This document shows positions 1-64,000 of a stretch of 64,000 nucleotides of DNA, in pieces. Numbering within the stretch: position 1 is the first letter of the stretch; each line of letters starts with the position of its first letter. The position numbers were made by a program, and so were the translations under genes. The notes under the pieces were generated by a model. It was not told where the DNA came from. It was given only the letters and a program-made list of their open reading frames with translations, and ran no database searches. This DNA comes from Auanema rhodensis (taxonomy: Eukaryota > Animalia > Nematoda): positions 18,104,001 through 18,168,000 of the forward strand of contig OZ059896.1 in assembly GCA_964057225.1 (NCBI GenBank), written 5' to 3'.

Positions 1-165
1 TTGTGTATAAAACGACGCCCTATCACGATCACTCATTTGTCCAGGTTCTAACTTTGTTAAGTTGGTGAATACCATACTGTCCTGAAAATAGCTAACTCTA
101 AAACTTGAACACCCTTTTCAAACCTGTACTGAGCTATCTGCTTGAGGATATATTAGATTGGGCAT
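1..165 (-). CDS. Partial spliced ORF running off the window start; possibly another divergent SXP/RAL-2-like gene
   Basis: Exons 124-165 and 1-81 are joined by a 42-nt GT..TTTTCAG intron and read MPNLIYPQADSSVQ|DSMVFTNLTKLEPGQMSDRDRASFYTQ. MSDRDRASFYTQ weakly resembles MSELAIKSFSDI / LSADCKKSFNEI in the neighbouring genes. Upstream exons are unresolved. Confidence 0.3.
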
Positions 166-1566
166 CTAAAACAAAATAAATCTAGTATATCTTTAAAACT
201 CATGTAAACTCTGTAAAAAGAAAAAACTAACATAAGAACAATATACAAATCAGCTTCGCAAGTAATGTAGCCACTAGAAATTGATACAAATTCGCAAATG
301 AACAAAGTAAAGTCAGAACTACTTATAACTATATTTCTCAAATAGATGAACATATGTATCTCAATTTCTTTTTTGAACTTTTCAATTCCTCCAAGAAAAC
401 TCTCTTCACGTTCTTACACAGTCAATACTAAGAATATCCTCAAAACATAGTCTCATACAACTAAACTTTGCACGATATTGTTTAATTTAACTGTTGTCTG
501 GAGCATGTGCTCATTCCTTCCTATCCGTTGAATTTATGCTGTGGTGAAATCGCTTTCTTAGAGATAAAAAATTACCCTGGCAAAATTCTGGTGAGTGTGC
601 TCCTAATTACAATAACTTGGTTCCACATTTTAAAATTAAAACCACATCTTTAAATTAAACTACTCGAGCTCAAACTATCAATTATGGAAGTTTGGAAAGA
701 ACAAGAAACAGATAAGTTCGAATAACTTCTTTTCTCGTAGTTTACACTGCGTATTGAATTGTACAAAAATTACTACAGTATGAATTATGATCTGTCGGAT
801 AGGTCAGAAAAATAGCCAAGGGCCACATACAGAAGTAATAAGAAACAATTTGTATAGAAACAAGTTTAAGAATTTAAAAAAATTGATACATGCGATACAA
901 AGGTGAACATATTGAAATATTAGCTGTGATTAGATGTTATGTTGAATACCAAAAATAGGCGGAATACGAATAAAATATCAATTAATGGAAGTAATATATT
1001 GATACTATCAGATCATAGAAGAGCACAACAGTCAAATTGTTCATAGATAGGAATGATAATTCAATTAAAAGTTAAGAGCGTTATCATTTCACGTAAAATT
1101 GACGTGATGATTAACATATTGTTTTCTTTGTTATAATGGGTTTGTCTATTGAATTGATTCTTGGTTAATGACCAATTTGATGAAAAAAAAATTCGTTCAC
1201 GATATTTTCGTAGACAATACATAGAAAATATAAAAAATAATCACAAATTGTGAAAATATTTCAAAATTCTTTAACCTTATTTTGATATGGCATTATCGTT
1301 ATGGCGTCATCGTATTTTAATAGCTGATTATATCAATAACATATACAGACATACATGCGTGCATATAAGTCAGACACATGATATGTGCATACTTGGTATT
1401 GTTATTTTACGAGAACTATTGATATTAACACCTGAGTAATATCGGTACAATCATTCATTTTTCACTTTTTTTTTAAAATCAGTATAGCTTTAACAAAGAC
1501 ATTATATTCTTTATTACAATAACATTTTAACTATATTACGAACAGTTAATTTCATTGTTCCATATT

Positions 1567-3214
1567 CTACTCGTAGTCGTCCTCTTCAGCTGCCTTGTTC
1601 TTCTTATTATTTTTCTTATTGTTCTTGTTGTTCTTTTTCTTATTTTTGTTGTTGTTGTTGTTGTTTTTTTTGTTTCCATTATTATCAATTATAGGATCAC
1701 TTAAGATTTCGTCGGCAGTCTCAACAGCTGTAGCCATACCAGAAGTTTCTTTCACAGGGAATGGAAGAATCTGTACTTGAGGCCTCACCTTAAAAAACAA
1801 TTTCATTAATTAATACTTTAGTATCTACCTGGCTAATAGTTTGTCCATTGAATGTATTCTGATTGTGGAAGGCCGACTAAAACAAAACAATGTTCTTCGA
1901 TTTCATAAACAAACTCATACTCTATATCTGTTGAAAGCATCAGTTGTATTTCTATGAATATCAGCTAAAATTAAAGCGAAAATCTGGAATTAGGTTTTGC
2001 ACATCAATCACGTACAACCAGATATATCGTTAAGCTTACACGGCTACTATCAGGATGTCTAGAGAAAATATCAGCTTGACCCTTGATGAGATCAGTTAAA
2101 TTCTGATTTTTATTAGCTACCAAAGTTTTGAATTCAGCACTGATTGATGGCAAATCAGCAACAATTCTAAAATAAAAAGAAATAGTTATTGTACAGTACA
2201 TTTACAAACGCATACTTTTCTTTCTTTTTTTGGTCAATTCTAATTCTAATTTAGAGCTAGATCTTCTTTGTATGTTTAAAATTAGGTAAATACTCAAAAC
2301 GTCTGTATATGACTCATTCCCGAAAGAAATTACGTTAAAATATTTGTTTTACGTGTATTGTTTCCACGCCAATAATCTCTCTCTCTCTTACTATCTTTGT
2401 ATTATGAATTTTCTTATGAATCAAGCTTACTTATCCAATCGTTGAATCTGTTCCTGACCAATTCCAGTCATTTTGTCGAGCATAGCTTGCAATTTTGACT
2501 GAAGTACATAAGTTTAACTGTGAAAATCTCATATAATTACTTACTGATTGGTTGCATTTTTGGCCCCATTCTACTAACTTCTGCTGAATAACATTAAAGG
2601 TGGAAGACATGCCACTTTTTTGAATTTCATTAAAAGATTTTCTATAATTCATATTTTATTATAATAACTATGAGATACTTCGATCTTACTTGCAATCAGC
2701 AGAAAGGTTTCCGAACATTTTGTCCATAACATTCTGGGAATATTGAGAGATCATGCTTTGGAATTCCTTATTTTTTTCAAGATTCTAACAAAGATTACTT
2801 TGTATTTTTTTAAACTTTTTTTCATACCTTAAGCTTATCGACAAGTTTACCGCTGTCCAACTTCAACATATCATTGGCAATGAATTCTTTTTCGAAAATG
2901 TTGGACAAGTTTTTGTTTTTGAAACCTTCTGCGATATTTGTAAAGTTGACTATAAACTTGTTGGAGTCTTGGTTGAAGTTAAGTTTGTCAATGTATGGAA
3001 TTGGTGCGACAGATGCTCCATTACCACCAGTTAGCTTGTTTAAATGTGCTGCACCAGCACTTTGAAGACTACTAAATATGACAACAAATGAAAAATGAAT
3101 ATCAAGAAGAGACATATTTGCATAAAAAGTGTAAAAAAGTTCAATTTACCTCACTAATTTATTGAAATCACATTGCACACTGACGACCAGAAGTGATAAC
3201 AATACAGCCCGCAT
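1567..3214 (-). CDS. Secreted divergent SXP/RAL-2 (DUF148)-like protein, ~341 aa, 9 exons, Asn/Lys-rich then acidic C-terminal tail
   Basis: Exons 3150-3214, 2828-3068, 2690-2784, 2545-2641, 2431-2498, 2040-2166, 1921-1983, 1829-1876 and 1567-1788 are all GT-AG and in frame. Signal peptide MRAVLLSLLVVSVQC. The core NLSADCKKSFNEI...LVEWGQKC...IVADLP...NKNQ...HPD aligns by eye to the paralogue at 16485-17076 (NINEDARKEYMEI...INEWATKN...IVNTLP...NKDQ...NPE). Confidence 0.75.
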
Positions 3215-3554
3215 GGCTAAACAAAAACCAAAATATCAGAAAAAGAAGTTGAAAAATAATAATGAGATATATGATTAAGTATATTAATATATATATTTGT
3301 TCAATAAATATATAAAGTTTCATATTATATTTACTAAAAAATACTAGGCTGCTGTCTGATTAATGGCGTTGAAAAATCTTTTTATAGTATTTCACCAATG
3401 GATTATTGAACTGAATTTTTTGAGATAAATCAGATTGAAATAAAAGAAAGTTTTTTTAACAACTAAATCAGTAGAGAGATGAATGAAGAGAATTTTTAAA
3501 TTAGATATTAACTACGGATTAAGTTGAACATACACATATCATCGCACAATATGT

Positions 3555-5125
3555 TATAAATCCTGCAGCATGGAGAAACGTGATGAAAGGAAAAAAAAGT
3601 TTTCTAGTTCAAAGTTTGAAAGATATTTGGGTACACAATTAAAAGTAAAAACATTTTTTTCATATAGTTCATGAACCTGAAATTAGAGAAATTTAAACTT
3701 GGAATCAACTTGTCTTTCTCTTCTGTTTTATACATGATCATATTCAGCTTGTATCAAGTGGTATATCCAGGAAAAGTAATTATTCATTGTAAAAATTTTT
3801 GTTTAACTTTTTATTAAAAAAATTTCATTTTCTTGATTCAACATTTTCTTTTTTTTTTCAAATTATATTTAATCTTGTCAATTATATTTTTATTTCTGAC
3901 AACTATGTGTAGTTAATTCATGAGTTTAATCTTTCATTTAATCTTCAATAATCGAACATCTGAATCATACGAACATGATTAATCCATATTATTAAAATGG
4001 ATTTCATCTTTTAAACTGAGTATAAGTGTACCTGAAACATAATTCTAAAATATATTTATTTTTCATTTGAGGGTAAAAAAAAAAGAAAAAAACTAATTGA
4101 TTTTCGAAAATATCTGAAAATCTAATTTGTATTTAGTTTGTTTTCAATATAGTTTTTATTATTTATAAAATGTTTTCAATAATAAATACTTTTAGTTTCT
4201 TTTTATAATATTATTCTATTGATATATGTATTTATATATTAATATTAATAGATATATACTTATATTTTTCAGGATTCAATGTTATAAACTTCTTTTTCAT
4301 AATATTATCATTGACTTATATTATTTATGTCAAAATAATATTTTTCTTTTTTACAAATTCTTCAAGACCCTTTTTCACATAAATATAACTTTCTTTCTTA
4401 TTTTTACCATAAAAACGGTTTCATTTCAAAGTGTTATTGAATACTCCAAGATATCGTCAACAGAAAAATCTAAAATTTGATTTGATAAAAGTTCAAAAGG
4501 CTGAAAAATCTTCTAAAAATACTGAAAGAAAAAATTTTTATGATATATAAACATAAAGAATATTTAATAATAATAATCATATATATTATGTAAAATAACT
4601 ATCATAAGATCTTAGGAAAATCATATTTTTTCATTAATAATATAATGAAATAACTTTTGATCTCTACTTCACACACCTAAAACATTTTTGATCTGAAACT
4701 GAAGCTCATTGAACTTAATGAACTTTCATGTTTTAAATTTTTTTTTGTGTTTTTGTGACTTTATTTATTTTATCCGTTACATACACAATGACATATTCTC
4801 TTTCTATACAAAAGGAAAGTTTTTCAAAAAACCAATTAACCAATTCAGAATTTTAAGATTTTTCTTTTACTTTCTCTTAGTCATAATAGAAAATGAAAAA
4901 TTATTTATTTTTCTATAGAAAAACAGTGTTTTACTTCCCCATTTACTTTAGTTGATACTATAGGTTGAGCTGACTCATTCGAATAAGTGATATCCTTGTT
5001 CGAAGAGGATTACTTAGAGTCTGACTGAGCTGTTTGTATAAGCGCAATGAAAATAGATGAGCTTTGGAATGAGATTCTTCTGATTTCACTATTATAATTC
5101 TCCTAATATTAATTGTCAATAATTC
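3555..5125 (-). pseudogene. Decayed multi-exon gene of unknown family
   Basis: A series of TTTCAG/TTTTAG acceptors (~5125, ~4501, ~4032, ~3676) is followed by coding-like blocks (e.g. PFELLSNQILDFSVDDILEYSITL*NETV; TLILSLKDEIHFNNMD*SCSYDSDVRLLKIK*) broken by many in-frame TGA/TAA. Boundaries are approximate. Confidence 0.4.
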
Positions 5126-5409
5126 TAAAATTATAATAAAAAATAGAAAGAATTACTTTCTAATAAAGGACAAATAAATAAAAAACAATACTGAAATTAT
5201 TTACTTGTGCTTATATACATACATATATTATATAGCCATAATCTATTATATTTCTTAAATATAGTAATATATTTGTTAAATTAAAATAATATATACACAA
5301 AATCCTTTAACATAAAATTCTTATATTGATTTATTTATTAAGTACGTTGGTTGTCGTAGTTTAGACTTTGCTAGAACAATTGATTATGCTCTCTATGATA
5401 TATACATAT

Positions 5410-5801
5410 TATATCTGCGAATGATTATCGTTTGTTCAAAAGCTCAAAAGTTCGATAATTATGTAGATTATCGACTATTTTTCAATTATCGGGTTTTCGA
5501 GTTTTTTACTTTTAACTAGAAATGATCCAGTCTTATGCTTCTTGGATATTTCTGTTTTTGAAAAATTGAATCACATTGTTTTAGGGTAAAACATTTGTCA
5601 TATTTCGAATATTGGAAATCAAAATTGAACTGAAAAAAACAAAAAATTTAAGAAAAATCCCAAAAACAAGTAACAAGAGGAATGATAAATTAAAATGATC
5701 CGGTCGGGGGTCATAAGATCCGCAGTACATTTTACGGATCCGGATCTAGCGAAATACCGCAATATTGCGGTTTTTCCAGATCTATCGATTCGACAACCCT
5801 G
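5410..5801 (-). mobile_element. Non-autonomous DNA transposon (hAT-like MITE), copy A
   Basis: ~5516-5743 is a near-identical inverted copy of ~15059-15287. Terminus CAGGGTTG at 5801, GATCCG/ATCG-rich subterminal repeats, and ATACATAT at both 5402-5409 and 5802-5809 (possible 8-bp TSD). The left terminus is not recognisable. Confidence 0.6.
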
Positions 5802-5957
5802 ATACATATATATGTACATACAGTTCAGATATTGTATAAGACTAAGAGAAAGATCAAAATCTTTTGGTAGATAATCTTAAACTAATCTTAAGCTTTATTC
5901 CGAATTATATTGTTTGTTAACAATTGTTATTTAACAAGTGCATTGATGATTCAGAAA

Positions 5958-6027
5958 GAGGAGGAGATCGTTGGGTGGAGTTTGTATGTATATGGACTTC
6001 TCGGCCAGTATTAGAATAGTATATAAA
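5958..6027 (+). promoter_or_regulatory. Core promoter (G-rich box plus TATA) of the 6204 SXP-like gene
   Basis: GAGGAGG...GTGGA...TATGG...TTAGAATAGTATATAAA. The same ordered motifs occur on the minus strand at 14828-14905, upstream of the paralogue starting at 14752. Confidence 0.5.
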
Positions 6028-6203
6028 GCGAAGAAATGGCTAAGGAAATTACAATTCAATTTATTCAAGTTTTTAAAATATAAATATTATATCTTTTTAA
6101 CAAAACTATAACTTTTATTTAACTTATACACATGAAAAACACAAATTCTTTTTCTTTTTTTCCCTCTTTCAATTCCAAAATATTTTCTTTTTTTCAGTTA
6201 AAT

Positions 6204-7644
6204 ATGGTTTATAAACCACTTATCATCACTATTCTAAATTTTCTCTGGTTGTTTTCAACTACACATGGGGCACCAGCATTCTCTGAAGAACATGGTGGAT
6301 CTAGTTTGAGAAGTCTAGGAATGATTTCATCGGGAAGTATAAACTCAGCAGGAGATTTAAAAGGCTCCACTAACCTAAGCAGTTCAAGAGGATTTCTTGG
6401 TTCAGGACGACCATCAGGACTCGGAGGTGGCGCTTTAGAAGGCGGCATCAAGTCCACAAATGCAGGTGGAGCTGGCTTAGGACGACCATCAGGGCTCGGA
6501 GGTGGCGCTTTAGAAGGCGGCATCAAGTCCACAAATGCAGGAGGAGCTGGCTTAGGACGACCATCAGCACTCGGAGGTGGCGCTTTAGAAGGTGGCATCA
6601 AGTCCACAAATGCAGGAGGAGCTGGCTTAGGACGACCATCAGGACTCGGAGGTGGCGCTTTAGAAGGGGGCATCAAGTCCACAAGTGCAGGTGGAGCTGG
6701 CTTAGAACGACCATCAGGACTCGGAGGTGGCGCTTTAGAAGGGGGCATCAAGTCCACAAATGCAGGAAGAGCTGGCTTAGAACGACCATCAGGACTCGAA
6801 GGTGGCGCTTTGGAAGGCGGCATGGGAAAGTCAACTAACATGGAAAGAACTCGTTTAGAACGTTCAGCAGTGCTCGGTACTGATACTTCAGAAGGTGATA
6901 TGAATAGATCAATCAATTCAGGAAGCACAGACGATTCTATAAACGAAGGAAACCTTGACTTAAGTATTGGCTCTATTGCACCAGTTAGCATTACAGATTC
7001 TATCGAAGAAAAAGATATGGATGGATTAGACATCTTAGCACCATCATTGGCAGGCCTTACTGGTTCTGGTATTTCGATCGGAATTCTAGGTCTTCCGATT
7101 CGTATTCAAGATATTCCATTCCTTCGCGATATGTCAGAACTAGCAATCAAATCATTCTCAGATATCATAACAACAAAAAATTCTTCAATTAGAGAAAGAT
7201 ATCAACAAATTCGTGATTGGGCAAATCAGTATGGTATTAGTCCAGTTGTAGATACCTATTTTGCTCAGCACACAGCTCAAACTCAACAACATCTTCGGAA
7301 AGCCTACAAGACTTTTAGCCTTTCACCAGATTCAATCCAACAAATCAACAATATTCTAAGCAACTTAGATCAAACACCTGATCATACAAAGTCGGATTTA
7401 TCTGAGCTTTCAAAAACAGATCCAAAAGTAAGATAATTAGTATTATGAAATCAAAATTAAAATTAATCTATTTCCTTTTCAGGTTGGTAAAGTTATAGGA
7501 TATTTGCTTAATGCAAGATCCAAAATGAATTCTAAGAATGGTGCTCACAATAAGATGTTCAAAGGTAATAAGCGAATGAGAGGAATGAGCCCACAAGGAC
7601 GTAAAGGAAATTTGCGTGATCATAGTAGAGAAGATATGGCTTGA
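6204..7644 (+). CDS. Secreted SXP/RAL-2 (DUF148/ANIS5)-like protein with N-terminal Gly-rich 25-aa repeats, 461 aa, 2 exons
   Basis: ATG 6204 follows TTTTCAG. Signal peptide MVYKPLIITILNFLWLFSTTHG|AP. Exons 6204-7427 and 7483-7644. Family motif IPFLRDMSELAIKSFSDI...IRDWANQYGI...ILSNLDQT...DPK. Confidence 0.85.
6405..6920 (+). repeat. Coding 75-bp tandem repeat (GRPSGLGGGALEGGIKSTNAGGAGL)
   Basis: Units start at 6405, 6480, 6555, 6630, 6705 and 6780. Five are near-identical, followed by progressively degenerate ones. Confidence 0.95.
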
Positions 7645-7940
7645 ATCATCATTACCAATTACATACGATTTGAATCAAATTTAATTTAAATCAACATTCC
7701 ATTAATAATATTATATTTGATAAATATATATTAATATGTTATATTCAAAAAAGAAAATATTTTAAGTTTGATACAATTAAGACCAAATATGAAAATTTGT
7801 TGTAATTGAATTGTGTACCTATATTTTTCCAGAAAATACAGTATAATCAATCAATCAATATTTATTAAATAACATTACTTTTGTTATTCAATAGACGACA
7901 ATTCAGCATAAAAACTGTTCCAAAAAAAAAAACAAAAAAC

Positions 7941-8509
7941 TTAGAACTTTCCTTGGAATTTCTTCTTCTGTTCTTCACTGATTACTATTTCTTGGAAAAT
8001 TGCTGACTTGGGTAGAGTTTGAACTTTAGATAAAACAATTTGAATAATTTCAAAAGCCTATAAATATATATAATTAGTGGTTATGCAATACTTATAAAAC
8101 ATACTCTTGGATACTTGATGTATAAATCTAGAAGATGGCTCTGCATTTCAGCTATATCCTCATATTGATTCTCAATTCGTAGCATTTCTTCGAACACTTT
8201 TGGTACTTGTTTGAAAAAATTCATAACGTCTTCATTTTGTCCTCTCATTAAATTGACAACTCTATCATGTGCAACTTGAAATTCTTTGGTTATATTATGC
8301 TTTTCAGCAAATAACATGATTTTCTTTTCTTTCTCTTCGTTGTTCATGTTATGTTCTTGTAAAGTTTGAGATATTTCTTGAATATCTTGTTTAGACAAGT
8401 TGGAAACGATATGTTGAATCTCATCAGCAAAGAAATCATCAAATCCTTTAAGAGGAGCACAAGAAATAGTCGAGACAAAAATGAAGAAAGATATATACTT
8501 TAACATCAT
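7941..8509 (-). CDS. Secreted SXP/RAL-2 (DUF148)-like protein, 173 aa, 2 exons
   Basis: Exons 8105-8509 and 7941-8057. Signal peptide ends ...TISC|AP. Motif NLSKQDIQEI...IMLFAEKHNI...KYPR. Phase-0 intron after the P-x motif, as in the paralogues. Confidence 0.8.
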
Positions 8510-9212
8510 TTAACCTGAAATATTGTTTTATTATAAATAATATAATTTATAAAAGAAGTAAGAAGTAAAAGTTAAATAAATAAAGATAAACAACACAGAA
8601 ATGTTATACAATTTTAGTTAAAATAAAGAATATATGAAGTTTAGTCAATAGATATAAAACAAAAACAATATAAAACTACTATATAGAACCTTTTATACAA
8701 AAGTTTTAAAAACAATTATTGCAATTTTATAAATATAATCGAAATATTATTGTTTTGACTCATATTTTAAAAATGTTTCATCAATGAAATTTATTGAAGT
8801 TGTCATGAACGGTATGCATGAATATATAAGATGTATAAAGAATTTTGTTGATATAAATCTATAATGAAATTATTTAATATTTGATTATTGATTGTTTTAT
8901 ATTAAATGTTCTATTATATAGATATGCTGATTAATTACTTGGCCAACTATGAGAAACTTGAGTGTTCCATGTATCCGTGGTGCAATTTCTGTATTCAAAT
9001 ATCTTCTAGCTTGTTAACATGAACCATCTCATATTTTTTTCTTTTTCCATTTAAAGTATATTAATCAGATCCTTGGGAGCACCTCCAAACAATCATGTAT
9101 CAACTGGTCTGAGCTGATCACAAGAGCTGATCACATAAATGCTTTTTTCCGATCACCCCCATAAAGACATTACTCTTCGGTTCTAGTGCAGCTCTGCCAA
9201 ACGGCGCATGGT

Positions 9213-9347
9213 TTTTTAATATTAATTATTAGTTGTATATAGTTTGATGATACAGTATCAGAATTATTATTTTATTTAAAGATACTATCTATACTGATTA
9301 AAATAAAATAATTGACTCTAGTTTCGTAAGCCCCGCCCCTTTTGACA
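9213..9347. repeat. 135-bp direct repeat, copy 1
   Basis: Identical by eye to 12181-12315 (TTTTTAATATTAATTATTAG...GCCCCGCCCCTTTTGACA). Confidence 0.9.
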
Positions 9348-9827
9348 TTTTTTTTCTCGTTTTTCGTTATGGATGTAACGCATATGCGCCACGTCCTTCT
9401 TTCTCATTTTGAAAGTGGTGTTTCTGCTCATGAAGCTCACCGAAACGTTGTTGCACGACAACGCGCGCCCTCACTGTTGTGCGAAGGCACAGCAAACGCT
9501 CCAGGAGCTGAATTGGGAAGTTTTGAAGCATCCCCCTTACTCTCCAGATCTTGCCCCAACATATTATCATCTTATCATCTGTTCAGGTCAATGGAGCATA
9601 GTTTGAGAGGGGAAAGCTTCAAAAATTTAGGAGAAGTTGAACAATTCATTAAAAAATTTTTCGAGTCTAAATCTAAAATATTTTTCAGAAATGGAATAAG
9701 AAATTTGAAGAAGAGATGGGAGAAAGTGATCGAAAGCGAGGGACAATATTTTCAGAAATAAATTCTTTTCTTTTATAACAGTTTTTTTGATTTTTTTGAC
9801 ATGACACACTAACTTACACACCTAATA
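9348..9827 (+). mobile_element. Internally deleted mariner (Tc1/mariner) element
   Basis: The N-terminal MDVTHMRHVLLSHFESGVSAHEAHRN is fused out of frame to LLHDNARPH...WEVLKHPPYSPDLAP and FRSMEHSL...GIRNLKKRWEKVIESEGQYF. An 8-bp duplication TTATCATC causes a frameshift. The 3' TIR-like end is ...CACACCTAA-TA. The 5' TIR is missing, and the 135-bp repeat abuts that end. Confidence 0.9.
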
Positions 9828-10354
9828 TTAAACAATACCGGTGTTTAGTGGTGGAACATCATCTTAGAGTGATTTTCTATACAATTATGTTCATTTATAT
9901 TCATTTTTACGATCTCTATTTATGTTTCGGAATCCTATGCTTTAGTATTGTTGTGATATTACCCTTCTACTCGATAACTTTATTAACCGTAGAGGTGAAC
10001 CATGCTCATTGGTTAGCACAGAGCTCGCAAACACCTCGTAGACTTTCGGCCGCAACAGAAACGTACGCATAAAAGCATCTGACATACCAGGGAGAATCAA
10101 CCTAACCGCAAACCTTTGATATAATAAAACAAATGAAAAAACCCTACTGTGTCCGAGTATATCAGCTCTTCCAGACGTTTGGTTTCAATATATTGTACAT
10201 ATTTTAACAAATAGGAGGGTGGGGGCTAGTAATGAAAAAAGAAAGAAGAGCCATTATAATATATATTATAATAACTTCTTGATGAATAAAGAGAAAGACC
10301 CAGAAAATAACCAAATTTATATTCTACCTTCAACAAAACAATACAATTTCAGTT

Positions 10355-10773
10355 TCAATATATTCCATTTCTACATTTTTTCACGAATGAATGCGACGTA
10401 TCAATAAATTTTTTGTTCACGTAATGCTTTATATTCTCAAGAATTCTTTCCACTTCATATGGTTTTATTTCTTCATCGAAAGAGTTATCGATTCTGGCAT
10501 TTCCATCTGTCAGAATATCAATTTCACGAACTATTCCATCTACAACAGTTGCCATTTTGCTTAAAGTTCCACGAACAGAAGTAATTATTCCGTAAATCTG
10601 AAAAATAAATTTATAAATCTCGAAATGAATTATAACATTCTTACGCCTTTTTCGTAATGAATAATATGTCCAAGTGCAAAATGCTTGGTAAGATGCTGTA
10701 TAGCCATAAACGCAGTTTTATATCCTACAGTTTTAACAACGGCAGCCGTTGTCACTGTTGCAAATGTCAACAT
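10355..10773 (-). CDS. LRAT/NlpC-P60-like pseudoenzyme, 123 aa, 2 exons, catalytic residues absent
   Basis: Exons 10645-10773 and 10355-10597 (47-nt intron). ARIDNSFDEEIKPYEVERIL and SFVKKCRNG align to the paralogues (RICNSLDSSFKPYSAEEIV, HFANWCRYG). IYGII replaces HxGII and TSHSF replaces NCEHF. Confidence 0.65.
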
Positions 10774-10927
10774 TGTTGTTTCTTTACTAGAATTTAAAGA
10801 AATTCGATAATAAACTGTGATACAATAACTCAAAACAAAAGATACGTAAGGTAGCACAAGACTGATTGATGGTAAATCTAAATAATAAAAAATCATTTAT
10901 TTTGTTTTTTATACGAATTAATTGTTA

Positions 10928-11434
10928 TTACGAGACAGTCGATCCTTTTGCAATTAAAATTGCTGGAATACTTACTGGTGCGGTCAATATTGCTAGAGCA
11001 GCCTGATTGCTAATACTCTTTCCGTACCTACACCAATTGGCAAAATGTTCACAGTTATTGGTTAAGGTATTGTATTTGAACGATCCAAGTTTGTTCTTTG
11101 CCCTCCTAACTATTTCTTCGGCGGAATATGGTTTAAAACTGCTATCCAGACTGTTACAGATTCTAACATCGTTATTGTCAGCATAATCTGAAACCCGCTG
11201 TCTAATAGCTTTATCCTCATTAGTCACATGAATCATGTAATCATCTTCTCCGTCGAATTCCACAATTATACCTCAATGCTAAAATATCAAAGTAAAGTTT
11301 ACAACTATATTTAAACAAATACTTACATGGTAGAAAAAGTTGATTTCAATTTCGACACGGCTTCCAATTAATTCTTTCGTCGGAAAAATATCAGTTAATT
11401 GATGAGCTTCACAGTAATTTGAAAGTAAGACCAT
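10928..11434 (-). pseudogene. LRAT/PLAAT-like gene with in-frame TGA next to the catalytic His
   Basis: Exons 11327-11434 and 10928-11278 (48-nt intron) read ...FFYH|H*GIIVEFDGEDDYMIH...YNTLTNNCEHFANWCRYGKSISNQ. The TGA at 11273-11275 sits where TGG (HWG) is expected. The rest of the frame is intact. Confidence 0.75.
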
Positions 11435-21758: not shown

Positions 21759-23183
21759 TTTTGTACTTTTTGGAAGAATTATTTGAATGAAAATGTGAAA
21801 GATTGATGAAGCGATAGATCGTTTGGTTGGAAAATTTCTTCAAAGTGATTCTGAAGTGTCTGAAAAGAGAATTCATGAAAATGCAGTTCTGATTAATTTG
21901 TAGCCCAGGGTAATAATATCTCAAAACAGTTGTGACTTAATTAGAATTGAACTAAAGAAAAATGATCCAAATAGGGATAGCCTACAAGAAGTGAGTGGTC
22001 AAAGCCTGACTAAGCATGCCACAACTGCCTTGACGTCTGAATGCGAAGGCGGGGCTTGTTTGGGTATTACTTGTGATTTGAAAGAAAAAAGAAGAGAGAA
22101 TAAGAGAGAAATATTATATACATGTATGTTTCATTCTTTCTTCATATACGTATTTAACTAAAAAGAAAAAGTAAAACAAGAGAATTTTCAAATACTTAAG
22201 GTGAGAGGTACACAGAGTTTGCAAACACCATTTCTGTTATGCTCCGCCTTTGTTTAAATCAAAACTTTGAATGAAGAGATTGGATACTATAGCAAAGTTT
22301 CTTTATAGTTTTAAAAGAAAACAAATGTTTTTCTATGAAATTTTTGTAGAATTGGAATGTGGCAGAAGTTGAAGTTCGAGATAGATCTATAGATTCTTAT
22401 ATAATGAATCTTCTTTTTCATATTAAATAATTAATTAAATTTGTTTTTTTTTTATTTTAAAATTAATAATAATCAAGTACTGTTTGGAATTATTCTTTCA
22501 AATTGGTTGAAATAAAATCTAAGAATACAGTAAGGTTTCTGAAGTCATTTAAACACATTTAGGCCGTCGTATACAATCTAAACATTAAAATCGGATTATA
22601 TGACGTAACAGTTAAAATAAAAAAGAAACTTTTTATATATTATTACCTTTATTTACTAATTTTAAGCTCAGAATTCCATGAACATATAGATTAGCAATCA
22701 TATCTCATCTCATCTCAAAACATGATCATATTTTTCATCTCAAGGCTTCTATTCTTCTTTTTAGAGTCTCTATTCATATATAAATATACATATATGTATA
22801 TTATATGATATAATCAACATGTTTGTAAACATCTTAATACCTTTTTTCATCCTGTAAATAGGTTAAGCGATGAAAGATAAATTGGGTAAAGCAGATTGAG
22901 TCTAATGAGATTTCATTTGACAATCCCAGTTGAACGTCATTTCATCAAATCTTTTATCTTCTGCAGATTTTAACTAAAAAAAAATTGAAAAATGTCAAAA
23001 TTTGTCTAAGATTTTCTAATTTTTTTGAATATTTACGGATGCTACCTCATCATCCAAGCTCTATCGTCATCTTCAATCATAAAAACAATAAGATTGAATG
23101 TTTTTTTTCTTTTAATAGTTTGAAGAAAAGCTTTTATATACGTGTTTCTGTCTTCTGACGTATAAAGAGAAATAAATAGAAAG

Positions 23184-23229
<46 letters not shown>

Positions 23230-24070
23230 GAGATTACTCTTTTCTTCACTGAGATTGACGATGAAGAACACGGAAATTTCATATAAGAAACTGTTTTAGC
23301 ATCATCATCGTTCATATTTTGGAAAGATTTGTTCTTCAAAGAAAGAGCAATAACATTAGTTAGTTAGTTCAAGTTTTCTGTACTTTTTACTGATAATAGC
23401 TTTGTCAGCTGATATCAGTATAGTACGTATTCTCTTCATCGGATATGTTTTGATAATTCATCATATATCAATTGTACTTTACCTAATGAATCTGATGAGA
23501 ACCTCCCATCAGGTTAAAGTTGCCAGCATGTTCAAGTTGTAAGTTCTTTTACTCTTTTGATCTCTTCTTTTCATTTTAATGTATTAGAGTTCAATGATGA
23601 GGATGATGAAGATGATGATGATGTCTTTCAGTTGTTATGTTCAATTTTCCAAAGTAAACGTAAACATAACAAACATCCAATGATGTTATTGCTCACTCAT
23701 TAGTCTGAAAGGTTGATATTACCATGTGAGAGTGAGAGAGAAACAGAGAGAGAGAGAGAAAGAGACTAAGCTTAACTAGATGAATAGAAAAGAACAGTAG
23801 ATGGAAATAGAGAAAGAGATCAGAAATGAATATGATTCTTAACTATGTAAATATATTATTTCTATTCGTATTATCAATTAAAAGTACAAAGTTTTAATAG
23901 AAGCAAAAAAGAAAATGTACTATGTTTTTACTTCCAAACTCTATATTAGTATATGCTATATGGCCTTGAAGCTTGATCTTAAATTTAAATTTAAAATTCA
24001 AACATGAATATATATTTAATGATTGTAATTGACGAGCCTTCACATATTTTAAGAATTAAATGGGATATTT

Positions 24071-24089
24071 GAGAGAGAGAGAGAGAAGG

Positions 24090-24140
<51 letters not shown>
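24071..24140. repeat. (GA)n microsatellite
   Basis: Interrupted GA dinucleotide run. Confidence 0.95.
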
Positions 24141-24142
<2 letters not shown>

Positions 24143-25954
24143 AAGGAAGGAATATTCCTCTGTAAGATTAAGATATTCATATATTATATTCTATTATGAT
24201 AAGGAAACATAATATACAGAAAAGGCCATTTAGATGATCAAATCAAATTTATTTTTTATTTAAAAAAAAAAATAATTATAATACAAGTTTCTTTATTAAT
24301 TTGTGTTCTTGACAGGATATTCAGTTGATTTCGTTTAGAAAAACTATCAAACTTTGATTGCAGCTTTCATCATTCTCATGTTAATGTTGCTCATATTTGG
24401 AAAACAAAAAACTTTATGAATTCACAACAAAGATGAAATGGTCATGGATGTCATCAATAGTTTGAACATGTGTTGCAACTTTATCTGAAAATGTAAAAAA
24501 AAAAGAAAGTTTTTCTCTTGTTGTTTGTTTGACGTATGTATGACAAGTTGAAAAACGATGGAATTGCTATTCTTCATTCCTTTCATCAACAGAAATGCTT
24601 TGAAATGGTTTACAGTCAGACATCTGTGTCAGACGGAAAAGACAAGAGGAAGTTGTTGTATTATTGGCACGAAGTAGAACCGCTTAGCCATTTGGGTCAG
24701 AACTATGCAAACGAACATGAACAGCATATGGATATTGAGCTTTGAGATGGTTAGGCTGATGATGTTACAACAAACAGCATGTATGTAACATGTGAATGTT
24801 ACTGATCATGAGAGAACAATCAAATGGTAAATGACATGAAAAGATATTTTCAATTCTTTTCTTTTACCAAACTCTGCAATATGTTGATACATGAGAATGT
24901 GAATTATTTTTTAAATTACATTCAATGATTATGGAAACCTAAAACTTAGAATTTTCTAATATAAGCTCATAAGCAAGTTTTTAAACATTCCTTCAAGCTT
25001 ATGAATTAACTATAAATAATCTCAGAATATTTTAATTTTTAAAGAATTTATTAAAATATATTATTATTATTTATAATAATAATATTGTTCTTTATAACTA
25101 TATTATCATTAGTCTTTATCTGTAAATGTTTTCTTTTAATTTCATATATATATAGTTGTCTTACTCATAAGCTGATTGTTTTCAAGTTGTAAAGAGAATA
25201 AGATTAATGAAAATATCAAACTTAAGCTTCATAAACGTTGATTTGATTTCAAGTGAATAGACATTTCAAATTGAATAAATTATTGTTTGTAACAAACAAC
25301 ATTCAAATTAAATAATTTTCTTTTTTTTTAAATTTATTTTGATAAATCAATTTGATAGATTTTTATCCTTCAAAAATAATTCAGATTTTCTAAGAATCTT
25401 TAAAAGCAAATGATTGTTATTTAGTTTTAGATTGATCGGATTGTTTACATGTATGTTTCATCATCATAATTAATTTGAAAAAAATAGTTTCCTTATAAGT
25501 GTTTAGATAGTAGATAAGAATCAATGATCATCCATATCAATTCAAAATGATATCCAAATGTATATTGTTCTTTAGATGTATCTATATGAAATAAGGATAA
25601 GACGAACTCTCGACCACTTAATAACAGCTTTTAAGCCGCTAAAAGGAATGCCCGAAATTTGAATTTATCAATCATTTTTTCTTTGTTGTGAAATTATTTA
25701 TATTGAGTGAAAGGGAAGAATATGAAGAAAAGTTTATTTTTCTAAAAAAAAAAGAAAAATTTAATTTTTTCTTCAGAAAAATTACTCAAAAAATAATTTG
25801 AAAAAATACACATGAGTTTAATGAGTACCAAACTAAAAAAAAGGATAATATGAATGAAGAATATCCATCAGAACTTTGTAGTTGGCACTTTTAGCCTTTA
25901 CACATATCTAAAATCGTTTTTTGGAGTTTAGAATGATCTGTCCTATGATTTACC

Positions 25955-27531
25955 TTATTCAAGAGCGTATGTATTCTTTTCCACAGTTTTGAGGTTGGTA
26001 AGGGCGCGGAAATCAACCTTTGAGGCATCTTTCTTCTTGATCTTATCGAACTTGCTTTCCGTCTTGGAAACTTTCTTGAGTGTCGGTTTAACGCTGAAAT
26101 AATGCAGCTTGATGAGCATATGTTGAGTCAAATCAAACTTACAATTTACCACGAAGATCGTTGACAGCAATTGTCAATTCGTTAATTTCGAAATCTTTTT
26201 GACGAACAAGGTAGGATACATCATAGTTTTCACTCTCCAATTCAATAAGACGTTCACGCAATTCATCATAAACAGCTTCCATGTCATCTGAAAGGTATGA
26301 GGAGGTTGTGAGAAATGTTTTTGACATCATACCACAATCATCAAGATCGGGAAGAGGGATAATACGCTCTTGAAGAATGCGTTGACGTTCTTGCTCCTTA
26401 AGCATCTGTTGCTTCTTCAAATCTTCGGCAGCTTTCATCATTAAAAGCTTCTGAAAACGAAAGGATAATTGTTACGGTTCCATAGATTATCTGATAAAAC
26501 ATACTCTGAGCTTCTTCTTTCTTTCTGGAGTCAAGAAACCTTTCTTGGCCTTCTTCATACGACTGGCTTCTTCCAAACGCTTTCTTACTTCATCCTTCTT
26601 ACGCTCACGCTCAGCAAACTTGCGAGCCTAGAAGCAGCTTATTAATAAAGATAATAAATTAGAAAAAAGGAAAAAAACTGAATATGTACTACAGGAGTAT
26701 GTGCTATACTTCAAAGTATTTTTTGTGCAAAAAGGAAATTTCAGCTAATCTTTATACCGATAAACCAAGGTTTTTTAAAGGGAAGTTCAACGAATTGAAG
26801 GTAAAAATATATAAAAACTTAAAAATGGTAAGAAAACTAAGAAATCTGATTCTGTAACACTACTCTAAATTGAAACATACCTCCGCAGTTGAATCATCAT
26901 ATTCATCCTAATTTTTCGATTTAATATACAAATTTACTTTTAAATTGTAATTAATATTATATTTAATTTATAATAATTAATTATTTTTTCTTATACTTTT
27001 ATCATCATAAAAGCTATTGAAATTGAATTTCGTATCTAGACAGAAGACAAATATCACACAGTTAAATGTCTGAAGTGGCTTCCACAACCACTGACGACAA
27101 CGTCGTTGAGGTAAATAGATGACGATAAAATGTCAAAGCGAAGAGAGTACGAGGTTCCGGAATCTCAAAATCCATCCACCTCCACAGATTTCCAACTAGC
27201 AGAACTTTTTTGTGGTTAAAGAGGCAAATATGAACAACTTCTTTCAATTCTTTTTAATTAAAATCACAAAATTGAGAAACAAAATGTAATTTGAATATTA
27301 AAAATTATTATTTTATTTTAAAATTTATTTAAAATATTATATTTATTTATTTTTAAAACTTTCTTAATTTTATAAGTATTATTAAATATTTAACTGTACA
27401 ATATACAGTATAAAGTTAAAAAATATTTCTTAAATAGAAAATAAAAAATAATTTTGAGGTCTTACCTCATCCTCGTCAAAGTCGCTTTGCATACCTCCGT
27501 AGCGAATGTTCTCTGGGGCTTCCCAAGACAT
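25955..27531 (-). CDS. tni-4: Troponin I, TNI-4-like
   Basis: [22 protein letters not shown]|...[41 protein letters not shown]|[12 protein letters not shown]...RIIPLPDLD...[38 protein letters not shown]. This closely matches my recollection of C. elegans TNI-4. Confidence 0.9.
26881..26907 (-). other. Candidate 27-nt micro-exon of tni-4 (DEYDDSTAE)
   Basis: ATTAG|GATGAATATGATGATTCAACTGCGGAG|GTATG. Phase 0 on both sides, matching the flanking exons. Confidence 0.55.
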
Positions 27532-29024
27532 GTCTTAAACGGAAAAGTTTTGGATACATTTTAAGAAGAAAAGATAAAACATTTTAAAAGAAAACAAGTA
27601 TAAAGATATAAAGAATGGAAATAATAGGAAGAAGGCCAACTAAAGTCGACGAATTTGCAAAGAAAAGCTAAAAGAATGAAAATAATTTGGAGAATTCGTG
27701 AATAATAGTTAGATAAACGACTATTTGAAGTTGGATAGTGTTGAGCAAACGACTGTTTGAAGCGGCTTTGCTTGATTGTGAGAGATGATGAGCTTGTGGT
27801 GGGAGGAGAGATGCTGCTGCTGAGAGAAAATATTGAAGTGGACTGTAAATACAGTAGATAATGTATGAGAGAAAAGGCTGTTATAGAGAGATTGAGATAT
27901 AGGATAGATCAAATGGAGAGTATGAAGCAGAAAAATGAAAATATAGAGAATTACAAAGATTCGAAGAGAGAAGCATCGAAGTAAGAGGAAAGTGAATGAT
28001 GATGAAAGAGGTAGATGAGATATTATATAATCTGTACGACGATAGAAGACGTTGTGTACATTACACATTCTCTCCGCATGCGCCACTGTAGCTCGATGGC
28101 TGTCATCCGGATGATAGGTTGTGAGAATACGGAAAAAATCATAACTAATCCGAAAAATAAGGTTGAAGTAAACTGATAAAATCTTCAAAAGTAGTTTATT
28201 TTTGTTATTATTTCAATACAATTCAACAATTTGTGAATATTCTTTTATGAAAAACACATCTTTTTCATGTTTTCTTGTTCAATTTATCGCACACCTTGAA
28301 GATATGAGCAAGTAATTCTTAAGATTTGATATATTTTAAATAAAAAATAAAATTTTCACTATAGAAACTAATGAAAAGTATCAAGATATCCTAATTATGG
28401 AAATACTATCATAGTATGTTTCAAACAAGATTCATATATAAAAATTTTTGTACAATATTGTAATTTTTGAGCGCTCAATGTTTTAGTTATAAAATCTTTT
28501 ATCAAATATTTCATAGCAACACTCTTATTAAGTTTAAAAACTTGAATAAGTTTGTGAGAATATTGTTGACAAAACATTGAGATCCGGAAAAGTTTTTGGT
28601 ACAATTACCCTCTTACAACTTGTGTATGAATTGCTTATGAATCCCATGTGTCTTCCATTTATGGAAATGAACAGCTTCTTTATCTTCTTTTTTCATATTT
28701 CTCCGTCAACATCTTCTTCAAAAGAGACAGAATACTAAATGGCATTGTCGACATGCCCTAAGGGGAGGAAATAGATAGGGCAAAGGCTGGAGGAAGCTAG
28801 AAGCTGTCGTTGAGGCTAGAAGCAGAAGAAAAATAGCTCAATGATGAAAGTTTTCACAAGTTTTCTGCGATACCATTCAATAACGTTTTCTTAGTTTACA
28901 AGTTTTAATATTTGTTATTTTTTTTATTTTAAAAATTAAAAATAATTTTGAATAAATTTTTATTTAATAATAATTATAATAAATTAAAAACAATAATAAT
29001 ATAATCTATATAATGTACTTTATT

Positions 29025-32000
29025 TCATCTCATTTGATGTGGTATTGCATAGCTTGAAACTAAAAATAAAATTATTTGTTCTGTTAAAAACATTTGGAAA
29101 AAAAAAAGTTAAAACCTTACCTGATGAGCTGCTTACACGCCGTGTTACACCTGGAGTAGTATAGCTATTATTTGAAGAATCTGTGTATCCTGATGAATCT
29201 ATAAGAAAATTTTCTTTTTTTAATTAATTTTCAATTTGTTTTTGTAATTGATTTTTTCAAAAAAAAACTGCTGAATCTGACATCTAAACGTTCAAAAATA
29301 TTTTCTTTTAAATTTCTTTTCATTTTTTTGTTTAAAATTTCTTTTTTAAAATTGTATATATATATATACATATATACATATATCTTTGACTCTTATTTTC
29401 AAGAAAACTTGAAAACATACATGTTGTACCACTCATTGAGCTTGAACATACGGATCCACGATCAATAGAACGAATACATCTGAAAGAATTAAGAATTCTT
29501 CTATATTTCACATCTCTAGCATCATTAACGACAACTGACGAGAAGAAAAACCTTATATGTATGAGATAGGTTGATATGAAAATTGAAAAGATGAGTAGAA
29601 TTGCTGTACCCGCCCCTGCAATTGCAATTTGCCATCGTAAGAAACACATTGTGTCTTCAGAAACAACAGATGATGACATGAAGAATTCTGTAAAAATCTT
29701 ATGAACTTCTTTTCAAAAAAATTTTTTTTTCTTTGATCAATCGTTGATTAAAATTTCTTTTTAAATCTTTTTTCATCATAAATTTCAAAAGAATATAATT
29801 TGATCTTTTCAAAAATGTTCAATTGTTCTTCAAATTTTGTCATAAAATGTCCTTCTTTTCTTTGAACTTCATTTCAAATTACCATCTAAAGATTATTATC
29901 TTTCAAAATCTTACCCGGACGAGGTTTGCGTGGTTTTAACTTTTTCATGGGCGTTTCAACATTTTCAATAAACTTGGATGATTTTGTATCTTCTGGATCT
30001 AATACAGTTAGAGTTCCAGTCACAAAACTATGTTTTTCATTTTTTATTTTAATTTCTTCTTCTTCTTCATAATTTGTCTGAAATATTTTGAAAAATTAAA
30101 TTTTAAAAAAATCTTCTTTTTTCTTCTTCAATGTTTAATATTATTTGAAAAATAAATTAGAAAACTGTACTTCTTGCTGAGCATGAAGTCGAAAATCTGG
30201 TCTTAACCGACTCATCAATTGCTGAAGATCTTCTATTGATTGTCGTTTCTTACGTCCATGACTATTTCCACTTTTATGTGTTAAACCATCACATATAACC
30301 TAAAGAAATAATATAAATAAATTATTTTTTTTATTAAAAATTCATATCAGAATCTTTAAATATCAAATTTGATTATAAGATAACTAGCTAGTAAAACATG
30401 TCATTTCAATCTTCTTTTTTTTAATTTTTATATATTTTTTTTTAAATTAGAAACTTTTTTATATTTAAATTTAGACTATGACTACATTTTCATATAAAAA
30501 TTGTGTGATTATACCAAAACTCGCTCTTATTGGTGGTGATGTAGTTGATGATGTGGCTATTTTTATTAATGATCAAGGTACTATACAAGATATTAAGAAG
30601 GCTTCAACTGGAAATTTTGTAAATCAAACTGTTGTACAGCTTCCGGATGAAGTAATAAAGTTTATTTATAAATTATAGTTAATATAGTTAATGTTTTAGA
30701 TTCTTTTACCCGGCTTTATAAATGCTCATTCACATGCTTTTCATCGACATCTTCGTGGTCGAAGTGAAATTGGTGGAAAAGCTGCTGATACATTTTGGAA
30801 ATGGAGAGATAACATGTATGGATTAGTAGATGGAGTTACAAAAGAAATGCTTTATGAGGTTAGATTTGTACTTTGAATTTGAAATTTTTCAAAAAAGGAA
30901 TAGACAGATGAGCTTTATCTCATTTCAGTATTGTCGTGTAACATTTTTGGAAATGTTATCTGCAGGAATTACAACTGTCGGTGAATTTCATTATGTTCAT
31001 CATTCAGCTGATGGACGTTTTGATTTGGATTCAGTTGTTATTCAAGCTGCACAAGATGTTGGAATACGTTTAACCTTAATTCAAGTAATAATCTTTTTCA
31101 TATTTATCTTATACAAAAAAATTAAAATTTTGAAGACTTTGTATGAACGAGCTGGATTCGATAATGGTATAATACATCCAGTTCAAAATAATTTCTTTTC
31201 AAGTTATGAAGAATTCATGACAAATATGAATAAACTAATGAGAATTCATAATTCTGATACAGTTTCAATAGCTGTTGCTGGTTAGTGTTTTTCAATATGA
31301 AATATACAAAAGTAAATTCATCTTTCAGCTCATTCAACAAGAGGAGTCTGTTTCGAAAATATCGCAAAACTATATGAATATTCAAAGAAGAATGGCCTAG
31401 CTTTTCATATTCATCTAGAAGAACAACCAAAAGAAATACAAGATTGTCTTAAGTATACTCAGCTTAAAAAGGCTTGTTTTACTGATTTAGTGAAACATAC
31501 ATCATTCAAATAGGATCAAAAGTAAATGTCTGTTTCAGAGTCCATCTGATATTCTATTTGATTTACTTGATATTGGAAATAATTTCACTTCAGTTCATTC
31601 AACTTATACGTCTCCACCAAATATGAAACGATTTGCTCAACAAAGAGCTAATGTTTGTATTTGTCCATTGACTGAAGGTTTGAAAACATAGATTGATAAA
31701 TTCAAAACAAAATTTTAAAATTTAGGTTATTTGGGTGATGGAATACCTTTTGTACCTCCAAACTTAGATATTTCATTGGGAACAGATTGTAATAATCGTA
31801 TATGTTTCTTGGAAGAGATGAGATGGGCTTGTTACTCTCAACATGTAATATCTCTTTAATGCAATTTTCATACAAAGAATTTGTGTGATTCAGATGAAAA
31901 TGAATAGCCGAAGCGTAGCTGGATTATCAGCTCAAAGACTTGTGGAAGCTGCAACAATTGGTGGAGCCCGATCATTATGCTTAGAGCATAAAGTTGGAAC

Positions 32001-35000
32001 ACTTGAGGTAAATATCAAAGACAAGACGATATAATAATAAGCTTATTGGCATTCATAATAGGTTGGCAAGCAGTTTGATTGTGTGTCATTCGAATTATCG
32101 ACATGTGCTTTGAAAAATTGTCAAGAAACCCAAGAAATATTGGATTCACTTGTATTTGGATGCGGAAATCGTGAAATAAAACGAGTAATTGTAAATGGAA
32201 TCAATAGATATATTAATTAAAATAATATTTTTGTATCTTTTCTTTTCTTTTAAATTGTTATCATTATCATATAATATATATGAAGTTTGAAAATAGCGGC
32301 GGAAAAAAGAAAAAAAAGGTCTTACGTGGAAAAGACGTCATTTCTTCATTTATTGACATCAAAATCGGTTGTTTTAAGGACATAAGACATAAGGTGATAG
32401 GTATGATTGACTATTTGTATTTATCTATGAAAAGGGGGGGGGGGGTTGTACGACTGAATAGGGGGGTGAAAGATAAATCAAATGATTCTTTCTTATCATT
32501 CTCATCATACCACGTGTGAGCTTTTGATTTAAATTGTACGAAATAGATGATATTTCTCTTTTTAAGAAAAAAACAATTTTTCATTTTATTCTTACTTATA
32601 AATCATGATAAGTCAAGAATAAGAAGACGAATACGCAATAGGTTTCAAACATATTTCTTTAATTTTTCAAGTTATAAGGAGTTTCAAGTTTTTTTAATAA
32701 TAAAACTTAAATCTTTTTTTTTTGTTTTTTTCTTTCTTTAAGAACTTACCGGTTCACAACGATCAATACAAACATCGATAGTACACTTGATACGAACTCG
32801 ACGACTACCATCAAAACGAAAAACCTATAAATCATATTATTACTGCCTATAGTCTTAATAAGTTTAATTTAAGTTTAAAATATATGATATAGTTAAGTAT
32901 AAATAAGGTTCATAATTTTATTGCTTACTTTTAAGCGTGTAGAGTACGACTGATCAATATCTGAATCAACAACAGCATCTAATAATCTATTTTTTACTTT
33001 TTCTTCTGGACATCTGAAAAAAAGTTTAAATTTTTTATTATATACGTGAAATTTGTTTTTATAAATAAGAAAATATTTTAAAAACAAACCCTTGATGAAT
33101 TATTTTCAAAGGTTCAGGTTGGGGTTCAGAACCTCCTACTCTTTCAGCAACACATTCATTTATGAAGAAGCCTAAGCCTTCTTCTGGATTTAAAACTAAA
33201 GAAATAAAATAACATTCAAAGAATATAGATTGTAATCTAACCTGTCCAACGAAGCTCAACAACTTCACCTAATGGTACAATTGTCACAGGTTTACCACTT
33301 CGTAAAATTTCCATTTTAATTTTTTCAGATCGAGTTTCTTCTCGATCATTATTGGAAGATTTTTTTTCATCGTATTGTGGACGTAAGCTGAAAAGGTTTT
33401 TAAACATTTTTGTAAAAAAGTAAAAAGAGAGAGAGAGAGAGAGAGAAAGATATTTACCCTATACTATTAGTTTTTTCAATTAATTCTGTATAATCACATG
33501 TTATATTGAATACACGATCAGTTGATGTTAGAAGTAATGGTGATTCCATATCATTCCGTTGAACAACAACCATGAATGACCAATGAGATGGGCTCTATAG
33601 GTATTAGAATCTCAGTTACTGTACTTATGGATGACAAACCAGCTCAATGCCAGGACATCTCGGATCATTCTCATCACTATTAGGAAATGGAATATGTAAC
33701 GTTGATTTGGTTGTATTTTCAAATTCTGCTCGACATGTTGAAAAATGGTCCTAAACAGATTGTTTTTGCATATAACAGGTTGAAGAAGTGCGATACCTTA
33801 ATGAACATCGTGCCTGTTGTAGGATTTCCAAATTCAACTGAAACTGATATGCCTGACATTCTACATTCCGTTAAAAGTTCTGTAATTATAATAATTCATA
33901 TAGTTAACAGCAAATTATTGTCTAAAACTTACTTGCTTTAGTAGAATTTTCTGCTCGTTCATGAAAATCATTGTCATCATCAATTACAGTTTCTTCAGCT
34001 TGAGCTTGAACTTGGGACACCCTTTCTCCAACTTCATCATGATTCTAAACAGAATGATAGTACACTTAAGCTTATGCGATCATTTTTGATGTTACCTCTT
34101 GAATTATTTCATTATTTTCCTTTTCATCTACAAATTTTTGATTTGGTGCAGCTTGTGCAATAGGCTTATCAGTACTTGTAACCCGTATTTCATCTGGTGG
34201 AATAGGTATTGAATCACAAATCTAAAATTTAAAAACATTGAAAACAATTAGAAATTTTCCTATATCACTTTATCAAAATAATCCGAATTTTTATCAAATT
34301 TAAACGCATCCGGCTTTGAAAACTGTGAATATTCTGATAAATGACATGTATCCTGAAAATATAAACTTGAAATATTCCTTGTATTCGGGAACTGTACAGA
34401 AATTTTGAAGAAAGAAAGCATTTTGTTCTCGAAATAATGTCTTTTCACCTCTTGTTCGTATACAAATTCTTGAATTTAATTATACTTACATATCAAAGTT
34501 GTATTAACTAGTCAAATTCTCTGAACCACTTTATCCTTTTGACACAATAGGTAAAGATTCTAGTTTTAAGAAATAGAGAGAGAGAGACAGAGAGAAAGAG
34601 AGAAAAAGAGAGAGATAGAGAGAGAGAGAGAGGAACGGAGGAGACGAGGAATATCTTTACTTTCTCTTACATACAGTAATTGGAGGAAGAAGATGAATCG
34701 AAATGACAGCGAAATTTACTCGAAAAGGAAAAGTTGTCCTATATGTGAATAAGGAAGGGAAAGGTAGATTGACCTTTACCTCATAGTTAACTACTAATAC
34801 AAGTGAATTTCTTTTCACTTTCTCTATTATTTTCAATTAAGAAATATTTTATGGTTTTCTTATAAATCATCAATTGTTTCTTTTATTTGAAAATTTAAAA
34901 TAAACAAAAATTTAAAAATATATTAAACATACACTATTATAATCATAACTAATTGATGCACAATTAGCTCCTTCATCAATACATGAAGATAAACAATGAT

Positions 35001-35062
35001 GTACAGATCGTGTATTTATAACCTAAAATAAAAAATAAAATAATTCTCTCTATCCCTCTCTA

Positions 35063-35101
<39 letters not shown>

Positions 35102-37637
35102 CTCTATCTAAGTTACCTTATAAGGTGGAAAGTCAATTCGATGACTTTTCACTTGCTCATATGATGTATCAATACATCGTACAGTACCTAAATATAATTT
35201 AATTAATATTAAAAATTTAAAAATAATTTTACTATTTAAACAAATTTTTTGAAAATATTCTCCATTAGATATTGGATTTAAATTAAAATTATTTGTTGTG
35301 CCTGAAGATTTCGAGGTTTTTGCTGTAAATGGGTTCATATCAGCTGACAGATGACATTCTTCTTTTGATGCTGTATATACAAATGAATGACATGGAAATT
35401 TGTCTTCACCAATAATATTAGCCTAAATCATAAAGTTTATCTAAAAGTTTATAAAAAAGTTTTGAAACATACAGCACAAAGAGCTTTACATTCATCTGCA
35501 CTCATACTTTCAATAATAACATCTTTTTCTGCTGATAATAGATAATCTTCTGATCTTAACCAATGAATAGATGAACATGAAACTAAAAATAAATAATAAT
35601 ATTTAGACCTTTAAAAATATTTTTGTTACCATCAATACAAATATTTTCAAAATAATCAACTAATTGATCTTGTATATCAATTCTAAAATAAATTTAATTT
35701 TTAAAAATAAAAATAAATTTTTTTACTTAAACAGATGTGGATAATTATCTTTTGTTGCTCGATTCATAATACATTCACCAGTTTCATAGAAATACATAAC
35801 TGATGTACATGAAGAACTTAATGTTTCTTGTTCTTTTAAGCATTTCGATAAACATTCTGATAATCCATCTGTTGTTATTACCTAAAATATTTAATTTTCT
35901 TTCCACAATACTTTATTTCTTTCAAAATAAACAAAGAAAATGAAAGTATTTAGGTTTTGAAATGGATATACTTCTATGCTTACCGTCATTGATAATCCAA
36001 TTAACATGCTTTGTGGATATCTTTCAAAGGTATATGGTGATGGACAAAGAAATTCTTCTAAAAAATAGAATTTCTTATGAATTGTAAATGAAAAACTAGT
36101 TGTACCATCTATACAAACTTGTTGAAAATAGGATAAAGTTGGATCTGTAGCTTTAGCTAATACCGATGGACCAATTGGTTGACCATTTTCCTCATGTAAT
36201 GAACATTCCCTTGTTAATGAATCATATTCAAAAGAAGAACATTTATGTCCCTAAAATATATTCAAAAAAGTATTGGAAATTAAGAAAATTTCTTTTATTT
36301 TGAGAAAAATTAACTTAATTTACAGGTTAAATAATGATTTTTCAAGGTTAATGGTCATCTTATGTTGATTCAAGAACACATAATGTGTTTGTTTGTTTGT
36401 TTGTTTGTTTAATTTTTCAAAAATAAAGAAACAAACTTTAATTTCTTGTGTACATGAATCTGCACAACTATTTAATGAAACATCTTTAATAGTATGAATA
36501 GCAAATTCCATTAAACGAGTACCAGCACTTCGTAGATATGTTGTTGCATTTAAGCCATTACATGATGTTCCTATAATCATTTTTTTTATATTTTAATTTT
36601 AAATCTTTTGTTTTTCTTCTCTCTCTCTCTTTCGCTTTCTCTCTCTCTCTTTTTCTCTTGTTCTCTCTCTCTATTTTCTTTTAAAATCTATGTCTATTAA
36701 CTATTTGTTATATTGTCTCTTAATAATAAATTATGTTTGTACAACATGTATTTTTCAATTTTTATGTAACTGTACTTGTATTAAAGATTTTCATTTATTT
36801 CCTTAATTCTTATTTTTAAAATAATAAAATAATAATATTTATAAAATTATTTATTTTGTGCATTGTTTATTTGTATATTATACACGTCAATACATTTATA
36901 TTCTACACGATTTTTCGATTAAAATTCCTTTTTGTGTTTCAACCTATGAATGCCAAAGAGGGTTGAATATATGATGGTATAGTATGTTGTGAGGGGGTAG
37001 AGGGGATTGGATGATTTAAGAGAGAAGAAGAAGGAAAAGTGAAGAATTTCTTTGTTTTTATTCAAACAATGCATGAGCAGCATTAGTTATAAGAAAGTTT
37101 CACAATTTTCTAAATAATAGGAAATTTTGGCAAGAAAATCAGCCTAGATTAACTGAGTAATTAAGTAGAGAAGACAAGAATATATTGGATGAAATGAAGA
37201 AGAGTATAGAGAGAATATATGAGTGAAATAACAAGTAAAAATGTTTTTTTGTTTTAAATAGAGATAGATTTGAATAGGCTAGAAAACAATTTGAGATCTA
37301 TTGTTCAGGTTTTGAGGGAGGGAGGGGTTGGGGGGGGGGAGGGTGTTTGACAAGGAGAAGGGAAATAGGGAGATGAGCTGTATGGAGCACAGGGCCCGGA
37401 GAGAAATACATGTGAAATGGTGGAACGGGACGATGGGCTGAGAAAAGAGTTGTAATTGGTGATAGTAAAAGATATTATAGAATGGATGGACTGTGGGACG
37501 AGTGTACACGACTTTAAGATTTCTTAGAAATTCCCGCTTTCACGCATTTTACATATTTTGTTTATTAGATTAAAAAAAGTCATACCAGATACGGAATAAA
37601 TAATTACTAAATAGCAGAATAGTATTGATTTTAACAT
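29025..37637 (-). CDS. Apical-ECM/cuticlin-like protein: signal peptide, 4 PAN/Apple domains, ZP domain, furin site, TM helix, Ser-rich tail
   Basis: First exon 37586-37637 reads MLKSILFCYLVIIYSVS. PAN-type motifs CADSC...CSSFEYD...ECSL, CLSKC...CTSVMYF...EC, CKALC...CHSFVY...ECHL and CLSSC...CASISYD. ZP region ...FFINECVAE...FRFDGSRRVRIKCTIDVCIDRCEP|VICDG, then RKKR, TM IAIAGAGTAILLIFSIFISTYLI, and stop at 29025-29027. Orthologue not assigned. Confidence 0.85.
30478..32220 (+). CDS. Metal-dependent amidohydrolase resembling formimidoylglutamate deiminase (HutF), ~435 aa, 9 exons, nested antisense in an intron
   Basis: Motifs PGFINAHSHAFHRHLRG, DTFWKWRDNMY, EMLSAGITTVGEFHYVHH, LYERAGF, AHSTRGV, HIHLEEQPKEIQDC, VHST, CPLTEGYLGDG, LGTD, EEMRW and GGARSL. 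Exons 30478-30651, 30700-30858, 30929-31084, 31136-31280, 31329-31471 (or 31489), 31539-31677, 31726-31844, 31894-32007 and 32062-32220. Confidence 0.85.
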
Positions 37638-39299
37638 GTGAATCAGCTAAAAGTGGAATATGAATTGCTACTCTTGGTGGTAGACTTGAATTCAGATTCT
37701 GGTTTTAAGCAGAGATTCAAATGTAGACCTGATGATGATGATGATTGGATTGAAGATATTCTTCAAATGATAATAATAGTTAGAAGATTGAATGAGAATG
37801 AAAGTCCTAGAATATACTGAGAGGAAAGAATATTGAAAGAGAGAGTTCGTCTTTCAGACTACTTACTCAAATTTCAGAAGGTGAAATGGATCGTTTCAAA
37901 ACGCTAGTAAGAAGATGAGGAAAAGGAGGTCGATGAAACCTTTTCCTCATTGGAAGACAACCCACTCAGAATTTGTGAGTCAGAATCGTTTGACCGTCGA
38001 ACGGTAATGACAGTTGACCGCAGGTGACGGCTAACCAGATAGGTATAGCTCGCCACCGTCATTCATTGGCCAATGTCTAGCATCTTGTCTCATCTCCGAT
38101 TTATAATTACCTCATTCACGTCGTTCTTCGTCATCAGAAGGCGACACCGATGAAGTAAGAACAAAGTTGAGATTGAAAGCAAGAAAAGAGGACAAAGAGT
38201 TGAAGGGATAGGATTGAAGGTATAAGTAGATAGATAGATAGATAGAGAAACAAATCATCATCATCATGTTCATTTGAGAAAAAACTCTGCGAAAAGTATA
38301 AATAACTTATAATTTTGAGAAAAATTTAGAAAAAATGGAAGAAAAATTGACATCGAGGGCAAGGTAAGAGCGAGAATTTCAAAGAATTCGAAGAAAGGTG
38401 TGTGATAAGATAATAAGTTGGGAGGTAAGGGGGATTGGGGGAAGTATTTAATCAAATAAAATAAAAAGAAAATATTATGAATACAGTAAATACATCAAAT
38501 AGTATATATCAGTGTGTTAACTGAACCCATGTACATTATAAGTGTTAGTATTAATCACCGGTTTTCTAAAGAAATAATGATAATAATTATGGTTTAAATT
38601 ACAAAGAATGAACAATTAAATATATGTATATATTAGTATATATAAATATATTTTTTTTGAAAATCAAAAATTAAAACATGTACCAAATACGGAAAGAACT
38701 TCAGGTAGTGGGGGAGGGGGGAGACGAAGGGAAAACGGGAGAAGAATTGTTGGTACAACTTAGGAATCAATTGAAAATACTCCGGAAGAAGGGAAAGGCT
38801 GGACAGCTTGAACAATTGAAGGCATAATCAAAAAAAAATGTGTGAGAAAAATAACGTCAAGACTGTCCATGTACAGATGTCGTGAGAATAATCATCTGAG
38901 TCGGAAAACGACAACAGACAACCCGATTTAGAGTTAAGAAGATGCGTCAGAAACTTGCTCATGAAGCAAAAGACGAGGTGAGATGACAGATAGATGTGAA
39001 TCTGAATCTGTAACTCAATGAAAACAACGATAAGATAGAATTCTTATGGAGAATTGCAGGAACACAGTAAAAACAAACAAAAAAAATTAAATACGAAGAA
39101 TGCATATCTGATGGACTCTGCGGTTGTTGTATGTTGCAACTTCCAGAGAGAACTTCGGCAGCTAAATGTGGTGTCACAGGAGTGTATATAGTATATATAT
39201 ACTAGTTTGAGATATTAACTAGATACATAAGAAGACAAATTACAGAATGTGATCTGCCATTCATACATTGATGTTAGACAATGATTTAACAATAGATTC

Positions 39300-42200
39300 T
39301 TAAACTAGCATTGTCTCAGCCTTAATCTCATATTGTGGAGTTATGGATGGCATTGATGTAAGCAAGCTGCTTGGAAAGAATCCCGAAAATAAGCCTGGCT
39401 GTGCAGCACTTAAAGGCTGTGGTGCTGGAAGGCTGGTTGGCTGATTTAAGGATGATGTTGGTGGCTGCAATCCTGCTGCTAAGGATAAAAGATGTGTGAG
39501 ATCTGGCTGCTGATGATGAACTGCTGGTGGTGGTGGAGCTGGAGCCTGTACAACCTGTGCCTGCGTTGTTGTTGCTGAGTTCAGTTGATTCAGAAGCAGT
39601 TGAGTATTCAGTAGTTGCTGGGAAAGGGATGAGTGTTGCATCAGATCAGCTTGAACATTGTTACATAACAAGCTTTTAAGTAATAACGACGTCAAGGGAT
39701 TCTGTGCAGTTGCCTGAGCCTGAAGAGGATCGGCAGGTGGTATAGGTTGTTGCTTGATTGGTACTGAGAAGGCCGATGACAACGACTCAGGCATGAGTAC
39801 ATCGTTGATACAGGGAGCCTTGGTTGCAGTTAATGGACCGAAATCATTGGAAGATTGTTTGATCTGAAAGAAATATATTGTAGAGCTTTTCCCGCTTAAT
39901 ATATATTTACCTCAGGATTACAGAAGGTTTGTGGTCGGAAGGATTGTAAGTTCAAAGCATTTACACCTGAAAGATCACCAAGTATAGCCAAGTTGTCTTG
40001 AGTAACTTGGTTATGACTGGAGATTACCGGTAAATAGGTGGCAGCTTGAGGAATATCTAAAAAACACAAATTATCAGAAAATCATCATTCAGTCGATAAT
40101 AATAAATAAAAGCTTAAACTTACTTTCAGTCATTCCAGCATATAAATGTGTCGTCTTTTTGCGTGAATCTTCTGACGATGAATCTGAATCTGTGTCGACA
40201 TTGATTGTATTTTCTGATTGCATTTGTTCCAAATATTGTTGGCAATGTTCCATATGAATTTTCAATCCAACTTTCTGAGCATAACTCTTACCACATCCGG
40301 TACATGAATAACTGAAATAAATCAAAATAAGCATTAAAATAGTATAATAATTGATAAAAGGGTAGGATAAAGGGTATTTAAAAGGGAAATTTAATGAAAA
40401 AAAACTAAAAATGTTGTTTTAGATATGGAAAACTAACGGCTTTTCTCCGGTATGTACTCGCAAATGGACCAGCATATTGCCCTGATTAGGGAAAGTTCTC
40501 TCGCAGTATTTGCAGCTAAAATTTCAAAAAAAAACTTGATGAAAGAAGTTTGTTGAGCTTTTGTTTTTATTTTGGAAGTTTGGAGAGAGGTTCGACGATG
40601 TTTATGAGGGTATTTGATGAACATAATATTTTAGTTTTGTGGTCAGATTAATACAAAATATTAGGATGAACTTGCCTGAAGGGTCGTTCGCCTGTATGTA
40701 ATCTCATATGTACTGATAAGCTGCTGGCATATGGGAAACGCTGTCCACAGAATTTGCAGAGGTACTCCATTTTCTTTCCATTTTTAGCTGATGTAGGTGT
40801 CATGCCATCATCCATTTTCATATTATTATTATTATTAACATTATTATTATTTGCTGCTGGGCTGGTAGTGCTGGACGCTGTTGTGGAGCCAGCTGATGAG
40901 CTGGTCAAAGATGATGTTGTGCCGCATACATCTATGTGGTCCTCGGATGAAGTAGATGAGTTGGAGCGTACAGAGCAGGCTGATGATGAGAGATGACTCT
41001 GTGACGATGAAGTGCTACTGTTGCTGCCATGAGTAGCTTCATGAGCAGTCAATTGTGATTTCTGGAAAAAGGAGATGCTTCTGTTTGATCACTAATGATA
41101 GTACCTGAATGAAGCTTTTGCCACACGTCAAACAGTTGTATGGACGTTCACCCGTATGTGTTCGTTCATGGGACTGTAAGTTTCCCTGACTAGCGAACTT
41201 CTTAACACAGTATCGACAATGATATGGACGTTCACCGGTATGTGTTCGTACATGAACCTTAAAAAATGAATTTATTTAAGCTCAAGTTTATTTGAAGTTA
41301 AAGTTTTTATGAAATTTAGATGAAAAGATTTACCTGTAGACTACCAGCATAGGCGAAGCTCCTATTGCAGATATTGCATATATGCTTACGTTCAGTTTGC
41401 TCATGTACCTGCTTAACATGAAGTTTTAAATAATTTTTTAATGTAAATGTCTTTGGACACTTCTGACACTGAAATTTAGAAAAATGAAGTATTGATTGAT
41501 TATCGATTAAACAAACCTTAAAAGCTTTATCTCCATGAGTTTTCTTATGCGTGTAAAGTGCTGATGGTGATGATAAGCATTTGAAACATTTTGGGCACTC
41601 GTAGTTACGTATACCTAGATGAGCACTCTTCTCATGTACAGTCTTTGTACCGTATTGTGCGAATGTTTTTTCACAATATTTACATTTATATCTAAAATAA
41701 ATTATTTAATATAATACATATTTAATAATTTTAATTTAAAAACAAAAGAAGAAAAGCTGAAAACTTACGGTTTTTCTCCAGTATGTGTGCGCTCATGAAC
41801 TTGTAATGTTGCCTTTTGAGCAAATTTCTTTTCGCAATAATGACAACTGAATGGCTTTTCACCAGTATGACATCTCTTATGTGATTCAAGAATTGATAAG
41901 TATGGAAAAGCTTTTCCACACATCTCGCATACATGTCTCTTCTCGATTCCGGCTGAGCCAGATACACTGTGGTTTGAAACTGTTGAAGCAGATGACTGAA
42001 ACAAAAACAAGAAAATGCAACATTCAAATCATTGTTTGTGCTTTACCTCAGCTGAGCTGTGAGGACTTTCTGATGGGGGAATCATCGGAACCAATTGAAT
42101 TGGTGATGTGCTGGGAATAGAATTTCGCTGGGGCGAGGAACCTTCTGAGCTGGATGTATCACTGCACAACTGGAAAAAGGAAGGCAATTTTCAACAAAAA

Positions 42201-42814
42201 GCGACAAAAAAATTGAAATTTGAATGTTCGTTAAGTTTAAAATAAGTTAAGAAAGTTCATTTTATTTCTTTTATCTGTCATTTTCATTTTAATTTTTTTC
42301 ATAAATGAAAAACTAACAAACTCACAAACTTTTCTTTTCCAATCTCTCAATCTCTTCATCTTTCTAACTCTTCTTCTCGCTATTCTTTTCATCTTTTTTT
42401 TAATTGTCTAAAGCTTTTTCGATGGCACAAAAACTTTTTTTGTATCGAAAATTGCGTCTAGATAGAGAATTTGTGTTGAAAGTGCAGCAAAAAACGTTAA
42501 AAAAAAATTTTTGTTTGATATACAAACAAACGTGTGTAGATGAGGATTGATGGTTCGTATGTAACTGTTTTATCTCATTCACTAACCATTTCTGCTCCAT
42601 CTAACTCTTCATCTTCTTCATCAACATGTAAATTTTCGTCACTATCCACATCATCTACGTCTTCATCTTCTTCATCATCATCTTCTTCTTCTTCCAATTC
42701 ATCATCACCTTCAATTTCTTCATCTTCTTCAAGCTCTTTGATGTTCATCTTCAGATTTTCTTCATCTTCCTCTTTCATTGAGCAAGAGGTTGATGATAAC
42801 TGTTCTACGATCAT
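39300..42814 (-). CDS. C2H2 zinc-finger transcription factor: acidic N-terminus, 8 + 3 fingers, Gln/Pro/Leu-rich C-terminus
   Basis: The spliced model gives fingers [42 protein letters not shown] and YNCLTC, a Ser/Asn-rich spacer, then YLCKFC, FSCKYC and YSCTGC (the last ends HMEHC), with several TGE(K/R)P linkers. The true start may lie upstream of the 42832 acceptor. Confidence 0.9.
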
Positions 42815-44053
42815 CTGATATGCTCGTCTGTTCTAAAATAAAAAAAAAGTTGAAAGAAATAAAGAAAAAGAATATTGAAATATATATAGAAGAATACGAA
42901 TAATATAAGAATGATATACATACATAAAATGAGAAAAATCATATCATAAGAGTTATCAGACAGGAAGTAAATTATATGAAAATATGCTGAGTTTTAATCA
43001 TAATAGGAAGTAATTTATAATACTAAATAATAAAAAGAAAAAGAAAAAGAAGATACGAGATGATGAGTGAAATTATGTCAAAATAGGTTTTCCAATATGA
43101 TTGAGTAGCACATATACAAGCATATAAATGTCATGAAATAATGAAATTCATTCAAAACACAACTATTATGATAAATAGATAAATATAGAAAATCAAGTAA
43201 GAAACGTTTTTTTTTCTTCTTGCTCTCATACGGAAATAGATAAGTTTTTTCCAGTTTGGAAAGTTTTTAGTTTGATAGTTTGTATAGCCACTAGACAGAC
43301 AACAGTTCAACTGCAGACAGTGTGTGAGATTTTTGTTGACTTTCTGTACATCTCTCTCTCTCTCTTTCTTTCTATTTCTTTCTTTCTTTCTCTCTCTTTC
43401 TCTCTCTCTCTTTCCGTTGCGCTCTCTCTTCATCTATCTCTCTATTTCTTTTTTCTCTCTTTCTTCTTCGGTATGGCACCGGAGAAAGGGAAATGCCCAT
43501 CATCGAAAGCAACGAAAAACCAAATATAAGTGAAATTTCAAAAAAAATGCTGAACGCGGACAATTGAGCAATGCAAAGCAAAAACGTGTAATAGGAAGAG
43601 CCGAGTAGACGATGACGACAGGTAAAAGAAACTTCAATTTTTGATTTTCTCTCATTCTCTTTCCTCTTTTCTCTATTTTTTTGGACCAACATTTGAATCT
43701 CTGCCATCGTCTGCATCATCTGATGCTAAATAGAAAAAAGAAATTCTTCGTTCCGTTAGTGACTGATCTGGAATAGAATGAGAGTAAGAGAAGTTAAAAT
43801 TGACTACTAGCATCATAGAAATAGTTGTTGGTTCAAAGACCAGTGGAAAAGAGAAAAAGAGAGGCAAAAGGCAAAGAAATAGAAGAAAATGTCGAAAAAA
43901 TGTTTCGACAACTTGTAGTTAAAGAAGATTAAGAATTTGGAAACAAATAGGTAAAACATAACTTTTTTTTTGCAAAAAAGATATTGCATAAGCTTTTCAT
44001 CTTTGATCAAAATTGTGGAAGAATATCAAAGGTATGTGAATATATTAAGAGAG

Positions 44054-44110
<57 letters not shown>

Positions 44111-47100
44111 TGGATTATAAGATAATACAGAAGAACAACTGTAATATAAAGAATGGGAAAGCCCCCAAAAAAATTATAATCAAGAAAAGAGGAGATTTAG
44201 CACTGTCACAAAGACCAAACCTTTCTTCGAAAATAGCTTGATAAAACTTGAAATCTATCATGCTATTTGTCTATATGAATAAACAATTGAACAAAAAAAG
44301 ACGAATGTTTTTTGATCACAAAAAATCAACAACAACAACAACAACAACAACAAGGTAGTGGGCGAAGTTGGATATGTGTTATGTCTTCTGAGCAAGACAA
44401 TTAAGGTAAATGTCTTATTCTTTTCATTTACTATATTATAAGAAAAAAATGAATAATTGTAAATAATAATAAATAAAAATAATTAAAAAGATGAATATAG
44501 AGAATAAAATGTGATGATTAGAATTGATTTTAGATCTCAAATAGATGTATTAGCTTGTAATATCATTGTTGTTTTTTTTCAATTATAGCATTCCAATTCA
44601 AATGTTGCAAATAGAAATGAAAAAAGGAAGACCTCGAGAAATAGATGAGAACTGCTCGGAAACTGAATGAAGGATTGAGCAGTCATAGATGGAATCTACA
44701 TCTAACTCGATGTTGAAGCTCGATAAGATGAATCTGCACTGCTTTCATACTCATACTCACACAATCACACATATTCGACTGGGAGCATGAGGACAGCAAG
44801 TAGGAATAAGAAAGCTTTTGGTCAGCTGGATCTTCAGCCCATCCTTCCACACACCCATTTTCTCTCACTTTCTCAACTCTCTTGTTCAAACTTTCTCTGT
44901 CTTCCTTATTATTTTCTTTTTTTTAATTTTCTGTAACTACTCTCTATCAAACACTCAATCTATTCACTCAATATATGTTGTATTCTGAACGATGAGAAGC
45001 AAAAGATGAGAAGAACTAGAAGGAGAAGGGCTAGCCTATGAGGCACACACACACACATACACATAGCTAGAGCGCGTCTCGTCTATTATTTTGTTTTTTG
45101 ATGTTCCCACTGGTCAACACGGAATGGCACCAGGCTCTACCCCATTCCACCCTTCTTCTCTCATTTTCTCTCTTTCTCTCTTTTCGTTCATTCTCTCTTT
45201 TGCTTTTTTTTTGGATCAACATACACAACACATAGACAACACTACATAGACCAGAAAAAAATTTAGTTGAAAGATAGAAGAATGATGAGAGACATAAAGA
45301 TAAGAAGAGATAGTTAGAGAGTGAAAGAGGAAGAAGGAAAGCTAAAAGGGAAAAAGAACGAAAGAGAGAGAGAGAGAGAGTGAACTAAACATGTTGAATT
45401 GGAGTAATGAACGGAGAAAACGAACGCCTGAGCAGAAGTTAAGGAACAGTAATGGTTCATTCAGAGAGAAGGTAAGGTAAATGATGTTAAAATAAAGAGA
45501 AATAGAGAAAAAAATGAAAAATAAAAAAAAATTTCAAACGGTTCAAAGTTACTGATTGACACAAGAATGAACATAAACAGATGTAAACAATACTTCTGGT
45601 GGCTTTCTCTACCTGATACATAGATGAGACCGAAAGAGAAAAAGCAGAGAAAGAAGTAAGAGAAAGAGGAAGAATTAAAAGAATAAGACGAAGCAACTAC
45701 TAGTGATAATGCTATTTTGAGATATTAGAAAAACCAAAGATTCAAGCTTAATCTCATATTTCAAACATATTTTTTAATTTTTCAAATAAAATTTTCTTTT
45801 CTATGTGATTGATTATAATATGAAGAAGAAAAAAACGTCGTCACATACGTTTAACATCTAAAACAGGAATAATAAGGGAATTCTGAACAGGAAGAACCTT
45901 GAAGAAGAAGACGGCGAAGAATGACATAAAGACGAAATGGAAAAATGCACAAAACTCTGAGCAAAACTGCCTGACCTTTGAACTGAAGCTGATTCCTGAA
46001 GCAGGGTGGTAGCGCGTCAATGGTAGTGGTCAGGACTGGCAGACCAATTTTCTCTATCAATTTTCTTCATATTTTTTTGTGAAAGGCCATAGAGAGAATG
46101 GCTAGCTATGAAGAAAGTGAGTGAGTGAGAGGAGGGGGGGGGGAGATGTGCACCTCCTTTCGTATTCGAATAAACTTTTCTTAAAGCCTATTGGTTTGTT
46201 TGTTGCTAGCTTGTCCGACTGATGTTCGAAGAGCAGAAGCCATTGGGTAATGTGGTAAAGAAGGTAGTGGGGGTACGCGATGGAGTAGACTTCGAAAAGC
46301 AATTTCAGTTAATGATGTGATGAAGGTAATAAATAGTATAACTAATATCAGAGAAGTTTTTAAGAGTAAAAGTTATCGAGTTATTTACACATATAGTTAA
46401 ATAGAATTAATATTATTAGAAAGAAATGAACGAAAATAGTGTCAGCTTAGAACTGTTTAAATTCTGAATGGTCAGATAAGATGGAAACGTAGAGCAACAG
46501 AGAAAGAGAGAGAGAGAGAGAGAAAGAGAGAGAGTGGGAGTAATGCCATTACATCATTTAACTTGTTTATTTGTTTATTTGTTTATTATATTTCGAAGAT
46601 AAATGTAAAAAAAGAATGAAAAAGAGAAGAAAATTGAGAAGAAATGGCGGTTATATCAACAGATTGCCGTTAACTATAATAGTTTTGACATCATCATCGA
46701 GAGATAGATGGAAGACCATCAGAGATGTTGGTCTTATCCATTCTGGCGAAAAGTTAAAAGCGGTTGCTTGCTTGCTCCGATTTTTGTTAAATCTATGTAT
46801 TTACTAAACAAAACTCCTACTCGTTCTGATTCTATTCCTTACTTCAATCCCTACTCTCCAGTTTTTACTTCTCTCTTTACCCTAGGCATCATCATCATCT
46901 ATGTCTTCGGCTACGTCTTCTTCTTCTCATTTCTTTAAATTTTGTTTTGTTGTCTTTGCTTTATATGGAAAAAAGAAGTTTGATCAAAGAAGAAAGACTA
47001 TGAAAAGCTATCTGAATGCAATTGGACGTCTTCGTCTTCTGGCTAACTCGCCAGATAGTCTTTGTTGAGCACAGTGAAAGAGATAGACGAACAATGCGAA

Positions 47101-47696
47101 AAAATGAAGAGAAAGAGACACCAACAGAGTATGTAAGAGAACAAAACATAAAAAAGAGAGAGAGAGAGAGAGAGATCTAGCTATCGGTCAAACCTCAGTT
47201 CTAGAGACCGAAAAGAGGGGACCCGCATCTCGATGCTGTCCAATCTTCACTCGTTTTCTCACTCTTTCTCTTGTTAGCCTGATTGTCTGACATTGTCTCT
47301 TCTGTTTACACGCTGTCTAGTATGCCGTCTAGTTTAGTTGTGCTTTTCGTCTGATGTCTCGTCTCCAGCTGGTGCCAGCCAGTGCCCTCCTGGGCAGTTC
47401 CGAAAAAAACTCTCAAACATGCACAAAGACACACATACACACACACATATATATATATATATTATGTTATATATTATATATTATATATATATAGTCTCTG
47501 AAAAATATCTAAAAAATAGATGTTTCATTTGCTAGATAAAGAATGAGATATTGAGAGTATGATAGGAAAAATAAAATCTGACCAAACTGAAAAGAAGTGA
47601 GGTCATTCCTATTATCTTATTTTTCTAGCTTAAAAGACTAAAACAGTGTTTCTCATATCAGCATGCTTTATCCATTGAATCACCAACTTTCCTTCT

Positions 47697-47733
<37 letters not shown>

Positions 47734-49061
47734 TTCTCTCTAGTTCAGCTGTCTCTTTCTGTCTTTATAAAGATGTTCCTTGTTAATATAGACCACAATT
47801 CATCTTCCAAATGCTATACATGAGTATATACTTCATAATTTTTTTTGGTAAAAAGAGAATCATATCAGATTCAGTGAAGTCAGAGATGATAGATGAAGAA
47901 GATTTAGCGGACGTTTTGACCAAACAACGAACAAGACACTGAAAGAATGATCATGTAACTCAGTAGGATAATAAAAGACAAGCCAATCAGAAATAAAATA
48001 ATTGCAAAGTTTTTTTGAAAAAAAAAATTGAAAGGGGAATAGAAAAGATAAAGAGAATTGTTCCGAGTAAAAGTGAATAAGCTATGGGCATGCTCAGTTT
48101 AGAGGTCAAATGGACGGAGAGGGATTTACGGAAACAATGGTAACAGAAGATAGGAGGGAAATGAAGTAGAAAGCAGAGACAATGTGCGAAAACTTTAAAA
48201 TTCGAATCGAAATCAAAAAAAAAATCCATAATTATCATGATCCTATCATCATTAATATGACTGTTAAAGCTCGTGAACGCGATATTCAGTGTGGTCCCAA
48301 GCCCCAAGCCTTTCATCATCATCCAATCCTATCCTTCAGTGCTGCAACCGAAATGCAAACAAACACGACCAGGCACAAAGCCTCACAGAGTTTTTACATT
48401 TTGTTCAAAAAAATTTTATTCTTTTCAAAGTAAGTAGAAGATTTTTGTAAAATCTGCTAATGTTCCGAGAAAAATAGAAGTAAAAAATAATTTTAATTCA
48501 TTTGAAATACACAAGATATCAGAAAAATATTTCATTTACACTTGACACTTGGCTATTACCTTCTTCCTTCTTCTTCTTTTTTTATTTATTTTCTTTGTAT
48601 TAATATATAAAAAATAAGAAGATAACATATCTATCTGTAGATAGAAAATAAGAAAAAAGAAAGTTTTTCTTTTACATTTCAAAACCAATTTTTATCTTTT
48701 TCTTTTTGTCTCAACAAAAAAAAAGAATTGATTTAAAAATCTTTTATAAACATTTAAAATAAATATATTTGGTCATTTTTGAAATTAAACAAAAAATAAT
48801 TTTATGTTTTCATTACTTCATTTCCCTAATGAATTCGATTTGCAAATATTTCAAAAGACTGTGTTAAAGAGAGAAATGTCTTATCAGCATTTTTGAAGAA
48901 GAACAATGTAACAGATTATTTTATCCATTCGTCCTAGTACGTACTATTTCCAAGTTCGAAATAAGAAAATTTGGTCAGTTTTTGGGTGTTGATAAGAAAC
49001 AATTTAGCCATGAAAGTGACCATCACTAAGCACAAATTGAAATGCAATCACGTGGAACTTC

Positions 49062-49097
<36 letters not shown>

Positions 49098-52028
49098 TTA
49101 TATATTATCTATTACTCTTTATCTACTATTATAAAACAATGATGAAGTTTATTCATAATGTCAAATTATGATCTTTTTTCTTAATAAAGTGTTATGACGT
49201 CATATAATGACCCACCCAGAACAAAAAGATGAAAATGATACACAAAAAATGAAGAAAAAAAAACAAATAATTGCCAGAATCAAAAGACATCAATCATACT
49301 GAAATTCAAATAATATCCCTTTTCTCATCTTTTTTTCCCTGTCCATTCTTTTCCTTACTGGATTTTTCTCCACATTTTTAACTCTTCCTCTTGCTCTCTG
49401 CAGTTTTTTCTTCGCTCTTACTCGTCTTTCCTTTATCCTCTCATTTTCGCCTTTTTTTCTCTTCAGGCTCAATGTTTCAAAAGTCGAAAGGGCATTTGTC
49501 TCAGCTTTTAATTCGCTCGTGTTTCAGAGAGATCCGAGCGAAAGCACATGGCTGTGCCTGGAAGTGGCTGTTGCTGAAGCAGCACCACCACCGGACAGCT
49601 CAGCTTTTCACCAGTTCAACAGAGCTTTCATAGTTTCCTTGCTGAGCTTTAACACATACACATTGTTGAGAATAGACACAGGAAAAGTGCAATTGGAGAC
49701 ACCGACTCATAGGGCATAGTACGTGTAAGACGTGAATGGCACAACCAGGCTCAGGCTGGTGTCCTATCTATTCTACATTCCAGCCTCCTTCTAACCGTCC
49801 GCTACCCTCTTGCAGAGTATCAAAACCTGAAGGCTCTCTTTTGCGATTTCTCGTTCTCTGCCAAAACTTAAGAATTATTTTTCACAATTCTCTCCTTCCA
49901 AGTCTACGATCAACGCCCCGTTGATCATCACACTCTCTGCTCTGCTAAAGCTTTCATCTCAAGTTTGAACATCGACCTTACATAAATTTCCTTCAAAACT
50001 TTTCAATAAGATAATAGTCAAATAACTTCCGTAATTCTAGTAAAGAAACTCAAAATATTTGAATATATTCATGTTCAAAGTAATTGATGACGATGTTAAA
50101 ACAAACTATTTAATAGATTAAAGCATCACAAATGAAGTTCAAAATTAAATTTTTATGTTCATTAAGGAAAAATTATATAGTGAAACCTGATAACTCTTTT
50201 GGATTTCACTTCTCAAACAAAATTTTTTGTATTTTTTAATAAAAAAAGTCAAAGAAAATGAATATTTACGAGAACAAAACATGCTTAAACCGTGTTGTGT
50301 GCTGGAGATCAGGTATGAATCTGAAGCTTTGACCCGGATATTTGGGGATTAAAGCCGAAATACCTCAAATGCTATAAGAGTTGGATGATGATGAAAACAC
50401 GAAAATTGGAAAGGTCAATCCTATTCAAGCTTTCCTCCCACTCCTCACTTCCCTCGGTGTACGTTTAGATCCCTGATCACCATGAAATGTTTGCAAAACA
50501 TGAAAATATCTCACCAAGAGATATAGAGAGAAAGAGAGAGAGAAGGAGAGAAAAAATTACAGAGAGAAGAGAAAAAGAGCTATTAGAAGATGAATGTCCA
50601 GTTTTTCTAATTTCCCTCTCAATCTTAACTATGCTGTGCATATACCCATAGTTATCGCTTTTACTCTCTCTTAAAATGCATGTTAGTCCCTCTCTCTGTC
50701 ATAGTTTTTAATCTTCATATCTCCCTCTCTCTCTCCCTCTCTCTCTCTTTCTCTCTCTCTCTATCTATCTTTTTATAATATGTGTTGCCAGAGAGATTCC
50801 ATGTTTTTCTCTTGCCTGTCTGTGTTCCAGCACCGCTCTTGGTCGTGCTATGATGTGACAGTCAACAGCTTTCTCCACCCACATAAAGAGAGAAAGAGTG
50901 AAATGGAAGAGAAGACTTCACAGAGAGAAGGGAGGAGAGACTGAAGTCTGGTACTCTCTAGTCTTGTACAGCTTTCATTTTCGTTCATCTATTCTTTACT
51001 ATTTTTTTACTTTTTCTATCTCTTTCTCTGGTGCTCGTGTCAAAGAGTAGAAAATTACAAGAGAACCAGAGAAACTACAGGCTGAGATAAAATGAGAGAT
51101 AGTGTAGAACTGAGAGAGTTAAGAGAAAAAAAATATTGAGACCATTAGTTCTTCAGAATCTGACATATAGTTTACCTTTTCGCTCAACACCTAATTCAGC
51201 AGTACAAGGTAACTAGTTGATGACAACAATTCCCACAACCCCGTAGTGGACATTGAACAAGAAGAAGAAAGAAGACAAAACTGGAAAGAAAGAGAAAACT
51301 AAATAGGGAGGATATGTATAGATGGAAATAGAGAGAAAGAATGAGAGAATAACAGAGAGAGAGAGAGAGATAGAATTGAAAGGATGAGAAAAGATGTGTA
51401 GTTACAAGAACATAACAACAATAACACTGTCTTATTTCGAGAAAGATGAAAAGAACAGGACTTTGGACAGCAGCATGAAGCTGCTCTACAACACAACGAC
51501 AAGGTTATGTCCAGTATGAGAGAAAGTATAAACAAGAGATACATCGATAACCATGCTAGGACAAGCCGGAAAGAAAGTCACAACAGCTATGCAATCTGGA
51601 TCAAATGACTTTAAAAGCGACAAGACAACCAAAATCACTCGGTGACCATATAATTACGAGAGAAATCACATACATATGGAAGGAAAAAGACAAACAAAAA
51701 TTGAAAAATTACCACGAATGGTCAGTCAAACTAACAAGATAGTAAGCTAGATGATCGAGGAATGAACAGATGCAGGTTTGTACTTTGAAACTTATGCTGA
51801 GAATCGAGAAGAGGCTTGAAGCATTATTAGAAAAACGTGAAGATAGTAATCAAGAAGGTGAAAGTTGACCAGCATCACTTACGATGTCGAAAGTGATGAC
51901 GCCGACAGAAACATCATTGAAGAGAATTATGACGATGTTGATGAGAAGGATTAGTTAAAAAAGAGAAAACGATCGAATAGACAGTTATAGATATACATAT
52001 GAATATAGATAGAAGGAGAGATAGCTAA

Positions 52029-52059
<31 letters not shown>

Positions 52060-53872
52060 AGAGAGAGAAAGTTTGACGAAAAGGCCAAAAGAGATGGTAA
52101 ATGAACAACAAAAAACAGGAGAAATATGGTCAAAGCTTGATGGGGTTGCTAAAACTAGATGACAGCCAAGTAACCATAATCATAGAGCTTCTGTATTCCG
52201 AAATAACAACTAGCTTGCAGCTGACCAACTTGTCCCTCGCAAAGTCTATCCATCCTCTCACTTTTACTCTCTCATCTCATTATCTCGTTTTCACTCAAAT
52301 ATCATCTTTTACTTTTATTTTTCCGAGATTTTTCCTTTTCAAGAGAACATCTATCTAGTTTTACAGGTATAACAAGAAAAAGGAAAAACAACAGAAGATG
52401 ATGATGATGTTGTAGCATGAAACTTCAAGCTAGTATTGGTTAGCCAGTACAAGATCATTGGTGAAATGAAGTGAATATGTGTCATATAAGGATGATTGGA
52501 CTAGCTATGGCTATGCTTTCGTCTTCGCCTCCTTGTTTTTCCTTTCCCGAAAACACTTTCAATCTCAGGCGAACTTAGACGACAACATGTTGCTTAAACG
52601 ATTAAAGAAAACAAATTGTTTCTACTGAAGTTATGATGGTCATCTTAAGCATCTATAACCATGTGTATAGAATATTTTGAAAATATTATAATCATATATC
52701 ATATAGAATACCAAATATAGAATATTTACCTGAATATATGCACATAGTTTCAATACTATAATAGTATATTCAAAACTATGCTGTCTATATGTCTGTTCTA
52801 TCTATGTTTCAGATGATTTTTTTTTAATTTCTTCCTCTTGTTTTCATTCAAAATTCAACGAACACTGTGATGATGTCATAAGCATTGCATGATACTAGTT
52901 TGATCAACACAGCTTTTGTGACTTTGAATGAACAGCACGTGCACTATGTTGTTTGAGCTTTATGACTGAGCTTATATCATCAACAGAAGATTTATTTAAT
53001 ATATGTAATGAACAAATATGTTATTTCTGCATCTGATTCAATGGTCAATTGATAAGTATTATGATGTGTGGGGGGGGAGGTAAAATCAGATGAGTTAACG
53101 GTCTGACGGTGGAGGAAACAGGAGGGACCAAGTCAAAGTTCTTGACAACGAAACCGTATTTTCTCTCTTTCTCTTTCTCTGTCTCTCTTTCTCTCTCTCT
53201 TTCCCTCTCTCATACAACCACACAAACTTCTCCTTCCTTATATTGAACCTCTCTTTTTCATTTTTTTTTCGTTTTTCTATATGGAATGGACCATAGGAAG
53301 AAAGGTGACTAGCACAGATTGTCACCAATGGAACCAACCAAGAGACCGACAAGGTAATGGTCATATGATTATGAAAGAGAGAGAGAGAGAGAGTCATTAA
53401 GTATTTCAAGAGAATATGAATGTCCTAAGGGCATTTATCATTGAACTTTCCGTATGTTCCAAAGAAATACAAAGGAACAAAGCTGAATCTCTAAATCTTT
53501 CAATCTTTCCTCTTTCTATCCTTCTCTCTATCTCTCATGTAAAGGTGATGTATCACAGTGAAATATAAAAAGTTTAAAAATGAAATTATCTATTTGGAAA
53601 TTATAAACATTCACAGAAGTTATTTTTGAATCATCAAGTCATTTGACTTCAATTGGAATGATATCGGTAAAACGCTTTGAAATTCTTTTTAATCTCCCAT
53701 TTCTCTATCATTTTCAAAAATCTCTTATAATATAGAGAGGATTAAATTTATTTAGCGAAAAATGATCATAAATGAAAAGAAACCGTGACTTGATTTGTTG
53801 AAGAAAGTTTAAAAAACGAAAATTAGACATTAAAAAGAACGATTCTTGAAGTTTTAAAAGAGAGAAAAAAAT

Positions 53873-53873
<1 letters not shown>

Positions 53874-53942
<69 letters not shown>
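53874..53942. repeat. (GA)n microsatellite
   Basis: Long GA run. Others lie at ~44059-44100, 54419-54477 and 55042-55105, with many shorter ones between 43 and 62 kb. Confidence 0.95.
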
Positions 53943-53946
<4 letters not shown>

Positions 53947-54416
53947 CTATCTTTTTTTTTGCACAAAAAAAATAATAATGGAAATATAAGAAATGACCAT
54001 TCAATCTATCTACTTCTCCCCTTTTCTCTCTGTCTCTCTATCTTGTTGTGTGTTCCAGTCGTTCTAGTGCTGTTCCTCTGCCGGGTACTGGCTGGTACCC
54101 GCAACATGAGCGACGGCAGGCAGCACAGCAACACACAAGCTTTGGGCCTCATGAACATATAGAGAGAGAGAAAGAGAAAAAGAGAGAGAGAGAGCTATGA
54201 AACGAATGAGAAAAGATACAGAGGGAGATATGAATGTAGAAAAAGCTAAAGTAAAAGAAAAGTGGAGAGAAATAAGAAACAAAGAGAAATGGCTACTTGA
54301 AGGTTTATTTAAGAAGAAATCAACACAGCCCCTAAGGCATATTTCAAAGAAAAAAAAAGAAGAAAAAACATATTTAATCATTTCTCTTGGAAATCAAAAC
54401 CAAAAAAGGGATTGAC

Positions 54417-54482
<66 letters not shown>

Positions 54483-55039
54483 TTGTAAGCAAACTGAAAC
54501 AACGGCTGAGATAGTAAGTTGTTAGGTGAGAAAGTTTTTGAAAGGAAAAACTCTTGATGACCGGTTGCGCTTTTCAGCTAAGGCGGTTCAGCCGTTTTTC
54601 TTCTCGTTTTTTTTTTCTGTGCTGGTTTCTGTTTAGCAGGAAGGAAGTAGACCAAAAAACACGAGAAGAAGAGCATGAAGATCAAATACTTTGAAAAATT
54701 GAGTGACAGACGTATTTTTAGAGTTTTTCATGATTTTATGCCTCAAATGGATAAGCAGGGCATTTTGATTTCAAAAATGTCTAAAAGATGACAAATTAGA
54801 AGCCTGTGAAAGAGAATAAAATGCAAAGAATTAGAGAAGAGAAGAGAAAAAAGGAAGTGAAGAAAAGAGATGAATAAAGACTCGAAAAAAAAATTCATGA
54901 CGATTAGATTTCATGGTGGCAAAAAGCTTGGGCAAAAAGCGAAAGCTTGACCGTTGATTTCCGAGATGGTGTGATGAAAAAAATAACGATGTTGTTAAAG
55001 GACATATATCTGAAGTAGAACATGCATATGAAGAGATAA

Positions 55040-55085
<46 letters not shown>

Positions 55086-58000
55086 GGAGAGAGAGAGAGA
55101 GAGAGACTTCAATATTTAATAAATTTGAATCATCATAAACATTAATTTATTAATTTCTTTCTCATAATTAGAAAAAAATGACCAAAGTTATTTATGTAAA
55201 TGAAAAAAATTGCAATATTTATGTTTTTTTTTTAAATAAAGATAATAATATTTTTATACGAAAAATATAAATAAAGTAAAAGTATAAAGAGGACCATGGA
55301 CAGAGAGAGAGTGACGAGAGAGGGCAGTAAATCATCGAAAGGTTTTCCCATAATCGGCAAATCGCAAACAACAAACTGGAGGCAGCCGGTGCTATGCTGT
55401 GATCTAGGTGCTGTCTAGGGGCAAAGTAAAAACAAAACATTACAGCTTCTGATACTGATGATGACGATGTTGTTGATGATGATGATGATGATGGGTAGGA
55501 GGAAAAAGTAGGAGGATGTAGATTTGAATTCAGATGACGTGATGGGGGATCAAAAGATTACTCATCAAGATAAGAAGGTAAGAGAATAAGTGAGCAATGC
55601 AAACGGTGTGCTTAGGTATCAAGGAAAAGCACTAGCATGCTCGTAAACTTATAGTGAACTGACTGTAAGATAGGTAGATTGAGAGAGGGAGGAGGGAGAG
55701 AGACAAGGTTGCGATTATGCTTTTGGTCATTCAAAACTTGGAATCGTAAAGAAAAAACAAATGACAAACTGACCACTTATTCTGGAAGAGAGCCATAAGA
55801 CACTCTTTCTTCATTTTTTCTCTGTTTCTCTCGTTTTCTTTGTCTCCCTGTATCACTCACTCACTCATTTCTCTTTCTGCTCTCGCTTTTCATGTTGTCC
55901 TCTATGGGCGGCGCTCAGGTATTTTCCAGTGGGGTGGTCTGGAACATATCGTCGATCAGAATACAGGATTCTAGATCTCATACAAGGCTTGTCGTCCAAC
56001 AAGATGAAAGAAAGAGAACGAGGATGAGGAGATGGAGGAGAGGAGAACGAACATTAGCAATGACAAAACAAAGTTTTTTTCACTATGAAAAATGGACAGA
56101 TCGCAATGACATGAAGATCAGCGAATATTCTTGTCATGGTGAATAAAAAGATTTTTTTGTTGAGGCTTTTCGTAGAAACGTTTACGTCAACACAACGTAA
56201 ATACATACACAAGCATCATTTTCAATCAAAAAGACATCATGAAGCTGTTGATTGTGTGAACTATTCATATATTACTTTCTTAAATTATAACATATAATAT
56301 ATAAAAAATTGTAATTTTATCTTAAAAATAACAATACATTAATGAAATATAAAAGATGAAAATGAGAAAAAACAGATGAGGAATTGGTTGCAGAGGTAAG
56401 AACGAAATATATTCGAGCAGCTTTGTCTTTAAATTTTTGGTCTTTTCCTCTTACTCTTTTTCAGTTCCTTCTTCTTTCTTTCTCTTTTGTCACCTTTACT
56501 CTTTGCTGAATATTTCTATCTCTCTCTCTGAGTCTCTTTCCTATGCTCTCGTTCTGATACTCTCATTATCTTATTTCTAGTTGAACATCATTGTCATCAT
56601 CGGCTCAGTTGCTAGTTTGACTGTTTGTATGTATGTAGATGTGTATGTATCCCTTCAATCTCTCCTTCTCTCTTTCTCTTTCTCTCTTTTTTTTTCCTAA
56701 TTTTTCTATTTTTCATTCTCAACTTCTTTTTTTTTCTTTCTGCTTCTCGTATGACTGGGAATGTCCCTCCTCAGCTTGCACCACTCTGAACATACTAAGC
56801 TAGATACAATGCAGTGGTCAGAGACAACAGACAGCAGCACATGCGTCAGACAAGCCAAACGGAAGATGGGGCTAGTTGGTACAGCCTGATACTCGGCCCC
56901 TGCCTGGTGCAGGGTTCTCCCCAGCTCCGCCTACTGCTTCCCAGACAAGACATAGAGATATGAAAAAATGAAAAAATAGAGTAAAGAACTAGGAGAGTTC
57001 AGAGAAACTGGGAGGCTCGATGTGTTAGTGATGTTGCTTGTATATGCTTGCTTGGCGATTGTTCAGAGCTGCCGATGTTGATATGTTGAATGCTTTTTTC
57101 TCTAAATCTCTTTGTATTGTCATCTTTTCATTCTTTCTCTCTAACTATTTCATTCTGTGTATATCTATCATGAAAAAGTAAACGTTAGAAAGAAAGTGGA
57201 CGACCAAAGAATACAGCAGAAAAATTTTGAATAGAAAAGTTAAAATTCAAAAAAAAAACGAAAGTTTTGAAAAATCAAACTTTTTTTAAGTTTAATTTGT
57301 AAATAAAATACGATAGGACAAGAGGTTATCTATATACACGTAGTATATAGTATAAACGTATCATAATACATACAACAAACCCATAAACGGAAGTATGATC
57401 ATGGTAATATACATTCAATTTTCATTGTCTTGTCATCCTACTATTGAAGTGCTGGTCAGTGCTGTTTGGTCAAATCAAAGTATAAGAGCTTGGATTGTTG
57501 TTATGGTTTTCCTCAATCCAGCTCTTTCCTATACATGTATATATATATATACATTCATATATATATATATATATATATATAAGAAGGAAAATCAAGAATC
57601 GCCCGAAATGATTCAATCAACTAACAAGCTGGCTGCCAATTATCTGTTTAAGGAAGATTTCGAGACATATACAAGAACTGAAACTCTGGTATTTTCTTTC
57701 ACTATTACTTAAATAACTTGTTTAAAGCCTTGTACACAAAATACAGATTATAAGAGGGAGAAATGGAAATAGAAAGAGAGAGGGAAAGAGAGCGAAATGG
57801 AATGTTTAGCTTCTCTAGGAGAAGATGGGGTAGTAATGGTAGTTAGAGATGAATAAAATCCTTTTTCTTCTATAGCATTACTCTCATCCTGATTTGTTTC
57901 TTTCATGTTTAGAAGAAGAAATAAGAAATAGATAAGTTATGGATATCAACCAGTGTTATGAATGAAGGAAAAGCTGGACGTAAATGTGAAAAAGAGTGAA

Positions 58001-61000
58001 TAAGATAGTTTGAGAGAAAAGACTGACTATATGTCTTACCATATGTAATAAAAGTTTGCAATTTACATATAATTAACTAAATTTTGACAAAAAAACAAAT
58101 TGATTGGATTCGAATTGGATTCGAATTTTATGAAAAAATCTTTCATAACCAACATTTTTAGTTTCCCAAATAGCTCAATATCATTGGAAAATGAATCATA
58201 CATCTAGTGAGAGAGTGTGTAGGTACAATAGACATCAGACAACAAAACATGGAAATGATGAGTATAGTGAAGAGAATCAGACAAAATTGGTCAGAAGAAA
58301 GATGTTCAAAACGGATGTAAGCCATAAATGACCTTTGTTCGTGCATAGAAAAGTTGTAACAAATCACTTGTTCAGAATATATATCCAGTAATACTTAAAA
58401 TTACTTATTTGTAAAAAATGTTGATCTTTAACTTTTAGAAAAAAAAATTTCGAAAGAAGGGAAATAATTTTAAGAAGACTTTCAAAGCTTAGAAAAGATA
58501 TATTATAATAAATATATAGATATATTATAGTATAATTATACATAATACATAATATAATAATTCCAAAAAAAAAAAAAAAAAGTTTCACAAATTTAAGAAA
58601 AAGAAATATCAAGTTTTATGAAGATTTTTATCTAAAAATGGTAAAATGAAGAAGATTGATTCCAGATTTTTAAGAATATTATATGAATAACTTCATTAAT
58701 AATATTATTTTTTTAAAACATAAAAGAAAGAATTTGTCATATGAAGAAGAATTCAACAACAAGTATTTACATATCTTTGCTTAATCTTTTCTTTTTTTTT
58801 TGAATTTTGTTTATCTGTTTGTTTATCCTCTCTAACTCTCAATGTTAAATCTAGGTTTTATGTCTGTAATATATTATATATTGTTTTCTATTTATATATT
58901 ATATATATATATATATTATAATATATATAATATACTATGTGCCATAGTAATAGTTAGTACCAAGTGGTACTACCCCCCCCCCACAAATGTTTTTTCCCTG
59001 AACTTTTTCGTTTAAAATCTCATTTGATAATTTTTTTAATTTTTGTTTTTTATATATATATATATATATATTCTTAGGCATATATAGTAGAAATATTATT
59101 TGTTTTCATAATTATATTTCATTAAAATTATTTAAATAATAGCTTTGTGAAAATGAAATTATAATTAAAGGTTGGTAAAGGTTTTTGAAATATATTAAAG
59201 GTATATTGATAGAGAAGATACATAGATTAAATATTAAAAATAAATAGAATGATAGAAAGAAATATTTCAAGAAAATACGAAACTATTAAATGAATGGAAG
59301 AAACATTAGAAAATATCTTAGGAATAAATGATTTTTTCCTTTTTTTTTGGAAAAAATTTCCGATGTTCTTTGATTTTGGAAATTCAATGATTGCTGTTTC
59401 ATTCAGTGGCAGTAATTTTGATAAGTGAAAGAGATGAAGTAAGCAACTTTCTTGTCCTTTGATTATAAAAGAAAATAAATTGGAAAACAATCCATAATGG
59501 GTGAAAGTTAACAAATAATTCATAAGGTTGATACAATGATAAAACAAGAAAAACTGTTGAGACGTGATAACAATAGAAAAAGTATTTTCGAGAAATAGTG
59601 ATGAATAAGTATATTAAAGTAAAACGAAATGATATTAGAAAACACAATAGAATACTACTGACCACTAAATACATAGTTAATTACTAATTTTAACTTTTAA
59701 CTTAGAAATTATCATTTGTATCTCATTTATTTCCAGCATAGAGCAGATCAGATCTGTAGCGAGATGTGTATGTTTCAAAGGAAAAATAAGAATGAGGGAG
59801 ACAAAGGTGACAGAGTGAAAGAGAATAGAGAAAGAAGTTTTCAGATGCGCAGCTATATGCATATCAACAGAAATGCTTGAATTCATTCTGTTTCTGAATC
59901 ATATGAGTCATGTTCGTGTTATGTTCTACTTATTCAGAAAATTACGTATACTACAGGCATTTTTCCATTGTTTTCTTTTAGTTTGACAGACGGTATGGGA
60001 TAGTATGAAAGAAGGAGAGAGAAAACAAGTAAGAAAGAGAAAAGGATGCATGTAAAAAGATTGATTTTGAATTTTTTTTTTTGATTTTATTAATTTTTAA
60101 ATATTATTTATAAGATATTCTTCTTTGGATATTTATAAAATAAATATATTTTTAATTTATAAGTTTTTCATTTTTGAGTTCAATTGAAACACTTGCTTAT
60201 GAGAAAAGTTTCTTTTTTTTGAAACATTATGAGAAGTTGATCTATTTACTCAAAAAGCAGATAAGAACTACCGTAGATGGTTTGAAAATAAGAAAATGAG
60301 TTTTGAAAGAGAAAATTCCTTATAAATCAAAGGCTAGACGTTCTGAGAAAAAAAAGTTCAGAGATACTTATATGAAAAGAGCAAATAATTTGAAAACTTC
60401 ACAAGTAGGGATTAGATGAATGTGAATTTTTGAATTTGATTGAATATTATAACAAAAACTAAATGAAACTGAAAGGAACGAACAAATGAAGAAGAAGAAG
60501 AAGATCGTTTGTGGACATGAAGAATGAAAAAGTGAAACAATGTTGGAGAAAAGAAGTTTTGTGTTGTGAAAGTAACGAGAAAGCAGAGAGAAGAATAACA
60601 AGAAGCAGCTTTCGGACGGTCGTAAGTGAGATCTAACTGTCGAAGAGACAGGATCTTGATTGACCAGCTTGAGAGGCGAAGACGAGGGAGGACTATAGGG
60701 ATTACGTGATTATGGAAAACATGAAGAGAAAAGGAGAAAGTGGAGAGATCGAAAGTAGTAAGATGATGAAGAAGCAGTATAAGAAGAAAAAAGAAGAATA
60801 TGATGATGATCATGTAGTAGAAGAATACAGAAGATAACGACAACGATGACGACGGCGACGTTCACAGAAGATGACGACGATTGAAAACTTCATGGAGAAT
60901 ACAGGATAATGGTCTATAGCAATAGCAGTAATGGTTATAATAAGATTTGAAGAAAGAAAAAGAAAAAAGAGAATTGGAAAGATACATTGGAATGATGAAC

Positions 61001-63093
61001 CGTACAAGAAGAACATGATGTCAAATAATATGATTTTTCATTCAAAATATAAAAGATAAAACTTTGACAATATTTTTAAACTAATTTTCAAAATAAAACT
61101 ATGATTTTAAAGTTTTTTCTTTCAAAGTTTCAAATTAGATACGAAAAAGGGATTTAGATTAATATCAAAAGAAACAAAAACAACTGAGCTCAATTGAGTA
61201 GAAAAGACAAGTTTAAGGAGATTTGGAAACTTAAAAAAAACGTCGGCTAATTCTTTTCAACTATAAGCTTTGACAGTTCAACTGTGAAAAAAACCGCTCG
61301 TCGCCGGTCTCCCTGTCATTCGGCTACTCTCATTCTCTTTTACGTTCTATCTGTCTCTCCCTCTCCTTTCTCTCTCTCCCTCTCACTCCTCTCCTTCTTT
61401 CTTTCCCTCTCTGCCACTGGTATTCCCGCTCTCTCTATCTTTCAATTCATCTCCCTCTATCTCTTTCTATCTTGCTTCTTCGCTGCTTTTTTATATTTCA
61501 TTAGATACAACAATAACAACAACATGAAGTGGACAATCGTCTCGGGACAAGAACAGAAAGTGACAGGCTGTATTCAATGAAAGTTTCATCACAATCTATT
61601 TTCAATTTTTGTTGTCTTTCTTGTATGAAAATCTTTTTTTGGTTAAAAAGGATAGCTAAAGTACATTGACGATTTTTTTCAAGAAAAATAATTGTAGAAG
61701 TTAGTGGAAAACTAGTAGTAGGTCAAGTTTAATATTTAACTTGTCGTCAACAATCAAATAATAGATAGAAAAGTATTGAATAGACGATTTGAATAAATTA
61801 AAAGCTGAACTTAATATATAAATTGAAATGATTCTCTCTTATCCTTTACTTATTGAAATTCAAAGAAACAAAAAAAAGTTATATACATATGAGTATCCTG
61901 TTTGATGACATACGATGACTATCAGCCAGATTTATACATATAAAGTTACCTTTTGTTAAATAACTATTAGAATAAGAAGAGAAAAAAACAAAATATGAAA
62001 TGGATAAAAGAAATACAAAAGACAGACCGACGAATGTGAATGGTCATTCATTTGACTAGGCCTAGTGGTCTGGAAGAGATGAACCGAAAGAAATACAAGA
62101 CGAGATACCTCAACAAGCTGTGAAAACAAGATGAAATATTACGAAGCAATGAAAAAATTAAGAAATCAAAGAGAAGAACTGTCTATGAGGGGTTGTAAGA
62201 AGAAAAATGAAAAATTCTGGAACTATTGATGAACTCATTGCCACTAAATGCACTACAAGCAAGAGAAGAAGAGACAACACACAACAGATACACACGGACA
62301 CAGACTCCTTGATGATGCTGTTGCTTGTGATGATGATGGTGATGACGATGATGATGACGGTGCGCATATAACATGCCCTTAATAGGTAAAAGCACAAAAC
62401 ACTTTCGACCAATGTCCTCCTGCGTTTTCTGTATGTCCTGTATTCTGTCTTCTCTCTTAACCTCCTACTATTACTCTTCATTTCTTTTCTGTCACTTTTT
62501 GAATAGCGTAACTTACATTTCGAAAAACAAAAACAGAAACAAACGGCGAATGTGTCTCTTCTTTCTCTTCTTCTTCTCCGTGGTTGTCGCTTTGACGATA
62601 TACAAGGCCAGCCCAAAACAGGAACCAAGTGTTGTGTTAATTACCAAGAATCCAATGACCGCTTGCCATCTCGAACTAAAACTTTTTCTTGTCATTTTTC
62701 TTTTTCTTGAGACTGCTTTTCTTCAAAACATTCTTAATACTTATATGACATATTCATAGAAAACACAAACACAAGAAACATAAGTAGCCATCAAGGAACT
62801 ACGAAACAACATTAAAAGTGTCTATAAGGGCATTATAATTGATGACTTGGAATTCAAAAACGTATACTTATACTATTCATCCAATCATTTTTTCTGTATA
62901 TATGTTGTTAAAAATGTAATTTCCTTATAATATTTATAGAAAAAACGATTATAAACTACATACAACATCATAGCCCGTTCTCACTGATTTCTTTTACATT
63001 TAGTATCTACAATTGCAAAGAGATCTTACTCTTCACCGGTAAATACAAGCCAACTTTTGAATTTCAGACAATTTAGTAGGTTTGGTAAGAAAA

Positions 63094-63901
63094 TTATTTT
63101 ACAACCAAGTTAGGATGTTCGTTCATAATCAACTCCGAGACCCTGTTTATCTGCTGGCAAAGACCCAAAATCTGTTCGTCCCACTGTCGCAAAGAGTCAC
63201 ACTCTACAAGAAAGGAATTGGAAAAACAAATAATAAGAAAATATTACTAGCGAAATGTAAAAATCCCTCAATTTGATCAATACTACCAGGTAGTCGATTA
63301 GTTGAAATCATCTGAACAGCGATTTCTTCAGCCTGTAAGCTACATTTGAAGAAAACATAGACAATTCTTAGAACGTACTCTTTCTGGAGTGATTCCTAAT
63401 AATTCACCAAGTGTGGTCATTGATATGTTTAGATATAGACGGGAAACAGCAGACATATTATGCTCCAGAATTACTTTACGAACAATAGAATCACCTTTTT
63501 CATCTTCAAGTTGGTGAGATGCAAGGCTTCTTTCTAATTCTTCTAACTAAATAATAAAAACGTACAAATGAATATACTTGTTACAGTTTACCTCTACATT
63601 TTTGATCAATCGGTCCAGAAATAATTTTCTCAGCAATTCAAATTGGGGAAGAGCAGCAGAACGTTCATCTTTATACAAAGTGCTTAGCATACGTGTTCTT
63701 TGAGCACCTCAAGTTCAATAATAAAAAACATCAATAATAATAATAAATACCTGGACTTGCAAGTATTGTGCAAGTGATTGCCTTTCCTAGAGACTCAATA
63801 CAGTCACTTGTACCAATAGAAGTAATTAGGGAACACTCAAAGTAACGTTGAGCGGCTTCAACAAACTTTCTCTTCATATCTAACAATTGCGCATAGATGA
63901 C
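63094..63901 (-). CDS. csn-4: COP9 signalosome subunit 4, 3' part (5' exons beyond the window)
   Basis: YAQLLDMKRKFVEAAQRY...CTILASPGAQRTRMLSTLYKDER...EHNMSAVSRLYLNI...LGELLGI...AEEIAVQMI..RL.GSIDQIEG...QWDEQI..LC.QIN, the PCI-domain pattern of COPS4. Confidence 0.9.
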
Positions 63902-64000
63902 CTTAAATAGCAAATTTAGAAAGAAAAAAAATAATCACAAATTAAATTAGAGCTTATCTGTAAATGAAAGCATTATATATTTTATTTTTAAAGCTATTTT

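Follow-up and report, generated by a model that had tools for sequence, protein, structure and literature searches.

The intron-bearing gene at positions 30478–32220 of the forward strand raises the question of which reaction its product catalyses in a nematode, and by what route a gene resembling bacterial HutF came to reside there. In the window, that is, the whole 64-kb stretch of DNA that was analysed, direct reading and a script check revealed a complete gene of nine exons, with the frame open throughout from the ATG at 30478 to the TAA stop at 32218–32220. The coding sequence is 1326 nt long (441 codons plus the stop, encoding ~441 aa) and is interrupted by eight introns of 48, 70, 51, 48, 49, 48, 49 and 54 nt. 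All eight are bounded by GT..AG, and five of them match the (T/A)TTCAG nematode acceptor pattern. The GC content is 33% in the exons as compared to 22% in the introns. A TTTAG 3 nt ahead of the start codon might serve as an acceptor for trans-splicing. The 31-mers of the gene were represented at 0.51–0.52 in four runs of one study, against the 0.56 expected if only spliced exons were present, which hints at transcription and splicing of the gene in the host species. The same window also contains four SXP/RAL-2 genes (PF02520).

The exons were compared one by one with the NCBIfam models. The HutF family tested here is formimidoylglutamate deiminase, EC 3.5.3.13 (TIGR02022 and NF006680–NF006684), and its models were the top match for exons 2, 3, 5, 6, 7 and 9, in colinear order along the profile. 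Exon 1 (30478..30651; 58 codons, phase 0) starts with the ATG and encodes the N-terminal β-sandwich part of the amidohydrolase; on its own it has no family match, and it aligns to residues 2–50 of the Auanema ortholog P0173. Exon 2 (30700..30858; 53 codons) encodes HSHAFHR, with the metal ligands HxH, and the arginine of FWKWRD (motif FWKWRDNMY), and matches TIGR02022 with an E value of 1.1e-17 (profile positions 49–98) and PDB 3mdu with 3.9e-10. In exon 3 (30929..31084; 52 codons), GEFHYVHH includes the substrate-site tyrosine; this exon matches NF006681 at E = 2.7e-16 (positions 102–155) and 3mdu at E = 1.9e-07. The variable region in exon 4 (31136..31280; 48 codons plus 1 nt, ending in phase 1) has no family match alone, and aligns to residues 154–201 of P0173 and to residues 155–202 of P0266, which is NP_501669.1, the product of C. 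elegans cpin-1 (UniProt Q20166).

Exon 5 (31329..31489) contains AHSTRG, with its His and Arg, and HIHLEEQPKEIQDC, which provides a metal His and the catalytic Glu, and matches the HutF models at E = 5e-07 over positions 207–248. The donor as modelled (GT at 31490) adds six residues, ACFTDL, that align to no ortholog. If splicing used a GC donor at 31472 instead, exon 5 would lose its last six codons and have the exact ortholog length. The protein may carry a six-residue insert ahead of exon 6. Exon 6 (31539..31677; 46 codons plus 1 nt, ending in phase 1) bears VHSTY, with the catalytic His, and CPLTE, and matches TIGR02022 at E = 7.5e-07 (positions 253–297). The TE|GYLGDG motif spans the exon 6/7 junction, and exon 7 (31726..31844) continues it as (G)YLGDG, followed by GTDC, with the metal Asp, and EEMRW. 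Taken alone, exon 7 is a weak match (NF006684, E = 0.17, positions 300–340), but it is alignable to the orthologs. Exon 8 (31894..32007; 38 codons) is a generic C-terminal barrel segment, matching Pfam Amidohydro_1 at E = 1e-04 and otherwise generic TRZ/ATZ-type models, and exon 9 (32062..32220; 52 codons plus the TAA stop) matches HutF models at E = 0.003–0.02 over positions 383–430. Given that single exons match HutF models at E values from 1e-17 to 8e-07 at colinear profile positions, the motif and model matches are far beyond chance. The preliminary description had listed a complete nine-exon amidohydrolase, and indeed all of its motifs are present, together with eight GT-AG introns of 48–70 nt.

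The gene is orthologous to C. elegans cpin-1 (F38E11.3, "CyPIN homolog"). Its exons are colinear with, and 69.8% identical to, an Auanema protein, with identities of 61.6% to C. elegans cpin-1 and 60.8% to the Haemonchus protein; these fall to 53–54% for Pristionchus and Toxocara and to 44–48% for protist and bacterial proteins. The window protein itself was absent from a collection of 5.8 billion proteins. All eight introns match, in both position and phase, introns in C. elegans, Pristionchus, Toxocara or Ditylenchus, and five of them are common to Toxocara, Ditylenchus and Pristionchus. Since all eight positions are common to other nematodes, the gene is an old resident, and its residence in nematode genomes is ancient. 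As surmised beforehand, other nematodes have the gene too, with a label derived from cypin in the case of C. elegans cpin-1, where "cypin" is a historical mislabel. Several strongylid records are already titled "putative formimidoylglutamate deiminase", while Toxocara and Ascaris records of the family carry the MTA/SAH deaminase name.

Contamination, a pseudogene or a chance pattern of open reading frames was also considered as an account of the locus. We found nothing in support of any of these, and they are excluded by the shared intron positions, the open frame, the intact catalytic residues and the SXP/RAL-2 neighbours.

The names in the public records imply that the gene might encode a guanine deaminase (a "cypin homolog") or an MTA/SAH deaminase, with which it does share the amidohydrolase superfamily fold (Pfam PF01979). 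The profile scores render this reading highly improbable. Eight full-length nematode orthologs scored 268–342 bits on TIGR02022 and 301–343 bits on NF006681, i.e. 2.5–3 times higher than on the next-best family (at most ~133 bits), but only ~75–84 bits on the guanine deaminase model TIGR02967 (cut-off 375) and 87–120 bits on the 5'-deoxyadenosine deaminase model NF005557 (cut-off 522). These whole-protein scores are those of the orthologs, while the window exons sum to ~189 bits on TIGR02022. Among solved structures in the PDB, the best match of cpin-1 is P. aeruginosa HutF (3mdu, 190 bits), as compared to 75 bits for 4f0r and ~40 bits for guanine deaminases. Moreover, a 2026 preprint has assigned guanine deaminase activity in C. 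elegans to gda-1 and gda-2, which have the unrelated cytidine-deaminase fold (10.64898/2026.04.09.715363). HutF is thus the closest family of the gene, as initially proposed, and it outscores the guanine deaminase and SAH/MTA deaminase models widely.

In the alignment to 3mdu, from which the residue numbering is taken, equivalents of the metal ligands H56, H58, H232 and D320 and of the catalytic E235 and H269 are all found in the window exons. These six residues are invariant across 62 aligned sequences, bar single exceptions outside the nematodes. The equivalents of R82, Y121 and R209 are also kept, and all nine residues are invariant in 10/10 nematode sequences. The mononuclear-metal site, with the catalytic Glu and His, is accordingly intact. 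On the other hand, the position of Q61, the Gln of HSHAFQR, is occupied by His in the window gene and in 9/10 nematodes, and TEG(Y/F)LGDG replaces the TEANLGDG of HutF. Gln61 is reported to be a substrate-pocket residue in the 3MDU work, and roles in the HutF pocket are reportedly given to Q61, R82, Y121 and R209 by Marti-Arbona & Raushel 2006 and Fedorov et al. 2015.

These nematode-specific changes near the pocket (Q61 to H, TEANLGDG to TEG(Y/F)LGDG) might indicate that the enzyme, although a deaminase or deiminase derived from HutF, has as its substrate some other compound of formimino, guanidino or purine-like type and not N-formimino-L-glutamate (FIGLU). Such a shift would also fit the long stem branch of the nematode clade (0.44–0.57 changes per column) and the failure of the eight orthologs to reach the curated NCBI equivalog cut-offs for HutF (TIGR02022, 413 bits; NF006681, 362 bits), the latter of which is exceeded by the nearest bacterial relatives (402 and 422 bits). 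However, scores below the cut-offs are expected, because a eukaryotic branch is scored on models built from bacterial sequences. The other residues reported for the HutF substrate pocket, R82, Y121, R209 and H206, are invariant. In addition, cpin-1 is tightly co-expressed with three upstream histidine-degradation genes in C. elegans (10.1101/2022.11.08.515576). We therefore regard a different substrate as rather unlikely.

The preferred reading is that the cpin-1 ortholog of this species is an expressed-looking gene for an intact single-domain HutF amidohydrolase that most likely converts FIGLU to N-formyl-L-glutamate and ammonia. Histidine ammonia-lyase, urocanase and imidazolonepropionase catalyse the first three steps of histidine breakdown, and the hydrolysis of FIGLU would be the fourth. 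It would require no tetrahydrofolate, and another enzyme would then remove the formyl group from N-formyl-L-glutamate. The Walhout lab has described haly-1, Y51H4A.7 (uroc-1), amdh-1 and cpin-1 as the four C. elegans genes leading from histidine to N-formyl-L-glutamate, and they constitute a top-ranked co-expression cluster (10.1101/2022.11.08.515576). In the literature that we searched, neither enzyme assays nor metabolite data from mutants were found for any nematode member. To our knowledge, no downstream deformylase has been described in nematodes. In 4/7 bacterial loci whose flanks were scanned, an ArgE-like gene is followed immediately by a relative, and in protists relatives are fused to ArgE-type M20 deacylases or peptide deformylase domains, both of which fit a formyl-amino-acid product.

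How did this gene reach the nematodes? Ichthyosporeans, oomycetes and alveolates also have members of the HutF family, in which the domain is joined to a peptide deformylase or to an M20 deacylase of ArgE type. The HutF-ArgE(M20) fusions were found in Phytophthora and Pythium (in both as "formiminoglutamate deiminase"), Sphaeroforma arctica, Perkinsus and Amoebophrya, and the peptide deformylase-HutF fusions in Paraphysomonas and others. In the trees, the nematode clade is grouped with the protist HutFs and with bacteria of the Planctomycetota and Gemmatimonadota types; the group has 99% support, but its inner backbone is poorly supported. No close relatives were seen in animals outside the nematodes. 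The trees are compatible with both transfer and loss. Nematodes would have acquired the gene in an ancient transfer, or else inherited it within a eukaryotic HutF lineage that the other animals lost. The initial framing, "old horizontally acquired, or widely lost", fits these results, as the gene is old in Rhabditida, judging from the shared introns, and is placed among bacterial and protist HutFs. The description "bacterial route" is too narrow, because several protist lineages also own the enzyme.

One possible history is a direct move from a Planctomycetota-, Gemmatimonadota- or Acidobacteriota-type bacterium into an early nematode, separately from the protist copies. The nearest labelled prokaryotic relatives do belong to Planctomycetota, Gemmatimonadota and Thermoanaerobaculia (37–42% identity), and these bacteria share the 99%-supported group with the nematodes. 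However, the nematode clade has as its sister P0125, a HutF-M20 fusion protein (support 92–94), whose contig also bears an aspartyl protease of pepsin type, and this protease family is mainly eukaryotic. The GTDC state, with Cys after the metal Asp, is common to the nematodes and 15/18 protist or unplaced sequences, as compared to only 1/34 bacterial sequences, and a single clade of all non-bacterial rows was not rejected (AU p = 0.29). Crisp et al. 2015 placed cpin-1 among their validated HGT genes of class A, and in that survey its best hit came from a protist (Phytophthora G4ZN95, 250 bits), ahead of the best bacterial hit (219 bits). A direct bacterial transfer therefore seems doubtful. 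We tentatively suggest, as a possibility of the same rather low order, that nematode cpin-1 descends from the eukaryotic HutF lineage whose other members bear fused M20 or deformylase domains, with no direct bacterial transfer. In all of these eukaryotes, the nematodes among them, FIGLU would then pass through N-formylglutamate to glutamate and formate independently of folate, with an ArgE- or deformylase-type enzyme for the second step in place of the classical HutG. If this is true, candidate enzymes can be named for the missing last step in worms.

The predicted pathway role and the foreign-looking origin of cpin-1 have already been published. Since both the literature on C. elegans metabolism and a published list of HGT genes already contain the concept, the present finding is confirmatory. 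What is added here is the spread of the family over several eukaryotic supergroups, with M20 or deformylase fusions, and the grouping of the nematode clade with these eukaryotes and with the two bacterial types. The analysis also supplies a correct name, formimidoylglutamate deiminase-like/cpin-1, for a gene that nematode records often mislabel as cypin/guanine deaminase, MTA/SAH deaminase or a generic amidohydrolase. The fusions and gene neighbourhoods offer a modest lead, pointing to ArgE-type or deformylase-type enzymes for the N-formylglutamate step. Rhabditid nematodes probably clear FIGLU by hydrolysis without tetrahydrofolate, unlike vertebrates, and such folate-free clearance would bear on histidine-folate interactions in worm models. 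As mammals lack a HutF-type enzyme, this could in principle be considered as a parasite-specific metabolic step.

Compared with C. elegans CPIN-1, the window protein has the same catalytic motifs, and five of the eight window introns are common in position and phase, although the C. elegans gene has only six introns. P. aeruginosa HutF, an N-formimino-L-glutamate iminohydrolase (PDB 3MDU, 3MDW and 4RDV), shares with the nematode proteins the family, the fold, the metal ligands, the catalytic E/H, and R82, Y121 and R209, but belongs to a distant HutF group, across a 99%-supported split. The nematodes differ from it in having His at the position of Gln61, Cys at that of Ser321, and G-Y/F where TEANLGDG has A-N. 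Furthermore, the bacterial gene shares a hut operon with HutG, and the nematode gene has no such operon partners. The HutF domain of the eukaryotic fusions falls in the well-supported subgroup of the nematodes, with GTDC in common and 44–48% identity to the window exons, while the nematode protein is single-domain and lacks the M20 or deformylase partner. Human GDA/cypin (PDB 2UZ9) is only a distant relative, with the amidohydrolase superfamily and the HxH metal site in common. Finally, the vertebrate enzyme that consumes FIGLU at this stage of histidine breakdown is FTCD (formimidoyltransferase-cyclodeaminase), the fold and chemistry of which are unrelated: in the FTCD reaction tetrahydrofolate accepts the formimino group, whereas the hydrolysis of FIGLU by HutF needs no cofactor.

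The gene occupies positions 30478–32220 of the forward strand, where direct reading of the sequence, checked by script, gives a complete coding region of nine exons (30478–30651, 30700–30858, 30929–31084, 31136–31280, 31329–31489, 31539–31677, 31726–31844, 31894–32007 and 32062–32220). The eight intervening introns are 48–70 nt long, all begin with GT and end with AG, and most carry the nematode-type acceptor (T/A)TTCAG. The CDS is 1326 nt, with 441 codons followed by a TAA stop, and the GC content is 33% in the exons versus 22% in the introns. The preliminary description had proposed a complete nine-exon gene, host-type introns of 45–70 nt and a list of HutF-like motifs; the structure agrees with this, and each listed motif is present in the exons. 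With the canonical GT donor at 31490, exon 5 encodes six extra residues, ACFTDL (31472–31489), found in no ortholog, while an alternative GC donor at 31472, 18 nt upstream, yields exactly the ortholog length. ACFTDL is either a lineage-specific loop insert or an artifact of the donor choice, with GC 31472 as the true donor of exon 5. A pseudogene is rejected, since the frame is open over all nine exons and the catalytic residues are intact. Among the sampled 31-mers of 30400–32300, a fraction of 0.51–0.52 was present in four runs from one study, near the 0.56 expected with spliced exons alone; this is only a hint that the gene is transcribed and spliced.

The window DNA is nematode. Four of its ORFs contain the SXP/RAL-2 (Ani s 5-like) domain PF02520, one on the forward strand with a long N-terminal Gly-rich repeat array (GLGGGALEGGIKSTNAGGAGLGRPS; 6132–7436) and three on the reverse strand (8081–8509, 14264–14752 and 16582–17076). 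A Mos1-type transposase HTH-domain fragment is located at 9342–9761, and LRAT-domain ORFs at 10928–11263 (reverse strand) and 11622–12128 (forward strand). Immediately 5′ of the gene lies an AT-rich stretch (30409–30451).

Family searches used single window exons or full-length database orthologs as queries. In NCBIfam, the models of HutF (formimidoylglutamate deiminase) ranked first for exons 2, 3, 5, 6, 7 and 9 (best E = 1e-17), with colinear matches from profile position 49 to 428, while Pfam returned only the generic Amidohydro_1. The first PDB match of exons 2 and 3 was the N-formimino-L-glutamate iminohydrolase of P. aeruginosa (3mdu). Full-length nematode orthologs scored 268–342 bits with TIGR02022 and 301–343 bits with NF006681, short of the 413 and 362 bits, respectively, that NCBI sets as equivalog thresholds; the NF006681 cut-off is passed by the nearest bacterial relatives. 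The comparison of HutF with guanine deaminase models, suggested as a check in the preliminary description, clearly favors its HutF assignment: guanine deaminase reached only ~75–84 bits in the same orthologs, and C. elegans CPIN-1 scored 190 bits against 3mdu versus ~40 bits against solved guanine deaminase structures. An MTA/SAH deaminase was likewise rejected, as HutF is far ahead and the next-best family scores no more than ~133 bits in the orthologs. T12A2.1, considered as the C. elegans HutF-like gene, is actually amdh-1, an imidazolonepropionase.

In the numbering of the CPIN-1/3mdu alignment, the window exons contain equivalents of H56, H58, H232, D320, E235, H269, R82, Y121 and R209, none of which varies among nematodes. 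We take H56, H58, H232 and D320 to be the metal ligands and E235 and H269 to act in catalysis, and the HutF residue roles were reportedly described by Marti-Arbona and Raushel in 2006 and by Fedorov and colleagues in 2015. Three changes are specific to nematodes, namely Gln61 to His (HSHAFHR), A-N to G-Y/F in TEANLGDG, and Ser321 to Cys.

An exhaustive profile-free search with exon 3, the in-frame intron 3 and exon 4 as the query, followed by word searches with full-length matches, revealed a Rhabditida-wide family, with members in Caenorhabditis, Pristionchus, Auanema, Mesorhabditis, strongylids, Panagrolaimus, Strongyloides, Steinernema, Bursaphelenchus, Aphelenchoides, Ditylenchus, Meloidogyne, Globodera, Toxocara, Ascaris and Syphacia. 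Its representative in C. elegans, NP_501669.1, is cpin-1, annotated as a 'CyPIN (guanine aminohydrolase) homolog', just the cypin-like label that the preliminary description had guessed. A word search of the protein collection did not find the A. rhodensis protein itself. Identity of the window exons is 69.8% with Auanema sp. JU1783, 61.6% with C. elegans and 60.8% with Haemonchus, as compared to 44–48% with protist and bacterial proteins.

For C. elegans, Pristionchus, Toxocara and Ditylenchus, the exons of the gene were mapped exactly onto the respective locus, and all introns were put on a single alignment. All eight window introns match others in both column and phase: five are common to Toxocara, Ditylenchus and Pristionchus (three of them also to C. 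elegans), one is matched by Pristionchus alone and two by C. elegans alone. Therefore, the gene already bore introns when these clades last shared an ancestor, consistent with its earlier description as old. The same coincidence of positions and phases rules out both a recent horizontal transfer and contamination. In C. elegans, Pristionchus and Toxocara, cpin-1 sits within the span of a large opposite-strand gene, and this host gene differs each time among the nematode loci (L001:4250–11999, L003:1–9008 and L004:1–11469), being let-653-like, a spectrin/CH-domain giant and an ankyrin/death-domain gene, respectively.

In protists, HutF is found in two kinds of fusion protein, with a domain order verified by local HMM and NCBIfam searches. 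In Sphaeroforma arctica, many oomycetes, Perkinsus and Amoebophrya, an N-terminal HutF is followed by a C-terminal M20 domain of the ArgE/DapE deacylase family (proteins P0055 and P0284–P0302), and the oomycete fusions bear the UniProt name formiminoglutamate deiminase. The second kind, from Paraphysomonas and further protist transcriptomes, has a bona fide N-terminal peptide deformylase domain ahead of a C-terminal HutF (P0317, P0327, P0340, P0256 and P0337). Moreover, of the seven bacterial loci with scanned flanks, four have an ArgE-type M20 gene as the immediate upstream neighbor of hutF, in the same orientation (L008:1267–2565, L011:4688–5938, L016:4546–5670 and L017:1604–2737; TIGR01892, 290–343 bits). 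By Rosetta-stone logic, the fusions and the gene neighborhood fit a pathway in which HutF would form N-formylglutamate, and the M20 or peptide deformylase partners would then deformylate it. The hutF-adjacent ArgE-type M20 deacylase is a candidate N-formylglutamate deformylase in place of HutG. The nematode HutF-family proteins are single-domain; tblastn with M20 domains detected no partner in the whole window, nor did a look-up in the Atlas yield a nematode cluster.

The eukaryotic HutF family therefore extends beyond nematodes, into protists, and the nearest labeled prokaryotic relatives, at 37–42% identity, belong to Planctomycetota, Gemmatimonadota and Thermoanaerobaculia. In the phylogeny called for by the preliminary description (FastTree, 136 rows; IQ-TREE PMSF, 62 rows; both unrooted), the nematodes form a single clade among protist and bacterial HutFs, with a support of 100 and an inner order near the species tree. 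Their sister, with a support of 92–94, is P0125, a HutF-M20 fusion on a metagenome contig that also encodes a pepsin-type protease. A 99%-supported group unites the nematodes, P0125, the protist fusions and Planctomycetota- and Gemmatimonadota-type bacteria, with the Pseudomonadota-, Actinomycetota- and Acidobacteriaceae-type HutFs falling outside, but its inner backbone lacks resolution. Grouping the 28 non-bacterial rows together as one clade was not rejected (log-likelihood difference 7.1, AU p = 0.29), and the GTDC state occurs in 10 of 10 nematode, 15 of 18 protist or unplaced and 1 of 34 bacterial rows. Since the trees contain no non-HutF outgroup, they do not separate transfer from loss. 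We lean slightly toward a eukaryote-affiliated source of the nematode gene, in line with Crisp et al. (2015; PMC4358723).

That study (additional file 3) lists cpin-1/F38E11.3 as a 'Validated' 'class A HGT' with an h index of 165.3, its best match being the protist G4ZN95 (250 bits), with bacteria next (219 bits) and the best metazoan match at just 84.7 bits. In NCBI, the Teladorsagia, Dictyocaulus and Ostertagia records already read 'putative formimidoylglutamate deiminase'. The public annotations of P0007, P0160 and P0208 look wrong: a 1265-aa Aphelenchoides besseyi model joins cpin-1 to an extended C-terminal part that is unrelated, and the Toxocara and Ascaris orthologs are labeled 5-methylthioadenosine/S-adenosylhomocysteine deaminase. 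A 2026 preprint assigns the guanine deaminase activity of C. elegans to the unrelated gda-1 and gda-2 (10.64898/2026.04.09.715363), and the name 'cypin' thereby loses its rationale. Our literature search found neither an enzyme assay nor a metabolite phenotype for any nematode member of the cpin-1 group; cpin-1 is already listed with the genes that lead from histidine to N-formyl-L-glutamate (10.1101/2022.11.08.515576). The overall interpretation of the preliminary description is thus supported, but the window gene is the ortholog of the already reported cpin-1, for which both a predicted role and a seemingly foreign origin have been published.
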